Assembly: GCA_041663285.1 (NCBI GenBank)
Contig: JBAZSP010000002.1
Location: forward strand, 1-59,152
Origin: Candidatus Shapirobacteria bacterium
Lineage (GTDB): Bacteria; Patescibacteriota; Microgenomatia; UBA12405
Length of the DNA stretch: 59,152 nucleotides
Direction of reading: 5' to 3'
Shown here: positions 1 through 59,152 of the stretch, one piece after another
Layout of the letters: every line of letters starts with the position of its first letter
How positions within the stretch are numbered: position 1 is the stretch's first letter
Notes under the pieces: model-generated
What the model saw: only the letters and a program-made list of their open reading frames with translations
Database searches by the model: none
What the model was told of the DNA's origin: nothing
Translations under genes and position numbers: made by a program

Positions 1-846
1 ACCCGGCTCGTTGAATCCGCCATGCCCGTCGCACCCCACCCCCCAATCCTGGCCAAAGATTACCATTTTTTCTAATTGCTCGTGAAACTTTTTTATTGCC
101 GTCTCTAGATTCTCCTCGCCAATCGGTGGAGAAACAAATCTGTTCTCGTCCTTAAATAAATATTTCCAGAAATTCCATTGCTCAGCCCGGTAAGTAAACG
201 GCATTTGGCTTATTGGCCCGATTTCTCTTTCTGCCCGGCTGAATTCGGTTTTCGTCCAGCCGTAATCATCCAGCGTCGCCAACTTATTTAGATGACCAAG
301 CGCTGTCTTTAGCTCTTCCGCTTCAATCTCTACCACTTCTAAAAATTGCCCGAATCCTCGGTGATTCTCTAAATTATCCAAGAGGTACGGTAGCAATCCC
401 CACCACATTCTGGCCTCGGTCGTTGTGCCCCCGGTAGCCGTACCCTTATTTAATTCCATTCCGGTTTTGTCCAGGGCTATAAGTAACTTCAAGTTAATGG
501 CCATTGCCACCAGCGTCATATCGCTTTTGTCTTTGGTCATTATTACTTTTCTCCCCGGCAACAATCCAATTTTGGCCGCTTCTGCAAAATTACCGATCTT
601 GCCGGCGTCTCTTGGTACCAAAAATTCTGTGGCTTTAATATTTTTATATTCATTTTTGCTCTCCTTTTTGATTGCAGTTTTTTCTGCCAGCGACTCTAAA
701 TCCAGCACCTCGGCCAATAATTCGTTAATTTCTACCGCCGTATTTCTATAACCCTCGGCCTCTCTTTCTTCTTTAACACTTTGCCAAAATAAATCTTTCC
801 ATTTATTCTGTAGTTCAGTCAAGTTACTGCCGTTTATTTTTGTCAT
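1..846 (-). CDS. Partial CDS (3' end lies beyond the window start): NagB/Pgl-family sugar-phosphate deaminase/isomerase-like protein
   Basis: Missing from the ORF track because it is truncated. My reverse-strand translation from ATG 846-844 stays open to base 1 (282 codons, MTKINGSNLTELQNKW...). It ends ...FGQDWGVGCDGHGGFNEPG, matching the LGxGxDGHxxFNEP signature of the glucosamine-6-P deaminase/6-phosphogluconolactonase family. LATLDDYGW resembles the FNLDEY segment. Confidence 0.6.
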   Translation of the reverse strand, partial: MTKINGSNLTELQNKWKDLFWQSVKEEREAEGYRNTAVEINELLAEVLDLESLAEKTAIKKESKNEYKNIKATEFLVPRDAGKIGNFAEAAKIGLLPGRKVIMTKDKSDMTLVAMAINLKLLIALDKTGMELNKGTATGGTTTEARMWWGLLPYLLDNLENHRGFGQFLEVVEIEAEELKTALGHLNKLATLDDYGWTKTEFSRAEREIGPISQMPFTYRAEQWNFWKYLFKDENRFVSPPIGEENLETAIKKFHEQLEKMVIFGQDWGVGCDGHGGFNEPG

Positions 847-930
847 CATAAGTAATTTATCATACAGAACCACTACGTCGCTTTCAACATCAGACCTATC
901 AAATAATTACCTACTTTATTCGAAACTGCT

Positions 931-1887
931 TTAATTAAGAGATATTTTTAAGCCGCATTTTGGGCATACCCGGGTTCCTTCTTTTAGTTCCTGCCCGCAG
1001 GGGCAAATATATTTCCCGTCAGCCCTCTTCTCAATCCCTAGCCTCACCAACCCGTTGGTTGATTGTAAGGTAAAAATACTCAATCCTCTTCCTTCTCCCA
1101 GCCAGGAGCCTCCATGGGCTCCTGCCGGATTTATCAAATGCCCCATTGACGCCATTAGCATTTCAAATAATCTATTATCACCCCTAGCTGCTACCATCGC
1201 CGTCTCCACTACCCGCATCATTTTCTCCTTATTCTTTACCTCGCCCTGATTTTCAAAAAACTGCCACCAGGCTTCATATTCCGGCATCAGTTCCCGGCAC
1301 TTATCAATCCACTTTTCCAGATCGTCAATTTTGAAGGCTATCGGCTGCTTTCTTACCCCTTCAACTCCATAAGCCGGATCCATAGTTATCCCCCCATTAG
1401 CCATTAATCTTTCTGCCAAATCCACCGACTCAAACCTGTTTAACAATAACGGAATTCCTCTGCCACGTAGTATCTTTGCATCTCCCGCTGTTTCCGCCAG
1501 CAGTATATTAAATCTGCCTTCGTCATACACACCTCCGTTAGCCGTCCCTTCATCTGCCGGGCTTATCCAAAAAATTAGATCATATCCGCCTTCCGCCAGT
1601 TCACACGCATTTCTGGTGGCAATTTCCTCTGCTCTGCGATGTTTGTTGTATTCCGGAAAATCCATTTCCGGCACACCTCCTCTGGATATAATTGGATCGG
1701 CCAAATTAATCCTGTCTAGTACGTCCTTTCCTTTCCCTTCCTCCAACCACACCCCCGCAATTTCCCTAACGGGATTCTTTCTTATATCATAAAACTTGCA
1801 CCCTTCTGCTCTAGTTACCATATACTTGTTGCTCGCAAGACTTAAGGCTCGGGCTATAACCGTAGCGGCACTGCCTAGGGATTCCAC
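931..1887 (-). CDS. Hypothetical protein with a C-terminal CPCG-x9-CPKCG zinc ribbon
   Basis: 318-aa ORF, last in the co-directional nrdR-nrdJ-adenosyltransferase string. Its purine-rich codon usage is typical of minus-strand genes here. No family recognised. Confidence 0.6.
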   Translation of the reverse strand: MESLGSAATVIARALSLASNKYMVTRAEGCKFYDIRKNPVREIAGVWLEEGKGKDVLDRINLADPIISRGGVPEMDFPEYNKHRRAEEIATRNACELAEGGYDLIFWISPADEGTANGGVYDEGRFNILLAETAGDAKILRGRGIPLLLNRFESVDLAERLMANGGITMDPAYGVEGVRKQPIAFKIDDLEKWIDKCRELMPEYEAWWQFFENQGEVKNKEKMMRVVETAMVAARGDNRLFEMLMASMGHLINPAGAHGGSWLGEGRGLSIFTLQSTNGLVRLGIEKRADGKYICPCGQELKEGTRVCPKCGLKISLN

Positions 1888-1904
1888 CTAGTTCCAAAAT
1901 TATT

Positions 1905-2378
1905 CTACTTTACAGCTCTTCCTAAAGTAAATAAGTAACTCGATAATCGATTCATGTATTTCAAAACCACCGGATCTAGTTTTTTTATTTTTGCCAGCGC
2001 CACCATTCTTCTCTCGCACCTTCTGGCTACCGTCCTCGCCCAGTTTAAATCAATATTTAGTTGTCCTCCCGCCTTTAAAAACTTCTCTACCGACTCCATT
2101 TCGCTCTCCGTTCTTTTAATATCCTCCTCCATTTGGCAAAGCGATTCCTCTAACGTTATCTCTTTTCCATAACCAGCCAAGTATGCCGATAAGTAATATA
2201 GATCAGAATTAATCCGATCCGAGACTTTCGTCAACTGATTTTTATGCATTACCAAGGCAATAACAGCCATCAATTCATCCAGCTCTCCTATTGCCTCAAT
2301 CAGCTGACTATCTTTCCCTACCCTCTTTCCGGTAACACCCGTCACCCCCTTGTCTCCCGACTTTGTCGTTATGGGCAT
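1905..2378 (-). CDS. PduO-type ATP:cob(I)alamin adenosyltransferase
   Basis: 157 aa. The N-terminus MPITTKSGDKGVTGVTGKRVGKDSQLIEAIGELDEL matches the conserved TKTGDKGxT...RVxKD...EAxGxxDEL start of the PduO/MMAB family. Confidence 0.8.
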   Translation of the reverse strand: MPITTKSGDKGVTGVTGKRVGKDSQLIEAIGELDELMAVIALVMHKNQLTKVSDRINSDLYYLSAYLAGYGKEITLEESLCQMEEDIKRTESEMESVEKFLKAGGQLNIDLNWARTVARRCERRMVALAKIKKLDPVVLKYMNRLSSYLFTLGRAVK

Positions 2379-2388
2379 CTGTTGCTAT

Positions 2389-2416
2389 TCGTAAATCTTA
2401 AATCGTAAATCTTAAA
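2389..2416. repeat. Perfect tandem duplication of the 14-nt unit TCGTAAATCTTAAA
   Basis: Read directly: 2389-2402 equals 2403-2416, with a third partial unit (TCG). It lies in the nrdJ/adenosyltransferase spacer and is related to the TCGTAAT repeats inside leuS. Confidence 0.85.
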
Positions 2417-2424
2417 TCGATTTT

Positions 2425-4956
2425 TTAGCTGCACTTCGAGTATCCGCAATACGCGTTGGAACATTTAAAACAGCCTTCTTCAGCATAAAGCGGTGATCCG
2501 CAATCCGGGCACGACGAAAACTTGCTCTCTTCGGCCGCCTGTTTTGTCCTCACCTCTGCCAACACTTGCTGATCAACCTTAAGGCCTTCAACTTTTGGCA
2601 CAACTAATTCCACCTTTTCTTCAGCAAACAAATTTAATTGCTCACCTCGCGAAATCTCCAACAGCGACTTTCCAACTGCATCAAACATACTCAATACCGC
2701 CCCATTCCCCAGCCCTACTCTTTGGCCACAGGAAATTCCTACCAGCTCTTCAGCCACTTCCTCCAGGCTAGCCCCATATTTTAAGCACAACGACGCCAGC
2801 CGTCCCGTAACCTCCGACGATCCGGCCAAATAGCCTCCGGATTTCCCCAAGGTTACAAATACTTCTACTGGCCCATCCCCCTCCTCAAAAAATACCGATG
2901 TGTACACTTTTCCCACATCACAAGTTTTCCGCAGCCTTACTCCCCTGGCGGCTTCCGGCGTTTTTCTTTTTACCGGTCCGGTCCGGATTATTATTTTTTC
3001 GTCTTTCCCGTTACCCTCTTTCTTTTCCTTAGTTACCTGTATTATCTCTTTCTCCCTCGAGCCAGTTCGATATATTGTTATACCTTTAGTATTTAGGTTA
3101 TAGGCTAATCGGTACGCCGATCTGACATCATCAACCGTAGCCTCTTTATGGAAATTTATCGTTTTGCTTACTGCATTATCAGTATATTTTTGAAAAGCCA
3201 CCTGGATTTTTATGTGCCACTCCGGCTCAATCTCCAAAGCCGTTCTAAAAACCTCTTTGACTTCGTCTGGTATCTCGTCTATTCCGGTTAATTTGCCGCC
3301 ATTTTTTATGATTTTATCAATCAGCTCCGGCCTGTCCAATCCGGATTCCTTTAATGAATTCATAAAAATCGGATTAAGCATCTGCAACACCTTCCCCTCA
3401 ACCGTATTTTTTTGGTACCCCAGCGAAAATGCCGGCTCAATTCCCGACGAGGCGTCGGCCACCATGCTGATTGTTCCGGTCGGGGCAATAGTCGTCAAGG
3501 CCATATTCCGTGGCCGATAGTCTGTTCCTTTATATACACTTATCTCCCAGGCGGGGAAAACCCCCCGAACTTTACCCAGTTCCTGGCTCGCCTCTCTAGC
3601 TTTTTCTGTAACAAAACGCATCACCTTCTCTGCCCACTCCACTCCTTCGGTCGAATCGTATCTTACCCCCAACTTAAACAACATGTCGGCAAACCCCATC
3701 ACTCCCAGACCGATTCTTCTGGTCTTGTCCACCATTTCTCTGATTTTAGCCACCGGAAATTCGTTAACCTCGACTACGTTATCCAAAAACCTGACGGCCA
3801 TTTTTACCACTCTCCCAAGCTCCTCCCAATCCAAACCTTTTCCGTCGCGCCCAGAAACCTCCGGCAAAACCATCCTGGCTAAATTAATGCTACCCAAATT
3901 ACAGGCGTCATAAGGCAATAGTGGCTGTTCGCCACATGGATTTGTCGATTCTATTTTGCCCATCGCCGGCACCGGATTCGAGGTTGATTCGTTCATCCGG
4001 TCAATAAAAACTAATCCCGGGTCACCGTACTGCCATGCCAGCCTGGTTATCAAATTAAAAACCTTATAGGCGTTCAACCGCATCTTTGTTTCTCCATTCC
4101 GGGGATTTATTAGTTCATAGCCTTCACCCTCCCGGGAAGCTTTCGCCCATTCATATAATTTACTTATCCCCTTCTCAATTTCCCGCAATCGAAGGTCTAC
4201 ATCCCGCAACCCCTCTGCCCTCCGTATATCTTCCACCACCTCTTCAGGAATAGAGTCATCGTCGGTAAATTTTTTATCCGTCTCCACCTTCTCCATAAAA
4301 GCGTTAGTGACTGCCAGCGATATGTTGAAATTGGTCAGGCTGTATTCATCCAGTTTTGCCACCGCAAATCTCAATACATCCGGATGATCAATCGAAAGCA
4401 TTCCCATATTCGCCCCCCGCCGCACTCCTCCCTGCTTAATTTGGGAAGTAACATCGTTATAAGCTTGCATAAATGACACTGGCCCTACCGTTGTTCCACC
4501 GCTGCTTTTAATGTAGTCACCGCACGGCCGTAACCGGGTAAACGAAAAACCAGTCCCGCCGCCACTTTTGTGGATTATTGCCATGTTCGACATTGTTTCC
4601 AAAATCGACTCCATCGAATCTTCTATGGGCAGCACAAAACAGGCCGAGAGCTGCTGGTGGGTCTTCCCTGCATTCACCAGGCAGGGTGTATTGGGCAAAA
4701 ATTTCTGCTCTGCCATCAAGCCATAAAAATCCAGCGCCAGATTTTCGACCCCCTCTCCTCCCACCCCAAATTTCCTCTCGGCTCCGGCAATGCTTACTGC
4801 CACCCGCCAAAAAATATCTTCTGCTTTTTCCAGGGCTTTTCCTTTCTCATCTTTTAAAGCATATCTGGTTTCGGCTATATACCTGGCATTATCCGATAAC
4901 TTCGGCTCTGCCAGCTTCCCCCGAGCCGTGCTTTGACGGTTATTTAGTTCGTCCAT
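2425..4956 (-). CDS. nrdJ: Adenosylcobalamin-dependent (class II) ribonucleotide reductase
   Basis: 843 aa with class II RNR motifs (LSACFVLP, NPCGEQPL, VSKTINF) and a C-terminal CPDCG...CFKC...C zinc-ribbon tail. Confidence 0.9.
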   Translation of the reverse strand: MDELNNRQSTARGKLAEPKLSDNARYIAETRYALKDEKGKALEKAEDIFWRVAVSIAGAERKFGVGGEGVENLALDFYGLMAEQKFLPNTPCLVNAGKTHQQLSACFVLPIEDSMESILETMSNMAIIHKSGGGTGFSFTRLRPCGDYIKSSGGTTVGPVSFMQAYNDVTSQIKQGGVRRGANMGMLSIDHPDVLRFAVAKLDEYSLTNFNISLAVTNAFMEKVETDKKFTDDDSIPEEVVEDIRRAEGLRDVDLRLREIEKGISKLYEWAKASREGEGYELINPRNGETKMRLNAYKVFNLITRLAWQYGDPGLVFIDRMNESTSNPVPAMGKIESTNPCGEQPLLPYDACNLGSINLARMVLPEVSGRDGKGLDWEELGRVVKMAVRFLDNVVEVNEFPVAKIREMVDKTRRIGLGVMGFADMLFKLGVRYDSTEGVEWAEKVMRFVTEKAREASQELGKVRGVFPAWEISVYKGTDYRPRNMALTTIAPTGTISMVADASSGIEPAFSLGYQKNTVEGKVLQMLNPIFMNSLKESGLDRPELIDKIIKNGGKLTGIDEIPDEVKEVFRTALEIEPEWHIKIQVAFQKYTDNAVSKTINFHKEATVDDVRSAYRLAYNLNTKGITIYRTGSREKEIIQVTKEKKEGNGKDEKIIIRTGPVKRKTPEAARGVRLRKTCDVGKVYTSVFFEEGDGPVEVFVTLGKSGGYLAGSSEVTGRLASLCLKYGASLEEVAEELVGISCGQRVGLGNGAVLSMFDAVGKSLLEISRGEQLNLFAEEKVELVVPKVEGLKVDQQVLAEVRTKQAAEESKFSSCPDCGSPLYAEEGCFKCSNAYCGYSKCS

Positions 4957-5428
4957 TTTTTACTTTGATAATTTTTAACCTTGGATTTGGGGGAAAATCC
5001 TTAATAAGCTTTTCAAAATCTTCAATATTTTTTATGCCCAAATAAATCGTGGCAAACCGGATATAAGCCACCGGGTCAACATTTTTCAGTTTCTCCATCA
5101 CCATTTTACCGATCTCGTGGCTTGGGATTTCCACACTCGGCCAATTTAGTAGCTTCATTTCCATTTCGTCAATTAACTTCGTCCTTTCTTCTCTGGCTAG
5201 TTTCCAGCAGGCCTTTTCAAAGCACCTTTCCAGCTTCTCCCGGCTATAATCTTCCACCCGCCCGTCCTTTTTGACTACCCTAAGCTCAATGTTGCCTACC
5301 TTCTCATAAGTAGTAAATCTTTTTTGGCACTTTAAACACTCCCTTCGTCTCCGGGTAGCCTTGCCCTCCTGGGCATCCCGGCTCTCCAAAACATTTGATT
5401 CATCAAAACCACAGTACGGACAAAGCAT
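4940..5428 (-). CDS. nrdR: Transcriptional repressor NrdR
   Basis: MLCPYCGFDESNVLESRD...RRRRECLKCQKRFTTYE is the NrdR zinc ribbon, followed by an ATP-cone. Overlaps the nrdJ start by 17 nt. Confidence 0.9.
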   Translation of the reverse strand: MLCPYCGFDESNVLESRDAQEGKATRRRRECLKCQKRFTTYEKVGNIELRVVKKDGRVEDYSREKLERCFEKACWKLAREERTKLIDEMEMKLLNWPSVEIPSHEIGKMVMEKLKNVDPVAYIRFATIYLGIKNIEDFEKLIKDFPPNPRLKIIKVKNGRTK

Positions 5429-5497
5429 TTATTTTTTAAGCTGAATTTATTTCAGCAACTTACAATAAAAATTAAAATGTAAACCCCACCTCCGCTA

Positions 5498-5545
5498 AAC
5501 ACTATTTATAGCGAATGTCTAAAATCATACCCACTGCCCATAGCG
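5498..5545 (-). promoter_or_regulatory. Two candidate NrdR boxes upstream of nrdR
   Basis: CACTATTTATAGCG (5500-5513) and CACTGCCCATAGCG (5532-5545) start 32 bp apart. Read on the minus strand, box 1 matches 13/15 and box 2 matches 10/15 positions of the ACACTATATATAGTGT-type palindrome. They lie 70-117 nt upstream of the nrdR ATG. Confidence 0.5.
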
Positions 5546-5617
5546 CCTGTCAACTATTAATCTGTACTACATTTAACTACAAAACTGTCTCATTTCCTCC
5601 AACCAAATCCGCATCAC

Positions 5618-6721
5618 TTATTTACTCAAGTTAGCTATTAGTCTTTCTCCTTTCCATATTAACCAAGCCATAATACTGGTTAAGCCAGTCGAAATTCCAA
5701 AAATTAATCCCTGCCATCCCAAATATACCGACCCAAAATCACCGTTAAGTCTGAACATCAACCTGGCCAGCAAATACAGAACCGTAAAATGGCTTAAATA
5801 AAATTGATAGGATATTTTGCCAAAAAACTGCCAAAATCTGCTTGTCAAAAATCCAAGTTCCCCTGACGAATCATCCGCCACCACCCCCAAAACCAGCCAC
5901 ATACTCAAAGCCTGAAACCACTCCCCAACAAATCCAAAAAGTTGGTATCTGGCCCACCAGGCCACTGCCACCAACCCCCACACCACCCCCTGCCTTCCCC
6001 ATCCTTTCTTAAACAAAATTCCCAAACTATTTTTCCACTCCGGAATAATCATCCCCAGGTAAAACAAATAAAAATAATTTGCATCAATAAAGTTATCTGA
6101 CCGAATTAACCATCTGGGAATCCAATACAGTCCGGCCACCACCAGCCACTGCCACCAACCTGTTATCTTTTCCTTTAATAACTTAAAAGCCGGAAAAAAC
6201 AACGTTGCCAAAACTATTACCCGCAAAGTCCAAGTCACCCCGCCTATATATAAATGTATCATCGTTAGGTTCAATCCCAACTCCTTAAGGGTCATTTGGA
6301 AATTCATCCAATAGTGATACCAATCACTTGCCGCTGCAAATCTTTGGTGTTCAAATCCGCCAGCTGTCATATATATTGCCGTTATTACCACCATCAGCCC
6401 GTACGCTGGATAAAGCCTGACAAATCTTTTCCCATAAAACCTCACTAATGTTGGCCAGCCAATATTTTTTCCTTGCCACCAATAACTCATCACCAACCCG
6501 GAAATCAAAAAAAATATTGTCACCGCCATCCCGCCATTTCCCACCAGCATCATTATTTGATTAATTTTACTTTGCCAATCCGTAAACTTAAAAATATTTT
6601 GCCCCCAAATATTGGCCTCGGCCGGTACTTTTAGCACCAAAAACGAATGGTTCAAGGCCACCAGCAGTGCTAACACTCCCCGTAGTCCATCTATTTTTTT
6701 GTTTCTCTCTCCCGGTCTCAT
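5618..6721 (-). CDS. Acyltransferase family 3 (OafA-like) integral membrane protein
   Basis: 367 aa and polytopic. The N-terminal IDGLRGVLALLVALNHS motif is typical of Acyltransferase_3. Confidence 0.7.
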   Translation of the reverse strand: MRPGERNKKIDGLRGVLALLVALNHSFLVLKVPAEANIWGQNIFKFTDWQSKINQIMMLVGNGGMAVTIFFLISGLVMSYWWQGKNIGWPTLVRFYGKRFVRLYPAYGLMVVITAIYMTAGGFEHQRFAAASDWYHYWMNFQMTLKELGLNLTMIHLYIGGVTWTLRVIVLATLFFPAFKLLKEKITGWWQWLVVAGLYWIPRWLIRSDNFIDANYFYLFYLGMIIPEWKNSLGILFKKGWGRQGVVWGLVAVAWWARYQLFGFVGEWFQALSMWLVLGVVADDSSGELGFLTSRFWQFFGKISYQFYLSHFTVLYLLARLMFRLNGDFGSVYLGWQGLIFGISTGLTSIMAWLIWKGERLIANLSK

Positions 6722-6791
6722 AATTGCCTATATTATGCTAAATCAATTTAATTTCAAGCCCCCCTTCGCAGGTACCAAACTAGCTTTATCC

Positions 6792-6800
6792 TGCTATAAT
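6792..6800 (+). promoter_or_regulatory. Extended -10 (TGcTATAAT) ending 5 nt before the secE ATG
   Basis: Read directly. No Shine-Dalgarno can fit in the 5-nt gap. Confidence 0.45.
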
Positions 6801-6805
6801 ACCTC

Positions 6806-7135
6806 ATGTCCAAAGTCCTCCAATATTTGAGGGAAGTACAGGTAGAGTTTAAAAACATCACCTGGCCCAAAAAAGACGCTTTAATCAAGCTAACAGTTGT
6901 GGTAATATCACTATCTGTCGTTATCTCCTTAATCTTGGGCGGATTTGATTACTTATTCACCCAATCTTTTGGCCTAATTAGCAATCTTAAAACCCAGCCT
7001 CAGGCTCCTCAAAATCCTGGTGCTTTGCCAATTTCGATTACGGTCGAACCATCGACCCCTTCGGCTTCTTTAGCTCAGTCACCAACCAAGAACCCGGCTC
7101 CAACCATTCTTAGCCCTCAACCTACCAAAAAATAA
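6806..7135 (+). CDS. secE: Preprotein translocase subunit SecE with a Pro/Ser/Thr-rich C-terminal tail
   Basis: REVQVEFKNITWPKKDALIKLTVVVISLSVVISLILGGFDYLF is the SecE core plus TM helix. Its position immediately upstream of nusG is conserved. Confidence 0.75.
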   Translation: MSKVLQYLREVQVEFKNITWPKKDALIKLTVVVISLSVVISLILGGFDYLFTQSFGLISNLKTQPQAPQNPGALPISITVEPSTPSASLAQSPTKNPAPTILSPQPTKK

Positions 7136-7140
7136 GTTTA

Positions 7141-7205
7141 AAAATTAATAAATTTGATATTTTAAATTGATTAGAAATTAGAAATTTAATATTAGAAATT
7201 AATAT
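7141..7205. repeat. AT-rich TTAGAAT-type heptad array
   Basis: gattagaaattagaaatttaatattagaaatt in the secE-nusG spacer. Confidence 0.6.
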
Positions 7206-7206
7206 A

Positions 7207-7803
7207 ATGCCTCAAACTTCCAACAAAACAACCAAAAAAGAGTTCCTTTTTCAACTCTCCGATTCGTCTCCCTCCTTCGATGCCGCTTGGTACGTCATCA
7301 ACACTTATTCCGGCCACGAATACAAAGTAATCGAAGCCCTCAAAACCCGCATCCGAACCATGGGCATTGAAAAGAAAATTTTTCAGGCCATAATCCCCAT
7401 CCAGCCCAAAATGGTTATTCGCCGCGGCCAAAAGGTTAAAACTCAAGAAAAAACTCTCCCTGGTTATGTTTTGATCCAAATGGTTCTGGAAGATGACTCC
7501 TGGGTAACCGTTCGAACCACTCAAGGTGTCACTGGTTTTGTTGGCATTGGCAACCAGCCATCCCCGGTATCCCAGGCCGAAGTTGACCAAATCCTCAAAA
7601 CCACCACCGAAGAAAAGCCCAAATACCAGGCTCCCTTCTCTATTGGTGACGTTGTCAAGATCACCAATGGCCCTTTTGCCGACTTTATCGGTACCATCGA
7701 TTCCATCGATCAGGAAAAAGGCAAAATTCGCTGCCTGGTCTCTTTTTTCGAACGCGAAACCCCGGTCGAGCTCGACTTTTTACAAGTCAGCAAGGAGTTA
7801 TAA
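7207..7803 (+). CDS. nusG: Transcription termination/antitermination factor NusG
   Basis: WYVINTYSGHEYKV NGN motif and a C-terminal KOW (GDVVKITNGPFADFIGTI). Confidence 0.9.
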   Translation: MPQTSNKTTKKEFLFQLSDSSPSFDAAWYVINTYSGHEYKVIEALKTRIRTMGIEKKIFQAIIPIQPKMVIRRGQKVKTQEKTLPGYVLIQMVLEDDSWVTVRTTQGVTGFVGIGNQPSPVSQAEVDQILKTTTEEKPKYQAPFSIGDVVKITNGPFADFIGTIDSIDQEKGKIRCLVSFFERETPVELDFLQVSKEL

Positions 7804-7804
7804 T

Positions 7805-7930
7805 TTTAAATCCTAATCATCAATATCTAATATCTAAATAAATCCAAAATTCAAATTATCAAATATTTTGATCGTTTAGAATTTAGGATTTTTGATTTAG
7901 AGTTTTAAAATTTAAGAATTAAATTTTGCA
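7805..7930. repeat. AT-rich heptad arrays in inverted orientation (aaatcctaa... / ...tttagaatttaggattt)
   Basis: The left part reads as the reverse complement of the right part (imperfect). Units are TTAGAAT/TTAGGAT/TTTGATT. Confidence 0.6.
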
Positions 7931-7932
7931 TT

Positions 7933-8358
7933 ATGCCTAAAAAAATTAAAACCGTCGTCAAGTTAGCCATCCAGGCCGGTGCTGCCAATCCGGCTCCTCC
8001 GGTCGGTACCGCTCTCGGCCCCCAAGGTATCAAAATCATGGATTTCTGCAAGGAGTTCAACGAACAAACCGCCTCCATGAAGGGCTCTTTAATCCCCTGC
8101 GTCATCACTATTTTTGAAGACCGGAGTTTTTCTTTTGTAACCAAAAAACCTCCTGTTTCCGACATGATCAAAAAAGCCCTGGGTTTGTCCAAAGGGTCCG
8201 GAACCACCGGTCGGGAAAAAATCGGCAAAATTACCCAAGCCCAGATTACCAAAATCGCCACCGACAAACTACCGGATCTAAATACCCAAGATCTTGAAGC
8301 CGCCCGCCACATGGTCACCGGCACCGCCCGATCAATGGGATTAGAAATTATTGATTAA
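7933..8358 (+). CDS. rplK: 50S ribosomal protein L11
   Basis: KLAIQAGAANPAPPVGTALGPQGIKIMDFCKEFN is canonical L11. Confidence 0.95.
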   Translation: MPKKIKTVVKLAIQAGAANPAPPVGTALGPQGIKIMDFCKEFNEQTASMKGSLIPCVITIFEDRSFSFVTKKPPVSDMIKKALGLSKGSGTTGREKIGKITQAQITKIATDKLPDLNTQDLEAARHMVTGTARSMGLEIID

Positions 8359-8674
8359 ATAGCAAAATGCCAACATCTGACCAAAAATTTTTTAAAAAAT
8401 TAAAGGAAGCTCAGGCGTCTTTCCCCCTTCTTCGAAGCTCTCAAGGTGGACGATTAGAGTGTGGCCAAGAAGGCCGTGGGCTCCCTGCCTGTGATGTCTG
8501 GACAGTACAAAGACAACCTGGGATAGGTTCTCGATTAGATCCTCACCGCCTCCTACCCAAACAAGTCGCTCCAGAAATCACCTCCTGCAGAAATTGCCTA
8601 AGACGAGAAGCATTGTAGCTCTACCTCGAACCTAATTCGTGTTATCATATCCAGTGTTAATTTTTTAAAATAAA

Positions 8675-9552
8675 ATGCCAAAGAAAACCACTAAAACCAA
8701 AGATGTGGAAGTCCAGAGTTCATCGAAGGACGAAATCAAGGATGTAGCCCTTAAAAAGTTGGACAAAGTGAAATCCGCCTCTGGCGGAGCTAAAAAAACT
8801 GTTAAAAAATCACCCAAGCCTACCGATGATATTTCTGTAGAGACGCCAGATCTGGCGTCTCCATCCAAAAATAATGCCAAGGATGAAGTGACAAGCAATC
8901 TGAATCCACTTCTGAAACCGCCACTCCGATCACCGAAGAAGAAAAGACAGTTAGATCCCCACGTACCCGTGGCAAAAAATACCAGGCTGCCAAAGCCAAG
9001 ACTGACCCGACTAAATACTATTCCCTAAAAGACGCCGTTAAATTGGTCAAAGAAACCTCAATTTCTAAATTTATGGGCAAAGTTGAAGCCCATCTTACTG
9101 TCTTCGATATCGGTAATGTCGGCGAAATCAGCTTCCCCCATCTTCAAACTGCCGCCAAAAAAATCGTCGTTTTAAACGATACCATTTTGGCCGAAATTAA
9201 AGAAGGTAAGCTTGACTTTGATATTTTGATTGCCACTCCGGTTACCATGCCCCGGCTTTTACCCTTTGCCCGTACTTTAGGCCCCAAAGGTCTGATGCCC
9301 AATCCCAAAAACGGCACTCTTACCGACAAGCCCGAAGAGGCAATCAAAAGGCTGTCCGCCGCCAGGCAAATGGTAACCACCGAAAAAAAGGCTCCTGTCA
9401 TCCACATCGTTGTTGGCCAGCTTTCCCAGCCCGAACCAGAACTAGAGGCCAATATCGCCGAATTAATCAAGGTTGTCAAGCCCACCAAGATCAAAAAGTT
9501 GGCCATCTGCGCCACCATGGGGCCCAGCATCAAGATTGAAATCTTAAAGTAA
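8675..9552 (+). CDS. rplA: 50S ribosomal protein L1, readable only with a frame change (see findings)
   Basis: The conserved L1 N-terminus RGKKYQAAKAKTDPTKYYSLKDAVKLVKETSISKF and the body (to 9552) are in frame 1. That frame has a TGA at 8884-8886 and no ATG/GTG/TTG before the TTG at 9043. An ATG-initiated Lys/Ser/Glu-rich ORF (from 8675) is in frame 2. Confidence 0.8.
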
Positions 9553-9600
9553 AGGCAAATATTCGCTGTCTTGGAGAAAACCGCTAACAATTTAACAAAT

Positions 9601-9819
9601 TCAATAGTTTGCTCCTCTCGTCAGTATTTCGCCGGTTAATCCACATCTATAAGCCGGTTGCCTTATACCCTTTTCTTCTGGTTCACCACCTCCCCGTTCG
9701 CCTGCCCACACCCTACGGGTCAACTCGGTCGGCACATTTTCCCTCACCGCTTGGTTACACAATTTCCCCAAGCAGGTACATCCATATGGTTTACCATAGT
9801 TGACACAACTTTCGCTCAC
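9601..9819 (-). other. GC-balanced island: either a 72-aa Cys-rich small protein (GTG start) or a structured RNA
   Basis: The ORF reads MSESCVNYGKPYGCTCLGKLC.... The same stretch has nested complementary stems on the minus strand: GTCAAC...GTTGAC enclosing TATGG-TAAA-CCATA and GCTTGG-13 nt-CCAAGC. Confidence 0.3.
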
Positions 9820-9927
9820 ACTTTAAATAATGTTTTTAATCCCGGCTTTATTATAAAACATCTTTTCTCCTCTTATAAATATTTTGACTTTAATGTTATA
9901 CTCAATCCGCCACTAAACTAAACGTCT

Positions 9928-11304
9928 ATGCCCATCGGTTCTATTCCTAACTTTTGCGGAATAGATCTAGGAACCACCAACTCTACCGTTGCCATTGTCC
10001 AGAATAATCAGCCACTTGCTTTACCCATCGACCCCGATAATTCTAATCCCCGGATTCTCAAATCCTTAGTTTATCTTAACCCCCAACACCGGATCGAAGT
10101 CGGCGAAAAAGCCATTAGCGCCTATCTTTGGGATTTAAATAACATCCCTTCCCTGCCTCCCAAAATCGTCAACACCGGTCGTCTGATCAAGACCTTCGGC
10201 CCGTCCACCGGCTCCGGTGCCGGTCCTCCGATTTGGGTCCCCGAAATAATCGAGGTCGACGATTCCGGCCGTGGTCGATTGCTTCAATCTCTAAAGTCCG
10301 TTTTAACTAGCGATACCTTTGCCGGTACTAATCTGTTTGGTAAATATTACTCGTTAGAAGATCTTTTAGCTCTCCTGCTTAACCAAATCAAAAACCGGGC
10401 CGAAAATTTACTAAATCACTCTCTTAATCACGTAGTTTTGGGCCGTCCCGTCCGATATGTTGGCAATATCGCTAAAGAAAAATTAGCCCTGGCCAGAATG
10501 AAAAATATCGCCCGAAAATCCGGCTTTCAGACTGTCAAATTTGAATATGAACCAGTCGGAGCCGCTCTGGCTTACGGGCTAAACTTGTTGGAATCCCAAA
10601 AAGTCATTGTTTTCGATTTTGGCGGGGGTACTTTAGATATCTGCATTGTCGAGTTCCCTTCCAAAAAAATCCTCTCCGTCTCCGGCCGGGCCATCGGCGG
10701 CGACCTGGTCAATTCCCGTCTGGTCCGGGGTAAGTTACTGAAACACTTCGGCCAGGATGTCATTATTTCCGCCAAAACCAATCTCCCCCGTTACCTTGTT
10801 GATTCAATCTCTCAAAATTGGTACCAGGTCAGCCTGCTCAAAACAGTCAAGAACATTCAGGCCATGGACTATTTCATTACCAACGCCGACCATCCGGCGC
10901 CGGTCATTAATCTCAGAGACTTTATTATTAATGACTTGGGTTTTAATTTTTTTAATACAGTCGACCTGGCCAAAATTGATTTGTCCGACCATCTCCAAAC
11001 CCTTTTTCAATTTACCCTCCCCCAAACCCAAATAAACCAGCCACTAGCCCGGATTGACCTCGAAAATCTGGTTCGGGATTTGGTCTGCGAATCAGAAGAA
11101 TGCTTAAAAGAGGCTCTCACCCAAGCCTCACTTACCCCCACCCAAATTGACAAAGTGATCTTAACCGGCGGCTCCTCCAAAATTCCGATTTTTTTATCCC
11201 AGATTACCCAAAAATTCGGCCACGAAAAAATTGTCCACTCCGATCCTTTTACTACTGTCGCCCTCGGCCTGGCCCTCCGCGCCCAGGAAGTCTTTGGATC
11301 ATAA
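9928..11304 (+). CDS. Hsp70-family ATPase, nucleotide-binding domain only (YegD-like)
   Basis: GIDLGTTNSTVAI phosphate-1 motif and VIVFDFGGGTLDI phosphate-2 motif. At 458 aa it lacks a substrate-binding domain. Confidence 0.75.
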   Translation: MPIGSIPNFCGIDLGTTNSTVAIVQNNQPLALPIDPDNSNPRILKSLVYLNPQHRIEVGEKAISAYLWDLNNIPSLPPKIVNTGRLIKTFGPSTGSGAGPPIWVPEIIEVDDSGRGRLLQSLKSVLTSDTFAGTNLFGKYYSLEDLLALLLNQIKNRAENLLNHSLNHVVLGRPVRYVGNIAKEKLALARMKNIARKSGFQTVKFEYEPVGAALAYGLNLLESQKVIVFDFGGGTLDICIVEFPSKKILSVSGRAIGGDLVNSRLVRGKLLKHFGQDVIISAKTNLPRYLVDSISQNWYQVSLLKTVKNIQAMDYFITNADHPAPVINLRDFIINDLGFNFFNTVDLAKIDLSDHLQTLFQFTLPQTQINQPLARIDLENLVRDLVCESEECLKEALTQASLTPTQIDKVILTGGSSKIPIFLSQITQKFGHEKIVHSDPFTTVALGLALRAQEVFGS

Positions 11305-11389
11305 TAGGCCGACATGTTTGTTCCACCCAACTTTCAATCCCCGTATTCTGACTTCGGAACTTTTTCCCCGTTTTTTGTAAAATAATGCC

Positions 11390-12142
11390 ATGGACATTGT
11401 AATTAACAATAATTTGGTCCATTTTGATGTTATCAATCCCCAGGCTCAAAAAACCTGTCTTATTCTTCACGGCTGGAATCACCATAGCCAGCTTTGGCAA
11501 GATGTCGCCCAAAATCTTCCCCCATCCTATCGCTACCTACTTCTTGATCTACCCGGCTTTGGCAATAGTCCTCTTCTTCCCGAAACGGCCGGAATACCCG
11601 AATACGCCGATTTTATCCTCAACTTTATCAAAAAAAATAACTTAAAAAATCCCATCGTTATTGGCCATTCTTTTGGCGGCCAAATCGCGGCCTATTTGGC
11701 CATTAAAAACCCTCACCTGTTTTCCGGTCTGATTTTAATCTCCCCATCAATCAACCGTTTCAAATCCACCAAACAAAAGCTAAAAATTTTCATCTATCAC
11801 CGTTTTAACTTCCTCAAAAAAATCCTCCCATCCAAATTACTCCGTCTCGTTCTTTCCCAAATTACCTCTACCGACTATTACAATAGTTCCCCGGCTCATC
11901 AAAACATCCTCAAAAAAATCGTCAACCACGACCTGACCAAACAGCTTGGCCAAATCCAAACCCCCACTTTTATAATCTGGGGTGAAAACGACACCGAAAT
12001 CCCCTATAGTGGCCAAGTAATCGCCAATCAGATTAAAAACAGCAGGCTCTATCTTCTTCATAACGCCAACCATAATCCCCACCTTGATCCCCAATCCCAG
12101 TTGGTGCCAACCCTCAAACACATCTTTAATCAGATTTTATGA
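11390..12142 (+). CDS. Alpha/beta hydrolase
   Basis: LILHGW start and GHSFGG nucleophile elbow, 250 aa. TAAAAT at 11378-11383 ends 6 nt before the ATG. Confidence 0.75.
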   Translation: MDIVINNNLVHFDVINPQAQKTCLILHGWNHHSQLWQDVAQNLPPSYRYLLLDLPGFGNSPLLPETAGIPEYADFILNFIKKNNLKNPIVIGHSFGGQIAAYLAIKNPHLFSGLILISPSINRFKSTKQKLKIFIYHRFNFLKKILPSKLLRLVLSQITSTDYYNSSPAHQNILKKIVNHDLTKQLGQIQTPTFIIWGENDTEIPYSGQVIANQIKNSRLYLLHNANHNPHLDPQSQLVPTLKHIFNQIL

Positions 12143-13533
12143 ACAACTTACCCCTTTTTACCTATCTTCAAATTCTCCAGCTTGAATATTATCAACCCCA
12201 AAGATTGATCTCCTGGTACCTATCCCACCCCTTCACCTTCTCCTTGGCTCAAATTGTTCCTCTTAAATACACCCAAAAGGTCAAATTCCTTATAGCCCTT
12301 ACCCTGATTCAGTACTTTTTCCTTTCTTTCCTATTTTTTAAATCAGTTCTACCCCTGTCTTTGTTCTTTCTTGGGACATTCTTGCTCCTCTTCACCCCTC
12401 TTACCCTGGTCTTTTCCGTCTTGACCTTCAATTTAATTGAGCTGTTACCCAAAAAACTTTTATCTCTTCAGGCCCGTCGCCGGTTGCTATCAATAAATCC
12501 CTATACCATTGCCATTACCGGCTCTTTTGGCAAAACCACCACCAAGGATTTTCTTTTCCAGATTCTTGATTCCTACCGTTCTACTTTTAAAACAACTCAT
12601 AGTTACAACACTCCTCTGGGCATAGCCAACTCCCTTCTTAAGGGTTTAACAAAATTTACCCGGTTTGCTGTTCTTGAGTTTGGAGCCCACTATCCCGGCG
12701 ATATCAGTGAACTTGCTTCTTTTTTTCCTCCTCAATCAGCCATTATCACCGGTATCGGCCCTCAACACCTGGAACGCTTTGGAACTATTGACAAAATTAT
12801 CACCACCAAATTTGAAATCGCCAAACACCTCAAACCAGAACAGTTACTTTTAAATATCGATAACGAATATATCAAAAGCTATCTCGATCATCATCCTAAC
12901 CTGAAATCAGCCTACACCTACTCTCTCTCCTCTTCTCAAGCGTCTTTTTATCTCAGTCAATCTAAATTTGACCAGCACGGGTGCTCCTTTATTTTAAATT
13001 ATCAGCAGCAATCCATCCCCTTTATCTCCCCTGTCTTTGGCACTGGCAATTTATCTAACCTTGTCGCCGCCATCGCCCAATCAATCCTCTTGGAAATCCC
13101 CCTAAAACAAATCCAAAAAGTGGTCTCCACCGTTACCCCAGCTCCCCACCGTTTAGAACTGGTCAAAATTAACCTTGCCGCCGTTATCGACAATACTTAC
13201 TCTAGTAACTTCGACGGTTTCAACCAAATCATTTCCGATCTTACCAAAGTTAAAGGTACTAAAGCTCTGGTTACTCCCGGATTAGTCGAACTGGGCTCAA
13301 AATCTGACTCTTTTCACCAGTCATTAGGTAAATCTGCCGCTACTGTTTTTGACCAAATAATTTTGGTTGGTCAAAATCAGCGTACCCAAAATTTCGCCCG
13401 AGGGGCCAAATTTGCTCAATCTAAAACCAAAATTCAATTCATAAATCGTCCCGATTATTGGACTGTTGTCCGCCAGCTTAGCTTAAAATACGACTGGGTT
13501 CTTCTCGAAAACGATCTTCCCCAAAACTACTAG
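12139..13533 (+). CDS. murF: Mur ligase family protein, probably MurF, with a hydrophobic N-terminal region
   Basis: ITGSFGKTTTKDF P-loop, GPQHLERFG, APHRLE...IDNTYSSN, and VTPGLVELG match the MurF pattern. Residues ~50-105 look like two TM helices. ATGA overlap with the upstream gene. Confidence 0.7.
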   Translation: MNNLPLFTYLQILQLEYYQPQRLISWYLSHPFTFSLAQIVPLKYTQKVKFLIALTLIQYFFLSFLFFKSVLPLSLFFLGTFLLLFTPLTLVFSVLTFNLIELLPKKLLSLQARRRLLSINPYTIAITGSFGKTTTKDFLFQILDSYRSTFKTTHSYNTPLGIANSLLKGLTKFTRFAVLEFGAHYPGDISELASFFPPQSAIITGIGPQHLERFGTIDKIITTKFEIAKHLKPEQLLLNIDNEYIKSYLDHHPNLKSAYTYSLSSSQASFYLSQSKFDQHGCSFILNYQQQSIPFISPVFGTGNLSNLVAAIAQSILLEIPLKQIQKVVSTVTPAPHRLELVKINLAAVIDNTYSSNFDGFNQIISDLTKVKGTKALVTPGLVELGSKSDSFHQSLGKSAATVFDQIILVGQNQRTQNFARGAKFAQSKTKIQFINRPDYWTVVRQLSLKYDWVLLENDLPQNY

Positions 13534-13552
13534 CCTTTCGTATCAGCTCCAA

Positions 13553-14719
13553 TCACAACTTACTTCCTTTACTCCCCGCATACCCGGCCAAAATATTGCT
13601 CTCAAATGTAGTTATTAATTTTTGCCTATCTTGCCAATCTTCAACTGCCAAATTTACTAATGTATCAACCAGATTTGTAATGCCGACACCCTTTTTCTCC
13701 CACAAATAAAACGCAATCGACCCCGGCATCGGATTAATTTCGTTAAAAAATACCTCGCCTTTCTTGTTTACCATAAAATCCACCCTGGCAATTCCCTTAC
13801 CACCAATTGCCGCAAAAAATTGCCTCGCTGCCTTTTCGATTTCCTTGATTGTTTTGTCAGGAACACCAGCCGGCATCACCCTCTGAGCCGAAGCCATCCC
13901 TTGAGTCTGACTGTTTTTGCTACCTCGGATGTACTTATCCTCAAACGATAAAACCTGGCTACTCGCTACCGGCTGTTCGGTAACCGATACCTCGTAAGGA
14001 TTATTCCCCATAATCGAAATATTGACTTCAGTCGGTGTACTAATTTCTTCTTCCACCACCACCCGTTCATCGTACATCAGCGCCACCTCCAAAAGCCTTT
14101 CTGTCTCATCTTGGCTAGTGGCCCTCCCCACCGCTATGCTCGATCCTAATCCTGAAGGTTTAACAAAAACAACATCCCCCAACTTTCTGATCTCGCTCAA
14201 AATCTCCTTTTTTTTCGTTTCCCACTCCCTTTTGATAACCAACACCTCCTTGGCCACCCGCAAACCGATGCTTTTTGCCACCATCTTCGATACAGATTTA
14301 TCCATTGCGACCGCCGAGGCTAATAGTTGGCATCCCACATAAGGTAAATTTACCAAATTTAGCCACCCCTGAATCGCTCCGTCTTCTCCGTTTTTACCAT
14401 GAAACACAGGGAAAACAGCATCTATCTTTCTATCGGTTTCTTGCCACCAGGCCATTTTTTTGACCAACATCTTCCCTCCTCTACCCGTTCCAGGCTCCAC
14501 CACCTTACCATCAGCTACTACTCCATGCAAATTTTTATAAAATTCCGGCAACAAAAAGCTCTCATTCCCCAAAATCCATTCACCGTTTTTGCCGATATAG
14601 ACCGGCACCACCTCATGTCCGGCTTCTTTCAGGGCACTCATCACCTGCAGCGCTGTTACTATTGCCACCTCGTGCTCCGTGCTCACCCCTCCGTACAAAA
14701 CCATTACTGTTTTCTTCAT
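13553..14719 (-). CDS. ddl: D-alanine--D-alanine ligase
   Basis: MKKTVMVLYGGVSTEHEVA start and ATP-grasp motifs (VFVKPSGLGSSIAV, EVNPMPG-like FNEINPMPGS). Confidence 0.85.
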   Translation of the reverse strand: MKKTVMVLYGGVSTEHEVAIVTALQVMSALKEAGHEVVPVYIGKNGEWILGNESFLLPEFYKNLHGVVADGKVVEPGTGRGGKMLVKKMAWWQETDRKIDAVFPVFHGKNGEDGAIQGWLNLVNLPYVGCQLLASAVAMDKSVSKMVAKSIGLRVAKEVLVIKREWETKKKEILSEIRKLGDVVFVKPSGLGSSIAVGRATSQDETERLLEVALMYDERVVVEEEISTPTEVNISIMGNNPYEVSVTEQPVASSQVLSFEDKYIRGSKNSQTQGMASAQRVMPAGVPDKTIKEIEKAARQFFAAIGGKGIARVDFMVNKKGEVFFNEINPMPGSIAFYLWEKKGVGITNLVDTLVNLAVEDWQDRQKLITTFESNILAGYAGSKGSKL

Positions 14720-14831
14720 AATTACCTATTATATTAAAAAACTACGATTAATTAATAACCAACTACCTCCCCAACTCTCTTCTCGTTCCTTCTGCACTCA
14801 CTCTCAAATCAAAAAATATAACCAATAATAG

Positions 14832-14840
14832 TGATATAAT
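14832..14840 (+). promoter_or_regulatory. Extended -10 (TGaTATAAT) ending 6 nt before ATG 14847
   Basis: Read directly. Confidence 0.45.
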
Positions 14841-14846
14841 ATACCC

Positions 14847-15062
14847 ATGCCACGAAGACCAGATATCTTACATACAGGTTTAGCCGCTTACATGAACGGG
14901 CTAAGGGCCTCAGAACAAGCAGACCTCCTGGATGTTGTTATAGAAGTAGACCCCAAAGGAAAAGCTACTGTAACGGCCAAAGGCAAAGACAAAAATACAC
15001 CAGTAAAGGAAAAACTCACAAAAAGGGTTGCTCTCGGTCTTGTGAAGATTCGAAGGCCTTAA
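14847..15062 (+). CDS. Hypothetical 71-aa Lys-rich protein
   Basis: An ORF with a consensus -10 in leaderless position. No family recognised. Confidence 0.45.
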   Translation: MPRRPDILHTGLAAYMNGLRASEQADLLDVVIEVDPKGKATVTAKGKDKNTPVKEKLTKRVALGLVKIRRP

Positions 15063-15784
15063 AGATTCTTTCGCCTCGGGCTGAGTATCAAATCCCTCCT
15101 CATTCCCTCCGCTGCTCCATCCAGCCAATTTAAATAATCATTTCTAACTATCTTTCTGATTTCCGAAACCAAACCGATAGCTTTTAATAATCTGCCTCTT
15201 TCCATTGCCGGCCACCAGCCAAAACCTGTTACCCAGTTTGCCAGCTTATAGCTTCCTCGTCTAAAAACCGTTCTTATCTTCCTGATCTCTGTGTCCACCT
15301 CCTGCGTCGAATCACCGCTAAACTCGGCTATTATAGCCGCCGCCTCACTCACTCCTGATTCCTGCCACATTTTTTTATATACCTGCCACAGCTTAGGGTT
15401 ATCCTCCGTTAGATTTAAATCAATTGCAATCTCCACCAACGTATGCCCAAAAATAATACTATTTTTGCGCCAACCAAACCTCTTTTCAATCTCCGGCTTA
15501 AGTTCCTTAGACAATTTTATGGCAAACCCCGCTTTGCCGTCACTATAGGAATCCGCTCCCCCACTCCTTTGGCAATGTGACATTACCCCCAAGCCCAAAT
15601 TTTTCCACTCCGGGTAATTTTTAACTACCCAATCCAAAAAATCTCTTGGCCTCAGTGCCATCTTTTTGGCCACCCGGCCAAAAGACACTTCAACTACATC
15701 CGGAATTACCGCCCCCAAAAGTAATTTTGGCTCTTCGCTTCTTGCCATCCTCGAAGTCACATATACGTGGGACAAAGGGAACAT
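15059..15784 (-). CDS. Hypothetical protein (241 aa)
   Basis: Long ORF co-directional with the two NDT-like genes. No family recognised. Confidence 0.6.
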   Translation of the reverse strand: MFPLSHVYVTSRMARSEEPKLLLGAVIPDVVEVSFGRVAKKMALRPRDFLDWVVKNYPEWKNLGLGVMSHCQRSGGADSYSDGKAGFAIKLSKELKPEIEKRFGWRKNSIIFGHTLVEIAIDLNLTEDNPKLWQVYKKMWQESGVSEAAAIIAEFSGDSTQEVDTEIRKIRTVFRRGSYKLANWVTGFGWWPAMERGRLLKAIGLVSEIRKIVRNDYLNWLDGAAEGMRRDLILSPRRKNL

Positions 15785-15804
15785 TACAAGATTTTACCAA
15801 AAAA

Positions 15805-16395
15805 TCACTTCTTAAACTCCCTCTCCTTCCTCATTTGTTTCTCTATCAGGTTTCGCAAAAACACCGACCTTGGCTGCATCCGGTTTTTGGCCACCCAATC
15901 GAGGTAAGCCAAAATTTTTGGGTTAACGAAAAAGTTAAATCGGACATCAACCAGGTCCTGGGCACTTTCCAGCGCCTGATCCAACACCTCCAAAACATTA
16001 TTTTCGTCATACTTAAACGACCTCAACTTCGGATGCTCCAGCCCATCCATCCAGTGCAAATCTGAATTCTCCATTTGTAAATAAATCACCGGTTTAGAAA
16101 TCTCCAAAGCCTTGGCCGTCAAATAACCCATCGACATACTATGCCCCGATATTTCCATAATTATTACATCTGCCTTTCTCACCATATCTAAAGCAGCATC
16201 GACCTTTTTGACCATTTCTTCATGTGATACCGTCAAAACATCACTGGCTTTTTTAAATCCCCCCTTGGGGTCAGTCCACCTCAACAACCCGTCACTTAAC
16301 ATTTTATTATCTTTAGCCAGATGGTGGTGAATTTTCCGAAACATTTCCGGTTTCTCAAACACAACCCTCGGCGACGCCACAAAGTATATTTTCAT
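15805..16395 (-). CDS. DNPH1/nucleoside 2-deoxyribosyltransferase-like domain fused to a C-terminal ribbon-helix-helix-like domain (paralog 1)
   Basis: The likely start is MKIYFVAS (ATG 16395; the track ORF extends to 16452). It has ADVIIMEISGHSMSMGY (Glu in the NDT/DNPH1 position) and a C-terminal VRFNFFVNPKILAYLDWVAKNRMQPRSVFLRNLIEKQM, which fits a strand-helix-helix pattern. Confidence 0.6.
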   Translation of the reverse strand: MKIYFVASPRVVFEKPEMFRKIHHHLAKDNKMLSDGLLRWTDPKGGFKKASDVLTVSHEEMVKKVDAALDMVRKADVIIMEISGHSMSMGYLTAKALEISKPVIYLQMENSDLHWMDGLEHPKLRSFKYDENNVLEVLDQALESAQDLVDVRFNFFVNPKILAYLDWVAKNRMQPRSVFLRNLIEKQMRKEREFKK

Positions 16396-16481
16396 TCTCT
16401 TAATATTGTTTAATCCGAAATAGTATACACCATAATTATTAGAATGCCTCAAGAAAACCCTTTCCTCCGATTTCCGTTGCT

Positions 16482-17054
16482 CTAAACAATATAGGTCTTA
16501 TCCTTTCGCATCTCTTTCTCAATTAATTGCCTCAAAAATACCGACCGCGGCGTCCTCTTTTTCTCTGCCACCCAATCTAAATAGCCCAGAATCCTGGGAC
16601 TAACAAAAAAATTAAACCTCACATCCATATTTTTCTTCGCTTCCTCAACGGCTTTTGGCAACACTTCCGCTAGATTTTCCAATGTATATTCCACCATCAT
16701 CAATTTCTTATCATCACTAGCCTCCAATAATAAGGACTTACGGCCTGGCATACAAAGTACTAACACCGATTTCCCCAGTTCCAAAGCAAAAGAAATCTCG
16801 TGCCCTACCGAGACACTCGGGTAAGATATCTCCGCTACTACAAGATCACTACCAATCACCCAGTCGTGCATTTTCCGATAAAACTTCTTTCCTTCTTCCT
16901 TAGTTTGCGACACCGCGACTTGAATTGCATTATCAGCAATAATATGCTCGGCAAAAACTTTGTAGCCTAATTTTCTTAATTCCGATACAATTCCCCGGTA
17001 ATTACCATCAAGAGTTTGTCTCCCGGTCAAGGAAGCAGTAAAATATATCTTCAC
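16482..17054 (-). CDS. DNPH1/nucleoside 2-deoxyribosyltransferase-like domain fused to a C-terminal ribbon-helix-helix-like domain (paralog 2)
   Basis: MKIYFTASLTGR...SDLVVAEISYPSVSVGHEISFALELGKSVLVL parallels the DNPH1 pattern YFxGSIRGG...DVVVAEVTxPSLGVGYELG. The C-terminal VRFNFFVSPRILGYLDWVAEKKRTPRSVFLRQLIEKEM is nearly identical to paralog 1. Confidence 0.65.
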   Translation of the reverse strand: MKIYFTASLTGRQTLDGNYRGIVSELRKLGYKVFAEHIIADNAIQVAVSQTKEEGKKFYRKMHDWVIGSDLVVAEISYPSVSVGHEISFALELGKSVLVLCMPGRKSLLLEASDDKKLMMVEYTLENLAEVLPKAVEEAKKNMDVRFNFFVSPRILGYLDWVAEKKRTPRSVFLRQLIEKEMRKDKTYIV

Positions 17055-17095
17055 GCCTTCGATTATAAGACATCCTGCTATAATTACAAGAATTT

Positions 17096-18082
17096 ATGAG
17101 AACCGAATCAACAATTTTATCGCTAGCTATCTACTTAACAGATAAATGCAATCTCCATTGCAAGCATTGCTTTTTAAAAGCCTCTCCCCGAAAGGCTCAC
17201 GGTCTCGACTGGAATAAGGTCAAGACTATTCTCAAATACTATCGCCGCCAGAACTACCAAATTGTTGAGTTTACCGGCGGTGAAGCCTGCTTATCGCCAC
17301 TACTCCAAAAATCTGTCAACTTGGCTAATAAACTCAATTATCCTTATATCGGCATCAACTCCAATGGTATTACCACCAAAGTTATCGATTCTTTTAATCC
17401 TACCAATATCTATAAAATCACTTACAGTCTGGACGGAGCCAGTCCGAAAACTCACGATTTTATCCGGGGCAAAGGTACCTATGCCAAAACTATGTCTACC
17501 ATTAAAAAATCGATTAGCCGAGGATTCAGAACCGAAATCATCTTCACTGTTAACAAGGTCAATCAATCCGAAATTAAAAAAGTCATTTTGCTGCTAGATA
17601 AAATCGGAGTCGCTAAACTCAGTTTTAACTGTATTTCTCCCATCGGCAATGCCAACGAAAATCCTTCGCTCCTTATTACCCCCCAAGAATGGGTAAAGGC
17701 ACGCAAACAAATAGAAAAGACAAAAAATCTAAAAAATTTAACTATCCGTTTTCCACTAATGTACGCCACTCCGTCTGAGTTCGACCATCTAGTTAAAGAC
17801 GGTTATCAATGCCTATTGGCAAATTCTGCCAAAGCCGAAATCCATCCGGATAGCCATATTTACCATTGCTGTCTGACTATTGAAAACCCCAAAATCAGTT
17901 GTGGCAAAGTTCAAGATAGAACTATTATTTTCGATAAGTCCTCTGAGATTAGATTCCTCAACCACCGCTCTCAATCTCCCTGTCCTGCCCGTCTTGATCA
18001 GACTTGTGATAACTTCATCCCTATTTGTGTTTACTACAAAAAAGTTATTCAACCGTCAAATTTAGAAAAAAGTAGTTCCTAG
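17096..18082 (+). CDS. Radical SAM protein with a Cys-rich SPASM-like C-terminus
   Basis: CNLHCKHC (CxxxCxxC) at residues 18-25, GGEA motif, and C-terminal cysteines (YQCL, YHCC, SC, CP, C, C). Confidence 0.75.
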   Translation: MRTESTILSLAIYLTDKCNLHCKHCFLKASPRKAHGLDWNKVKTILKYYRRQNYQIVEFTGGEACLSPLLQKSVNLANKLNYPYIGINSNGITTKVIDSFNPTNIYKITYSLDGASPKTHDFIRGKGTYAKTMSTIKKSISRGFRTEIIFTVNKVNQSEIKKVILLLDKIGVAKLSFNCISPIGNANENPSLLITPQEWVKARKQIEKTKNLKNLTIRFPLMYATPSEFDHLVKDGYQCLLANSAKAEIHPDSHIYHCCLTIENPKISCGKVQDRTIIFDKSSEIRFLNHRSQSPCPARLDQTCDNFIPICVYYKKVIQPSNLEKSSS

Positions 18083-19088
18083 TTCTCTCCGCCGCTACCT
18101 CCCAATTCTTTTTCAGGTTATGGTCATCCCCTTTATATACTATTAATTCAGCTTCGTTGCCTTCCTCTTTTAGTCTGCTGACCACCGTCTCCTGCCATTC
18201 CACCTTGCACCATTCGTCAGCTGTCCCCTGGTGAATCTGTACCGGCGAATCTATCCACTGATAGTAATTTTCAATCGAATATCTCCGAACATCATATGAT
18301 TTTCCAAAATCTTCAATGGCCTTGATCACTAACCTGCCTCCATCGTCCAAATCCGAGGCCGTATCGAGTACACTTTGGGGGAAGGGATTGGTCATCGGCG
18401 CCCACAAAACAGTTGGCATCCGGCTGCCACTAATCTCTAGCACACTAATAGCAATCTGCCCACCATTTGAGTGGGCCCATATTCCCATTTTGTCTTTATC
18501 AACATACTCTAGGTTTTTTACCGTTTCGATTAAGTCCAGTACCCCTATCACTTTTTCAAACCTCGCCTCCAGCATATCAAGCGACTCTTGATCTGATTCG
18601 CCAAAGCCTAAAAAATCAATACTGAAAGTCACAAAGCCGTTTTCTGCTAGTTTATCTGCCATCTTCCAGCTCCCCGATCCGCAATAATAGCCCGGCTTGT
18701 CGGCATATCCCCTTATCATAATAATCACCGGCAGCCTCACCCCGGGATCCACTTCGGGAATATTGGCCATCCCGCTAATCCATTTCTCCTCACTTTTAAA
18801 TTTAAATTTCTCGGTTTTAAAATCTGCCAGGCCGCCAGAACTGGCCGTTTTAACAGCCTGTCGGCGGGTCTCCACCTCCTTAATTTTACCCAAAAATCTT
18901 ATTTCCCCAGCCACTCCTCCCCGCTTTCTCAAACTGTCAAAATCATATTTTGCCATCGCTTTTTCTATTACCCCGCCCTCCCCGCCCCGGGGATCCTGCC
19001 AATCCATTCTCTTCAACACCTCCAGGCCACCCCCCGCCGCCAACATTACAACTCCCAATCCGATAAATACGATTTTTGTTACCCTCAC
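18045..19088 (-). CDS. Membrane-anchored alpha/beta hydrolase (S9 peptidase/dienelactone-hydrolase-like)
   Basis: N-terminal TM helix, IWAHSNGG nucleophile elbow, and GDDHNL near the C-terminus. Confidence 0.65.
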   Translation of the reverse strand: MRVTKIVFIGLGVVMLAAGGGLEVLKRMDWQDPRGGEGGVIEKAMAKYDFDSLRKRGGVAGEIRFLGKIKEVETRRQAVKTASSGGLADFKTEKFKFKSEEKWISGMANIPEVDPGVRLPVIIMIRGYADKPGYYCGSGSWKMADKLAENGFVTFSIDFLGFGESDQESLDMLEARFEKVIGVLDLIETVKNLEYVDKDKMGIWAHSNGGQIAISVLEISGSRMPTVLWAPMTNPFPQSVLDTASDLDDGGRLVIKAIEDFGKSYDVRRYSIENYYQWIDSPVQIHQGTADEWCKVEWQETVVSRLKEEGNEAELIVYKGDDHNLKKNWEVAAERTRNYFFLNLTVE

Positions 19089-19125
19089 TTTGCTATTTTA
19101 ATCCAAATGTTATCATCATCTAGTT

Positions 19126-20586
19126 ATGAAAATCCGCTGGCTACTTTTAATTTTTATCCTTGGTCTTTTTTGGCGTTTCATAAACTATCAAAACCGTCTT
19201 GTCCTCAATCAGGATCAAGCCCGCGACGCCATTATTGGCCTTCAGTCCATCTCACTTCGCCAGCTCCCTCCTATCGGCCCACCTTCCTCTGCCGGCCCTT
19301 TTAATTTTGGACCCTATTATTATTGGCTCATCACCTTTTTTACTCTTTTGATTCCGGTTACCGGTGGCCCTTGGATTGGGTTTTCCCTCCTCTCGGCCAT
19401 CTCAATATTTTTCTACTATCGGATCGGCCGGAAAATGATCAACTCCCGATTTGGCTTACTGCTGGCCGTTATGTCGGCAGTCAATCCCGCCCTGGTAGCT
19501 ATAAGCCCCGACATGCTCAACACTACCGCCCTGGCATTTCTTTCACCCCTGGTTTTTCTTTTATTAATCAATTACGTCCACCGGCCAAAGATCATCACCG
19601 GCTTACTTTTTGGCTTTTTTCTGGGAGTCACTGCCAATTTTCACTTCCAGGCGTTTGGCCTCTTCGCCTTACTTCCTCTAATCTTTCTTATAAACCGCTA
19701 CTCCATAGTTAAACGCCTTTCCCTAATCCTTCCACCTATCGCCGGTTTACTTATTTCCTTCCTGCCGCTTATTGTTTTCGACTTTCAGCACCATCATCGC
19801 TGGTTACTTTCGGTTATCAACTACTACACCACCGGTGTCACCAAGTTCTACACTCCTATCCGCTGGCTAACCGACATCCGGGATTTTTGGCCTCAACATC
19901 TTGGCCAAACCATCACCGGCATTCCTCTATTAGGCTACATTTTAATCATTCTTTTCCTAGCCGCCTTATACTTTAAACAAAAAAAAGGCCTCCAATTCTC
20001 TCCCACCTGGGGGGTTCTCGTCTTTTCCTTTATCATCCAAATCTTACTTCTTCGCTACTATCGCGGCACCCGCTCATCCGAATACCTGATCTACCTTTAC
20101 CCCTATTCCATCATCTTTACCGGCTGGGCTCTTCATTCTTTATATTCCTTATCTCCCAAGCTTAGCCTCCTGGCTGGTTTACTTTTATTTGCCACTAGCA
20201 CCTATACCAATTTCTCTCAAACTTTTAATCACCCCTCTCAGGCCCAAGTTATTTATTCCCTTAAGTCCCAAATCGACCAAAAACTGAATCCGGAATCGAT
20301 CAGTCTTTATTCTTTAAATAATCCCGACGATCAGCTTAATAGCCCCATCTTTTATCTCTATTACCGTCAAAACAAGATTAATACTACCGGTTCCAGAATA
20401 GCCACCTGCAATCCTCTGGTCGTTTCCAATCCCTGCCCTTCTGCCCACAAAATTCTTGCCCAGTCCGGTAACTACTACCTTTACGACGTAACCAACATCC
20501 CCCACTCCCAGCTGCTTAAACAAGGCTTTGTCAATTACACTCCCGATTTGTACCGTCAACGACTAATGGTTAATTACCCAGAATAA
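19126..20586 (+). CDS. Polytopic membrane protein, ArnT/PMT (GT39/GT83)-like glycosyltransferase
   Basis: 486 aa with more than 10 predicted TM segments and an N-terminal NxDQARD-like loop (LNQDQARDAI). The family assignment is tentative. Confidence 0.5.
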   Translation: MKIRWLLLIFILGLFWRFINYQNRLVLNQDQARDAIIGLQSISLRQLPPIGPPSSAGPFNFGPYYYWLITFFTLLIPVTGGPWIGFSLLSAISIFFYYRIGRKMINSRFGLLLAVMSAVNPALVAISPDMLNTTALAFLSPLVFLLLINYVHRPKIITGLLFGFFLGVTANFHFQAFGLFALLPLIFLINRYSIVKRLSLILPPIAGLLISFLPLIVFDFQHHHRWLLSVINYYTTGVTKFYTPIRWLTDIRDFWPQHLGQTITGIPLLGYILIILFLAALYFKQKKGLQFSPTWGVLVFSFIIQILLLRYYRGTRSSEYLIYLYPYSIIFTGWALHSLYSLSPKLSLLAGLLLFATSTYTNFSQTFNHPSQAQVIYSLKSQIDQKLNPESISLYSLNNPDDQLNSPIFYLYYRQNKINTTGSRIATCNPLVVSNPCPSAHKILAQSGNYYLYDVTNIPHSQLLKQGFVNYTPDLYRQRLMVNYPE

Positions 20587-21211
20587 TTTCTTTAATTTCT
20601 TCCGGCCCGTCCACCACCCAGTTAGCTCCGGCTTCTTCCAAATTCCTCCGGGCTTCATAGCCCCAGCTAACACTGATAATTTTTATCCCTGCCACCTTAG
20701 CTGCTTCCACATCCCGGCTTTCATCCCCCACATACACCACCTCCTCCTTATTCCATCCGTTTTTACTAATTACTTCATTAAGCCTGGCTCCTTTCTCCCA
20801 AAGATTTTTGTCGGCCTCAACATATTCAAAAGCAGTTATCCGGTGACTATTCAAGAAATTTTCCACACTCTCTTTTAAATTAGACGTTACAATTCCAACC
20901 CTTATCCCACTTACCTTCAACTCTTCAATTACCTCCATCAGCCCTTCTTTTATCTCTACCCTTCCCATCCGATCCTGAAGCTCTCCCATAATCTCTTTAT
21001 GAATACTTAAAAAATCCGACTCCTTTATCCCCAAATAACCCACAAATTCCTTAGCTGATAGTTTTTTTAATTCTTCTACCCGGCTACCGTCTATCTTTTT
21101 AAAACCATATTTATCGGCTTTCTCACCATAAATATCGTAAACCGTTTTCATAGTCATGGCTATTGTTCCATCAAAGTCAAAAATTACATTATTAATCTTT
21201 TTCGATACCAT
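20570..21211 (-). CDS. HAD-superfamily hydrolase (phosphoglycolate phosphatase-like)
   Basis: VIFDFDGTI motif I, VTSN motif II, and YVGDESRD motif IV. Confidence 0.8.
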   Translation of the reverse strand: MVSKKINNVIFDFDGTIAMTMKTVYDIYGEKADKYGFKKIDGSRVEELKKLSAKEFVGYLGIKESDFLSIHKEIMGELQDRMGRVEIKEGLMEVIEELKVSGIRVGIVTSNLKESVENFLNSHRITAFEYVEADKNLWEKGARLNEVISKNGWNKEEVVYVGDESRDVEAAKVAGIKIISVSWGYEARRNLEEAGANWVVDGPEEIKEIILGN

Positions 21212-21346
21212 ATTTCTATTTTTATAATAATTTGTCCCTAAATTATAACCTCAACTCCAGTCCTTACGTAATAAGTTAATAATAATTACCTAAGCGATGC
21301 GTTATTATCAAAAAAGACATATAATAAGACCAGATTACTAATCATA

Positions 21347-22533
21347 ATGTTCGAAAAGATTTATTCTTCGTCACTCAAATTTTTATTTCCTTTAAGCCCG
21401 GCGGCCACTTACAAAACGGTTGTCAACGAAGCTGTCCAATTAGTCGGTGGAAAATATGGCTCCCTCTTTCTTGAAAGAAGTGGCCGTCTCAAAAGAATGC
21501 ATGCCTCCGATCCGATTTTGTATAAAATTAAACCCCGGGAACATGGCGTTACCCAGACAGTCTACGAAACCGGAAAAATGATCATTAGGGCCAGTTCCAA
21601 GCTGATTGAAAGTCACTCCTGGTTCAAAAATGCCAAAATTGGCGACGATCTTAACCTCCCCCTCACCTACAACGGCATTACCTTGGGAGTTTTGTCGATT
21701 ATTGCCAAACCCAATAAAAAGTTTACCAAAAGTCAGGTCGAAACTTTAAAACTTTTTTCTCCCTTGGCCATGATTGCCATCCGCAAAGCTCTTCTCCACG
21801 AAGAGCTCCAAAAAGCATTTGATTCCCGGGAATTATTTATCTCATTAGCTGCCCATGAGCTGAAGGCACCTCTGACAGTCGTCTACACCGAAACCCAGCT
21901 AATTGCCAAATCACTTAAGAATAATCACCATATCAGCCAGGAAAAAATCCAGCGGTTACTTTCTGCTGAAATGAGACTCAATAAACTATTTCTGACTTCC
22001 TCGATGCTAACCGTATCAAAATCGGCACCATTAACTACATCTTTAAAAAAGAAGACTTAACCACCTTGGTTCTAGAGGCTGTTTCCAATTTCCAACAAAT
22101 GTACCCGGACCGCAAAGTTATTCTGACAAATAACATTCATCCTCCAAAATGTAGCCTCTCTGTCGACAAAGACAAAATTCACCAGTCAATAATAAATCTC
22201 TTAACCAACGCCAACAAGTTCAGCCCACCGGAGTCAAAAATAGATCTTCTACTATCCTTACAGAATCACCAGGCTGCAATCGAAATAAAAGATTACGGCA
22301 TCGGCATTAAAAAAACTGACTTGAAAAATCTTACCCAAAAATTCTTCCGCGGTTCAGCCACTAATCAGCCAGGCATGGGCCTCGGATTGTTCCTGACCGC
22401 CGAAATAATCAAAAAGCACCAAGGCCAACTTCTGTTCAAATCTATTGTTGGCCACGGCACCCAAGCGATTATCAGACTACCTTATACATCTCCCAATAAT
22501 GATAAAAGAAGGACAACCCCCCGACGTACCTGA
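21347..22533 (+). pseudogene. GAF-domain sensor histidine kinase interrupted by a 1-nt frameshift near 21985
   Basis: ORF 21347-22060 carries the GAF-like region and the H-box SLAAHELKAPL. ORF 22066-22533 carries the HATPase N/G boxes (LLTNANKFS, DYGIGI, GMGLGL). Frame 1 is open from 21985 and reads ISDFLDANRIKIGTINYIFKKEDLTTLVLEAV, continuous with the second ORF. Confidence 0.75.
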
Positions 22534-23746
22534 AGGAAACGCCTACTCAAAGTGGGCTTCACCATATGATTCCTGGTTGAGATCCATGGTACTCTCTCCT
22601 GACGCTCTTGATCGAAGAAATGCTAAAACCGGCGATCTCTGGCTTTTTAGTTTCCCAACTTTTCAAGAAATGTCAGCCATGGAAGCCGCTAACGTCCTTA
22701 TCATAATCGGGCCTGCATCCAGCGGCAAAAGCACCTTCGCCCACTCATTCGAAGGCCGTAACATTCCGGTAACAGTATGGGACTTTGAAGATTTTGAACA
22801 CGTAGCAGAAAGGGAACATCCGGAGATTCATCGCAGTACAGGCCCTGACACCCTCGATTTTCTGATGCTTGCCTCCGCCGCAGGCTGTTCCAGGGTCGAA
22901 CAGGCCATAACAACTTATAGCCAAACAAGTAAAAATCCTAATTTAATAATAACCCTACCCGGTCCAACTAATAAAACTCTAGGACTATGCACTCGTCCTT
23001 ACGTCCCCGATCTCCAATTTACGGCAGCCCAAACAGCCACTCGGCTTGGAATCCCCCTAAACCTCACCATGGTCGGCATAAACGGCTTGCCCGAGCATCT
23101 TCACTTAGCCCAAGTCAGAGCTTTTCTCGCTAAAACTTTTTTGGAGTACTCAAATAAAACTCTTGATTATAATGCTGCCCTCTCTAAAGCTAACGATTTA
23201 AGAGCTGCCTTAGGTTTACCCCTATTCGAGACAATGGAAGAAGTCGAAAAAACCAGAGAAGGGGCCCTCCCGTTAACCATATTAAAATTTTACGAAGAAG
23301 TTGCCAAACTTTGGTTGACATTACCTCCTGAAGATCCCATAAAAAGTGGTTTTAGAAGAACAACTTTAAATAACATCGATCACGCCCTGGAAAAAGGCAA
23401 CCGATTTGCCCATTTAAAATATGATCCTAACCTTCAGCACCTCGGACTAGACGAGTGGCTGAAGAGGGGTGAAAAGATGCAAGAGTTCATTTTTGGTTAT
23501 CGGGGCGAAGACCACGAAGGTGAATGGATGGCTTTGGTTCAATTTATTACCGATATTGTTATGAAGTACAACTTTGGGTTGTCCGAACAACTTATTAGAG
23601 AACATTATGGAGACAAACCAATAACATTCCGTAGCGGCGTTTTTATTGCTACCCAAGATCCCATATTAAGTGCCAGAGATCCGGAAAAAGTCGCCCGTTT
23701 ACTATACCCCAACCAAGAAGATGCTTTACTAGGTATAAGGCAATAA
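22499..23746 (+). CDS. Orphan P-loop NTPase/kinase-like protein
   Basis: Walker A IIIGPASSGKSTFA. The rest is unrecognised. The track ORF starts at a TTG at 22445 inside the kinase gene, so ATG 22499 is preferred. The G/C balance is atypical for a + strand gene here. Confidence 0.6.
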   Translation: MIKEGQPPDVPEGNAYSKWASPYDSWLRSMVLSPDALDRRNAKTGDLWLFSFPTFQEMSAMEAANVLIIIGPASSGKSTFAHSFEGRNIPVTVWDFEDFEHVAEREHPEIHRSTGPDTLDFLMLASAAGCSRVEQAITTYSQTSKNPNLIITLPGPTNKTLGLCTRPYVPDLQFTAAQTATRLGIPLNLTMVGINGLPEHLHLAQVRAFLAKTFLEYSNKTLDYNAALSKANDLRAALGLPLFETMEEVEKTREGALPLTILKFYEEVAKLWLTLPPEDPIKSGFRRTTLNNIDHALEKGNRFAHLKYDPNLQHLGLDEWLKRGEKMQEFIFGYRGEDHEGEWMALVQFITDIVMKYNFGLSEQLIREHYGDKPITFRSGVFIATQDPILSARDPEKVARLLYPNQEDALLGIRQ

Positions 23747-23759
23747 CGGAATCACTACT

Positions 23760-23788
23760 TTGACATCCTCCGCCTAATCCTTTATAAT
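23760..23788 (+). promoter_or_regulatory. Consensus sigma70-type promoter TTGACA-17 nt-TATAAT for rplJL
   Basis: TTGACA at 23760-23765, a 17-nt spacer, and TATAAT at 23783-23788, read directly. Confidence 0.7.
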
Positions 23789-23794
23789 CCCCTA

Positions 23795-23897
23795 ACTTAA
23801 CCGAAGACAGTAAGGGTCCGGCTACAGTCGGACATAAATATCTTACCGAGGGCAAACATAGTAATTTTACGCCCCGTCTCCGGGGCGTTGCTGTTTT
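23795..23897 (+). promoter_or_regulatory. rplJ leader with a terminator-like hairpin (candidate L10-leader attenuator)
   Basis: About 130-nt leader. ACGCCCCG-TCTC-CGGGGCGT (23869-23888) is followed by TGCTGTTTT, about 30 nt before the rplJ ATG. Confidence 0.5.
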
Positions 23898-23928
23898 AAT
23901 AAACCAAAAAATAAATTAAATTTTGTCT

Positions 23929-24438
23929 ATGCCTAATCAATTCAATCGCCAAAAAGTCGAAGACCTGACCAAAAAGCTAGAATCAGCTAAATCCGCCGCT
24001 TTGATCCAATATCAGGGTCTAAATGCTGCCGATATCGCCAATCTTCGTAACCAAGTCAAACAGTCTGGCGGAGTCCTGGAAGTGGCCAAAAATTCCCTTA
24101 TCTCCTTAAGCCTTGGTAAAATTGGAATTAAGCTTCCCGAAACCCTCACCGGCCCGACCGCCATCGCTTTCTGCCAAACCGATGAAGTCAATCCTCTCAA
24201 AGAAATAGACAAAATAAATAAAGAAAAAGATAAAACTTCTTTTAAATACGGCTTATTCGACAAAAAATTACTAAGCTTGGATGAACTAAAAAAATTCCTG
24301 ACTCTACCGTCCAAAACGGCTCTTGTTTCCCAGTTTATCGGTGACCTGACTAATCCCCTTTACCGCCTGGCCTACGCTATGCGCTTTAACCAAACCCGAT
24401 TAGTCCTCGCCCTTAAAGCCGTCGCCGATAAAAAATAA
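23929..24438 (+). CDS. rplJ: 50S ribosomal protein L10
   Basis: MPNQFNRQKVEDLTKKLESAKSAALIQYQGLNAADIANLRNQ is the L10 pattern. ATG 23929 is preferred over the TTG at 23923. Confidence 0.9.
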   Translation: MPNQFNRQKVEDLTKKLESAKSAALIQYQGLNAADIANLRNQVKQSGGVLEVAKNSLISLSLGKIGIKLPETLTGPTAIAFCQTDEVNPLKEIDKINKEKDKTSFKYGLFDKKLLSLDELKKFLTLPSKTALVSQFIGDLTNPLYRLAYAMRFNQTRLVLALKAVADKK

Positions 24439-24439
24439 T

Positions 24440-24585
24440 CCATTAATTTCCAAGTCCTAAAATCAAAATCCTAAATTCTAAACAATTTCAAATTTTCAAA
24501 TAGCTAAATATTAAAAACTTAAATTTAGAATTTAGAACTTAGGATTTCAAATTTGAATTTTTTAAATTATTAATTAAAAAATTAG
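24440..24585. repeat. AT-rich heptad arrays in inverted orientation filling the rplJ-rplL spacer
   Basis: tcctaaaatcaaaatcctaaattctaaac ... cttaaatttagaatttagaacttaggattt. Confidence 0.6.
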
Positions 24586-24587
24586 TT

Positions 24588-24989
24588 ATGTCCGAAGACA
24601 AAAAATTATCCGAAAAACTGCAAAAGATTTTAGACGCAGTTTCTGAATTATCCGTTTTAGAGCTTTCTGATCTGGTCAAAGCCGTCGAAGAAAAATTCGA
24701 CGTCAAAGCCGTCGCTATGGCTGCTCCGTCCGCCGCTGCTCCTGCTGGTGGTGCCGCTGCTCCGGCTGTCGAAGAAAAGACTGAATTTGACGTGGTCGTC
24801 ACCTCTGCCGGTGCCAACAAGATTGCTGTCATCAAAGTAGTTCGGGAATTCAAACCGGAACTCGGCTTAAAAGAAGCCAAGGATATGGTTGATGCTTGTC
24901 CCTTCACTCTGGCCACCCTCAAAAAGGATGCTGCCGAAGAAGCCAAAACCAAGCTCACCGCCGCTGGTGCGCAAGTCGAACTCAAATAA
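24588..24989 (+). CDS. rplL: 50S ribosomal protein L7/L12
   Basis: Ala/Pro hinge [16 protein letters not shown] and [20 protein letters not shown]. Confidence 0.95.
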
Positions 24990-25036
24990 TAAATAAGATT
25001 TATCTTAATCGAGTAAGATCCCCCCAATAGTTTTCC

Positions 25037-25064
25037 AAACCCCGCCCACCTGGCGGGGTTTTTA
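25037..25064. terminator. Bidirectional intrinsic terminator between convergent rplL and pyrG
   Basis: AAACCCCGCC-CACCT-GGCGGGGTTTTT, with A-run and T-run flanks. Confidence 0.7.
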
Positions 25065-26711
25065 TTTACTTTTTTTCGCCGCGTCCAAAAATCCCATAAA
25101 AATCGGATGCGGACTCAACGGTCGGCTTTTGTATTCCGGGTGGAATTGCACTCCTACAAAAAACGGGTGCTTATCATGTCCCAGCTCCACTGCTTCTACC
25201 AGTTGCCCATCGGGGCTGGTGCCGCTAATAACTAGCCCTGCCTTTTGAAAACCTTCGCGGTAGTCGTTATTAAACTCATACCGGTGCCGGTGCCTCTCAT
25301 TTATTACCCCCGAAATCAATACATTCTCACCACTTCCGTGTTTCAAATAACATTTCTCCAAAATTGTCCCGGTAGTTACTTTACACGGCCAGGCTCCCAG
25401 CCGAATTGTCCCACCGTATTGATGTTCTTCTAGGTATTTCTGCTGATCAGGCATAATATGGATTACCGGATATTTTGTCTTTTGATCCGCCTCCTCTGAA
25501 TTTGCTCCTGCCATTTTACCCACATTCCTGGCAAATTCTATCACTGCCATTTGCATTCCAAAACACAAGCCCAAGTAAGGAATCTTGTGAGTCCGGGCAT
25601 ATTTTATTGCTTCTATCTTTCCCTCTACTCCTCTTGATCCCCATCCCTGGGGCACAATAATCCCATCTGCTCCCTCCAGCACTTTAGCCCCCTCTTGCTC
25701 CAGTTGTTCGCAGCAGATAAACTCCAGTTTGGGCGTAACCCCGACTTTGGCTCCGGCATGTTTGATTGCCTCAATCACGCACAAGTAAGCATCCGACAAA
25801 GTATAATTTCCGGTAGTAAAATACTTACCCACTATCGCGATTTTTACTTCCTTCTTCGGCCTTACTAACCTCGCATAAAATTCTTGCCATTCCTTCATGT
25901 CCTTGCCTCTAGCTTTTAAACCTAATTTTTTCAATACCTTATCGGCGAACTTTTGCTCCTCCAAAATCATCGGCAATTCATAGATTGATTTAACATCCGG
26001 ATTGGCAATAATATCCTCATCGTTCATATTGCAAAAAAGCGCCAGTCTCTCGCGCCTCCTCTGATCTATCAAAATTTCGCTTCTGGCTACCAAAAAATCG
26101 GGCTGAATGCCCATTGAATTCAAAAGCCGAACCGATTGCTGGGCCGGTTTACTTTTTAGTTCTCCGATATTTTTTATCACCGGTAAATAGCTGACATGTA
26201 CCTGAACCACATCTTTCGGCTGCTTAAATTTCAATATTCGACTGGCCTCAAAAAAAAGCGAGTTTTGGTACTCCCCCACTGTCCCCCCCAGTTCCACAAT
26301 CACAATTTCGGCCTTGTTTACCACTCCGGCTCTTTTAATCCGGTCGATAATCTCATCAGTCACATGAGGAATTGCTTCCACATCCTCTCCTTCATAACCA
26401 AAAGCCCTCTCCCGATTTATCACCGCCATATACACCTGCCCGGTGGTCATATAATTTTCCCGTCTTAATGACTTTCCCAAAAATCTTTCGTAATTCCCAA
26501 TGTCCTGATCAGTTTCAATCCCGTCATCAGTTACAAACACTTCACCATGCTCTGCCGGCCGGATCGTCCCGGCATCAACATTCAGATACATATCGATTTT
26601 AACGTTAGTTACCTTAAAACCCTTAGCCTGCAATGTTAATCCCAAAGCCGCGCTGGTCACTCCCTTGCCCAATCCCGACACCACCCCCCCCGACACAAAT
26701 ATAAATTTCAT
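25062..26711 (-). CDS. pyrG: CTP synthase
   Basis: MKFIFVSGGVVSGLGKG start and a GATase domain (LGLCFGMQ, HRHRYE). Confidence 0.95.
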   Translation of the reverse strand: MKFIFVSGGVVSGLGKGVTSAALGLTLQAKGFKVTNVKIDMYLNVDAGTIRPAEHGEVFVTDDGIETDQDIGNYERFLGKSLRRENYMTTGQVYMAVINRERAFGYEGEDVEAIPHVTDEIIDRIKRAGVVNKAEIVIVELGGTVGEYQNSLFFEASRILKFKQPKDVVQVHVSYLPVIKNIGELKSKPAQQSVRLLNSMGIQPDFLVARSEILIDQRRRERLALFCNMNDEDIIANPDVKSIYELPMILEEQKFADKVLKKLGLKARGKDMKEWQEFYARLVRPKKEVKIAIVGKYFTTGNYTLSDAYLCVIEAIKHAGAKVGVTPKLEFICCEQLEQEGAKVLEGADGIIVPQGWGSRGVEGKIEAIKYARTHKIPYLGLCFGMQMAVIEFARNVGKMAGANSEEADQKTKYPVIHIMPDQQKYLEEHQYGGTIRLGAWPCKVTTGTILEKCYLKHGSGENVLISGVINERHRHRYEFNNDYREGFQKAGLVISGTSPDGQLVEAVELGHDKHPFFVGVQFHPEYKSRPLSPHPIFMGFLDAAKKSK

Positions 26712-26757
26712 TCTTCAATTCTACTCCCCGTCCCGATTTCTTCAATTCCTCAGTTTG

Positions 26758-27345
26758 TTATTTCTTGATCCCCCTGGCTCTATCGGATAACATTATCCCT
26801 ATCCCTCTATCCGATCCTTCCTCATCCACACTTACCGCTAAACCAAAACCTGTTTTATCATAAGAAGTTATTACCACACCGCCATGAAGCGGGCTTACAT
26901 TAGGACTATCCAACCTAATTAATGTCATTGCAGCACCCTTTCTGCCAATAGAAAAAGAAAAGGTTTCCCGCAAGAGTGCCCTTGCACCTATCCCCATACA
27001 ACCGTCACCACCATTATTCCTCCAGGCAAACACTACTCCGCTGTCAGTCCACACAGCATCTACCCTCTCTTCAGGGCCATTCCCCCCAACCATTAAATGG
27101 ATAACTTTGTCGGCTCCCACATGAATCACCGCCGTGTCTTTATCTCCCGATTCAGCATGTCCAACTCCTCCGATATTTGTAACAGAACCTTGCTTGGTCC
27201 CCCTAATTCTTTCGGCTCTCCCAACAATATAGTCTTTACTCATCCCCCCATATGCCAAAACATCTGTTACTGTCTCGCCTGGCTTCAATACCTCCCTTGG
27301 TACCAGCACCCCCGATTTCCCTACCTCACGAATATCTAGCACCAT
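26758..27345 (-). CDS. Hypothetical protein (195 aa, Gly/Val/Asp-rich)
   Basis: ORF directly upstream of pyrG (46-nt gap). No family recognised. Confidence 0.55.
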   Translation of the reverse strand: MVLDIREVGKSGVLVPREVLKPGETVTDVLAYGGMSKDYIVGRAERIRGTKQGSVTNIGGVGHAESGDKDTAVIHVGADKVIHLMVGGNGPEERVDAVWTDSGVVFAWRNNGGDGCMGIGARALLRETFSFSIGRKGAAMTLIRLDSPNVSPLHGGVVITSYDKTGFGLAVSVDEEGSDRGIGIMLSDRARGIKK

Positions 27346-27386
27346 AATCTATGGTACCTATGTTTTTTAAAATAATCAAATTAATA

Positions 27387-28439
27387 CTATAGCAACTCCC
27401 CCCTTCCCTCCTCCTTCAATTTATCCACCACCGCTCCCACCTTGCCGCTTTGGGATTTATCGACTATCAACAGCGCATCCCCGGTATCAATCACTACCAG
27501 ATTATTCACCCCGATTAACGCTACATATTTACCTTTTGGCCTGCGTATAAAGTTATCATTCGCTTCTATCTCACTCCTGTCCTCATCTTTGATATTTGAC
27601 CTTTGATCTTTAAGATAATGTGCTACCGATTCCCAAGTTCCAAAATCAATCCACCTAAAAGGCAGCTCAACAACCAAACCCTCAGTAAACATATGTTGTG
27701 TTACATCTTCAATCGGCCCTTTGGGCATCTTGGCATATTCCTTCTTTAATTCAGCTCCGTGAATAAAGTTATCAAGCGGTTCCCACCATTCCATCCTTAG
27801 CCTTTTTACCATCTCCAAAAATAACCTTGGAGTCCAGCCATAATGGTTAGCATGAGTTAGCGCCTGTCCGTCCTTTATCAGCTCTTCCACCGCCTCCTTG
27901 GTGCTCCGCCATAAGAATTTGTCGATCTTAAAAACTCCAATCTCACCTTCATTTCGCACCTTGTCACCCTTAATCAAATAATCAATCCCCATAATTGCAA
28001 ATTCCGGCCGGTTACCCCCGGTTATCATTTTGCCCTCCCGCCGAATCAGTCCGTCGCACACCTCAAGCATTTCCAAGAATTTATCCCCCGGCTCTCTCAA
28101 AACATCAGCCTGTACTAGCATAAATGGCTCATCTTCAAACCCGCGTTTAAATAAACTCGCCGCCGCCAAGCAGGTTGCCGGCCCATGGTTTCTTAATTCT
28201 GGCTCGATAATTATGTTATCGTCAACTACTTCTGGCACCTGTTCCTTGGCAATTTTTGCCTGCACCTCATTTGTTTGTAAAAAAATATCGCTAGGCTGAA
28301 ATTTTTGCCTGAGTAGGTCCCAATTAATTTGAAATAATGATCTCCCATCAAAAAAGGGCAAAAAATGCTTCGGCGATTTTGCCCGGCTCTCCGGCCACAT
28401 CTTTGAACCAATTCCTCCACAAATGATTACTGGTTTCAT
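27387..28439 (-). CDS. Mannose-1-phosphate guanylyltransferase-like nucleotidyltransferase
   Basis: MKPVIICGGIGSKMWPESRAKSPKHFLPF matches the sugar-1-P nucleotidyltransferase N-terminus (GGxGxxxWP.SR...PKxFL). Confidence 0.75.
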   Translation of the reverse strand: MKPVIICGGIGSKMWPESRAKSPKHFLPFFDGRSLFQINWDLLRQKFQPSDIFLQTNEVQAKIAKEQVPEVVDDNIIIEPELRNHGPATCLAAASLFKRGFEDEPFMLVQADVLREPGDKFLEMLEVCDGLIRREGKMITGGNRPEFAIMGIDYLIKGDKVRNEGEIGVFKIDKFLWRSTKEAVEELIKDGQALTHANHYGWTPRLFLEMVKRLRMEWWEPLDNFIHGAELKKEYAKMPKGPIEDVTQHMFTEGLVVELPFRWIDFGTWESVAHYLKDQRSNIKDEDRSEIEANDNFIRRPKGKYVALIGVNNLVVIDTGDALLIVDKSQSGKVGAVVDKLKEEGRGELL

Positions 28440-28494
28440 AAATCCCCCTTGTTAGTATTATTAAAAATTAAAAATTTCGATTTAATCAAATTAT

Positions 28495-29337
28495 TTATCT
28501 CCTTCGCACCACCGCACCAAGAGGTACGGTCACTCCATTGATATTAACCATATCTCCACCTTTTCCATCGTCCCACTTTACCTGCCTTCTGGTATTTTCA
28601 TCCGGTTCTGGCACAACTCCTCTCACAATCTGATCAGTATCAGGCAAAGCTCCTACCAGCCTTGCCTCGAGCGTTCTTATAAATCCCTCTTTTCCCTTAA
28701 ATGCATCCCATTGTAAACTGCAAACTATGCCAAATGAGCCTGCATTTCTTAATATCTCACGTTGCTCCGATACATCCATTGGGCTGCCTCCTTCGTTAGT
28801 AAATAAAGTGTTTACTATCTGACCCCTATCTACTTGCCCCCTTAAATAATCATGCAATCTTGCAACCAAAAGAACGTTTCCATGCACGGTTGTTTCATTT
28901 CCCATCCAAGCCGCAATTCGCGTTATTCCGCTTTGGTTAATTCTGGTTAATACTGCCATTTGCGCATCACCAATTTTTGCTCTCATTTCACGAATCCCCT
29001 CCTCGCCTGTTATCTCACTTGTATTAAGCTGCAACATCAACCGGTCATCACCCTCTCTAGAATCCCACACCAATAGTAACGTTCCGGCTTGCTCACCTTG
29101 ACCCTCATAGACTTGGGCCTCTCCCGTGTCCCTAAACCGTCTGGCTTGTTCCAAAATCGTTAAACCCGGTGTTAATGGCTGTTTTCCAATCTTGGGAATT
29201 AGCCACTCCGCTAATTGTCCAGTGCCTCTATCCATTCCTAATGCATTCTTGCCGGCTAACAAGATATTACTAGCCCTGCTTGGCTCCATTCTTTGCCACT
29301 CACCAGGTGTTAATCGAGCTTCATTTTCAGCAACCAT
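28495..29337 (-). CDS. Hypothetical protein (280 aa)
   Basis: Long ORF with no family recognised. Confidence 0.55.
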   Translation of the reverse strand: MVAENEARLTPGEWQRMEPSRASNILLAGKNALGMDRGTGQLAEWLIPKIGKQPLTPGLTILEQARRFRDTGEAQVYEGQGEQAGTLLLVWDSREGDDRLMLQLNTSEITGEEGIREMRAKIGDAQMAVLTRINQSGITRIAAWMGNETTVHGNVLLVARLHDYLRGQVDRGQIVNTLFTNEGGSPMDVSEQREILRNAGSFGIVCSLQWDAFKGKEGFIRTLEARLVGALPDTDQIVRGVVPEPDENTRRQVKWDDGKGGDMVNINGVTVPLGAVVRRR

Positions 29338-29382
29338 CTTAAACAGTCAACTACTAACTAATAGCATTTTACCTTAATCTTT

Positions 29383-30399
29383 CTACTTATTCATCAGCCC
29401 TTCTTTCATCCACTCTCCAATATTCCCCACCGTTGTTTTTACAATCCTCTCAATCGCCTCTTTGGTGTTAAAGGCATTATGGGGCGTAAAGACTACATCG
29501 TCCCTGTCCCGCAGTAAATGAAAACTCAAAATTTCTTTTAAATTATCCTTGGTCGCCCTGTCTGTCGTCACCGACGAAATATTTTCCACATTCGTCTCCT
29601 CCTCGGTTACATCTAGCCCCGCCCCAGCCAAAATTTTATGATTCAACGCCCACACTATTGCTTCTACTTCCACCACCGGCCCTCGTGAAGTATTTATCAA
29701 AAAACTTCCCGGCTTCATTAACTTAATATTAGTTTTGTTAATCAGGTGAAAAGTCTTCGGTACAAACGGCACATGGATTGTCACTATGTCTGCCGTTTTT
29801 AAGCATTCTTCTAAACTGGCATATTTAAAGCCTAGTCTTTTTGCCAATTTAGGATCCTGCACCCGCTCCACCCCCACTACCTTCATCCCAAAGCCCCTGG
29901 CGATGCGTACCACGTTTTGGCCTATCTTTCCAACTCCTATTACCCCCAAAGTTTTTCCCTTTAAATCCACTCCCGTTAATCCCTCCGGGCTAAACTCCCC
30001 CTCTTCTACGCTCTGATGGGCCACTACCACTTTCTTGGCTACTGCCAGCACCAAAGCAAAAGCATATTCCGCCACCGTCGACGATCCGTACTCCGGCACA
30101 TTAACTACTGTGATCTTTCTTTTTTTACACTCTTCACAATCCACATGGTCAATCCCCGTCGACCGGCAGGCAATCATTTTCAAATCCGGTAGCTTATCCA
30201 AAACTTTTTTATCAAGCCGTGAATAAACAAACGGGGAAATAATTTCATATTTTGCCGCAAGATCAATATTATCCTGAACCTCTCCCTCAAAAATCCCTAC
30301 CCCAAAACATGGCAATTTTACTATCTCCTTTTCAATAATTTCCTTTTGCCAAGACTTAACCCCAAAAAATGCCACCTTATATTGGCTGTTTTGATTCAT
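29383..30399 (-). CDS. D-isomer-specific 2-hydroxyacid dehydrogenase (NAD-binding)
   Basis: GVIGVGKIGQNVVRIARGFGMKV Rossmann motif. The catalytic-region pattern also fits (RGPVVE, TPHNAF). Confidence 0.8.
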   Translation of the reverse strand: MNQNSQYKVAFFGVKSWQKEIIEKEIVKLPCFGVGIFEGEVQDNIDLAAKYEIISPFVYSRLDKKVLDKLPDLKMIACRSTGIDHVDCEECKKRKITVVNVPEYGSSTVAEYAFALVLAVAKKVVVAHQSVEEGEFSPEGLTGVDLKGKTLGVIGVGKIGQNVVRIARGFGMKVVGVERVQDPKLAKRLGFKYASLEECLKTADIVTIHVPFVPKTFHLINKTNIKLMKPGSFLINTSRGPVVEVEAIVWALNHKILAGAGLDVTEEETNVENISSVTTDRATKDNLKEILSFHLLRDRDDVVFTPHNAFNTKEAIERIVKTTVGNIGEWMKEGLMNK

Positions 30400-30529
30400 A
30401 ACTTATTCTATACTTTCTCTTCTCTGATTTCGACACCCCTAACTTGTTCCAATTTCCTTTTGCCCTATTTTTTCCTCTAACCATTTGATATCGATTTTTG
30501 ACACATTGACATACAAATAGTCTATATGA

Positions 30530-30547
30530 TTAACTGCTAACAGTTAA
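30530..30547. promoter_or_regulatory. Perfect 7-bp-arm palindrome TTAACTG-CTAA-CAGTTAA, a candidate operator upstream of the HTH gene
   Basis: Read directly. It lies between tandem TTGACA hexamers (30498-30503, 30506-30511) and the ATG at 30566. Confidence 0.45.
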
Positions 30548-30565
30548 ACATTACTTTGATATTAG

Positions 30566-30838
30566 ATGGATGACTCAACCAATGATCAATCTGTGCCACA
30601 AGATAAACTTGTGAAACAAAAAACCGACACTCCCAAAAAGGTAAACGGTGTTTCAATTGACAACCTTCCCGATCTTTTAACCGTCGGCGAAGTTGCTGAT
30701 CTTCTCCGGGTGTCCAAACTTACCATCAAGCGCTGGGGTAAACGGGGCAAACTCCCGGCTATCCGTATCAATGCCCGCGGCGACCGTCGTTACCGCAAAG
30801 AAGCTGTTTTGTGGGTTCTCGGTATTCAATCAGATTAA
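30566..30838 (+). CDS. Excisionase/MerR-family helix-turn-helix DNA-binding protein
   Basis: LLTVGEVADLLRVSKLTIKRWGKRGKLPAIRINARGDRRYRKEAV matches the excisionase-family HTH pattern. Confidence 0.7.
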   Translation: MDDSTNDQSVPQDKLVKQKTDTPKKVNGVSIDNLPDLLTVGEVADLLRVSKLTIKRWGKRGKLPAIRINARGDRRYRKEAVLWVLGIQSD

Positions 30839-30846
30839 CCAGCATC

Positions 30847-30887
30847 CGTCATTGCGATCCCGACTCTACGTCGGGAGAAGCAATCTC
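30847..30887 (+). repeat. REP-like hairpin with CGTCATTGCGA...GAAGCAATCT termini
   Basis: Nested stems ATTGC/GCAAT and TCCCGAC/GTCGGGA. The same 11-nt and 10-nt termini recur in reverse orientation inside leuS (48965-48998). Confidence 0.7.
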
Positions 30888-31029
30888 AAACTTTGCCATC
30901 AAGCTGTTAACTTCACAGTTGACAGCTTTTTTGGTTTTACCATTCCTCACTCAATCAAATAAAGCACCACTCAAACCCCAACAATATAGAAGCAACATTC
31001 ACAAATTATCTTGGCATCTTTGTTCACGG

Positions 31030-31245
31030 CTACCTTTTAGCTTCGCACTCCACCGCAATCCAAGTTTTTCCATCACCACCTCTCGCCAATACCACCGGAT
31101 AATATTCCCCCTTCCTTCCACAAGGGCGTCTTTTACCTACACACCGCCATTTTTCACCCTCACCCTCCACATCAACATAACTTGCAGAACCGCACCTCTG
31201 ACACACCGCCCTCAATTTTTCTTGTCCTCCACCCATTAATCCCAA
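31030..31245 (-). CDS. Hypothetical 71-aa CxxC...CxxxxxxC protein
   Basis: Abuts the ruvB stop. CQRCG and C..KRRPCG suggest a zinc ribbon. Confidence 0.45.
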   Translation of the reverse strand: MGLMGGGQEKLRAVCQRCGSASYVDVEGEGEKWRCVGKRRPCGRKGEYYPVVLARGGDGKTWIAVECEAKR

Positions 31246-32217
31246 TTATACCAGATCATTTTCCACCACCCTCCCCTTTGGTGTTCTCTTTACTAGTCCC
31301 CTTTTCATCAAATACGGTTCATAAACTTCGGTAATCGTCCCTACGTCTTCAGTCAAGGCCGCAGCAATATTTTCCACTCCCACCGGCCCACCGCCATATT
31401 GTTTTTTGACTACCTCCAAATACTTCCTATCAGCATCAGATAATCCCATTTCATCTACTCCCAGCATCGTCAAAGCATCTTTGGCTTCCTTCAGATTGAT
31501 CAGTCCATCGTTTTTTACCTGCGCCCAATCCCGGACTCGCCGTAACAATCTATTGGCTATTCTTGGTGTTCCCCGTGACCTTTTAGCAATCTCTACCGCA
31601 GCTTCAGACTCAATTTTTACTTTCAATACTTCTGCCGTTCTTTCTACAATTTCTTTCAGGCTATCTTCTTCATAAAAATCAATTTGCTGGACATAGCCAA
31701 ACCTATCCCTCATTGGTGCCGACAACAAACCAATTCTGGTTGTCGCCCCTACTAAAGTAAACTTTTGCAAATTCAGCCTTACCGTTTTGGCCGATGGCCC
31801 CTTCCCAAGTACTATATCCAGAGCAAAATCCTCCATTGCCCCATAAAGAGTTTCTTCTACCGGTTTCGCCAACCGGTGGATCTCATCAATAAACAGCAAA
31901 TCGCCTTTTTTAAGGCCGGTCAGTATGGCCGCCAAATCCCCTGCCCGAGTCATTGCCGGCCCGGAAGTGATTCGGATATTCGCTCCCATCTCTTTGGCCA
32001 GTAAATTAGCCAAAGTCGTCTTGCCCAGTCCCGGCGGGCCATAAAACAAAATATGATCCAATGCCTCCCCCCTGGCCTTCGCCGCCGACAAAAAAATATC
32101 CAGCTGCTCTTTAATTTTGGACTGCCCAATAAATTCGGCAAGTTTTTGTGGCCGTAGACTTTTTTCGACTATTTTTTCGTCTTTCTTCGGCTTCGGATCC
32201 AGACTCACAGAACTCAT
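31246..32217 (-). CDS. ruvB: Holliday junction helicase RuvB
   Basis: [12 protein letters not shown], Walker [27 protein letters not shown] (32229-32224) ends 6 nt before the ATG. Confidence 0.95.
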
Positions 32218-32326
32218 ATTCCTATTCTACACTACCGGGATCTCGGCACTACCCGTGCTCTGGTTAACCCTTTTGTTTGCGAATCTTCTGCAGGATCAAA
32301 AATAGTCACCGAATGAGCTATAATTC

Positions 32327-32749
32327 CTAATCTCCTCTTCCTCCATGTATTCCGCCTTTTTCAACCGGGCTCTCTCCTAACGGCCAGGTAGCTCTACAGA
32401 CCAGTTCACAAGGGCTTTTAAAATTCGGATGACACTCAACCGCTACTCGCCTATCTTGCCCCTCTCCAACAAGATTTATCACCTTTAAGTCATCTCTTCT
32501 AGATCGACAACCAGCGCAACAATTCTTTTTAAGTTCCTCGACTACCATCGCCGGTGATTTTGGGTATCTGCCACTTCCATAATGTACTAGTACATTTACT
32601 ACTGTTGTTCCATCGACCTTAACAAGCATGCTCCCCCCCAAAGCGAACTCCCTTTTTGCCATAAACCTATAATAACATATCAAAATTGGATAATCACCAA
32701 AATTTGCGCTTCCCTGTTTTTGCCAGCATACCACTCGATATCTTCTCAC
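32327..32749 (-). CDS. Hypothetical Cys-rich protein (140 aa from GTG 32749, or 111 aa from ATG 32662)
   Basis: The GTG start overlaps the upstream stop (GTGA). The internal ATG 32662 (MAKREF...) has TATTAT 6 nt upstream, and its 5' region is duplicated at 33189-33215. Confidence 0.5.
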   Translation of the reverse strand: MRRYRVVCWQKQGSANFGDYPILICYYRFMAKREFALGGSMLVKVDGTTVVNVLVHYGSGRYPKSPAMVVEELKKNCCAGCRSRRDDLKVINLVGEGQDRRVAVECHPNFKSPCELVCRATWPLGESPVEKGGIHGGRGD

Positions 32750-33105
32750 CTCAGTCTAAAAAGTTTCCCATCTATTTGTCCATCTCGTCTTGCAAAAACT
32801 ATATCACCATCCCGTAGATCCGCCCTACTGTCTGTTTTCAAGTATATTAATACCCCCGAAGCACCAGGCCTACTTCCACCTTCTTCCATTACTCCAAAAG
32901 TATCTTCAACTTGCCAATTCCCTGCACCTGGGTTTTTAGACTGTCTTATCACAAAAGGGCGCCTCCCCTCCGCTAAATTATCTTCCGTCATTTTTCTTAC
33001 TCTTGCTGCGATATCAAGATCTATCCCCTTACTGTCACTTTCTCTAACCCTTGAATCAACAAATTCGACTACCGCGGCTACAATCTCACCTCTTTCCTTC
33101 CCCAT
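32746..33105 (-). CDS. Hypothetical protein (119 aa)
   Basis: ORF with no family recognised. Confidence 0.5.
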   Translation of the reverse strand: MGKERGEIVAAVVEFVDSRVRESDSKGIDLDIAARVRKMTEDNLAEGRRPFVIRQSKNPGAGNWQVEDTFGVMEEGGSRPGASGVLIYLKTDSRADLRDGDIVFARRDGQIDGKLFRLR

Positions 33106-33127
33106 ATTATTTTGATTATATCGCTAA

Positions 33128-33199
33128 TTAGCCCACCCTCTCCAGCCTTAAATACCTTTCATTAGCCAATCCGGTCACCTTAAAAACACTTTTTGCCAT
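33128..33199 (-). CDS. Candidate 23-codon ORF MAKSVFKVTGLANERYLRLERVG
   Basis: Below the track threshold, translated by hand. Its start region is 24/27 identical to the start region at 32652-32678. Confidence 0.25.
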   Translation of the reverse strand: MAKSVFKVTGLANERYLRLERVG

Positions 33200-33235
33200 A
33201 ACCATATAACAACATGCTTGGCGATAACTTTATTA

Positions 33236-33643
33236 TCACTTACCTGCCCTTCTTCCTCGCTCAAATGGTCTAACCATTGGTACCCAGCCTAAAAAATCTG
33301 CCCTTAAAAAACCAAACCTTCTAACAATATCCCAGCCCCCACAAACCGCCTCGGACAAATCTCTAACTGGTGGTCTAGAGGATTCTTTCCCGCTCTTTAG
33401 AGTTGAACTATCTACCACCATCCCAATAAAACGTTCTTCAGTAAAACAACCTTGAACATTCCCTCTCTTCAAAGCCCCACACCCTGGTCTTGTACATAAA
33501 ACAACATCCTCTGAAGCTAGCCCACCTCCACCCTGTTTTATCTCTCTATCATGCAAAACCCTAAGTTGAACCAATCTCGCAGCCCTTTTACAATACCCTG
33601 TTTGCAGTTCTCCCCCTTTTAAATCTGTATATCTTTCACTCAT
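33236..33643 (-). CDS. Hypothetical Cys/Gly/Arg-rich protein (135 aa)
   Basis: ORF with TACAAT (33656-33651) ending 7 nt before the ATG. Confidence 0.5.
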   Translation of the reverse strand: MSERYTDLKGGELQTGYCKRAARLVQLRVLHDREIKQGGGGLASEDVVLCTRPGCGALKRGNVQGCFTEERFIGMVVDSSTLKSGKESSRPPVRDLSEAVCGGWDIVRRFGFLRADFLGWVPMVRPFERGRRAGK

Positions 33644-33713
33644 GTCCTATATTGTAAATCAACCTTATCAAACCATCAACAATCTGTTCAAAAAAAATTA
33701 CCCCTTTCGCCAC

Positions 33714-34295
33714 TTACCCCATCTCCCTCAAACACCAGCTAATCTTCTCCTCCAACGTCGTCATTTCTTTCGGTAATTTTTGCATCATTTTTTCAATTTC
33801 CCTCCTGTCAAATCCTAATTGCTTTAAACTCAAATATAATTCGTCCTCAATTAAAGGTAATTTATCCCCCAAATCAATCTCCCCCAGTCCGCCGATTTTC
33901 GATTTTAAATCCACAATAATTCTTTGGGCAGTTTTTTTGCCCACTCCTTTTATCTTTTGAAAAAATCCTACATCGGCATCCCCTATTGCTTTCATTATTG
34001 CCAGCGCCTCACCACTACCCATCACCTGGATTCCGGTTTTCGGCCCCACCCCCGATACTGTTATCAGTATCTTAAACAGTTCAAGTTCATCTCGGGTTTC
34101 AAATCCAAATAAACTCACCGCGTTCTCGCTTACCGCCATATAAATATGCAATTTAACTTCATCTCCTATTTTGATCTTTATCCGCCCGCTGGCGGATTGA
34201 TCCTTGACCTTGACCTCATACCCCACTCCCCCCACTTCTATTTCAATACTATTCCCCCACATCCCTTCTACTCTTCCTTTCAAGCTTGAAATCAT
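33714..34295 (-). CDS. ruvA: Holliday junction DNA helicase RuvA
   Basis: MISSLKGRVE...VGGVGYEV, plus the HhH motifs LITVSGVGPKTG and IKGVGKKTAQRI. Confidence 0.9.
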   Translation of the reverse strand: MISSLKGRVEGMWGNSIEIEVGGVGYEVKVKDQSASGRIKIKIGDEVKLHIYMAVSENAVSLFGFETRDELELFKILITVSGVGPKTGIQVMGSGEALAIMKAIGDADVGFFQKIKGVGKKTAQRIIVDLKSKIGGLGEIDLGDKLPLIEDELYLSLKQLGFDRREIEKMMQKLPKEMTTLEEKISWCLREMG

Positions 34296-34308
34296 TACTT
34301 ATTCTACC

Positions 34309-34821
34309 CTAAAAATCTTTCAAGAACCCCACTGTCAGCGCCACCGCTGCCGCGTCAGCCGCATGCGACGGCCTAATAATTTCCTCAAGACCCAAGAAGT
34401 TCCTCACCATTATTTCCACCTGTTCCTTTTCTGCCCGCCCATAACCGACCAATGCCATCTTAACCTGAAGCGGAGTTACTTCCTTAATTTCCACTCCCAT
34501 CTCGTAGCTGGCTACTTTAATTGCCCCAATGACTTCGGCTACTTTTATGGCTGATTTCGCATTTTTGGCAAAATAAATCCCCTCAATCCCCACTTTCTTG
34601 ATCTCAAACTTCCGGATTATATTTCTAATCTCCCTAATAATCTTTCCTATCCTCTCTGCCCCTTCGTCCCCCACTTTCGTCTTTATCGTTCCATAAGCTA
34701 CCAAATAAAATTGCTGTTCTCCCGCCACTGAATTAGTTTTTGATATTTTAGTTTTGATCTTTGAATTTGATAAAACTGCCCATCCCGTGTTGGCCAATCC
34801 CGGATCAATTCCCAAAATCAT
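34309..34821 (-). CDS. ruvC: Crossover junction endodeoxyribonuclease RuvC
   Basis: MILGIDPGLANTGWAVL start and SHAADAAAVAL near the C-terminus. Confidence 0.9.
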   Translation of the reverse strand: MILGIDPGLANTGWAVLSNSKIKTKISKTNSVAGEQQFYLVAYGTIKTKVGDEGAERIGKIIREIRNIIRKFEIKKVGIEGIYFAKNAKSAIKVAEVIGAIKVASYEMGVEIKEVTPLQVKMALVGYGRAEKEQVEIMVRNFLGLEEIIRPSHAADAAAVALTVGFLKDF

Positions 34822-35657
34822 TCTTCCTCCTCCAAAATCACTACCTGGCTAGTTACTTGCTCTTTGCCCACCTCAAATTCAGTATACCTTGGTGTTTGGT
34901 TATTCCTGCTCTGGCTTATTGCTCCCACCACATAGGTTCTAATCCCATCAATTTCGTAAGAACTTGAGTAATGCAAATGCCCGGTGATTATTTCCCTTAC
35001 TCCACTGCTTATTAACTTCTCCCACAATTCATTTGCCTCAGCAGTTACCGTTTTGCTGTCTTCTCCCATCACGTGCTCCGACAACTTGTGCTTAATCGGC
35101 ATGTGCATTATCGCCAGACAACGCCAAACAAAACATTCTTCCAATTCTTTATTAAGCCATTCCGTCTGGATTTCACCCAAGCCCCTCACCCCAGCGTTAT
35201 TGATCAAAATCAACTTTACCTTTCCCTCTTTAGTCGTCTGATACTTACTACCAAAATATTTTTGCCACAAGTCCACTTTTATTTTGTCCGACATCCACAA
35301 ATCATGGTTCCCCGGCACCGCCATATATTCAATCCCCGATTCATCCAACACCTTTTTGGCTGCGGCTATTTCCGTTTCCTGCCCCACACTGGTCAAGTCC
35401 CCGTCAATTATTACCAGCTTCTCTCCCCGGCCTTTGGCGATTTCCAAGCCCTGTTTTAAACTCTTCCAATCCAGATGTACATCTGCCATCACTCCCAATT
35501 TCAATTTTGCTATCTCCGTCGGCTCTGGTTCCTCCACCTTAACTACCGGGTTAACTGGCGTTAGTGGACAATTCGATAACCACCACCCTGCCAATATCAA
35601 TACCAACACCAACACAAATACCACCGCTATTCGCCAATTTAACCCTCTTATTTTCAC
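34818..35657 (-). CDS. Membrane-anchored calcineurin-like metallophosphoesterase
   Basis: GVMADVHLD, IIDGDL, VPGNHD, MHMP, TGHLH motifs. ATGA overlap with ruvC. Confidence 0.8.
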   Translation of the reverse strand: MKIRGLNWRIAVVFVLVLVLILAGWWLSNCPLTPVNPVVKVEEPEPTEIAKLKLGVMADVHLDWKSLKQGLEIAKGRGEKLVIIDGDLTSVGQETEIAAAKKVLDESGIEYMAVPGNHDLWMSDKIKVDLWQKYFGSKYQTTKEGKVKLILINNAGVRGLGEIQTEWLNKELEECFVWRCLAIMHMPIKHKLSEHVMGEDSKTVTAEANELWEKLISSGVREIITGHLHYSSSYEIDGIRTYVVGAISQSRNNQTPRYTEFEVGKEQVTSQVVILEEEE

Positions 35658-35684
35658 TTTTTTAGTTTACCATTAGCTTCGCCT

Positions 35685-36137
35685 TTATTTTTTGTAACCC
35701 TCTTCGACCATACTAAGAACATAGTTGAACACCTTCGCAGTCTGGGCTAATGCCATTCGCACCACCGGCAATTCGGCCGCACCAACCACCGCCTCTCTTC
35801 CCCGGGCTACAACTTGACTCTGATCCCCTCTCCCAGCGACCAAGTCCGCTCTTACTAACAACCTCCCGTCTTGCGTCGCTCGTATGTGAGTTGCTCTAAA
35901 TTTATACCCCTGCTCTCTTGCCGGCCAAACAATCATGAGGCTATTTGCATTCTCCCCAATCACCGGGTGCCCCCCTCTGTACGCTTCCCTTAATCCTGGA
36001 AACTTTGCTATCGCTACAACTCTGTCACGATATCCCGTCAGACCGGCCATTTCTGCTATTTGCCTGTCTTGCATGTATGCCTGCCTAAATTGGAGCCATA
36101 ATCTCACTGCTTGCACCTCCGCATTACGTCCAGCCAT
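35685..36137 (-). CDS. Hypothetical protein (150 aa, Arg/Ala-rich)
   Basis: First ORF of the minus-strand string that runs into ruvC. No family recognised. Confidence 0.5.
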   Translation of the reverse strand: MAGRNAEVQAVRLWLQFRQAYMQDRQIAEMAGLTGYRDRVVAIAKFPGLREAYRGGHPVIGENANSLMIVWPAREQGYKFRATHIRATQDGRLLVRADLVAGRGDQSQVVARGREAVVGAAELPVVRMALAQTAKVFNYVLSMVEEGYKK

Positions 36138-36319
36138 ATTTAATATATTTTACACTCGCCTCCTAATAAATATAGGATACCTATCCCTGTTTCCACTTTT
36201 CCACATATGAGTCTTATATAGATATACTAGGAGACCTAGTGATAACTAATCGGCCTCTGGTACCGAATTTATTAGTTACTTATCGTAATTGGCATTTTAT
36301 TGACTGTATAATTAATCAA

Positions 36320-37555
36320 ATGGATTACGATTCTGTTTATAGAAAAATAAAATCTCTCCACCCCACCATAGAGACCCATCTTAATCACCCCCTCGCCCCC
36401 TACACCACACTAAGGCTAGGTGGCCCAGCTGACCTTTTTATTCACACCACAAATCAGCTTCAGTTTATATCAATACTTAAACTTGTACATCAATATACCC
36501 TTAAAGATGTTGGGGCAGAAAAAGAGGCAAATATATCGAAAATAATAGAAAGTGAAGCAAGTAATTTTTCAGCCCACAGCAAACCCGAGGTTGACGCAGT
36601 AAAAGAGGCAAACGGAGCGCAATCATCCGAGTCCCGATTTCGGGACGAGGGCGTGAGCACCGGAAACTCTTTTACGAGTCAACCACCGTTAACCATCCTA
36701 GGCTCTGGTTCCAATGTATTGATTTCCGATTCCGGAATCCGGGGCATTGTTATCAAAAATTCCTCCCGTTACCTAAAAATCCAAAATAATACCTCCTCCC
36801 CCATCCCTCCCCCAACCCTTCCTTCCCGCCTCAATCAGTACGACCCCAAAAATTACCTAAACTTCCAAATCCTTGACTATGACGAAACCAGCGCCCCTAG
36901 GATTAAAGTTAGACTGGCAAGTGGTGTTCCGTTACCTTTTGCCATTGCCACTCTCATCCGCCAGGGCGTTACCGGTCTTCAATGGTTTGGCTATATTCCC
37001 GGTACCATAGGCGGCGCTGTCTTGTCCAATATTCATGGCGGTTCTCATTTTTTTTCTGAAATCATCCAATCGGTAACCTGTTACGACCTATCAGAGGGTA
37101 AAATTATCAAAATTCCTGCCGGTCAAATTTCCTGGGGGTATGATCACTGCTCTCTGGCCGATTCTCCCCATCTGGTAATTTTATCGGTTACGCTCAATCT
37201 TTTTAAGGGTGATGCCACCAAGGCCGCCCAAACCGCCGCTGCCTGGATAGCTCAAAAAGCCAAAGTCCAGCCACCAAACTCCGCCGGCTCAGTTTTTCAA
37301 AACCCTTCCGAAAAAGATTGCTTGCCCATTTGGGGCGAGCCAAAATCCGCCGGCTGGATTATTGATTCTCTTGGCTGGAAAGGCAAATCGGTTGGCGGGG
37401 CCCAGGTTTCCCCACTCCACGCCAATTTTATCGTCAACACCGGCTCTGCCACTGCCGCCAATTTCTATACTCTTTTCACCCAAATCCAAGCCGACGTCTT
37501 AAACCGTTACCATCTCCACCTCGAACCAGAAATCAAACTGCTTGGTAATTTCTAG
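36320..37555 (+). CDS. murB: UDP-N-acetylenolpyruvoylglucosamine reductase with a ~60-aa low-complexity insertion
   Basis: LAPYTTLRLGGPADLF, ILGSGSNVLISD, GSVFQNP, and a MurB C-terminal domain. ATG 36320 (MDYDS...) is preferred because TATAAT 36307-36312 ends 7 nt upstream. Confidence 0.85.
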   Translation: MDYDSVYRKIKSLHPTIETHLNHPLAPYTTLRLGGPADLFIHTTNQLQFISILKLVHQYTLKDVGAEKEANISKIIESEASNFSAHSKPEVDAVKEANGAQSSESRFRDEGVSTGNSFTSQPPLTILGSGSNVLISDSGIRGIVIKNSSRYLKIQNNTSSPIPPPTLPSRLNQYDPKNYLNFQILDYDETSAPRIKVRLASGVPLPFAIATLIRQGVTGLQWFGYIPGTIGGAVLSNIHGGSHFFSEIIQSVTCYDLSEGKIIKIPAGQISWGYDHCSLADSPHLVILSVTLNLFKGDATKAAQTAAAWIAQKAKVQPPNSAGSVFQNPSEKDCLPIWGEPKSAGWIIDSLGWKGKSVGGAQVSPLHANFIVNTGSATAANFYTLFTQIQADVLNRYHLHLEPEIKLLGNF

Positions 37556-37565
37556 CTCCCGAATC

Positions 37566-38441
37566 TCAATTCCAAACGGCCTTCCATCCAAATCTCACCA
37601 GCGCCAGCTGTCTTCTCCACCTTTTCGGTTCCTTATACAGCGAATACAACCACTCCAAGCCCATCCGCCTCACCCATTCTGGCGCCCGCTTCAATTCGCC
37701 ACTAAAATAGTCAAAACTTCGCCCTACCCCCATCGCCACTCCCACTTTTAGATTGTCCCTGTTTCTTTTTATCCATTCTTCCTGCTTCTTCATTCCGTAG
37801 GCCACAAACAGCATTTCCGGCCTAAACTTATTAATTTTTTCAATTACCACCGAGTTTGACTCGGCCGGCTCCCCCGGACTCCAACTAATTTTGATATTTG
37901 ATTTTTGATTTTTGAATTTCCGGGCTGATAATTTTGCCCGATCTCCCCATCCTCCCAACAAAAACACCTTCCATCCCTTCCTTGCTGCCATTGTTATCAT
38001 TTCTTCCATCAGCTCCACCCCCGGTATTAACTCTTCTCTATGCTTCCCCCTTAACACTTCCACCCCAACTTCTACCCCCAAAAAAGCCCTAGCCAACCTT
38101 TTAAAGAAATTATTCATGAATCTTGCTTCCTGTTTCTTGAATCTATTTTCTAGTTCCCTTGCCCACCCTAAGCCCACTCCATCCGGCACATTGACACTAG
38201 TTTCAGTAGTCAGCATTTTTTTAAATTCCTCATCCTTTTCCGCCGCCATAACAAACTCCGGATTAACCGTTGCTATCCACTTCGGCTCCTTCTTGGACTC
38301 TTCCAACCAACCTTCCACCTTCCTTAGCAGCTCTTTGTTCCCACTGCCAAAGATCTTTATCTCCATAATCTGCCAATCATTAGGGAATGTCTTTTTTTGC
38401 TTCCCATCACCCGATACCCTTATAGCCTTTTTATGTGTCAT
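37566..38441 (-). CDS. WecG/TagA/CpsF-family glycosyltransferase
   Basis: WIATVNPEFVMAA, VNVPDGVGLGWA, and FLLGGWGDRA match the TagA-family pattern. A heptad-type repeat lies in frame at 37888-37920. Confidence 0.7.
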   Translation of the reverse strand: MTHKKAIRVSGDGKQKKTFPNDWQIMEIKIFGSGNKELLRKVEGWLEESKKEPKWIATVNPEFVMAAEKDEEFKKMLTTETSVNVPDGVGLGWARELENRFKKQEARFMNNFFKRLARAFLGVEVGVEVLRGKHREELIPGVELMEEMITMAARKGWKVFLLGGWGDRAKLSARKFKNQKSNIKISWSPGEPAESNSVVIEKINKFRPEMLFVAYGMKKQEEWIKRNRDNLKVGVAMGVGRSFDYFSGELKRAPEWVRRMGLEWLYSLYKEPKRWRRQLALVRFGWKAVWN

Positions 38442-38814
38442 TTTTACATCCTATAAGTCATTATTAGACTGTCCAATTTAGCTTCAACTTGCCCCAATTA
38501 TAATTTTTTCCTCTACCCCTTTGGCTGGTATCTTTTTATTCCTCTTTTGGTCCTCCAAAACCGTACTTATCCACCAGAATAATCTATTATTACAAGAAAC
38601 AAAATCTAAATATATCATATATCTTATATGACTATAATTATAGTACACTCTGTCAGAAAGCTGAATACCATAAATATTTATAGTTGAGCAATATATTTAC
38701 TCTTAAATTTATAAGAATACTAGCCAACAACTCCAAAAGTACCATCATAAATGTCATCTTTATTCTTACAATATTATATAAACTTTTACCGCCGGTATAA
38801 GTTGTCATATATCG

Positions 38815-39816
38815 CTATCTTATAGCTCGCCTATAAACCTCTAAATTTTCTAAAGCAATGCCGGTCCCTTTAATGACGCAAAATGTTGGCTCGATGGCCA
38901 CATGGGCTGATACCCCTATCTCCCGGGTCACCAGCTGATTTAGGTTTCTTAACTGCGATCCCCCACCCGACATCACCATCCCCCTATCCATGATATCGGC
39001 CACCAGCTCCGGCGGAGTTGTTTCCAAGGTGTCCTTAATAACTTGGATCACCTGGTCCAAAGTCGGCCTGATAGCCTCATACACCTCATCCGAATCTAAA
39101 ATGATGTTCTTGGGTAAGCCGTAAACCGAATCTCTCCCGCTAACCTGGAGAGTTTCCGGCCTTTTCAACTTTATGGCGCTGCCTAAGGTAATTTTTACAT
39201 TTTCGGCCGTTTGCTCGCCGATTACCAGATTATGTTTTTTCCTGATATAGGCTTCAATCATCTTGTCCAGCTTATTCCCTCCTATCCTGATACTTTTGTG
39301 GGTCACCACTCCTCCTAAAGCAATTACGGCCGCCTCTACTGCTCCGCCGCCAAAATCAATTATCATATTACCGGCCGCCTCTGCCACCGGGATCTTAGCT
39401 CCGATAGCTGCTGCCAGTGGTTTATCGATCATATACGCCTTTTTTGCCCCGGCCGATAAAGCTGCATCCAACACTGCCCGTTGCTCTACTTGGGTCACCC
39501 CCGCCGGGACGCACAGCATTACTTCCGGCCGGAAAAACCAGGCCGCTCCCATCACCTGCTTCAAAAAATATCTCAAAATTGCTTCAGTCACTTCGTAGTC
39601 TGCCACCACTCCGTCTTCCATCGGCCTAACCACTTCAATATATTCCGGTGTTTTCCCCAACATCTTTTTGGCTTCACTCCCCACCGCCAACACCTTTTTA
39701 TCCTCCAGCCCTACCGCCACCACTGTCGGTTCGTTTAGCACAATTCCCTCGCCCACCTCCCACACAATGCTGTTTGCCGTCCCCAAATCTATTGCCAGTT
39801 TTTTAAATAGTTTCAT
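38815..39816 (-). CDS. mreB: Rod-shape-determining actin homolog MreB
   Basis: LAIDLGTANSIVW, IIDFGGGAVEAAVI, VMSGGGSQLRNL. Confidence 0.9.
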   Translation of the reverse strand: MKLFKKLAIDLGTANSIVWEVGEGIVLNEPTVVAVGLEDKKVLAVGSEAKKMLGKTPEYIEVVRPMEDGVVADYEVTEAILRYFLKQVMGAAWFFRPEVMLCVPAGVTQVEQRAVLDAALSAGAKKAYMIDKPLAAAIGAKIPVAEAAGNMIIDFGGGAVEAAVIALGGVVTHKSIRIGGNKLDKMIEAYIRKKHNLVIGEQTAENVKITLGSAIKLKRPETLQVSGRDSVYGLPKNIILDSDEVYEAIRPTLDQVIQVIKDTLETTPPELVADIMDRGMVMSGGGSQLRNLNQLVTREIGVSAHVAIEPTFCVIKGTGIALENLEVYRRAIR

Positions 39817-39841
39817 TTTTGATGCCTCCAGATTTCCTTGC

Positions 39842-39875
39842 CCGCCGTAGTCCTGAGATTGTCGAAGGACGAAGG
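39842..39875 (+). repeat. 34-nt dispersed repeat CCGCCGTAGTCCTGAGnnTGTCGAAGGACGAAGG (copy 1)
   Basis: 32/34 identical to 42230-42263, same orientation, with an internal GTCCT/AGGAC stem. Confidence 0.85.
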
Positions 39876-39933
39876 TGGGTTAAATAATTTCATATCCAAT
39901 TCTAACAGACTACCGCTTCAAAACTTTTCCGGG

Positions 39934-39939
39934 TATAAT
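39934..39939 (+). promoter_or_regulatory. TATAAT ending 7 nt before ATG 39947
   Basis: Read directly. Confidence 0.45.
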
Positions 39940-39946
39940 ATAACTC

Positions 39947-41155
39947 ATGCCCAACACTTCCGATAAAAAAAGTTTATTAACCATCCTTTCCGTTGCTTTT
40001 TTCATTATCCTGATTACCACCCTGATTACCTTTTTTGCCAGTGGCTACCAGCTTAATTTCCAAAAAGGACCGGTTATAAAAGCCACCGGCCTGCTCTCGG
40101 CCACCTCCAAGCCCAAATCAGCTTCCGTCTATATTAATGATCAGTTGGTTACCGCCACCGACGATACCATCAACCTCCCGCCCGGCAGCTACACTATCAA
40201 AATTGTAAAGGACGGCTACCTCCCCTGGCAAAAAACAGTCCAAATTAAGCCAGAAGTAGTCTATCTTACCGACGCCTTTCTTTACCGCTCGGTTACCGAA
40301 ATTAAACCCATTACATTAAGTGGAGCCATCAACCCAGCCGTTTCCCCCGATGGCAACAAAATCGTCTACGCTGTCGCCAATGCCTCCGCCGCCAAAGATA
40401 ACGGCCTCTATCTTCTCGAAACCTACCAAAGCCCACTACCATTAAGTCGGAGTATTCCGCCAAAGCTGCTTTCGGCCTCGGCTCCGTCACTTGACTGGTC
40501 AGTTTTCACCTTTGAATTTTCGCCAAATTCCAAATCGCTTATCGCCACTAATCCCCAAATCAAAATATCGTACCTCCTGCCACTCGATTCACCCATTACT
40601 GCCAAAAATATGTTTGACATTTCTTCCCAGATTGCTGCTATCAAAAAAGATTGGTTATCCCAGGAAGCCGAAATTATCACCACCAATCTCGCCCGTTTGC
40701 CCATGGCTCTTCAATCAGTCGTCGCCACCTCTTCAGCCAAACAGCTCCAAATTTCTTCGGGCGAAACCAAAATCCTCTATCTGGCCAACACTACTACCCG
40801 TTTACCCGCTATTGTCACCACCCCCCTCATCTCCTTTTCCAACCAACCCCAAACCCGCCAAATCGAAAAAGGCAACTATTATACTTATGATCTTCAAACC
40901 GATTCCAATTATCTGGTCGGTAATAGCCAGTCAGTTGCCAACCTCACCTGGCTACCCGATTCCAACAATCTCATTTTTGTTGAAGACAACCAAATTCGCA
41001 TCATCGAGACTGATTCCACCAACAAGCAAACTCTTTATGGTGGTAGCTTCAACCCCCAGATCGTAGTCCCCTGGTTTGATGGCAATAAAATCGTCACCCT
41101 CGCGTCGGCCTACGCCGGATCCCCCGAAAATCTCTATTCCATTTCTATCCGCTAG
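39947..41155 (+). CDS. Membrane-anchored PEGA-domain protein with a TolB-like beta-propeller region
   Basis: N-terminal TM helix. SASVYINDQLVTATDDTINLPPGSYTIKIVKDGYLPW is PEGA-like. SPDGNKIVYAV, FSPNSKSLIA and WLPDSNNLIFV are TolB/WD40-like repeats. Confidence 0.65.
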   Translation: MPNTSDKKSLLTILSVAFFIILITTLITFFASGYQLNFQKGPVIKATGLLSATSKPKSASVYINDQLVTATDDTINLPPGSYTIKIVKDGYLPWQKTVQIKPEVVYLTDAFLYRSVTEIKPITLSGAINPAVSPDGNKIVYAVANASAAKDNGLYLLETYQSPLPLSRSIPPKLLSASAPSLDWSVFTFEFSPNSKSLIATNPQIKISYLLPLDSPITAKNMFDISSQIAAIKKDWLSQEAEIITTNLARLPMALQSVVATSSAKQLQISSGETKILYLANTTTRLPAIVTTPLISFSNQPQTRQIEKGNYYTYDLQTDSNYLVGNSQSVANLTWLPDSNNLIFVEDNQIRIIETDSTNKQTLYGGSFNPQIVVPWFDGNKIVTLASAYAGSPENLYSISIR

Positions 41156-41172
41156 CTCAATCTTCCTAGTTC

Positions 41173-41616
41173 CTACCTGCAGATCTTTTGGACAACCTCA
41201 TTTACTTCCGTATGTATTCTGTTTATCTCTTCTTCGTTGGACACCCCACTGTTTAGCTGTTCTATCATTGGGGAAGTCATAAGTTCGGCTTCGTCCTCCG
41301 AAATGCAGCTTTCTCCTAACACTCGCTCAAGATCTCGATCCATTACCTCCGCGACCGAAACCATTCCACCACTTTCAATTCGGTCATAGGGAGCCTCAAA
41401 ACCCATGTATACCTCCGGTACCGCCGCCTGCGCCACCTGACTTAGCATCGCTTCCGCTTCGTAAACATCCGACTCTTCAGCTGTACCCAACACTCTCTCA
41501 CTCTCCATTATCGCCAAATTTTGCCCCTCCTCATAAAAGCGAAGCGGCAATAGCCCAAATATCGCAATCACAAAACAAATAATCAGGGTTCGGGTATTTC
41601 TTGTAAAATCTGTCAT
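41173..41616 (-). CDS. Hypothetical membrane-anchored acidic protein
   Basis: ATG 41616 (MTDFTRN...) is preferred. The track's TTG start at 41652 is actually the -35 hexamer of the promoter below. Confidence 0.55.
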   Translation of the reverse strand: MTDFTRNTRTLIICFVIAIFGLLPLRFYEEGQNLAIMESERVLGTAEESDVYEAEAMLSQVAQAAVPEVYMGFEAPYDRIESGGMVSVAEVMDRDLERVLGESCISEDEAELMTSPMIEQLNSGVSNEEEINRIHTEVNEVVQKICR

Positions 41617-41652
41617 ATAAATCAGTCTAGATATATTTTTTTTAATAGTCAA
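41617..41652 (-). promoter_or_regulatory. TTGACT-17 nt-TAGACT promoter ending 7 nt before ATG 41616
   Basis: Minus strand: TTGACT 41652-41647, TAGACT 41629-41624. Confidence 0.5.
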
Positions 41653-41819
41653 GATAGGTAGTTTTTATTTCCTCATTTTATCTTCTTTTCCTATCGCTTA
41701 ATTCTCCTTTTATCCTATATATATAAAACTCAAAAATATTTGCAAATTTGCCTTAATCACCAATATCTCTCCTTCCACCTTTCTATACTTTAACTATTCA
41801 ACTTCCATCAGTTATTTTT

Positions 41820-41830
41820 CGTCTCCGACT
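41820..41830 (+). repeat. 11-nt copy of the tRNA-Pro 3' end (CGTCTCCGACT)
   Basis: Identical to 42214-42224. Confidence 0.5.
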
Positions 41831-42022
41831 ACCTTGGCGATCTTTACTCTAGAGTGCTTATTCAAAATCTTCTTACCTTATCTTTACCTACTTCTTTATA
41901 ACTTATTACATCTTATTCTCTCATCTCCTTTTACATCTTATATTATTATTTTGTTCTCTATTAATCAATTTTATCCAGTTTATTTCTAATTTTCTTCTCA
42001 TTGCTTTATAATACCAATGTCA

Positions 42023-42036
42023 TCGGAGACTGGCGC
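42023..42036 (+). repeat. 14-nt copy of the tRNA-Pro 5' end (TCGGAGACTGGCGC)
   Basis: Identical to 42148-42161. The two copies bracket a 111-nt GC-rich segment. Confidence 0.8.
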
Positions 42037-42148
42037 CCGCCTGCAAAAGCTGTCGCTTTGGCGACTGCGGGCAGGCAATTTCAGCCACAGGCTGATGGGC
42101 CTCTGGCCCAGGCTAGTGGCCAGCTTTCCACTTGTTTTTGCTCTTTTT

Positions 42149-42222
42149 CGGAGACTGGCGCAATTGGCTAGCGCGCAGCTTTCGGGTAGCTGAGGTTGCG
42201 GGTTCAAATCCCGCGTCTCCGA
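42149..42222 (+). tRNA. tRNA-Pro (anticodon CGG)
   Basis: Hand-folded cloverleaf: acceptor CGGAGAC/GTCTCCG, D arm GCGC-AATTGGCTA-GCGC, anticodon arm CAGCT-TTCGGGT-AGCTG, variable AGGTT, T arm GCGGG-TTCAAAT-CCCGC, discriminator A. No encoded CCA. Confidence 0.85.
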
Positions 42223-42229
42223 CTGTGGT

Positions 42230-42263
42230 CCGCCGTAGTCCTGAGCCTGTCGAAGGACGAAGG
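42230..42263 (+). repeat. 34-nt dispersed repeat (copy 2)
   Basis: See 39842-39875. It starts 8 nt after tRNA-Pro. Confidence 0.85.
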
Positions 42264-42355
42264 AGACCTTTTGTTCGCCATGTTTTTAGACGAAAGCGAT
42301 CTTTTTACTTTCGTTTAAATTTTGATTTTTGATCTTTTATATTTGACTTCTTAAA

Positions 42356-42427
42356 GTCCTCATAGTTCAATGGATAGAACAGCCCCCCCCTAAGGGGCAG
42401 ATGGAAGTCCGATTCTTCCTGGGGATA
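42356..42427 (+). tRNA. tRNA-like gene, formally tRNA-Arg (anticodon CCT), with non-canonical C33 and C55
   Basis: Hand fold: acceptor GTCCTCA/TGGGGAT (two G-U pairs), D arm GTTC-AATGGATA-GAAC, anticodon arm GCCCC-CCCCTAA-GGGGC, 4-nt variable loop, T arm GGAAG-TCCGATT-CTTCC, discriminator A. Confidence 0.45.
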
Positions 42428-42988
42428 CTTCTTGTCCAATCCTTATTCCGCTACCCACTAAAAGATTTTTTGCCTCTAAAGTTTCAATTTTAATCTCCCG
42501 ATTTCCTTTCCGTCCTTTCTCCGCTCTTTACGGCTTCATTCTTTGCCTTCTCCGCATTCATATTTTCCTACTCCGTATTATTACCGCTTTCATCTAGCTT
42601 ATTCCCCTTCCCTATTTGTTAGCTTTATACTCCGTATTGCCAAATATATTCTTGCTTACTGTACTATAACATTTAAAGCTTCTATATAACATATAAACCG
42701 CTCTAAACTTTAAAACTCCGCCATTTAAAAGCCCGACAATCGGACTTGAACAACAAAATATCTCGTTATCCCCTGTAATTATTCACCCGCTTCGAGCTTA
42801 ACTCTACAAATATAACATTCTACAACATTTAGAATACTGCTTTTAAGCCTTTACTACTTGCCAGCTGATCCCAAAACACTTTCCTAAATCAAAAATACTC
42901 CCCGCTCCTCTTACCATCTTATTACCATGTTTCCGAAATATTCTCTTATATATATTTATTAGCAAAAAAAACTTTTACTGATAAAGGC

Positions 42989-44218
42989 TTACCCATCAAT
43001 TTTTATTAGTCGAAACTTTTCCTTGCTGATAAACTCCTTCGTAGTTTCCCTTATCGTCGCCATTTTCACCCCCCTAATTTCTGCAATTTCTTCTTCTACG
43101 CTGGTCGTCTTGCCCTCCAAAAGCAGCTTCGCCCCTACATATCCGGTCCAAAAATCGCTTCTGTCCATCGACAACTTTATTTTGCCCATAAAGTAATCCT
43201 TAGCCCTGTCGACTTCTTCCTGATTCAAATCAAATCCTAAATTTAGTAGCTCCTTTTCGACCACCTCAATCGACTCGTCCAGTTTGTCTTTCCGCACCCC
43301 CGACTGTACCGCCCAAAAACCTCCTTCCCTAATTTTTTCTCCGGCACTAAAGATATAGTAAGCCCAACCTCTCTCTTCCCTGATTTTTTGGTGTAATCTC
43401 GAAGAAGTGTTACCGGCCAAAATAATATCAAGTAGTCTGAACGCGTATCTTCGCCTATCCCACCACGAAATAGTCGGAAAGCCCAAACAAAAATGCCCCT
43501 GCTCCAGCTTCCTTTTAACTCTTTCCTGTTTTTTGTTGCCAAAGGTTACTTTTAATTTTGGCAAAGCTGGCGATGCCATTTTCCAGCCGGCAAAGTGATC
43601 CTTAACTATCGTTACTGCCCCTGCTGGCAAGTCACCGGCCACCGCTACCACAATTCTTCGGCTATCAATATATTTATCTCGAAATTGTAATAACTTTTCC
43701 CTATCTATAGACTCAATATTTTCCACCTCTCCGCTGACATTGAAGCATCCCCGGCTGTTCCCACCCCATACTTGCTTACAAAAATCTCCCGATAATCCCA
43801 TCATCGGATTATCTTTATACATTCTTATTTCCTCAATTATTACCCCCTTTTCCCTTTCCAGGGCATCTGGCTCAAACACCGGATTTTCCAAAATATCAGC
43901 CACCATCTCCACCGCCCAGCCAAAGTTCTCCTTTATGGTGGTGATGTGATAACTGGTGGTTTCCAGCCCGGTTTCGGCATTATACGAAGCTCCTTTGCTG
44001 TCAATTTCTTTGTTGATGCTCTCGGCTGTTGGTCGTTTGTGCGTTCCTTTAAAAGCCATGTGCTCCAAAAAATGGCTCATCCCAAACTCATCTTTTTCTT
44101 CGAATTTTGCCCCCACCTCCAAAAACACCTCAACTGTTACCGCCTTCATCCCCTTTAGTGGCATTAATACCACTTTGATACCGTTATCGAGTTCTTTTAC
44201 CTGTATTTTCTGGCTCAT
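42989..44218 (-). CDS. M16-family (pitrilysin/insulinase-like) zinc peptidase
   Basis: GMSHFLEHMAFKGT contains the inverted HxxEH zinc motif. 409 aa. Confidence 0.85.
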   Translation of the reverse strand: MSQKIQVKELDNGIKVVLMPLKGMKAVTVEVFLEVGAKFEEKDEFGMSHFLEHMAFKGTHKRPTAESINKEIDSKGASYNAETGLETTSYHITTIKENFGWAVEMVADILENPVFEPDALEREKGVIIEEIRMYKDNPMMGLSGDFCKQVWGGNSRGCFNVSGEVENIESIDREKLLQFRDKYIDSRRIVVAVAGDLPAGAVTIVKDHFAGWKMASPALPKLKVTFGNKKQERVKRKLEQGHFCLGFPTISWWDRRRYAFRLLDIILAGNTSSRLHQKIREERGWAYYIFSAGEKIREGGFWAVQSGVRKDKLDESIEVVEKELLNLGFDLNQEEVDRAKDYFMGKIKLSMDRSDFWTGYVGAKLLLEGKTTSVEEEIAEIRGVKMATIRETTKEFISKEKFRLIKIDG

Positions 44219-44397
44219 TAAATCATTATATCAGCTCTTTAGGTTAATATTTATACCCACAAAGCAATATCACCTTTCTTACCTACCTTTTAACCATTTC
44301 TTACTATATTAACACTCGCGTATATTGCCTGCTAGATACATATTTATATATTTAACCAGATATATTTTGAACTATTTTCTGGATCCTCTCCACAGCT

Positions 44398-45984
44398 CTA
44401 CGCTAATCTACTCTGCTTAGCTCTGCGATACTCCCTGGATTCTCTATCAGGTTTAATATCATACCCCCTGCTCCCAACCTGTTGAGCTCTTGGCGTTTCT
44501 GATGGTCTAGGTGTTACAGAGGGTCGACGAGTCCATGTCGGCCATGGTGTCCGGGTTATAGTCGGAGTTAAAGTACGCGTCGGTGTCAGCGTCCAGAAGT
44601 TAAACGCCGGATCAATACACTCGCTGCTTCCGTCCATAGCCCCATTAATAAATCTGGTTAACGCATCTTCAAAATTTTGATGAGAAGCCAAAGGCAAATA
44701 ACACCCACCGGTTTCTCTTGCTATTCTCTCTAAATTATCTTCTTGGGGGGAATAGTCACTCTGTGGAAAAGTGTATTGGCACCTCCACATCAAACCAATG
44801 GTGTATATTTTTATCCCTTTATCTCTCGCCAACTGTAACGCTTCGTTCAATAACGCTTCTTGTCTGGTTCGCTCTACTTTATCTGCCCCAGAATACGTTC
44901 CATCCTGATTACTAGGATCTACCATATTTCCGTCATGAGGAAGTATGATTATGCTATTATTGGCGCCTTTTTTAACTGCCATATTTAACCCCTCGGCCAG
45001 ACTACTTTTTCCATCGCCCAAATACGGCTGGGCCTGATCATATAATGCCCTTAAGGAACTACCCGCTCCATGATATAGCACGTTGCCCCTTCTCGGAGAT
45101 TCGCCAACTACATAGAGTGCGATTGGTTGACCCCTAAATAACCCCTCATTATCCTTTAATAGGTTAATAAGCCAAAATCCCATTTTATTGTCGTAGTAAC
45201 AACTCGAACTAACCACCCGCCCATCCTTTAAAGTAATTTCTCCACCGGAGTAATGAAGTGACAAAGATCCATCCTGAACCACCGTAATTTTTAACCCAAC
45301 TTGTTCCTGTATAATCGATAAAAATAGCCTATATGCTTCAGGCGTACCGGTTGGCACCACATCCTCAGTTGGCTCCAGTGTTTGTGTTGCCGTCGGAGCT
45401 TCTGTCGGACAAGCAGGGCAATTAGTTGGTGTTTCCTTAGCAGTTGGTTGTACAGCCGGTGTCCTCGTTACGCCCGTTCTTGTTTGTTCAGCTTCTATCG
45501 TTTGATAATAGCGGGTCTTTACCGGGTCAGAAACAGTTGCTGTTCTAGTCGCTGTCGGTATGCAGGTATTTGTTGGAGCCGCTGCTACTTCCTGCTTTGC
45601 TGCCACCGCCATAACCGGCTCTTTTTTATGAGGAAGCGACACTCTTGCTGATAAATTATCTTTGGTTTGGTCAAGATCTCCCCAACTCAAAAATGGATCC
45701 GGCAGATTTATCGCCATTCCATGCCCGGTATTTGCTGTGTCTTCTGCTAAACTTGTCGGAAACTGAACCCCAGACAGCACCCCTACCATCATCATCGTCA
45801 TCACCAACCCCCGGTACTCCCGCGGCATTGCATTTATAACATCCCCCAATGAAGCTTGGCCTAGTTCTAAATTAGGCGCTGCATTTCTCCCACCCATTAC
45901 ATAAGTTAAATCTCTTGATCGAGCTAACGATATTTCAGCTCTTCTTACATCAGAATTACTACCGTATTCAATTTTATTTGCCAT
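44398..45984 (-). CDS. von Willebrand factor A-like domain protein with Thr/Pro-rich linkers
   Basis: One TM segment (MTMMMVGVLSGV), TP-rich tracts, and a C-terminal VWA-like pattern (SIIILPHDGN...KGIKIYTIGL...ETGGCYLPL). Confidence 0.6.
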   Translation of the reverse strand: MANKIEYGSNSDVRRAEISLARSRDLTYVMGGRNAAPNLELGQASLGDVINAMPREYRGLVMTMMMVGVLSGVQFPTSLAEDTANTGHGMAINLPDPFLSWGDLDQTKDNLSARVSLPHKKEPVMAVAAKQEVAAAPTNTCIPTATRTATVSDPVKTRYYQTIEAEQTRTGVTRTPAVQPTAKETPTNCPACPTEAPTATQTLEPTEDVVPTGTPEAYRLFLSIIQEQVGLKITVVQDGSLSLHYSGGEITLKDGRVVSSSCYYDNKMGFWLINLLKDNEGLFRGQPIALYVVGESPRRGNVLYHGAGSSLRALYDQAQPYLGDGKSSLAEGLNMAVKKGANNSIIILPHDGNMVDPSNQDGTYSGADKVERTRQEALLNEALQLARDKGIKIYTIGLMWRCQYTFPQSDYSPQEDNLERIARETGGCYLPLASHQNFEDALTRFINGAMDGSSECIDPAFNFWTLTPTRTLTPTITRTPWPTWTRRPSVTPRPSETPRAQQVGSRGYDIKPDRESREYRRAKQSRLA

Positions 45985-46091
45985 TTTTTATCATTAAATA
46001 TAATGTTTATTATTATTCCTATCTTTTGGTACTAATCTATATGCAAATCTATAATATTTTTTAAACTTTTAACCTAGTTATTTTCTTTGTG

Positions 46092-47348
46092 ACCGACCGT
46101 TTGTGTTGCTCTTTGTTTGTTTTGTTTTTCTCCTTTCTTTGCCGCTTCGCGGCCCCCAGGTCGCCAGGCTTGAAGCCCGGCGACCTGTTTTGTTCGCTCT
46201 GGGGGGCCGCTTCGGCCAAAGTGTAGCTCAGTGCTACCGCTGGGTCGCCGCCATGCGCGCCTTGACTTGCTCGATCTTCTCCTCGCGGGTGAAAGCGGCA
46301 GCGCTCTGGGCCTGGAGCTGATGGGGCCGCCCCTTCTGATAAAACGCTACGTTCACAGCGCGACCTTGGGACCAATCCCACAAAAAGACCTGGTCGCCAT
46401 CCAGCAGCCCGTCCTGGGTGACAAGCACCACGTTGGATACCAACTCAGCCCACCTGACATAGAAGACATAATCCGGGTAGACACTGACCGTGTCGGAGAA
46501 GCTCTCCGTCGGAACGATTTCGAGAATCTCGGGCAAAAAATCGTCCGTCATGTGCGGAGATACGATCTCCAAGTAATTCAGCCTCTCCTTGCCGCTCCAC
46601 ACGGTTTGCCACAAATTCTCTCCGGGCGCCTTCGTAACAAGAGGTTGGACCCAGGTCCCCTCGGGGATGCTCGAGCCAAAATCGGCCGGCTTGTCCCACA
46701 GCGTAAACTCGCTCTCAAAGACCGTGTTGCTGGCAATCCGCAAGCTCTCGACCTCGCCCTGATACTCGAAAATCGCGTTGCTGACCCCGTTGAGCCACAC
46801 ACCACCCTCGTCGCTCGCACCCTCGCCATCGCCTTCGACTATGATATAGGCTTTGGTAACCCAACAGGCCGCACCCTTCAAGGCAACATCGAGCGAGACG
46901 TTCGGGCAGGTGTTCGCCACCATGATGCGCGATCCCTGTCGGCTGATCTCGATACACTCGGCGCCGTAAATCACCGGCGTCGCCGTAGGCTCGGGCGTGG
47001 GCTTCGTCTCCGCCACGATGGGCATGTGGACCTTATAGGTGCCCCCTGCCAACGCCGGCACACAACCCGTAGCCATCAAAATCAGGCCGACCAGCCCTAG
47101 GCCGATCAGTACGCGGATAAGACGCTTCGCTTTCATCGTATTCATCGTAACCTCCATTGTAAGTTGAGAACCACCCGCAGTTTCTCCTCCGAATCTCTCG
47201 CGGCGAGGACAAGATGTCCTCCTTAATCCCCTTCCTTAAGGGATTTTGAAATTTCCGCACGTTCACTTCGAACATCAAGTCCCCTTGATACCCCAAGTGA
47301 ACGTACGGAATAAAAACAAACTTTTAAAGCAAAATTCAAACGGTCGGT
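46092..47348. mobile_element. 1.26-kb GC-rich, skew-free insertion bounded by inverted repeats, carrying one lipoprotein gene and no recognisable transposase/integrase
   Basis: ACCGACCGTTTG (46092-46103) is the exact reverse complement of 47337-47348. The similarity extends imperfectly for ~45 nt (46092-46135 versus 47305-47348). The interior is visibly much more GC-rich than the flanks. Confidence 0.45.
46234..47145 (-). CDS. Lipoprotein of unknown function, foreign codon usage
   Basis: MNTMKAKRLIRVLIGLGLVGLILMATGC is a signal peptide plus lipobox Cys. GGAGG lies 4-5 nt upstream of ATG 47145. G/C-ending codons dominate, unlike every other gene in the window. Confidence 0.7.
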   Translation of the reverse strand: MNTMKAKRLIRVLIGLGLVGLILMATGCVPALAGGTYKVHMPIVAETKPTPEPTATPVIYGAECIEISRQGSRIMVANTCPNVSLDVALKGAACWVTKAYIIVEGDGEGASDEGGVWLNGVSNAIFEYQGEVESLRIASNTVFESEFTLWDKPADFGSSIPEGTWVQPLVTKAPGENLWQTVWSGKERLNYLEIVSPHMTDDFLPEILEIVPTESFSDTVSVYPDYVFYVRWAELVSNVVLVTQDGLLDGDQVFLWDWSQGRAVNVAFYQKGRPHQLQAQSAAAFTREEKIEQVKARMAATQR

Positions 47349-47374
47349 TGTTAAAGTTCTCCTTGCAAAAACTT

Positions 47375-47396
47375 CCAAAGCCGCTTTGGCTTTTTT
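47375..47396. terminator. Hairpin CCAAAG-CCG-CTTTGG followed by C and a T6 run, just outside the right inverted repeat
   Basis: Read directly. An A-rich run on the other side makes it potentially bidirectional. Confidence 0.35.
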
Positions 47397-47730
47397 AGCT
47401 TTTCCAAAGTGACCAGATTATATATTAATTACACACATAAGTCAATATTATAAGTCTTTCTTTGAGCCTGATTCAAAGCTAATTCGTAGCTAATTATTCT
47501 ATTCTGGTTCCAATAATATCCTTTCCTTTTTATCAACCCTGGCTACTCTCCTCTTATACTATATATAAACCATCAACCAGGGCATTTACTCATAAATCAA
47601 TTCTAATTCTTACTTTTCTCCTATATTCCTGTGTTAAGGCTTATTTGACCCGCCTTAACACTCCCGTTCCCTTTCTGCTTGATACCTTTAGCTATACTTT
47701 TCTGTGCTATTTAGGATACCTTTGTGGCCT

Positions 47731-48141
47731 TTACCCCAACCTAAGAATATCCAATATCTCTTCGGCCGACACTAAACTAATCTTCCCTACCCGTTTCAAA
47801 GGCAAAATATGTTTCTTGTCTCCGCTTACCAAATAATCTGCTCTTGCCTCCAAGGCACACTCCACGATTCTATTATCTGCTACTAACTGTTTAATCTTTT
47901 TAAATTCCTTTTTTGGCTCGACTAGCTCAAAATCCTCCAAAAGCAGCCTTTCCACCTTATCCAAAGCTCCTGAACTAAAATCGAACTTCCTTCCCAATAC
48001 CGCTCGAACTTCATAAATAATAAATTTTGAAATGTATCCCCTTAATCCTCCAAGCACCACCTTGTCCATTATTTCTCTTGGCTTTCCGCCAAAAACTATC
48101 GCTGATACAATTATATTTGTATCAAGAACAACTTTTGTCAT
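47731..48141 (-). CDS. PIN-domain toxin (TIGR00305-like)
   Basis: MTKVVLDTNIIVSAIVFGG... start and C-terminal YLVSGDKKHILPL, typical of this PIN subfamily. Confidence 0.75.
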   Translation of the reverse strand: MTKVVLDTNIIVSAIVFGGKPREIMDKVVLGGLRGYISKFIIYEVRAVLGRKFDFSSGALDKVERLLLEDFELVEPKKEFKKIKQLVADNRIVECALEARADYLVSGDKKHILPLKRVGKISLVSAEEILDILRLG

Positions 48142-48144
48142 TAG

Positions 48145-48378
48145 TTAGCTTCGTAAACTGTCTATAGTATCTTCCAAATCATCCTTATTGATTTTAGCCT
48201 TTTTTCCTTTCTTTAAACCATAGGCATAAATACTTTCCCAATCTTGTTTTTTGGCTAAATAACCTCTGACAGCTTCTTGGACTAAGCCGCTGATCGTCCT
48301 GGCTTCAGCTTTCGCCCTTTTCCCCACAGCCTTATATAGAGGGCTGGGAATAGAAATATTTATCGTCTTGCACTCCAT
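48145..48378 (-). CDS. Ribbon-helix-helix (CopG-like) antitoxin
   Basis: KTINISIPSPLYKAVGKRAKAEARTISGLVQEAVRGYL fits a strand-helix-helix pattern. It sits 3 nt upstream of the PIN gene. Confidence 0.65.
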   Translation of the reverse strand: MECKTINISIPSPLYKAVGKRAKAEARTISGLVQEAVRGYLAKKQDWESIYAYGLKKGKKAKINKDDLEDTIDSLRS

Positions 48379-48415
48379 AACCTATTATACAATATTTATA
48401 CAGTTTTTGTATGAC

Positions 48416-51385
48416 TTATCTTACTACCAAATTTATCATTTTCCCCGGCACATAGATTTCTTTTACCACCTGCTTCCCCACCAGCCACTGCTTAATTTTT
48501 TCCAACCCTTTTGCCTCTTCGATTATCTCTTTCCCATTCGTAATTCGTAATTGATTAATTGATAATTGATCTCTAACTTTCCCATTCACGGCCACCGGAA
48601 TCGTTATTTCTTCTTCTACCAGCATAGCCTTCTCTGCCACCGGCCAATCGGCAATATGAACCGATATCGAATCTTTCTCTTCCCTAACCTTACTCCAGAG
48701 TTCCTCCGCCGTATACGGCGCCAGCGGGGCTATTAGCTTGATTAATGTTTTTATATCATCCTTTCGTAATTCGTAATTCGTAATTCGTAATTGATTAATT
48801 GCTTCCATCATCTTGGCAATCGCCGTGTTGTACCCAAACTCTTCAATATCCCTTGTCACCCCATCAATCAATTTATTAATGATTGCCTTGATCTGTATAT
48901 CTTCTTTGCCTCCTTCTTTCGTCATCGCGATCCGCCAGCTGGCGGAGTGGCGATCTCCATCCTTAGATTGCTTCGTCTCTTCGTTCCTCGCAATGACGTC
49001 TAAGATAAATTGATTAAATCTATCCAAGAATCGCTTTACCCCCATCAGTGTTTTTTCGTTCCAAGCCATTGTTCCCGTAAACGGCCCCATAAACATCAAA
49101 TACATTCTGGCCACATCTACTCCGTATTTATCTGCCACTTGATCTGGAACAATTACATTACCTCTCGATTTACTCATCCTTTGGTTATCCGGGCCCAAAA
49201 TTACTCCGTGCGACATCCGCCGGCTGTACGGCTCCGGAGTTGGTACGCAGCCCAAATCATATAAGAATTGGTAAATGAATCTCGAGTACAAAAGATGCAG
49301 TGTGTTATGTTCGTCTCCCCCAATATAGACATCCACCGGCATCCAATACTTCAAAATATCTTCATTAAGAGTGAAAATATTTTGAGAATCTCTAATTTCC
49401 AAATCCGAATCTCTAAACGAATTTGATTTATTTAAATTTTTATCATTTGGATTTTGGACTTGTTTGGAATTTGAAAATTGGAATTTGGAACTTCCGAGGT
49501 TACATAAGTAACCGAGGTAGTACCAATCCGATCCTGCCCAATTAGGCATAGTATCCGTCTCTCTTCGGGCCCCCCCGCCACAAACCGGGCATTTGGCTTT
49601 CACCCAATCTGCCATCATCGACAGTGGTGACTCCCCGGTATCGGTTGGTTCGTAATGCTCGACTTCCGGAAGCACAATAGGCAGCTCCTCCTCCGGCACC
49701 GGGTACCACCCCGGATTTTTCTTTGGCACTTCAATGTCAATATTGTTCTCTTTGGCATATGTTTTAATTCTTTCATTTTGGTCATTTAGATTTTGGTTAT
49801 TGGTTATTGTTTGGTTATTAGAATTTGGAACTTGGTTATTCCCATGATTTTCTGCGCAATTTTTACAGAAAATCATTGGTATTGGTTCTCCCCAATAATG
49901 TTGCCTACTAAATATCCAATCCCGCAAATGATAATTAGCCGTCGGCTCCCCTATTCCTTCTTCTTTTACCCATTTTATGGCAACTTTTATTGCCTCGCTT
50001 GGCACTAACCCATTCCACCTTGGCGAGTTGATTGCTATCACTCCCGTAAGATCAGTGCAAGCTTCATCTTGTTAATTCCAATTACCGGCTTCGCCCGCCG
50101 TAGCTTTAGCGTAGGTGGGCACTATTGGCAATCCAAACTTTTTGGCAAAAGCAAAATCCCGCTCATCATGAGCCGGGACTGCCATAATAGCTCCAGTGCC
50201 GTAAGAGGCCAAGACAAAGTCGGATATCCAAATCGGAATTTCTTTTCCGTTTACCGGGTTAATCGCATATAATCCCGAAAACACCCCCGTCTTTTCCTTA
50301 GCCAACTCCGTCCTTTCCATATCACTTTTCTTTCTGGCATTAGCCACATATTTTTTTATTTCTTCAATTTGGGCATTAATAATTTGAACATTGGAATTTG
50401 TTTGGGATTTGTCAGCCATAAGCTGATCCGCCTTTGGTGGAGAATTTGGGATTTGCTTATTCATGATTTGGTTTACCAAATCATGTTCCGGTGCTATCAC
50501 CATAAATGTCGCCCCGTATAACGTATCCGGCCTGGTAGTAAAAACTTCAATATTAAAATCTGGTGAGTGTCCAATTTTTCGCGCGCAATCATCCGAATCC
50601 GACTTCATGTCCGATAAGAGCGTGCCTGCCCGCCTCTGGCGGGAGCACGATAAAATTGTGGCCGAACCAGATTCCAATTTGAATTTAATTCTGGCTCCCT
50701 CCGACTTCCCTATCCAATTAATCTGCGCCTGCTTGACCTTTTCCACAAAATTAGTCTGTTCTAAACCCTCAAGCAGTCTATCAGCATAGTTTGTTATCTT
50801 TACTACCCATTGTGATATATTCCTTCTTGACACCTCAGCCCCGCACCGTTCGCATTTTCCGTTCACTACTTCTTCGTTAGCCAGTCCTATCTTGCAACTT
50901 GGGCACCAATTAATCGGCATTTCCTGCTTGTAGGCCAAGCCTTTTTTGAATAATTGTATAAAAATCCACTGAGTCCAGCGGTAATAGTCTGGATCAGTCG
51001 TGTTGACCTCTCTTGACCAATCAAACGAAAACGCCAGCCGCTTCATCTGCTCCCTAAACATATCGGTGTTCTGCTTAGTTACCTCCTGCGGTGGCTTTTT
51101 CATCTTTATCGCATAGTTCTCAGTCGGCAGTCCAAAGGCATCCCAACCCATTGGGTAAAGCACGTTAAACCCTCTCATCCGCCAATATCGGGCGTAAACG
51201 TCCCCTCCAGTAAAAGTAAACGCATGGCCAATATGCAATCCGCTGCCGCTTGGATATGGAAACTCTACTAAAATATACTTCTTCGGTTTATTCGAGTAAT
51301 CTTTAGCCGCCGTAGCTTCAGCGTAGGCGGCCCAAAACTTCTGCCAGTTAGATTCAATCTCTTTGAATTTATTTTCTTTTTCCAT
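48416..51385 (-). CDS. leuS: Leucyl-tRNA synthetase, single reading frame interrupted by one TAA (50074-50072) and carrying many repeat-derived insertions
   Basis: The N-part has HIGH (GLHIGHAF), the Zn-binding CPSC...CERCG and the CP1 editing domain (TTRPDTLYGATF). The C-part has LRDWIFSRQHYWGEPIP and KMSKS (RMSKSRGN). Both track ORFs (51385 and 50041) are in the same frame. Confidence 0.9.
48778..48801. repeat. 24-nt block TCGTAATTCGTAATTGATTAATTG inside leuS, also present at 48538-48561
   Basis: Exact duplicate read directly. At 48764-48791 the TCGTAAT unit is repeated four times. Both copies encode INQLRITN. Confidence 0.85.
48965..48998 (-). repeat. REP-like element inside leuS with the same termini as 30847-30887
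   Basis: The reverse complement reads CGTCATTGCGAGGAACGAAGAGACGAAGCAATCT. Next to it is the hairpin TCCGCC-AGCT-GGCGGA (48931-48946). Confidence 0.7.
50094..50119. repeat. REP-like element CCCGCCGTAGCTTTAGCGTAGGTGGG inside leuS, 20 nt from the in-frame stop
   Basis: Related copies lie at 51306-51331 (in leuS) and 52141-52165 (intergenic). It encodes PTYAKATAG. Confidence 0.75.
51306..51331. repeat. REP-like element GCCGCCGTAGCTTCAGCGTAGGCGGC inside the leuS 5' end
   Basis: Encodes AAYAEATAA between the conserved WQKFW and KPKKYIL segments. Confidence 0.75.
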
Positions 51386-51400
51386 AGCTTATTTTAAACT

Positions 51401-51428
51401 AAAAAAACCCGCCTCTTGGGCGGGGTTT
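51401..51428 (-). terminator. Intrinsic terminator 15 nt upstream of the leuS start codon
   Basis: Minus strand: CCCGCC (51424-51419), CAAGA, GGCGGG (51413-51408), then T7 (51407-51401). Confidence 0.6.
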
Positions 51429-51452
51429 CTTTTATCCTTTTACCCCTCCCTC

Positions 51453-51488
51453 TCAGGCAACCAAAAGAAGAAGAGTTAAGGTAAACAT
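51453..51488 (-). CDS. Candidate Leu-rich leader peptide MFTLTLLLLVA
   Basis: Hand-translated: ATG TTT ACC TTA ACT CTT CTT CTT TTG GTT GCC TGA. A TAAAAT -10 (51499-51494) ends 5 nt upstream. Confidence 0.5.
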   Translation of the reverse strand: MFTLTLLLLVA

Positions 51489-51635
51489 AAGCCATTTTAC
51501 CACATCGCCCTTTTTGTGTTACAAATATATTAGAATGCTCTTACAATTTATTTTTGGTCTCATTAGTCTCTCCATCATCCCATTTTTGACTTTGTCCCTC
51601 CCCCTACCAGTCTTCGTCGTTTAGACTCCTTTACT

Positions 51636-52070
51636 TTGAGCCACGAACTTAAAAGCTGTCACCATTCCTGGTTTGGTTGTGTACTTCTTCTTGTTGGCGG
51701 TATTTCTACTAGTTTTTTCTTCTTTTTTATGCCAGTCAATACCTATCCTGACGAGTTTCATTTTATAATTATGCTTTTCTTTTCATTTATCATTTTAACA
51801 GCCGCTACCTTATATTATCCCGATTCTTGGTTTCATTTTCTATTTGCTGGAATTACTGCTCTGGCTCTTTACCTGCTAGCAATCTTTGTCAGCCTTGTTA
51901 TTTTAATATTTATCCCTCTGTCCGGGTCAGTTGGACTGTTGATTCTTTTTTTGGGTTTAATTGCTTTCTTTTCTTACCAGTTACTCCGCCGCTTTTCGGT
52001 TACCGGCGTCACCGAATGGATATTTATTTTCACTCTTTCAGTCTGGTCGGTACTTTATTTTATTTTCTAA
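51636..52070 (+). CDS. Hypothetical polytopic membrane protein (144 aa)
   Basis: Four hydrophobic segments, TTG start in the track. No family recognised. Confidence 0.5.
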   Translation: MSHELKSCHHSWFGCVLLLVGGISTSFFFFFMPVNTYPDEFHFIIMLFFSFIILTAATLYYPDSWFHFLFAGITALALYLLAIFVSLVILIFIPLSGSVGLLILFLGLIAFFSYQLLRRFSVTGVTEWIFIFTLSVWSVLYFIF

Positions 52071-52140
52071 ACCCCTTAGGTAACTCAAACCGCCTAGTCT
52101 ACCAAGCTACCTAATCCTAATGTCCTCTCCTTACTCTTGT

Positions 52141-52200
52141 CCACCGAAGCTTTAGCGTAGGTAGGATCACCTGTCCCGATCGAAGCATCGGGAAAGGAGG
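52141..52200. repeat. Composite REP-like hairpins (CCACCGAAGCTTTAGCGTAGGTAGG, then GTCCCGATCGAAGCATCGGGA)
   Basis: The first part is related to the leuS copies. The second has a CCCGAT/ATCGGG stem like the hairpin inside murB (36631-36646). Confidence 0.65.
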
Positions 52201-52215
52201 GGCTAGGGGTGGATT

Positions 52216-52312
52216 TCTTAATTAAAAATTAGAATTTAGAAATTTTGAATTTGTTTAGAGTTTAGATATTAGGATTTAGAATTTAGAACTTAGGATTTAG
52301 AGCTTAAATGCT
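52216..52312. repeat. AT-rich TTAGAAT/TTAGGAT heptad array
   Basis: ttagaatttagaaattttgaatttgtttagagtttagatattaggatttagaatttagaacttaggatttagagc. Confidence 0.65.
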
Positions 52313-52337
52313 ATTCATGAATCCTGAATCAAAGTCG

Positions 52338-54413
52338 TTATTCGTACCTTAACGCATTCAAAGCCGAAATCGCTCTGGCCCTTTTTGACGGATACCAGCC
52401 CGTAAATATCCCCACCACAAAAGATATCATCATAATAAAAATTACAAAAAATATCGGTAAATAAGTCAAATCTAAAGTAGCTTGCCCTTTCATCACCGAA
52501 ACTAAGCTTAACCCAATCGATACCAATTTGCTTCCCGCATATCCCCCAATCACCCCCAAAGCGCCTCCACCAACCCCCATCATCATTGATTCTGCCAAAA
52601 ATAATTCCCTCACCTCGTCCGATTGCATCCCCATGGCTTTCATTACCCCCACCTCTCTCGTCCTCTCCAATAATGACACCGTCATCGTATTAAACATCCC
52701 CAGTGAGGCCACCGCCAGGGCAATTGTTCCCAATAGCCCCAAAACCAGCCGTAAAGTTTTGAAAATCTTTTCGATTCCCACTACCGTATCCACCGTACTC
52801 GATGTTTTATAACCCATCATCTCCGTTAACCTCCTGGCTTCAGCCAAATCAGCTTCTTTATCCACCAGGATTTTTAGCTGGGAATAATTACTAACTCCTA
52901 ATTTTCTGGCATCACTTAAATGAAAATAAAAATAATTACTGCTGTCATCGTCGATTACTCCCTTTATTAAATATTCAGTTTCTTCTGACTGGGCCCGCCC
53001 TTGCTTGTTAGCTAGTAACGAATCCGGCACAATAAATACTACCGAAAACATTTTTTCGCCCACCTCTTCCAGTTTTAAACCTAACATCTCCATCATTCCG
53101 CTACTAATGTATGCCTCTTTTACCGCTTCCTCCTGAAATTTTATGGTATTAACTTTATTCTTATCATCCTCTTTTTGATTTAATTCTACCCACTCAACTC
53201 CGTTTTTATCGATTGTCGTTGTCTTGGCAAACATCAAGGCCGAGGCCGAGGCCACCTTGGCATCTTCAACCAATGTGGTGTTAATTCCCAACACTTGGTC
53301 GCTCCTTTCTTTTATTCCCTCCAAATACTCAGTTAAGCTTTCTGCCTTAAACAATTTTCGGCTGTCCCCGTCAATTATCAGATCGTCCAGTCTCAAGTAC
53401 CCAACTGCCCATTTTTGCTTGCCTATACCATCTACTTCCGGAGCCGCCCCATCTTCAGTCATTCTCCACAAAGGAACTTTAGCCTTCATCCACTTGGAAT
53501 ATTCCTGATCCAAATATACATCTTTGCCGTCTACTTGCTCCTGACTGTCGTATTTTTCCCCCCAAACTTCCTCTCCGATATAACCGTTTTCCCTCCGGAT
53601 CACTACTCCCACCGGCTTTCCTTGGTTTTTACCCTCGCTGTATATTATCGCGTTACTACCTTGTTTTACATTAAACTTAACTACTCCCTTATCTACTTTT
53701 TCTCCATTCACTGCAAAGCTCACTTCTTCAGTCTCCCCCAAAATTTTCTCCGAGCCAGGAATCATCGCTTCCTCATCCATATTTTTGAACTTCTCCTTGG
53801 TCAAATAACCCACCCCTGTAATCTGCAAATATCTGGCATCAACTCCAAACGACATTACGTCCAGCACCGAATTATTAAATTTTACTTTAGCCACCATCGA
53901 CACAATCGGCAGAACCTCCTTCACTCCATTAAAAGTTTGGATTTTCCCAATTGCCACTTCGTTCATTTTGCTTAATGATGCCTTTACCAAACTAACATCG
54001 GCCATCTTTAATTCATTCAACTTAGCTACCCGGGATATCACCAGTTTTTCCAGCCCGTATCCCACTGACACCAAAAACACAATTGCTCCTACCCCTAATG
54101 CCACTCCGCCTATAGTCACTATCGACCTGGCACTTCTCGACCTCATGTTTTCCAAAGCCAACTCAACTAAATAAGCCCGAGAGATTTGGCCACCCCGATC
54201 GTAGTCCATCCAGAATATCATTTTGTCGACCAGCTTCATCAAAAGCTGCCCTCCCAACAGTCTAAAACCCTTGCCGGCAATCTTTAGTTCGATTAAAAAA
54301 TTCAGTATCTGACGGAAGATAATCAGGCACAACACAAAAATAAAAATAATATTGAAATATATTAAACATCCCCAATTTTTAACTGTTTCCACCATGCGAT
54401 TAATTTTTCTCAT
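52338..54413 (-). CDS. MacB/FtsX-type ABC transporter permease with a large extracytoplasmic domain
   Basis: 691 aa. A TM helix is followed by a ~430-aa extracytoplasmic region, then a C-terminal FtsX-like three-TM bundle (VGVMKAMGMQSDEVRELFLAES...). Confidence 0.75.
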   Translation of the reverse strand: MRKINRMVETVKNWGCLIYFNIIFIFVLCLIIFRQILNFLIELKIAGKGFRLLGGQLLMKLVDKMIFWMDYDRGGQISRAYLVELALENMRSRSARSIVTIGGVALGVGAIVFLVSVGYGLEKLVISRVAKLNELKMADVSLVKASLSKMNEVAIGKIQTFNGVKEVLPIVSMVAKVKFNNSVLDVMSFGVDARYLQITGVGYLTKEKFKNMDEEAMIPGSEKILGETEEVSFAVNGEKVDKGVVKFNVKQGSNAIIYSEGKNQGKPVGVVIRRENGYIGEEVWGEKYDSQEQVDGKDVYLDQEYSKWMKAKVPLWRMTEDGAAPEVDGIGKQKWAVGYLRLDDLIIDGDSRKLFKAESLTEYLEGIKERSDQVLGINTTLVEDAKVASASALMFAKTTTIDKNGVEWVELNQKEDDKNKVNTIKFQEEAVKEAYISSGMMEMLGLKLEEVGEKMFSVVFIVPDSLLANKQGRAQSEETEYLIKGVIDDDSSNYFYFHLSDARKLGVSNYSQLKILVDKEADLAEARRLTEMMGYKTSSTVDTVVGIEKIFKTLRLVLGLLGTIALAVASLGMFNTMTVSLLERTREVGVMKAMGMQSDEVRELFLAESMMMGVGGGALGVIGGYAGSKLVSIGLSLVSVMKGQATLDLTYLPIFFVIFIMMISFVVGIFTGWYPSKRARAISALNALRYE

Positions 54414-55179
54414 GAGCTTTTTTTTGAATTGTCATTTTAGTTCTTGACCCTTTCTTGCCGACCAAATTTCCTGACACTTTTTTTACCTCTTTTCCGGTGA
54501 TTTCTTCCACCAACTCGCCGTCAATTATATGAACCAATTTTGTCGCATACCGTAAATACTCCAAATCATGGGTTACCATCAGAATCGTTTTACCTTGATC
54601 CTGATTAAGCTTGACTAATAACTGCATCAATTGATCTCCTGATACCGTATCCAGATTCCCGGTCGGCTCATCAGCTACCAACATTATCGGATCGATAGTC
54701 AGAGCCCTGGCCAATCCCACCCTTTGCTGTTGGCCTGAAGACAGCTCTGACGGATGCTGGTCAGCCAGCTTTTCAAGGCCCAATTCTCTCAACACCTGAA
54801 GGGATCTTTGGTTGGCCATCTCCTTGTTGATACCTTTAAGTCGATTAGGAAAACTGACGTTCTTTAACACGTTTAAAGATTTTATCCATATTGATTGCTG
54901 AAATACCACCCCCACCCTTTCCTTGCGAAACCTGACAATTTGATCCTCATTCATCGAATATAAATCCCTACCATCAAATATCACTCTCCCCGACGTTGGC
55001 GCCTCCATTCCCAAAACTGTATGGAGCAGTGTTGATTTACCACAGCCCGACGGTCCAAATACTATTACAAATTCTCCGATTTCGATTTTTAAATTAAAAT
55101 TTTTCAGCACCGGCACCAGCTGACCCCCTACTTTAAAACTCTTATTTAAATCGTTAACTTCCAGTATTGTCTTGGTCAC
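54400..55179 (-). CDS. ABC transporter ATP-binding protein (MacB/LolD-like)
   Basis: Walker A GPSGCGKST, signature LSSGQQQR, Walker B MLVADEPT. Confidence 0.9.
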   Translation of the reverse strand: MTKTILEVNDLNKSFKVGGQLVPVLKNFNLKIEIGEFVIVFGPSGCGKSTLLHTVLGMEAPTSGRVIFDGRDLYSMNEDQIVRFRKERVGVVFQQSIWIKSLNVLKNVSFPNRLKGINKEMANQRSLQVLRELGLEKLADQHPSELSSGQQQRVGLARALTIDPIMLVADEPTGNLDTVSGDQLMQLLVKLNQDQGKTILMVTHDLEYLRYATKLVHIIDGELVEEITGKEVKKVSGNLVGKKGSRTKMTIQKKAHEKN

Positions 55180-58100
55180 TTTACCATTTCGTTTAAACTT
55201 GTAAAAAACCGGAAACTTTTAGACAGATTATCCACCACAATATCCATGGCCGACCTAGTCGACTTAGGAGTAATAATTACATTATCATAAGAATTGGCCT
55301 CATTGCCCACCCTATCTCTGGCCATAACCCTCAAGTGATATACCTGATTCGGCCGTAAATCTGGTATTGTTACCGTGTGATTGGTATTTAACGCCTTATC
55401 TTCTTGAGATCGGTTGGCATATTCGCTTCCGGTTCCTTCCCCAAACTCTATTTGAGCTGTTGCCGGCTCATCGGTATCCCAATAAACCGTTATTTGAGCC
55501 GTCGTCTCTTCTCCGGCACCCGTCACCGTCGCCTCGACTTCCAGGTTCTGAATTGTTGGCGGCCTCATATCTTCCGAAGTCTTAAATCTCTTCTCTTCGG
55601 CCCTACTCGAATTCCCGGCCATATCCTTCCCTTTTACCAGGATTATATAATCCGTATTATCGTCCAAGTCTTTAACTACCATCTCATGCAGCTTGCTCAA
55701 TGTTAGCTCCACCTGGTCCTTTATCATTTCCGGCCTTCCCACCGGATAGTAGCTGACAATCGAGCTGATTCCGGTATTTGAATCCCACGCTATTCTGATT
55801 GTGGCTGTCGACATTCCCTTTACCTGTTGGATTTTGATATTCTCCACCTTCGGCATCGGCAAAGTTTCAAAGACATAATCATCACTGTTAAAAACATTTG
55901 ATTCTTCGTCTTCCGCCGCTATCTGCAAATGATACTCTTCACCTTCGTCCAGATCCTCCAATTTAACCGTGTAGTCCGATTCACTCGTTGATGTCGCCAG
56001 GCTCTCGGTCATCCCATAGGCAGTCGTCTTCCCGTATTTTACTGTCGCCTTGGATGTGTTCCTCAGGGTGACATTGACATAAGCCGTATACAAACCTATG
56101 TCAGTAATTCTAACTTCAGCCACCGACGGAGCTGAATTAGTCGTAAAACTATATTCCACTGAACTTCCTTGGTTTCCATCTTCATCCGTCCATAGAACCT
56201 TATAATAATATTTTGTTCCTGGATTTAAATTACTCAGACCGATAGAATGTGCCGTCACCTGATCCGAAGATCCAACTTCATTACCATAATTACCACTACT
56301 GGCTCCATATTTTACAAACGAATTCGCCTCCCGACTAGTCGACCAGCTGATAGTCGCCGACTTAGTTTTTACTGTACTACTTGGAGCTGTCGTTAAGTCT
56401 GGTGCTACCAGCCATTTCCCGGTCGGTGTCAAAGACACTGTCGACGACACCACACTATACTGGTTAGTCGAATCATAAGCTTTAACACACAAATAATACA
56501 TTTGTGAGCTCAGCGCCGTCCCCCCGATATCCGCTACCACACATGTCGTCCCTCCGGTCGTCCCCGCCAGACTGAATTTGGAAAAATCAGTCTCACAGCT
56601 AGCTAATGTACTGGAGATATAAACTGCGTAACCAGCAAATCCCGTTCCCAAATTACTTGGTGGATCCCAAGTTAGCCCGACTTTATATTGCTTAGTTGCC
56701 CTGATGGAGTTATCAAAGGTTTCCAGGTTTCGAGGTATACCCGGCGCCGAAGTGTCTGCCGTAAAATCCACCGAAGCATAAGCATCGTAATTCACATTCC
56801 CCGCCTCGTCCACCGCCACAAGATACAATACATTTTTCCCCTTGACCGTGGCATAAGGACCACTGCTTAAGCTGTTGGTTATCACCGCGGTGTAGTTAGT
56901 TGCCGATGGTACGGTATTTACTGAATAGCGATACTCTGAAATAGATCCTTTGTAGCTCTCCGGCTCATCCCAGCTAAAGGAAAAAGAATTGGCGGTATTG
57001 TAGCTAATTCCCACTGCCAAGTTTCTTGGAGCTGATGGCGCCGATCCGTTGTAATAATATGATAGTTGGGTATAGTCGGATTCATTGCCTGCGTTATCAA
57101 TGCCTTTTATGTAAAAAGTGTTGACTCCGTCCTGATAAGCCTCAACCGCTGTCAACTGAGTGCCAGCTGTAAACTGGTCGTTAGCAAAAGGGCTCGTTCC
57201 ACCGGCTCCGGTCTTGTATTTATAGCCCAAAAATCCAGAGGTGGTATTGCCCACATCGCTGGCTGCCATCCAGTAAACCGTAAAGTTATTAATCGAAGTA
57301 TAGGATCTGGGATTGACCGAAACCGAAACCGGAGCACTTGGTAACACCCCATCATATTTGTAAGTAAACATTGTCCCGGCCGCGCTGATATTGCCTGAAT
57401 TATCCTTAGTCTGTAATCTTAAATAATACGTTAACCCGTCTGCCAGACTACACTCCGACCAACCACCACTACCCACCCGCGAGCTAGTCCCACTGGCTAC
57501 ATAGGCATAACAGTCGTCAGCGCTATTCTCCGTCGGCGTCGCCCCTACCTCTGAAGTTAATAGCACATAATACCCGGCTACTCCTGACGCCGACCTACCT
57601 TCGACCTCTGTGTCCACCCCGATTTCCCAAACAAATGACGGCGTGGCATAGTTATACCAATTGTTTGTTGTTAAAACTGTCGTCCCCACCGATGTCGAAT
57701 ATCCGATTACTCCGGCAGCACTTGGATTAGTCGGCGGATCGGAGTCCTCAACATAGGTTAAAGTAATTCCCGAAACCACCGGCGTCTCGCTCTGAATACT
57801 ATTACTGGCCAAAAGCGCTTTCCATTGTAAATAGCGTCTTGGATCAGAGGCGATACTGGTCCCAACCGCCTGAGCCCAATTCCCCCACGCCAGATTATCG
57901 GCCGATGTCCGGGTAAAATATTGGATTGAGCTCCCTTCGGGGGCCGTAGCCGAAGTTACAAAAGCGGAGGTCCCCCAAAGCCCATTAGCACTCAAGTCCA
58001 TTACTGGGCTAATATACGTTCCGCTGCTATTGTATCTCGCCATCTCCTCACTCCCGTCCTGTTGATTTATCAAACCGCCCCAGTACAGGTCACTAATTTG

Positions 58101-59152
58101 TCTTTGTGTTAAAGCCGTATTGTATATTTTAAAATTCGAGATAACCGAATTAGCACTACCATAAGATGAATAACCCAACAATAGCGAGGTAGGAGAGGCA
58201 GTAATATTGTAATAAGTACTATTGCTAATCACTTCTTCACCGTTTACATATAATTTCTTTAAAGCCGCATCCACGTCCCAAGTTGCTGTTATGGCGTACC
58301 ATTGGCCTGTTGCCCAGCTGGATATTACATACGAATCGCTATCATTTCCCTCGGCGTTTTCTGGCTGGTCAAAATAAATAATGCCATTGCTGTTGGTATG
58401 TTTCACCAATCTTAGGGCATTGTTGTTTAATGAAAACAAATTACCGTTAGTCTTTCCCGGCGGATGGGTCAATTTTATCCAAAAGCTAACCGTTCCCCTA
58501 TCTTCATTAAAATTACCTGCAGCCCCATATATCAGATTACCCAATGCTCTCTCCGAAGCCGAAGTGTTTTCAGTTCCATTCCAGCTGTAACCGTTGCCTA
58601 AACTCCCATCTGCATAAGTCGTCGGAAAGCTTTTCCTTTCCAGCTGCATCCCATCAACATAGACCGTCTTGCCCGACTTAACCTGAATTCCGAAAGACCT
58701 AGTCTCACCCGCCCCGGTTACTACTCCATTCAATCTCCACCATCCTCCGCCCTGATCGGTGTAAGTTGTCCCGATTCCGGTTGCTCCAACACTTAATTGG
58801 GCAATACTCGACGACATCGTCCCTCCGATATTCCCAGTCGTTCCATCGTAAACATATGCTGACAGCATATAGCTAGCCGTAGTACCCAGATTTAAATTTA
58901 CAGCCAGTTCATCCTCATACCCGCTGTTAATTAATTTGATTGAATTGCTACCAAATTTATAATATGGCACCGAAGAGTTAGCTGACGGTGCCAAGGCTGT
59001 AAAGCTATTAAAGTTACAATCGTATTGATTAACTCCCGATGCGTCTGATCCAAAATAGGCTGTCACTGGTACTGTCCCAAATGTCAATCCTACTCCGATG
59101 TTAGCTGTCGCCACATAGTTGTCGCTGACTTTTAAAGTTAATATCCCGCTAC
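55176..59152 (-). CDS. Giant surface protein (more than 1,324 aa, 5' end beyond the window) with a LamG/concanavalin-like domain and multiple fibronectin-III-like repeats
   Basis: The frame stays open upstream of the track's GTG (59114) to base 59152. GTVSFWIKL...LFSL...WYAITATWD...LYVNGE is LamG-like. Repeated ~90-aa modules with W..P...G...Y.V/Y patterns are FN3-like. ATGA-type overlap with the ABC ATPase. Confidence 0.8.
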   Translation of the reverse strand, partial: SGILTLKVSDNYVATANIGVGLTFGTVPVTAYFGSDASGVNQYDCNFNSFTALAPSANSSVPYYKFGSNSIKLINSGYEDELAVNLNLGTTASYMLSAYVYDGTTGNIGGTMSSSIAQLSVGATGIGTTYTDQGGGWWRLNGVVTGAGETRSFGIQVKSGKTVYVDGMQLERKSFPTTYADGSLGNGYSWNGTENTSASERALGNLIYGAAGNFNEDRGTVSFWIKLTHPPGKTNGNLFSLNNNALRLVKHTNSNGIIYFDQPENAEGNDSDSYVISSWATGQWYAITATWDVDAALKKLYVNGEEVISNSTYYNITASPTSLLLGYSSYGSANSVISNFKIYNTALTQRQISDLYWGGLINQQDGSEEMARYNSSGTYISPVMDLSANGLWGTSAFVTSATAPEGSSIQYFTRTSADNLAWGNWAQAVGTSIASDPRRYLQWKALLASNSIQSETPVVSGITLTYVEDSDPPTNPSAAGVIGYSTSVGTTVLTTNNWYNYATPSFVWEIGVDTEVEGRSASGVAGYYVLLTSEVGATPTENSADDCYAYVASGTSSRVGSGGWSECSLADGLTYYLRLQTKDNSGNISAAGTMFTYKYDGVLPSAPVSVSVNPRSYTSINNFTVYWMAASDVGNTTSGFLGYKYKTGAGGTSPFANDQFTAGTQLTAVEAYQDGVNTFYIKGIDNAGNESDYTQLSYYYNGSAPSAPRNLAVGISYNTANSFSFSWDEPESYKGSISEYRYSVNTVPSATNYTAVITNSLSSGPYATVKGKNVLYLVAVDEAGNVNYDAYASVDFTADTSAPGIPRNLETFDNSIRATKQYKVGLTWDPPSNLGTGFAGYAVYISSTLASCETDFSKFSLAGTTGGTTCVVADIGGTALSSQMYYLCVKAYDSTNQYSVVSSTVSLTPTGKWLVAPDLTTAPSSTVKTKSATISWSTSREANSFVKYGASSGNYGNEVGSSDQVTAHSIGLSNLNPGTKYYYKVLWTDEDGNQGSSVEYSFTTNSAPSVAEVRITDIGLYTAYVNVTLRNTSKATVKYGKTTAYGMTESLATSTSESDYTVKLEDLDEGEEYHLQIAAEDEESNVFNSDDYVFETLPMPKVENIKIQQVKGMSTATIRIAWDSNTGISSIVSYYPVGRPEMIKDQVELTLSKLHEMVVKDLDDNTDYIILVKGKDMAGNSSRAEEKRFKTSEDMRPPTIQNLEVEATVTGAGEETTAQITVYWDTDEPATAQIEFGEGTGSEYANRSQEDKALNTNHTVTIPDLRPNQVYHLRVMARDRVGNEANSYDNVIITPKSTRSAMDIVVDNLSKSFRFFTSLNEMVK

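Follow-up and report, generated by a model that had tools for sequence, protein, structure and literature searches.

The DNA analysed here belongs to Candidatus Shapirobacteria, and the whole stretch, 59,152 nucleotides long, is referred to below as the window. The genes that surround the locus of interest are housekeeping genes, encoding LeuRS, an M16 peptidase, MreB, MurB, RuvAB, CTP synthase, ribonucleotide reductase and NusG. About 4.2 kb of lineage-specific DNA (44219..48415, minus strand) separate the M16 peptidase gene from leuS. This insert holds an RHH gene (48145-48378) and a PIN gene (47731-48141), which form a toxin-antitoxin pair according to their domain matches, an orphan gene for a 528-aa membrane protein, p528 (44398-45984), for which no homologue was found, and the GC-rich cassette of 1257 nt at 46092-47348 that is the subject of this study. 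The closest LeuRS sequences, those of Candidatus Shapirobacteria and other Microgenomates, are only 56-58% identical, and the nearest M16 peptidases among 5.8 billion clusters are 50-54% identical. Such low identities indicate that the host represents a deep, otherwise unsampled branch, and by these comparisons it appears to be a deep-branching, Shapirobacteria-like CPR bacterium from groundwater that is uncultured.

The order of the genes around the cassette was compared with that in relatives. Of 33 relatives, 29 have only 0-210 nt between leuS and the M16 gene, where our sequence has 4201 nt. This comparison shows that the two genes adjoin in about 30 relatives without any cassette DNA, and the insertion would accordingly represent the derived state in our bacterium. 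Two other lineages (L036 and L039) gained unrelated genes at this leuS-M16 junction, in their case without visible cassette-type repeats, which makes the junction a recurrent place for accessory DNA. The nearest tRNA genes (42149-42428) are 3.7 kb from the cassette and beyond two genes, and no integrase is present, so that the locus does not qualify as a tRNA-linked genomic island.

A preliminary description, made from the sequence alone, had presented the cassette as compositionally alien to the rest of the window, and our measurements bear this out. The GC content of the 1257 nt is 0.566, whereas the window mean is 0.438 (sd 0.026); this is the window maximum, about 5 sd over the mean, and no other 1257-nt window is as high. 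In the flanks the GC profile runs at about 0.2-0.35, and between the repeats it climbs to 0.5-0.7, with a value of 0.593 for the core (46140-47215), and an earlier hand count of G 17 / C 15 for 46501-46560 proved exact on recount. The label "skew-free" is only partly right. It fails in bulk, where the GC skew is -0.139 with C exceeding G, and nearly holds at third codon positions (-0.10). The window as a whole averages a stronger skew, -0.31, but in 5% of windows of the same size it is no stronger than in the cassette.

The borders of the cassette carry the exact 12-nt inverted repeat that had been reported, namely ACCGACCGTTTG at 46092..46103 on the plus strand and its reverse complement at 47337..47348 on the minus strand. 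These two matches are the only ones in the 59-kb window for the repeat and its reverse complement when up to one mismatch is allowed. Both arms lie within AT-rich, host-like sequence outside the GC-rich core, the left arm about 40 nt outside the onset of the GC rise, and the repeat itself has a GC content of 58%, above that of the surrounding AT-rich flanks. The observation at 46092-47348 is thus confirmed, with two details overstated, the absence of skew and an extension of the repeat to about 45 nt, which is treated below.

Two long overlapping ORFs, one per strand, are present in the cassette. The minus-strand ORF (46234-47145) has GC1/GC2/GC3 values of 0.58/0.43/0.76, the pattern of a real gene as found in GC-rich genomes, and the high GC of the plus-strand ORF falls on codon position 1, which identifies this ORF as the antisense shadow of the former. 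By codon-position GC and the lipobox pattern, 46234..47145 is the sole cargo gene and encodes a predicted lipoprotein of 303 aa. The signal peptide and lipobox that had been claimed for it were recovered: the N-terminus MNTMKAKRLIRVLIGLGLVGLILMATGC fits the pattern {DERK}(6)-[LIVMFWSTAG](2)-[LIVMFYSTAGCQ]-[AGS]-C, which we take to be PROSITE PS51257, with the cysteine at position 28, and a pattern scan found no other lipobox protein among the window ORFs. The predicted signal peptide comprises residues 1-27 and has lysines at positions 5 and 7; the product starts with MNTMKAKRLIRVLIGLGLVGLILMATG followed by C, the lipobox being MATG before that cysteine. A Pro/Thr-rich linker, ETKPTPEPTATP, follows the lipobox cysteine, and the mature part of about 276 aa is acidic, with a pI of 4.6. 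In its basic N-terminus, hydrophobic core, M-A-T-G-C motif with Cys28 and Pro/Thr-rich tether, the protein is like bacterial lipoproteins with a PS51257-type lipobox; unlike known bacterial lipoproteins, it has a mature domain that matches no known family. The stretch "HMPIV…PTPEPTATP" may resemble N-terminal motifs of secreted proteins of Chloroflexota. Lipidation requires Lgt/LspA. If the gene is expressed and its product lipidated as the N-terminus suggests, the cargo product would be a surface-exposed, membrane-tethered acidic protein.

Searches with this protein gave no relatives. The 303-aa sequence has no match in Pfam, PHROGs, NCBIfam, PADLOC or PDB sequences, and the protein search that had been proposed, carried out as a word-indexed search of 5.8 billion clusters, returned only the protein itself. 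An exhaustive HMMER search of 1.84 billion representatives again returned the protein itself, together with two spurious matches (P0002 and P0003), the first of which is confined to a short "WDKP(A/V)EYQS" stretch in the repeat units of P0002, and neither is regarded as a homologue. No paralogue is encoded in the window, and distant blastn and tblastn searches against plasmids and phages revealed no relatives at the DNA level. AlphaFold2 run without an alignment gave a pLDDT of 37, and the model was unusable.

The ATG of the cargo gene is preceded at a distance of 5 nt by a GGAGG Shine-Dalgarno sequence (47151..47155, minus strand), and the statement that native genes mostly lack such a strong signal is correct, as GGAGG or AGGAG is found upstream of only 5 of the 43 window ORFs. 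Upstream of this is a leader of about 200 nt in which repeat detection and RNA folding located all three of the hairpins described before (47205..47310, minus strand), that is, GAGGACA/TGTCCTC (47205-47221), AATCCC/GGGATT (47225-47245) and a 58-nt near-palindrome with 27-nt arms that are 81% complementary (47253-47310). The leader RNA folds at -79.1 kcal/mol (z = -5.8 against shuffles), and no Rfam family matches it. On the other side of the gene, the three GC-rich hairpins expected after the stop codon are present at 46143..46216 (minus strand), with a fold of -62.8 kcal/mol (z = -5.8); they are terminator-like and have no U-tract on the strand of the gene.

The cargo gene has two putative promoters, and its transcription from either one is possible. 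One is the -10-like hexamer TACAAT at 47156..47161 (minus strand), inside the cassette, which ends 10 nt before the ATG, a spacing that agrees with the short-leader arrangement of the host's own genes. As judged from this position, TACAAT is a candidate host-style promoter that would bypass the foreign leader. The other was found by a consensus scan in the native flank upstream of the cassette, where the promoter-like site TTGACT-17-TATAAT (47445-47417, minus strand) offers a strong consensus about 70 nt outside the cassette; transcription from it would meet a terminator-like hairpin (47393-47375, minus strand) and then the structured leader.

A cassette that differs so sharply from its surroundings may be a product of misassembly, in which a fragment of a GC-rich genome is joined to a CPR contig by mistake. 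The abrupt change in composition and the low coverage of the locus (3.5-8x) would both fit such a chimera, but the other observations speak so consistently against it that we regard it as extremely improbable. An independent ENA contig (L001, 7041 bp) is 99.96% identical to the window and has the same gene order, with identical junctions and only three base differences, all in leuS. Two public groundwater runs, X1 (2022) and X2 (2018), which belong to different studies, contained both the cassette and the flank, and no other run contained either. Examination of their contigs showed that both borders are crossed in each run, by contigs covering 45762-46616 and 46638-48791 in X1 and 45161-46128 and 47288-48790 in X2, and that the depth of the cassette matches that of the flanks (5-8x in X1 and 3.5-6x in X2). 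No separate GC-rich contig with the cassette, and no diverged copy of it or of its ends, was found in the X1 and X2 metagenomes even at 80% likeness, and no read-through "empty site" form was seen in their contigs. The check on chimerism that had been called for thus revealed no break, as both borders are spanned at even depth in a second assembly and in two independent runs, and for practical purposes chimerism is excluded. The other way to dispense with gene transfer is to assume a native gene whose unusual composition was shaped by selection, acting for instance on amino-acid content or on high expression. It can be said for this explanation that the neighbouring p528 is likewise an orphan and that orphans are to be expected because the host lineage is so isolated. 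However, the anomaly is greatest at synonymous third codon positions, where the cargo gene has a GC3 of 0.763 against 0.37-0.55 in the other 42 ORFs, and it also reaches the non-coding terminator and leader; moreover, the composition of p528 and of the PIN gene, which belong to this insert too, is native, and the start-site architecture is unlike that of the host. A native origin is therefore very unlikely in our opinion.

The strand skew of the window gives further information on the age of the cassette. The plus strand of the window has a C:G ratio of 1.9 to 1, and the GC3 skew of host genes, read on the plus strand, is -0.47±0.12, with averages of -0.49 for plus-strand genes and -0.46 for minus-strand genes. 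Since this skew is alike for either gene direction, it points to a mutational bias of the replication strand; the cargo gene, with a GC3 strand skew of only -0.10, has not yet been reshaped by its host. The start signals differ as well. In the host, a -10-like hexamer is located 4-12 nt before 18 of the 43 start codons, compared with 2% of random positions, which implies leaderless mRNAs. In contrast to this largely leaderless style, the cargo gene is preceded by a long, structured leader and a canonical Shine-Dalgarno sequence. The native composition of the PIN gene and p528 indicates that the cassette was a separate, later arrival. Taken together, the outliers in GC, GC3 and GC3 strand skew, the start style and the synteny strongly support the earlier claim of horizontal acquisition: the cassette is foreign, recently acquired, coding and contiguous with the host chromosome.

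The suggestion that the cassette is a passenger cassette or a non-autonomous element is a different matter. Its first half, horizontal acquisition, is well founded, and its second half is only suggested by the unlikely position of the 12-nt repeat. A 12-mer inverted repeat arises between shuffled 101-nt border segments with P≈0.002. Over the whole window, inverted repeats of at least 12 nt that lie no more than 3 kb apart are common (at least 20 pairs), and what is unusual about the pair at 46092/47337 is its position on both compositional borders. The imperfect extension of the similarity to about 45 nt could not be upheld. An earlier shuffle test of it seemed significant but mixed local compositions, and once the shuffles keep the local T-richness the extension is no longer significant (p = 0.17). 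Read by eye, the flanks just outside the repeats have only TG in common (or TGT after a shift of 1 nt), no more than chance might produce, and this is too little to assert a target-site duplication. The direct repeat AAACTTTTAA, 10 nt long, was rejected as an alternative border because it does not line up with the inverted repeats and could well arise by chance in AT-rich DNA. As had been stated, neither the cassette nor the main ORFs of the window include a transposase or integrase; these ORFs also lack a recombinase or invertase, and no cognate transposase was found.

The search for other copies of the inverted repeats that the preliminary description had recommended was also negative, as no second copy of either end turned up. 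Neither the window nor 1.2 Mb of related loci contains one, runs X1-X4 are likewise negative at 80% likeness, and no intact palindrome of the border-repeat type occurs elsewhere in the window. A strict terminus pattern gave 0 matches in JGI metagenomes. A loose pattern gave at least 119 matches in JGI metagenomes, among which those listed neither extend nor have a convincing inverted partner, and 8 matches in IMG/VR, none of which extends past the pattern or has a convincing inverted partner. The matches listed from both sources are chance hits.

Mobile insertion cassettes (MICs) are defined as passenger genes between IS-type inverted repeats that have no transposase of their own and are mobilised in trans (PMC4337579). 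The anatomy of our cassette, with an inverted repeat on both compositional borders and no internal transposase, fits this definition: the gene is enclosed by the exact 12-nt repeat, and the single ORF has no Pfam, PHROG or NCBIfam match. The cassette is like MIC231 of Bacillus cereus and the TnXax1-derived MICs of Xanthomonas in having a passenger gene, short terminal inverted repeats, no transposase and a size of about 1-2 kb. Known MICs, however, have repeats in common with an identified IS or transposon, target-site duplications, and several copies or contexts, whereas the cassette is a single copy with a repeat of only 12 nt, no clear duplication, and no cognate element or further copy that would share its repeats. 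As two defining features of MICs are lacking in the current data, the mobile-element reading is plausible but unproven.

Other known systems are less similar. Like phage morons and small acquired gene islets, the cassette is a self-contained unit of leader, Shine-Dalgarno sequence, ORF and hairpin terminator with deviant composition, inserted between two otherwise adjacent genes. Unlike morons, which are not bounded by inverted repeats, it is not located in a prophage; the chromosome around it is of housekeeping type, it has neither PHROG matches nor neighbouring phage genes, and it is therefore not a phage moron. Integron gene cassettes also consist of a single ORF of about 1 kb that adjoins an imperfect palindromic element, but here the palindrome is 5' of the ORF, an attC site with RYYYAAC / GTTRRRY cores is absent (the cores AGTGAAC and GTTCACT at 47253-47310 are off consensus), and there is neither an integrase among the main ORFs of the window nor a cassette array. 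With MITEs the cassette shares the terminal inverted repeats, the intergenic location and the lack of a transposase. MITEs, though, are typically under 300-500 bp, non-coding and multi-copy, whereas the cassette has 1257 bp, carries the 303-aa gene and is single-copy.

We therefore favour, tentatively and with somewhat less than even confidence, an acquired one-gene unit that entered by a MIC-like route and is now a single-copy fossil. A donor genome of roughly 58-60% GC would have supplied the unit of leader, Shine-Dalgarno sequence, ORF and terminator hairpins. With no transposase of its own, this unit would have transposed after recognition of its 12-bp terminal inverted repeats in trans by a transposase encoded elsewhere, and would then have been fixed in the CPR chromosome at the variable, lineage-specific spot that separates leuS from the M16 gene, where it may now persist as a single-copy fossil. 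Entry by transposition and the kind of donor are inferred here, as are expression and lipidation of the cargo. The product of about 276 aa would be secreted and tethered to the outside of the cell membrane, either by a lipid at its N-terminus or, in a host without Lgt/LspA, by a signal peptide that stays uncleaved.

Entry without a transposon, through DNA uptake and illegitimate or microhomology-mediated recombination, or through insertion into a host palindrome that was already there, is about as likely as the MIC route and likewise falls a little short of an even chance. In that case the cassette would be just as foreign and recent, and the 12-nt inverted repeat would be a coincidence or host sequence. 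The compositional and synteny evidence fits such an entry equally well, as do the lack of a clear target-site duplication, of a second copy and of a transposase, the position of both repeat arms in AT-rich, host-like DNA outside the GC-rich core, the non-significant inward extension of the repeat, the abundance of comparable inverted repeats elsewhere in the window, and the gains of genes by L036 and L039 at the leuS-M16 junction without visible repeats of this type. Against it, a 12-mer inverted repeat would rarely fall on both borders by chance, as the shuffled border segments showed, the repeat is GC-richer than the AT-rich flanks, and the window offers no other intact palindrome of this kind. 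A further explanation regards the repeats as recombination sites of an inverton, which would flip the gene relative to an outside promoter. The repeats do bracket the whole gene, and the promoter-like site at 47445-47417 is just outside. However, only one orientation was seen in two assemblies and two runs, at the level of contigs, in which rare variants could be missed; there are no strand-switching joints in these contigs and no invertase or recombinase among the main ORFs of the window, and an invertible segment would leave the foreign composition unexplained. We consider this explanation highly unlikely. The MIC-like acquisition remains the reading that we prefer, by a narrow margin, for the cassette.

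In our view the event is of an ordinary kind, an acquired gene islet and possibly a fossil MIC, in an unusual host. As a single-copy islet with an orphan cargo it is of limited general significance on present evidence, and it is notable chiefly for the sharp contrast between the cassette and this host. It is nevertheless a clean case of very recent cross-lineage acquisition in which GC3, strand skew and start style are still unblurred, and for this reason it could help to study the expression and adaptation of foreign genes in CPR genomes. Mobile elements are poorly known in CPR bacteria, and if the border repeats are transposon ends, the cassette points to a mobilising transposase in this group. 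It is improbable, although conceivable, that the cassette is the first member seen so far of an undescribed family of transposase-less cassettes, bounded by inverted repeats, that bring surface-protein genes to CPR bacteria from much GC-richer organisms, possibly the host cell of the episymbiont. If the donor was such a host cell, the parasite would carry a host-derived surface lipoprotein. The genomes of CPR bacteria are tiny, and an attached life on other cells is assumed for these organisms; because of this lifestyle, newly gained surface proteins such as the one predicted here are candidates for contact with the host.

The strand asymmetry of the window is extreme and unusually strong among bacteria; over the whole of positions 1-59152, the plus strand contains 16,936 C and 8,968 G (skew -0.31). 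At third codon positions the skew is -0.47±0.12 and is the same for genes of either orientation, which identifies it as a mutational bias of the replication strands and rules out a coding-strand effect. The skew is lost locally at 42001-42500 because the genes for tRNA-Pro(CGG) and tRNA-Arg(CCT) lie on the plus strand there (42149-42428). A ribosomal protein L10 leader is located at 23783-23903. Examination of the start regions of 43 ORFs in the window revealed no Shine-Dalgarno site for the majority of native genes, and a distance of 4-12 nt between the end of a TATAAT/TAGAAT/TAAAAT-like box and the start codon in 18 of the 43, compared with 2% of random positions. This start-site pattern implies that leaderless mRNAs are widespread in the CPR lineage to which this organism belongs.

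The leuS gene, which encodes LeuRS (48416-51385, minus strand), is split in the window by an in-frame TAA whose third base is 50072, whereas L001, an independent contig with the same gene order, reads TAC (Tyr) and carries one continuous gene; the discrepancy stems from variation between strains or from an error in one of the sequences. LeuRS also contains two in-frame repeat elements (48540-49010), namely a run of the AATTCGT heptamer, with copies at 48536-48561 and 48763-48801, translated as ...LRITNYELR..., and a palindromic element of ~75 nt at 48921-48998, translated as ...VIARNEETKQS...RIAMT. In the two public groundwater runs X1 and X2, the word depth of this repeat region reached 400-2500x against ~6x nearby, with many loose ends, indicating that the leuS repeats are common to very many genomes of the community.

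Directly after leuS lies a gene pair for an RHH (CopG-like) antitoxin and a PIN-domain toxin (47731-48378, minus strand), which is part of the same lineage-specific insert as the GC-rich lipoprotein cassette and for which PADLOC returned no match. Upstream of the cassette, the minus strand at 47375-47476 contains two strong promoter-like sites, TTGAAT-18-TATAAT and TTGACT-17-TATAAT, with a bidirectional terminator-like hairpin (AAAGCCGCTTTGGCTTT) downstream of the pair at a distance of no more than ~25 nt. The region could encode a tiny RNA or an attenuator; alternatively, it could be the former promoter of p528, with the cassette now sitting between promoter and gene. The p528 gene (44398-45984, minus strand) encodes an orphan protein of 528 aa and is of native composition, and no homologue of the protein was found among 5.8 billion clusters. 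The protein has a single predicted membrane span at about residues 60-77 and Thr/Pro-rich linkers. By eye, a degenerate vWA-like stretch was also seen in it (…IIILPHDGN…KIYTIGLM…).

Many GTDB representative MAGs, including those of the related loci L002, L004-L006, L008 and L009, are titled 'uncultured Gammaproteobacteria bacterium' in their database entries, and their LeuRS and M16 peptidase genes are clearly Shapirobacteria-like; on this sequence evidence, the titles look like mislabelled public records. As in the window, two relatives have extra genes between leuS and the M16 gene: L036 (1227-2534) carries two ORFs that by eye resemble a ribbon-helix-helix antitoxin and MazG, respectively, and L039 (1236-2202) a 273-aa ORF of no known identity. 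These extra genes show the leuS-M16 junction to be a recurrent insertion spot within the clade.

Follow-up and report, generated by a model that had tools for sequence, protein, structure and literature searches.

A lone in-frame TAA in leuS of a Candidatus Shapirobacteria genome probably interrupts the assembled sequence and not the single-chain leucyl-tRNA synthetase of the species

Bacterial leucyl-tRNA synthetase (LeuRS) is described as a single-chain enzyme by the profile TIGR00396 (leuS_bact) and by structures from Thermus thermophilus (1h3n, 2v0c) and E. coli (4aq7), and it is also found as an assembly of two polypeptides. Class I synthetases that are cut within CP1 can reassemble from their fragments. 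Shiba and Schimmel reportedly described such fragment complementation in 1992 for IleRS, a class I synthetase cut in CP1, and Li et al. are said to have cut the E. coli LeuRS at E292-A293 in 1999 and to have found its activity impaired. The form made of two polypeptides is the alpha-beta heterodimeric LeuRS of Aquifex aeolicus, whose split is placed in the leucine-specific domain by PMC3643597; the accessible part of PMC4138327 contains nothing on cleaved LeuRS. Here we analysed a leuS gene that is interrupted by one stop codon in a contig of a Candidatus Shapirobacteria genome (42 contigs with 1,090,707 bases in total; completeness 96.13%, contamination 0.22%). The whole stretch of DNA analysed, 59,152 nt of the contig JBAZSP010000002.1, is called the window in the following.

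In the window, leuS lies on the minus strand and appears in the list of open reading frames as two entries, 51385..50072 (437 aa, starting with ATG) and 50041..48416 (541 aa, starting with GTG), which share a common frame. The minus strand reads ...GGT AAT TGG AAT TAA CAA GAT GAA..., and the TAA at 50074-50072 is in frame as codon 438. According to the ORF list and the translation, the 5' part of the gene (50072..51385, minus strand) comprises 437 sense codons, ends in this TAA and contains the HIGH motif, a zinc-binding insert and approximately the initial three quarters of the CP1 editing domain. The 3' part (48416..50071, minus strand) continues in the same frame with 551 stop-free codons and a terminal stop, and contains the end of CP1, the second half of the catalytic core with the KMSKS motif, and the anticodon-binding and C-terminal domains. 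Both class I signature motifs can be read in the translation, HIGH in the N-terminal part and MSKS (as RMSKSRGN) in the C-terminal part. Searched separately against TIGR00396, the 5' half scores 484.1 bits and the 541-aa ORF 370.9 bits, each below the curated cut-off of 548.4 bits, while the two halves joined in frame reach 857.7 bits and thus exceed it. The description given in an earlier note made from the letters alone, i.e. two leuS ORFs in the same frame separated by a single TAA, is therefore correct, and translation of the frame returns the same read-through peptide that was quoted there. Besides the TAA, the translation contains no further stop or frameshift, so that this is a single defect in 990 codons; since the halves keep HIGH and KMSKS and no other stop or frameshift is present, the break would be either very recent or artefactual. 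The closest named homologues of the gene belong to Candidatus Shapirobacteria and Patescibacteria. An Rfam scan of positions 46000-55000 found no leader RNA upstream of leuS, its sole match being sub-threshold (P9, 25.2 bits versus 43, E 0.05).

We searched 41 genomes (that of the window, G000, and 40 relatives) and obtained leuS matches at E ≤ 1e-30 in 36 of them. Among the 41 genomes, stops within the match were flagged in G000 and G032 only, the latter having an in-frame TAA at a different site; in a relative of the same genus (G001) the leuS frame is open over 827 codons. Apparent leuS 'splits' in three genomes (G025, G031 and G038) turned out to be frame-shifting runs of N, i.e. masked or scaffold gaps, and were rejected as precedents. 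For an alignment of the window gene with 24 relatives we left out broken, cut or contig-end copies (L010, L026 and L035-L038). In the column of codon 438 a stop is absent from all 24; the column is occupied by F in nine, Y in five, I in three and V in two, while L, D, K, Q and a gap occur once each, i.e. an aromatic residue in 14 of 24. Among the best 120 database homologues the column has F in 102 and Y in three (105 of 120 aromatic). All of the best 120 matches to the region around the stop are proteins of 604-1027 aa, and the best identities are 69% (978 aa) and 67% (462 aa). The protein searches yielded no fragment of 437 aa and no full-length protein that was near-identical; many 'partial' LeuRS entries of 350-520 aa exist in other assemblies, which may be contig-end fragments or real splits. 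Among metagenome contigs, the best 80 of 583 confirmed relatives contained no near-identical locus (the window's own genome was possibly omitted from these), with top identities of 71% (109 residues) and 85% (82 residues). A tyrosine codon is separated from TAA by one third-position change.

A much closer comparison was provided by two groundwater metagenome runs from two studies, X1 and X2, which share 0.94 and 0.90, respectively, of the sampled words of the stretch; the comparison was made with assembled Logan contigs. In two other runs (X3 and X4) almost none of the stretch was found, the matches being short, unlike pieces alone, and no RNA run containing the stretch was listed. Positions 48965-51086 are covered by an X1 contig of 2122 nt (record 5, depth 4.54) that has three single-base differences to the window: a synonymous one at 49567 (G>T, CGA>AGA), one at 49572 (C>T, GGG>GAG, G605E) and 50072 T>G, by which the TAA of the minus strand becomes TAC (Tyr), although at a depth below 5 a difference in a single contig may itself be an error. 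The X1 population is thus about 99.9% identical to the window over this stretch and has a sense codon at position 438, as predicted by the alignment. This is the observation that the earlier note had named as telling against a real stop, a sense codon such as TAC in a close genome. One of merely three differences in 2122 bases hits the stop itself. In X2 no contig covers 50072; a 533-nt contig (contig 13) with zero differences to the window begins exactly at 50073, and neighbouring X2 contigs share 30-nt overlaps. The contig start at 50073 fits a branch of a k=31 assembly graph at 50072, a hint at either two alleles or an error branch. The depth of the long exact pieces is low in both runs (4.5-5.7 in X1 and 4.5-8.1 in X2), and because of this consensus errors are plausible. 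As the window differs from both X1 and X2 at 49572, neither run is clearly its source. The difference at 49572 also counts to some degree against an artefact, as there may be a third strain in which the TAA is fixed.

Taken together, we consider it very probable that the working leuS of the species is uninterrupted and encodes a single chain, and that the TAA stems either from a consensus error at low depth or from a rare nonsense allele. Codon 438 would have been changed from TAC (Tyr) to TAA by one change on the plus strand, G to T at 50072, and the TAA would be private to this assembly, be it as an error or as a rare, probably deleterious nonsense allele that was picked by the assembler; the normal gene of the species would code for one polypeptide. 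We infer that the working gene of the source population likewise has TAC. Between a consensus error and a rare allele the chances seem roughly even. In Illumina libraries, oxidative damage gives rise to changes of the type seen here on the plus strand, G to T. A base-call or population variant had been among the explanations offered at the outset, and it is the one favoured by the TAC in the 2122-nt X1 contig with its three differences. This leuS is best annotated as a single gene in which the base at 50072 is suspect. More generally, caution is advised when a metagenome-assembled genome of low depth shows a lone in-frame stop in an essential gene, and a comparison with near-identical populations should come first.

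Where the stop falls within the protein bears on whether the two parts could work as separate chains. We took a segment of 301 residues with the stop, read as X, at its centre. The CP1 editing domain (PF13603) is matched there with an E-value of 3.7e-44 at residues 47-185 (positions 49-183 of the 185 in the profile), and this alignment spans the stop at residue 151 of the segment. The same segment aligns with residues 277-443 of the T. thermophilus LeuRS, the stop lying opposite approximately residue 371, and the isolated editing-domain crystal constructs 4k47, 3o0a and 3pz0 align across the stop site. On the PF13603 profile, the break would fall within a folded domain, with about 35 positions left to its end. 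The stop is thus inside the CP1 editing domain, and not, as previously described, between a half with HIGH and CP1 and a half with KMSKS. Downstream of it, the first in-frame start is a GTG at codon 449 (50039..50041, minus strand), which is directly abutted by GGGAG with zero spacer, so that a properly spaced Shine-Dalgarno sequence is absent before it; the second in-frame GTG, at 50005-50003, is preceded by AGGTGG at a distance of 9 nt. An in-frame ATG comes no earlier than 66 codons downstream, past conserved core motifs. Nothing in this arrangement looks adapted for a second cistron.

These features have to be weighed against the proposal of a living strain with the TAA as a genuine, dominant allele, whose LeuRS would then consist of two non-covalent fragments cut inside CP1, an N-fragment ending at residue 437 and a C-fragment re-initiated at GTG 50041 or GTG 50005-50003. 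The proposal gains from the fact that leuS is single-copy in a 96% complete genome with four tRNA-Leu genes (aragorn), so that the enzyme is needed; likewise, both halves are otherwise intact, in-frame GTGs are found 11 and 23 codons past the stop, fragments of class I enzymes cut in this region can come together, and the X2 contig break at 50073 hints at coexisting alleles. However, the near-identical X1 population has TAC, the stop is absent in all 24 aligned relatives, the cut would lie within the CP1 fold, across which the editing domains 4k47, 3o0a and 3pz0 align, and GTG 50041 lacks a spaced ribosome-binding site, with no sign of adaptation to a split. Given the position of the break inside CP1, its presence in 0 of 24 relatives, the TAC of X1 and the missing spaced Shine-Dalgarno sequence, the earlier suggestion of a genuine two-subunit LeuRS finds no support here, and we regard it as unlikely. 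If it were true, it would represent a second, independent natural two-piece LeuRS, very young, cut within a folded domain and at a site unlike that of Aquifex, and such a natural split would bear on the modularity of class I synthetases.

Another way to obtain a full-length LeuRS from the sequence as assembled would be to read through the TAA or to recode it as an amino acid. In favour of this, the frame stays open for 551 codons past the stop, and the leuS of G032 also has an in-frame TAA, at another site. We looked at the decoding capacity and at the use of stops throughout the genome. None of the 44 tRNAs found with aragorn has the anticodon tta, cta or tca expected of a suppressor. A list of all in-frame stops with at least 150 stop-free codons on either side comprised 53 junctions genome-wide, and TAA is the commonest stop at these (37 of 53), i.e. 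the usual terminator at gene ends. At 36 of the 53 an ATG lies at most nine codons past the stop, the pattern of neighbouring genes, and these were set aside from the Pfam scan. The remaining 17, leuS included, were scanned with the stop as X, and a domain crosses the stop in leuS alone; of the other 16, 12 have domains that end before or start after the stop and four are without any Pfam match. From the tRNA set, the usage of TAA and the scan of 17 junctions it follows that there is no recoding, suppressor or general consensus decay in the genome, with the junction scan being blind to frameshifts and to breaks close to gene ends. Read-through had been listed beforehand as a possible explanation; with 0 of 44 suppressor tRNAs and 0 of 16 other tested junctions with a domain across the stop, it is extremely improbable. 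The absence of a broken domain at the other 16 junctions also counts somewhat against a sequencing artefact in leuS, as the genome looks clean and not generally error-ridden.

It was further considered that leuS might be a recent true pseudogene, with leucylation taken over either by a host or by another leuS copy in the ~4% of the genome that is missing from the assembly. The 96.13% complete genome in 42 contigs leaves room for such a copy, and the small-genome bacteria of this group are thought to be host-dependent. Yet a profile search of the whole genome (1.09 Mb) revealed no second leuS above the TIGR00396 cut-off, in line with what had been claimed from the window; three other loci score at most 53.2 bits and are presumably paralogous class I synthetases. 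The single defect in 990 codons and the sense codon in a near-identical population also speak against a pseudogene, and bacteria are not known to import a synthetase from a host. A pseudogene is thus very unlikely, and the reading of the TAA as a consensus error or rare allele in an intact gene is the one we retain.

A repeat lies close to the stop. This 24-nt REP-like imperfect palindrome (50095..50118) sits in the leuS frame and, on the coding strand, precedes the stop by 20 nt; a second copy with two mismatches (51307..51330) is in frame near the N-terminus of leuS, and a third copy with three mismatches (52141..52164) lies in the 951-nt gap upstream of the gene. Allowing at most five mismatches, the element has 19 copies in the genome, compared to 0-1 for 20 shuffled 24-mers. 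Sixteen of the 19 copies, including 52141-52164, are found in short stop-free stretches (29-143 codons) and look intergenic, and the remaining three comprise the two in frame in leuS and one in another long frame on contig C31. In the alignment, the repeat at 50095-50118 adds just about three residues relative to most relatives. The earlier note had suspected that the insertion of the repeat created the break. X1 carries the same repeat, since its contig has three single-base differences and no insertion or omission is listed within the repeat, and there the repeat stands beside an intact TAC; we therefore rejected it as the cause of the stop.

Compared with the systems described at the beginning, the fragments obtained in the laboratory show that two pieces may still assemble after a cut in the CP1 area; those are engineered constructs, whereas the two fragments of the window leuS are predicted from the sequence. 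With the alpha-beta heterodimer of A. aeolicus, the one natural precedent given in the earlier note, a split leuS would share the formation of a bacterial LeuRS from two polypeptides. However, the stop site of the window is spanned in the alignment by the Aquifex chains 3o0a, 3pz0 and 3pz5, all designated 'Leucyl-tRNA synthetase subunit alpha', and thus the whole editing domain resides in the Aquifex alpha subunit. Its split is located in the leucine-specific domain (PMC3643597), while the break in the window leuS is inside CP1; nor is this break conserved in relatives, as would be required for a split of the Aquifex type (0 of 24 relatives, and TAC in X1). The window leuS departs from the uninterrupted frame of a bacterial LeuRS by the TAA at codon 438, at which X1 has TAC. 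It also has six lineage-specific in-frame inserts of 6-47 residues, giving 989 residues compared to the 827-codon frame of the relative of the same genus. Read in frame, it matches the single-chain bacterial LeuRS: the full-length match of 857.7 bits to TIGR00396, the HIGH and KMSKS motifs, the PF13603 domain and the alignment to T. thermophilus residues 277-443 are those of an enzyme such as 1h3n/2v0c or 4aq7.

An in-frame stop in leuS is found among the relatives as well, in G032 (86% complete, 90 contigs), a genome of the same order as the window's own genome, G000. In its leuS locus (L010, on contig C52) a TAA occupies a site different from that of the window's TAA; it comes just after the CxxC motif for zinc binding, at a position that is Lys in a relative. 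An additional TAA lies ahead of the N-terminus. As this in-frame TAA comes besides that of the window, two of the 36 genomes that gave a match have single nonsense breaks in leuS. Three further loci, L119 (G025), L120 (G031) and L121 (G038), also seemed to encode leuS in two frames; this proved to be an artefact of runs of about 100 N, i.e. masked or scaffold gaps. These runs lie at or near loop positions that bear repeat-derived inserts in other relatives.

The LeuRS of the window has a length of 989 residues (the open frame of a same-genus relative comprises 827 codons) and carries six lineage-specific in-frame inserts of 6–47 residues each, with insert segments at 48923–48979, 49385–49480, 49715–49855, 50387–50446 and 50573–50668. 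Several of the inserts are of low complexity or made of short DNA repeats, and the same loop positions carry different inserts in relatives. In two bins of the gene, the summed depth of the metagenome contigs is 211–5050 (48670–48803) and 34–664 (48938–49071), compared to about 5–30 for most of leuS. Within these bins we found a heptamer repeat (an ATTCGTA run, 48762–48808) and another short motif; comparable peptides are present at the matching position in the LeuRS of some relatives. The short motifs seem to be common to many organisms in the samples.

Upstream, leuS is preceded by a gap of 951 nt (51386–52337), in which the minus strand has no convincing ORF; the Rfam search gave nothing above threshold (only P9, with 25.2 bits versus 43). 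The + strand of this gap holds an ORF for a hydrophobic product of 144 aa (51636–52070), which may be a composition shadow. Strand asymmetry is very strong and uniform over the whole window (1–59152): each 2-kb window has a + strand GC skew between −0.15 and −0.44, without a change of sign across the 59 kb. Searching the 42 contigs of G000 with aragorn yielded 44 tRNAs, but neither tRNA-Asn nor tmRNA, whose absence may be due to the missing ~4% of the genome.

Dispersed through G000 is a 24-nt GC-rich imperfect palindrome of the type CCGCC...GGNGG, with 19 copies at ≤5 mismatches (0–1 for shuffled 24-mers). Two copies lie in frame within leuS (50095–50118 and 51307–51330), one at 52141–52164, and the 16 others on other contigs. 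The majority is held by short frames; one copy is contained in a long frame other than leuS, on contig C31. In-frame palindromic elements occur in Rickettsia, and the G000 palindrome appears reminiscent of these.

Follow-up and report, generated by a model that had tools for sequence, protein, structure and literature searches.

The leuS gene of a Candidatus Shapirobacteria-like (CPR/Microgenomates) genome was found to be preceded by a compact leader, which is likely a ribosome-mediated attenuator that responds to Leu-tRNA(Leu) and controls how much of the transcription begun at an upstream promoter (P1) reaches leuS. Based on the sequence elements, their conservation in relatives and the computed alternative folds, this Leu attenuator is a real and conserved element and is probably functional. 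An initial annotation of the same DNA had recognised the Leu-codon leader peptide and the 1:2/2:3/3:4 pairings, and both were retained here, but it had overlooked the absence of a Shine-Dalgarno (SD) sequence and the presence of a second TAAAAT box, and the novelty it had claimed did not hold.

The window, i.e. the whole stretch of DNA analysed, comprised 59,152 nucleotides, and the organism that carries the leader is uncultivated. The minus strand was re-read, and the coordinates and bases originally assigned to the leader elements were all correct. The features of the leader and of leuS are listed in Table 1.

Table 1. Elements of the leuS leader and the leuS reading frames in the window.
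Feature	Position	Strand	Basis or remark
-35-like hexamer GTAACA of P1	51517..51522	-	consensus scan, 17-nt spacer to TAAAAT; weak, putative
Extended -10 TGG-TAAAAT of P1	51494..51502	-	TAAAAT 51499-51494, TG 51502-51501
Leader mini-ORF (proposed leuL), MFTLTLLLLVA, stop TGA	51453..51488	-	start codon 5 nt past the -10
Additional leuL Leu codon TTA	51479-51477	-	sequence reading
Regulatory Leu codons CTT CTT CTT TTG (codons 6-9)	51462..51473	-	sequence reading
Region 1, pyrimidine run CUCUUCUUCUU	51465..51475	-	pairs with region 2; MFE folds and RNAalifold
Region 2, purine block GAGAGGGAGGGG	51443..51454	-	overlaps the TGA stop; partner is region 1 or region 3
Region 3, ACCCCGCCC	51418..51426	-	antiterminator partner of region 2; masked folds
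Terminator hairpin CCCGCC-CAAGA-GGCGGG (regions 3:4)	51408..51424	-	-11.0 kcal/mol alone
Terminator U7 tract	51401..51407	-	15 nt to the leuS ATG at 51385
P2, second -10-like box TAAAAT	51391..51396	-	candidate leaderless promoter, 5 nt before the leuS ATG
leuS first ORF, 437 aa	50072..51385	-	PF00133, PF09334, PF13603; closes at an in-frame TAA
leuS second ORF, 541 aa	48416..50041	-	PF00133, PF08264; same frame as the first ORF

The codons of leuL (51488-51453) were ATG TTT ACC TTA ACT CTT CTT CTT TTG GTT GCC TGA, so that Leu accounted for 5 of the 11 sense codons, four of them being consecutive. Region 3 took in the whole 5' arm of the terminator, with CCCCGCCC at 51425-51418, and the leader RNA up to the terminator was about 88 nt long. 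The minus strand was G-rich throughout (plus-strand GC skew of -0.15 to -0.44), and the pyrimidine run does oppose the bias of its strand, as had been noticed before. A 33-aa ORF overlapping the leader (51495-51394, MAYVYLNSS...) was discarded, its ATG lying inside the -10 box and no counterpart being seen in the leaders of relatives. A bidirectional terminator was likewise rejected: a T-rich tail exists on the plus strand in the window but not in L010. Downstream, the first leuS ORF contained the N-terminal half of the catalytic core and the CP1 editing domain, and the second contained the remainder of the catalytic core and the anticodon-binding domain. A predicted 144-aa ORF on the plus strand (51636-52070) gave no Pfam match.

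The same module, ordered as TAAAAT -10 box, start codon, Leu-run ORF, G-rich block, GC hairpin, U-tract and leuS, was present at four more Shapirobacteria-like leuS loci (L010, L019, L120 and L121) among about 32 related loci examined, which brings the count to five, perhaps six. Eleven of the related loci (L117-L127) were added by look-ups, and the leader was detected in L120 and L121 and was absent from L117-L119 and L122-L127. The N-terminal regions of LeuRS from the five leader loci were 66-75% identical in pairwise comparison, and the short ORF, the Leu run and the alternative pairings put forward by the initial annotation were kept in all four diverged relatives. The leuS ATG was located 92-107 nt downstream of the mini-ORF start. 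The mini-ORFs comprised 12-14 codons including the stop, started 5-6 nt past the -10 box in every case and contained 3-6 consecutive Leu codons; the peptides of the relatives were VNIKFNSLLLM (L010, with a GTG start), MKLLIVSLLLN (L019), MIKSSSLLLLLLA (L120) and MKKVAVNLLLVG (L121). In some bacteria, GTG works less well as the start of a leaderless mRNA. The Leu run began 15, 18 or 21 nt from the start codon and the intervening sequence had diverged, while the indels ahead of the run were all multiples of three, a pattern that supports the predicted translation of the mini-ORF. In the five-leader alignment, CTC/CTT CTT CTT was the most conserved stretch and nothing in the peptides was conserved except the Leu codons, as expected of a leader peptide. 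The stop codon was placed 0-8 nt before region 2 in all five. Terminators occupied the same place in the relatives and had perfect stems (GCCCC/GGGGC, GCCCCC/GGGGGC, CCUCCC/GGGAGG and CCCGGC/GCCGGG), and a U5-U7 tract followed on the leuS strand in all five leaders. The gene upstream of the leader was co-directional in L121 and divergent in L010 and L019; in the latter two the hairpin therefore cannot be the terminator of an upstream co-directional gene, an explanation that is true of L117, where no Leu ORF exists.

The 115-nt leader RNA folded at -37.2 kcal/mol (z = -2.67), and 2 of 200 shuffles were as good. In the MFE fold of the window leader, CUCUUCUUCUU was paired with GAGAGGGAGGG (11 bp) and the terminator was formed. 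The 1:2 helix was present in the MFE fold of all five leaders, the consensus obtained by RNAalifold on the unedited MAFFT alignment consisted of the 1:2 helix and the terminator, and the full-length free RNA adopted this same combination in each of the five. The ribosome was represented by a 16-nt mask whose first position was the first base of the P site, so that it reached 15 nt past that base. Across the five leaders, the 2:3 antiterminator had an energy of -9.9 to -19.1 kcal/mol with the A site on the first Leu codon of the run and of -5.1 to -14.1 kcal/mol with the A site on the last one, and of 0 to -1.8 kcal/mol with the ribosome at the stop codon. In the masked fold, GGG.GGGGU of region 2 was paired with ACCCC.CCC, and the terminator was thereby excluded. 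The three classical states were obtained in this way for all five leaders, and the mutually exclusive folds suggested earlier were confirmed computationally.

The 2:3 pairing of the window (-13.9 kcal/mol) was reached in 6 of 500 composition-preserving shuffles, and four of the five leaders had an observed 2:3 energy that no more than 6 of 500 shuffles reached; in L120, the 2:3 helix was not significant against shuffles (92/500). The 1:2 helix was modestly better than shuffles, 3-107 of 500 reaching its energy in the five leaders. In free nascent RNA, 2:3 was thermodynamically equal to or better than 1:2 in L010, L019 and L121, so that termination of the untranslated transcript would depend there on the order of folding. 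Region 2 co-varied with the terminator arm (n = 5), GCCGGGG standing against CCCGGC in L121 and G-runs against C-runs in the others.

Neither leuL nor leuS of the window had an SD sequence. The mini-ORF would therefore have to be translated as a leaderless mRNA, and read-through transcripts from P1 would need SD-independent internal initiation at leuS. Several seemingly internal genes of the window likewise had no SD sequence. In the window, -10 boxes peaked 5-9 nt ahead of start codons (15 of 35), and in most relatives a -10 box was found directly before leuS. Leaderless translation of the mini-ORF is plausible in this genome, since its start lies 5-6 nt past the -10 box, which is the geometry of those 15 genes and of leuS in the relatives. 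The motif TG(T/G)GTAAAAT stood ahead of the mini-ORF in L010 and L019 and directly before leuS in the leaderless relatives L004, L014 and L016; the corresponding sequences were TGA-TAAAAT in L120 and AGA-TAAAAT in L121. All five leaders had the P2 box 5-7 nt ahead of the leuS ATG, as TAAAAT in the window, L010, L120 and L121 and as TAAATT in L019, and this spacing coincided with the genome-wide peak for -10 boxes. Judging from these boxes, leuS probably has a leaderless promoter of its own as well, and part of its transcription may start downstream of the hairpin, a start position that the initial annotation had listed among its refuting conditions. With such a promoter, the attenuator would control only part of leuS transcription, and its contribution may be small if P2 is the main promoter.

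From the above we infer where transcription starts, that the mini-ORF is translated leaderless, that ribosomes stall and the polymerase reads through, and that P2 is active, and the following mechanism is proposed. RNA polymerase would start on the A of the mini-ORF ATG or on a neighbouring base and produce a leaderless leader mRNA, on whose 5'-terminal AUG a ribosome would load. With charged tRNA(Leu) in good supply, the ribosome would reach the stop codon with its footprint over the G-rich region 2; with region 2 covered, region 3 would pair with region 4 and transcription would end at the U-tract, 15 nt short of leuS. With charged tRNA(Leu) in short supply, it would stall at the rare CUU/CUC Leu codons, hiding region 1 and leaving region 2 free, and the free region 2 would pair with the C-rich arm on the 5' side of the terminator to form the antiterminator, so that the polymerase would read through into leuS. 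If no ribosome loads, 1:2 and 3:4 would both form and termination would follow. With a probable basal P2 promoter, the attenuator would add a component inducible by Leu starvation and would not be the sole control.

The specificity of the arrangement was evaluated by several scans. At the Leu frequency of this genome, the probability of a run of at least three Leu codons in a 12-codon ORF was about 0.005, and CTT and CTC made up 8% and 2% of the Leu codons in the genes of the window. A neutral scan of 465 kb for the grammar of -10 box, start codon, short ORF and terminator returned the five leuS leaders and one unrelated match only, and no similar mini-ORF attenuator on other genes was found by it in the window and the loci of relatives. 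A Leu-run mini-ORF upstream of leuS occurred at 1 of 60 outgroup loci. Over 620 kb, the covariance model R1 gave no match beyond the leaders save a marginal one in L015 (25.6 bits), which lay at the same place; L015 folded there into the same two hairpins (z = -4.2) and carried only Leu-Phe-Leu. A metagenome scan with the narrow pattern TGGTAAAAT-N55-85-CCCAAGNGG-N2-4-TTTTT yielded only a copy identical to the window (L088) and about 35 chance matches. No Rfam family matched at its gathering score in the window, L010, L019, L120, L121 or L015. The T-box model (RF00230) gave no match at the gathering score, and none at an E-value <=10 in 51000-52600. Matches of the leader to Phe_leader (RF01859, 26.1 bits against a gathering score of 55), Leu_leader (RF00512, 21.3 bits against 50; not a family member) and P9 were far under the family thresholds and were taken as chance.

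The module might instead be a constitutive terminator or insulator, with leuS transcribed from P2 only and with P1 and the mini-ORF being the relic of a promoter/start duplication or a gene for a tiny hydrophobic peptide of 11-13 aa. The P2 box, which each of the five leaders keeps 5-7 nt from the leuS ATG, fits the leaderless promoter geometry of the window genome and of the leaderless relatives; in L117 the leuS ATG lies 5 nt past a TTAAAAT that comes after the plain terminator of the upstream gene; and P1 resembles P2, both reading TAAAATAGT in L120, which suggests a tandem duplication. However, a relic would not be expected to preserve an in-frame Leu run and three-multiple indels across LeuRS N-terminal regions of 66-75% identity, nor to keep the stop codon where a terminating ribosome covers region 2, nor a region 2 that tracks the terminator arm, and a functional peptide is hard to reconcile with sequences that share the Leu run only. 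The module also remained linked to leuS despite changing upstream neighbours, and a working P2 is compatible with an attenuator as the second of two tandem promoters. Transcription from P2 alone was thus considered unlikely.

A translation-free RNA element is less probable still. Such an element could be an sRNA of about 88 nt with a CU-rich anti-SD-like motif, or a 1:2/2:3 switch set by a protein (e.g. LeuRS) or by tRNA. The promoter, the two hairpins and the terminator do amount to a compact transcript; the motif CUCCUUCUU is similar to the 16S rRNA 3' terminus, and the G-block to an SD sequence; the two-hairpin fold is retained in L015 with just Leu-Phe-Leu; and pyrimidine/purine pairing alone would constrain the sequence. 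Yet the frame of the pyrimidine run was Leu in all five leaders, relative to a start fixed 5-6 nt past the -10 box, and neither the three-multiple indels nor a stop 0-8 nt before region 2 would be needed by an RNA element. The leader is also far too short for a T-box and belongs to no Rfam family at threshold, and the G-block is not followed by a conserved start codon. As an SD for a downstream ORF, region 2 was rejected, an AUG after the purine block being present only in L019. A chance arrangement, or one more copy of a dispersed GC palindrome before leuS, has very little probability left and was largely refuted by the comparative data. Hairpins of the form CCGCC-N3-9-GGCGG were indeed in excess in the window (6 against 0.19 expected), two of them inside leuS, and purine and pyrimidine runs pair promiscuously. 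But the flanks of the six hairpins were unrelated and a U7 tail was found only on the leuS-leader copy, which answered the concern of the initial annotation that the hairpin might be a mere repeat. Moreover, the hairpin position was kept in four other genomes with different stems and together with the mini-ORF, and the grammar scan and the covariance model returned little besides the leuS leaders. The ribosome-mediated attenuator was therefore preferred.

Leader-peptide attenuation of aminoacyl-tRNA synthetase genes has precedents. In E. coli, the pheST operon is controlled by a leader-peptide attenuator (pheM), whose 14-aa leader is rich in the cognate amino acid and whose leader RNA has the 1:2/2:3/3:4 topology. 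The Shapirobacteria leader shares with it the synthetase target, the short cognate-rich peptide and the topology, whereas the amino acid sensed is another one, the E. coli leader is SD-led and the Shapirobacteria one presumably leaderless, and no sequence homology exists. The enterobacterial leu operon leader likewise has consecutive Leu codons (some of them rare), a terminator and an antiterminator, and senses Leu-tRNA charging, but it controls leuABCD biosynthesis and not leuS, through a 28-aa peptide with an SD sequence. The leuS T-box of Firmicutes gives the same output, read-through on uncharged tRNA(Leu) by choice between terminator and antiterminator; in contrast to the leader of about 88 nt with its conserved ORF, it senses uncharged tRNA directly, without translation, in a leader of about 200 nt or more.

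The closest case is that of Streptomyces, where classical attenuators with antiterminator and terminator hairpins were predicted for leuS in 2005 (Seliverstov et al., PMC1262725), a work in which pheST was also cited as the gamma-proteobacterial precedent. In S. lividans, leuL2 (MRAVRLLLSEPR) has been reported as a leaderless leader peptide with a hairpin and a U stretch behind it (Droste et al. 2021, PMC8079986). The statement of the initial annotation that no leader-peptide attenuator had been described for leuS was thus incorrect. The regulated gene and the logic are the same, and the 12-aa leuL2 peptide with three consecutive Leu compares with the 11-13 aa and 3-6 Leu of the Shapirobacteria peptides. 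Differently from Streptomyces, the Leu codons were CUY/UUG in Shapirobacteria, the purine region 2 paired with both the codon run and the terminator, and a second -10 box lay between the terminator and leuS. Streptomyces belongs to the Actinobacteria and the present genome to the CPR/Patescibacteria; since these phyla are unrelated, the two leuS attenuators, compared by description, probably evolved independently.

Gene regulation in bacteria of the Candidate Phyla Radiation is little known, and these ultra-small cells generally lack amino-acid biosynthesis. The leader-peptide attenuation of leuS is a known design, and the Shapirobacteria leader reveals no new regulatory principle; a full-text literature search returned no paper joining Patescibacteria, leader peptide and attenuation. 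A more tentative reading, to which we give somewhat less than even weight, is that of a fully leaderless CPR attenuator, in which the 5'-terminal AUG loads the sensing ribosome without any SD sequence and a second leaderless promoter in tandem results in two forms of leuS mRNA. Equally tentatively, the P2 mRNA would be leaderless and constitutive, and the P1 mRNA, with a leader of about 100 nt, would be induced when charged tRNA(Leu) runs short. If true, this fully leaderless tandem attenuator would be the first attenuator described in Patescibacteria, and it would mean that transcription and translation are tightly coupled in these bacteria and that internal initiation can proceed there independently of an SD sequence. 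The compact, testable cis-element of about 110 nt could serve to study CPR promoters, leaderless initiation and termination in heterologous systems. If the attenuator is confirmed, the solution of Streptomyces (a leaderless LLL peptide of about 12 aa, a terminator and leuS) would have arisen again in an unrelated phylum, transcription would be coupled to the translation of leaderless mRNA in these cells, and even reduced cells dependent on a host or community would monitor tRNA(Leu) charging and adjust their synthetase supply to it.

Upstream of leuS, the initial annotation had proposed a Leu-codon leader-peptide attenuator, and each of its elements matched the minus-strand sequence exactly. 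The leader consists of a promoter (P1), a mini-ORF with a pyrimidine-rich run of Leu codons (region 1), a purine block (region 2) and the 5' and 3' arms of a terminator (regions 3 and 4), for which three pairings were considered: the 1:2 helix of free RNA, the 2:3 antiterminator and the 3:4 terminator. The suggested fold also held up, as the 115-nt leader RNA reached -37.2 kcal/mol (z = -2.67; equalled by 2/200 shuffles), with CUCUUCUUCUU pairing with GAGAGGGAGGG over 11 bp and the terminator also formed.

Features of the leuS leader in the window and in four related loci (L-numbers), and other features of the window
Locus	Feature	Position	Strand	Detail
Window	-10 box TAAAAT	51499-51494	minus	preceded by TG at 51502-51501
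Window	-35-like GTAACA, weak		minus	17 nt upstream of the TAAAAT
Window	mini-ORF start ATG	51488	minus	5 nt after TAAAAT
Window	mini-ORF	51488-51453	minus	ATG TTT ACC TTA ACT CTT CTT CTT TTG GTT GCC TGA = MFTLTLLLLVA
Window	purine block GAGAGGGAGGGG	51454-51443	minus	overlaps mini-ORF stop codon
Window	CCCCGCCC	51425-51418	minus
Window	hairpin CCCGCC-CAAGA-GGCGGG	51424-51408	minus
Window	U7 tract	51407-51401	minus
Window	leuS ATG	51385	minus
L010	mini-ORF with upstream sequence			TGGTAAAAT, 6 nt, GTG AAT ATA AAA TTT AAT TCT CTC CTT CTT ATG TAG
L010	region 2; terminator; second -10 box			GGGGGAGA; GCCCC-CAAGA-GGGGC-U7; TAAAAT, 7 nt before leuS ATG
L019	mini-ORF with upstream sequence			TGGTAAAAT, 6 nt, ATG AAA TTA TTA ATT GTA TCC CTC CTT CTA AAC TAG
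L019	region 2; terminator; second -10 box			GGGGGAU; GCCCCC-AAGU-GGGGGC-U5; TAAATT, 5 nt before leuS ATG
L120	mini-ORF with upstream sequence			TGATAAAAT, 5 nt, ATG ATT AAA AGT TCC TCT CTC CTC CTT CTT TTG TTG GCA TAA
L120	region 2; terminator; second -10 box			GGGGGA; CCUCCC-A6-GGGAGG-U7; TAAAAT, 7 nt before leuS ATG
L121	mini-ORF with upstream sequence			GATAAAAT, 6 nt, ATG AAA AAA GTT GCT GTT AAC CTC CTT CTT GTT GGA TAG
L121	region 2; terminator; second -10 box			(G)CCGGGGAGG; CCCGGC-CGUU-GCCGGG-U6; TAAAAT, 7 nt before leuS ATG
Window	FtsX/MacB permease gene	52338-54413	minus	co-directional, upstream of leuS
Window	repeat-rich, apparently non-coding	51500-52337		~850 nt between FtsX/MacB gene and leuS leader
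Window	tandem TCTAAAT-like units	52220-52309		further copies at 24516-24558 and 7860-7909
Window	hydrophobic 144-aa ORF	51636-52070	plus	no Pfam match
Window	in-frame TAA of leuS	50072-50074	minus	after residue 437 (...PTYAKATAGEAGNWN)
Window	25-nt repeat (CCGCCGTAGCTTTAGCGTAGGTGGG on plus strand)	50095-50119, 51307-51331, 52141-52165		three copies within 2.1 kb
Window	GC palindromes inside leuS	50630-50642, 48932-48945
Window	GC palindromes elsewhere	8775, 25042, 34182
Window	PIN-domain protein (136 aa) and 77-aa protein	47731-48378	minus	directly downstream of leuS
Window	tRNA-Pro(CGG) and tRNA-Arg(CCT)	42149-42428	plus
Window	34-nt repeat (CCGCCGTAGTCCTGAG..TCGAAGGACGAAGG)			begins 7 nt past tRNA-Pro end; 94% identical copy 2.4 kb away (39842-39875)
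Window	ribosomal protein L10 leader (RF00557)	23783-23903	plus	49.4 bits vs gathering score 44

About 32 distinct Shapirobacteria-like leuS loci were compared (L001-L020 taken from species genomes, L117-L127 obtained through protein look-ups, plus the window itself), and the ordered module was found in four besides the window (L010, L019, L120 and L121). The Leu-run short ORF and the alternative pairings were kept in all four, as the proposal had called for. The Leu run was the sole common feature of the leader peptides, and CTC/CTT-CTT-CTT was the most conserved part of the leader alignment. The start codon lay 15, 18 or 21 nt from the Leu run, each time a multiple of three, and the bases between had diverged. 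The stop codon was located 0-8 nt before the G-block in every leader, and the distance from mini-ORF start to leuS ATG was 92-107 nt. A degenerate leader (MKKHWLFLTR) with the same two-hairpin fold (z = -4.2) was present in L015. The upstream neighbour was divergent in L019 and L010 and co-directional in L121; since the neighbours differ, the module travels with leuS. With a divergent neighbour, it cannot be the terminator of the upstream gene in L019 and L010. A NJ tree built from the N-terminal regions of LeuRS grouped the window with L010 and L019 with L121 on neighbouring branches and placed L120 elsewhere, which fits an old element with losses. The metagenome contig L088 (JGI contig Ga0172379_10318618, 1034 bp) matched the window exactly over the displayed leader region and leuS start, and was probably derived from the same population or sample.

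The specificity of the module was evaluated by scanning 465 kb of the window and relatives' loci, both strands, with a neutral grammar that required a -10 box, a gap of 4-9 nt, a start codon, 6-25 codons and then a GC hairpin with a T-run within 110 nt; beyond the five leuS leaders, a single unrelated match came up. Of 60 outgroup loci, 1 had an ORF with at least three Leu codons in a row in the 330 nt upstream of leuS, and the probability of LLL in 12 codons was 0.005 at the window Leu frequency of 8.3%. CTT and CTC are rare in the window (8% and 2% of Leu codons). A covariance model (R1) detected no further leader in 620 kb except L015, and the Rfam search matched no family (Leu_leader, 21 bits vs threshold 50; Phe_leader, 26 vs 55) and no T-box at the leader.

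RNAalifold on the unedited MAFFT alignment predicted the 1:2 helix, between the pyrimidine run and the purine block, and the terminator; both were also formed in the free full-length RNA of all five leaders. The nascent RNA was then folded up to the terminator loop with a ribosome footprint of 16 nt, the first P-site base being counted as nt 1. When the first Leu codon of the run occupied the A site, region 2 paired with the terminator 5' arm (-13.9 kcal/mol in the window, -15.6 in L010, -14.1 in L019, -9.9 in L120 and -19.1 in L121). The 2:3 helix was weaker on the last Leu codon of the run (-5.1 to -14.1 kcal/mol), and on the stop codon region 2 was covered and no helix formed (0 to -1.8 kcal/mol). 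This helix exceeded composition-preserving shuffles in four of the five leaders (reached by 0-6/500) and was not significant in L120 (92/500), while support for the 1:2 helix was weaker (3-107/500). Region 2 tracked the terminator arm, with GCCGGGG against CCCGGC in L121 and G-runs against C-runs in the others. The elements, how far they are conserved and their computed folds are direct results of the analysis; we infer where transcription starts, that the mini-ORF is translated leaderless, and that stalling and read-through occur: a ribosome stalled at the Leu codons would favour the antiterminator and read-through into leuS, and completed translation, or none, would favour the terminator. 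This is the classical logic of the trp, leu and pheST attenuators.

The closest leuS relatives were Candidatus Shapirobacteria MAGs (amino-acid identity up to 70%), and the window therefore represents a CPR/Microgenomates genome. Its minus strand is strongly G-rich and carries almost every gene. In 15 of 35 long ORFs a -10-like box (TAnnnT) lay 4-9 nt before the start codon, the commonest distance being 5-6 nt and the background about 0.5 boxes per position; the sharp peak fell 5-9 nt upstream of the starts, so that leaderless mRNAs appear to be the main expression mode. GGAGG-type SD sequences precede a few other genes. In most relatives leuS had no leader, and its ATG was preceded at 5-11 nt by TG-n-TAAAAT or TATAAT. 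The homologous permease gene directly adjoins leuS in L124, and ~950 nt of repeat-rich sequence separates the two in the window.

All five leaders contained a second -10 box (TAAAAT in four, TAAATT in L019), located 1-4 nt after the U-tract and 5-7 nt before the leuS ATG. Its geometry, that of the window's leaderless promoters, suggested that leuS is probably also served by a promoter of its own, P2. The P1 and P2 sequences were alike (both TAAAATAGT in L120); the leader may have originated when the promoter and the start region were duplicated, and a deletion between the repeats may have removed it from relatives that lack it. If only P2 mattered, the leader would be a relic or an insulator. 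This explanation accounts neither for the in-frame Leu run and the three-multiple indels nor for the stop-codon placement and the 2:3 co-variation, which persist across lineages that share only 66-75% identity in the N-terminal region of LeuRS. A tandem arrangement was preferred, in which P2 would give a basal leaderless leuS mRNA and P1 a Leu-responsive leadered one. The read-through mRNA would require SD-independent initiation at the leuS AUG, which seems plausible, since several apparently internal genes of the window have no SD either. The leader element is real and conserved and most likely has a function, and it likely acts through attenuation; the main uncertainty is the share of leuS expression via the attenuator versus via P2.

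The in-frame TAA of leuS is located in the variable linker just past the editing domain, and the frame runs on for 541 aa. In several relatives (compare L119, L120, L123 and L126) leuS was called as two or three ORFs with differing split points; true split genes, pseudogenes and assembly errors are candidate explanations. Two copies of the 25-nt repeat are in frame in leuS, where one encodes AAYAEATAA close to the N-terminus and the other PTYAKATAG shortly ahead of the in-frame stop; the third is intergenic. Similar peptides occupied the same N-terminal site in L010 (ATYADATAAKD), L121 (ATAANALAAKD) and L019 (PAYANAPDG). GC palindromes (CCGCC-N3-5-GGCGG) numbered 6 in the window vs 0.19 expected; the two inside leuS fall in odd low-complexity insertions (SRQRRAG..., DRHSASWRIAMT), and comparison of flanks among copies revealed no relatedness. 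Downstream, the 77-aa protein gave only sub-threshold ribbon-helix-helix matches, and with the PIN-domain protein it likely forms a toxin-antitoxin pair. The RF00557 match lies on the plus strand of a genome whose long ORFs are almost all encoded by the minus strand.

The initial annotation knew of no leader-peptide attenuator described on leuS, yet published examples exist: attenuators of the classical type have been predicted upstream of the Streptomyces leuS and trpS genes (Seliverstov et al. 2005, PMC1262725), and Droste et al. (2021, PMC8079986) reported S. lividans leuL2 as a leaderless leader peptide, with a hairpin and a U stretch after it. The window element has the same design as the Streptomyces one in an unrelated phylum. 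The literature search found no description of attenuators in Patescibacteria, and this leader is a clean case of attenuation, probably the first from CPR bacteria. It represents no new regulatory principle; it offers a useful way into the study of leaderless translation, and of how transcription is coupled to translation, in CPR bacteria.
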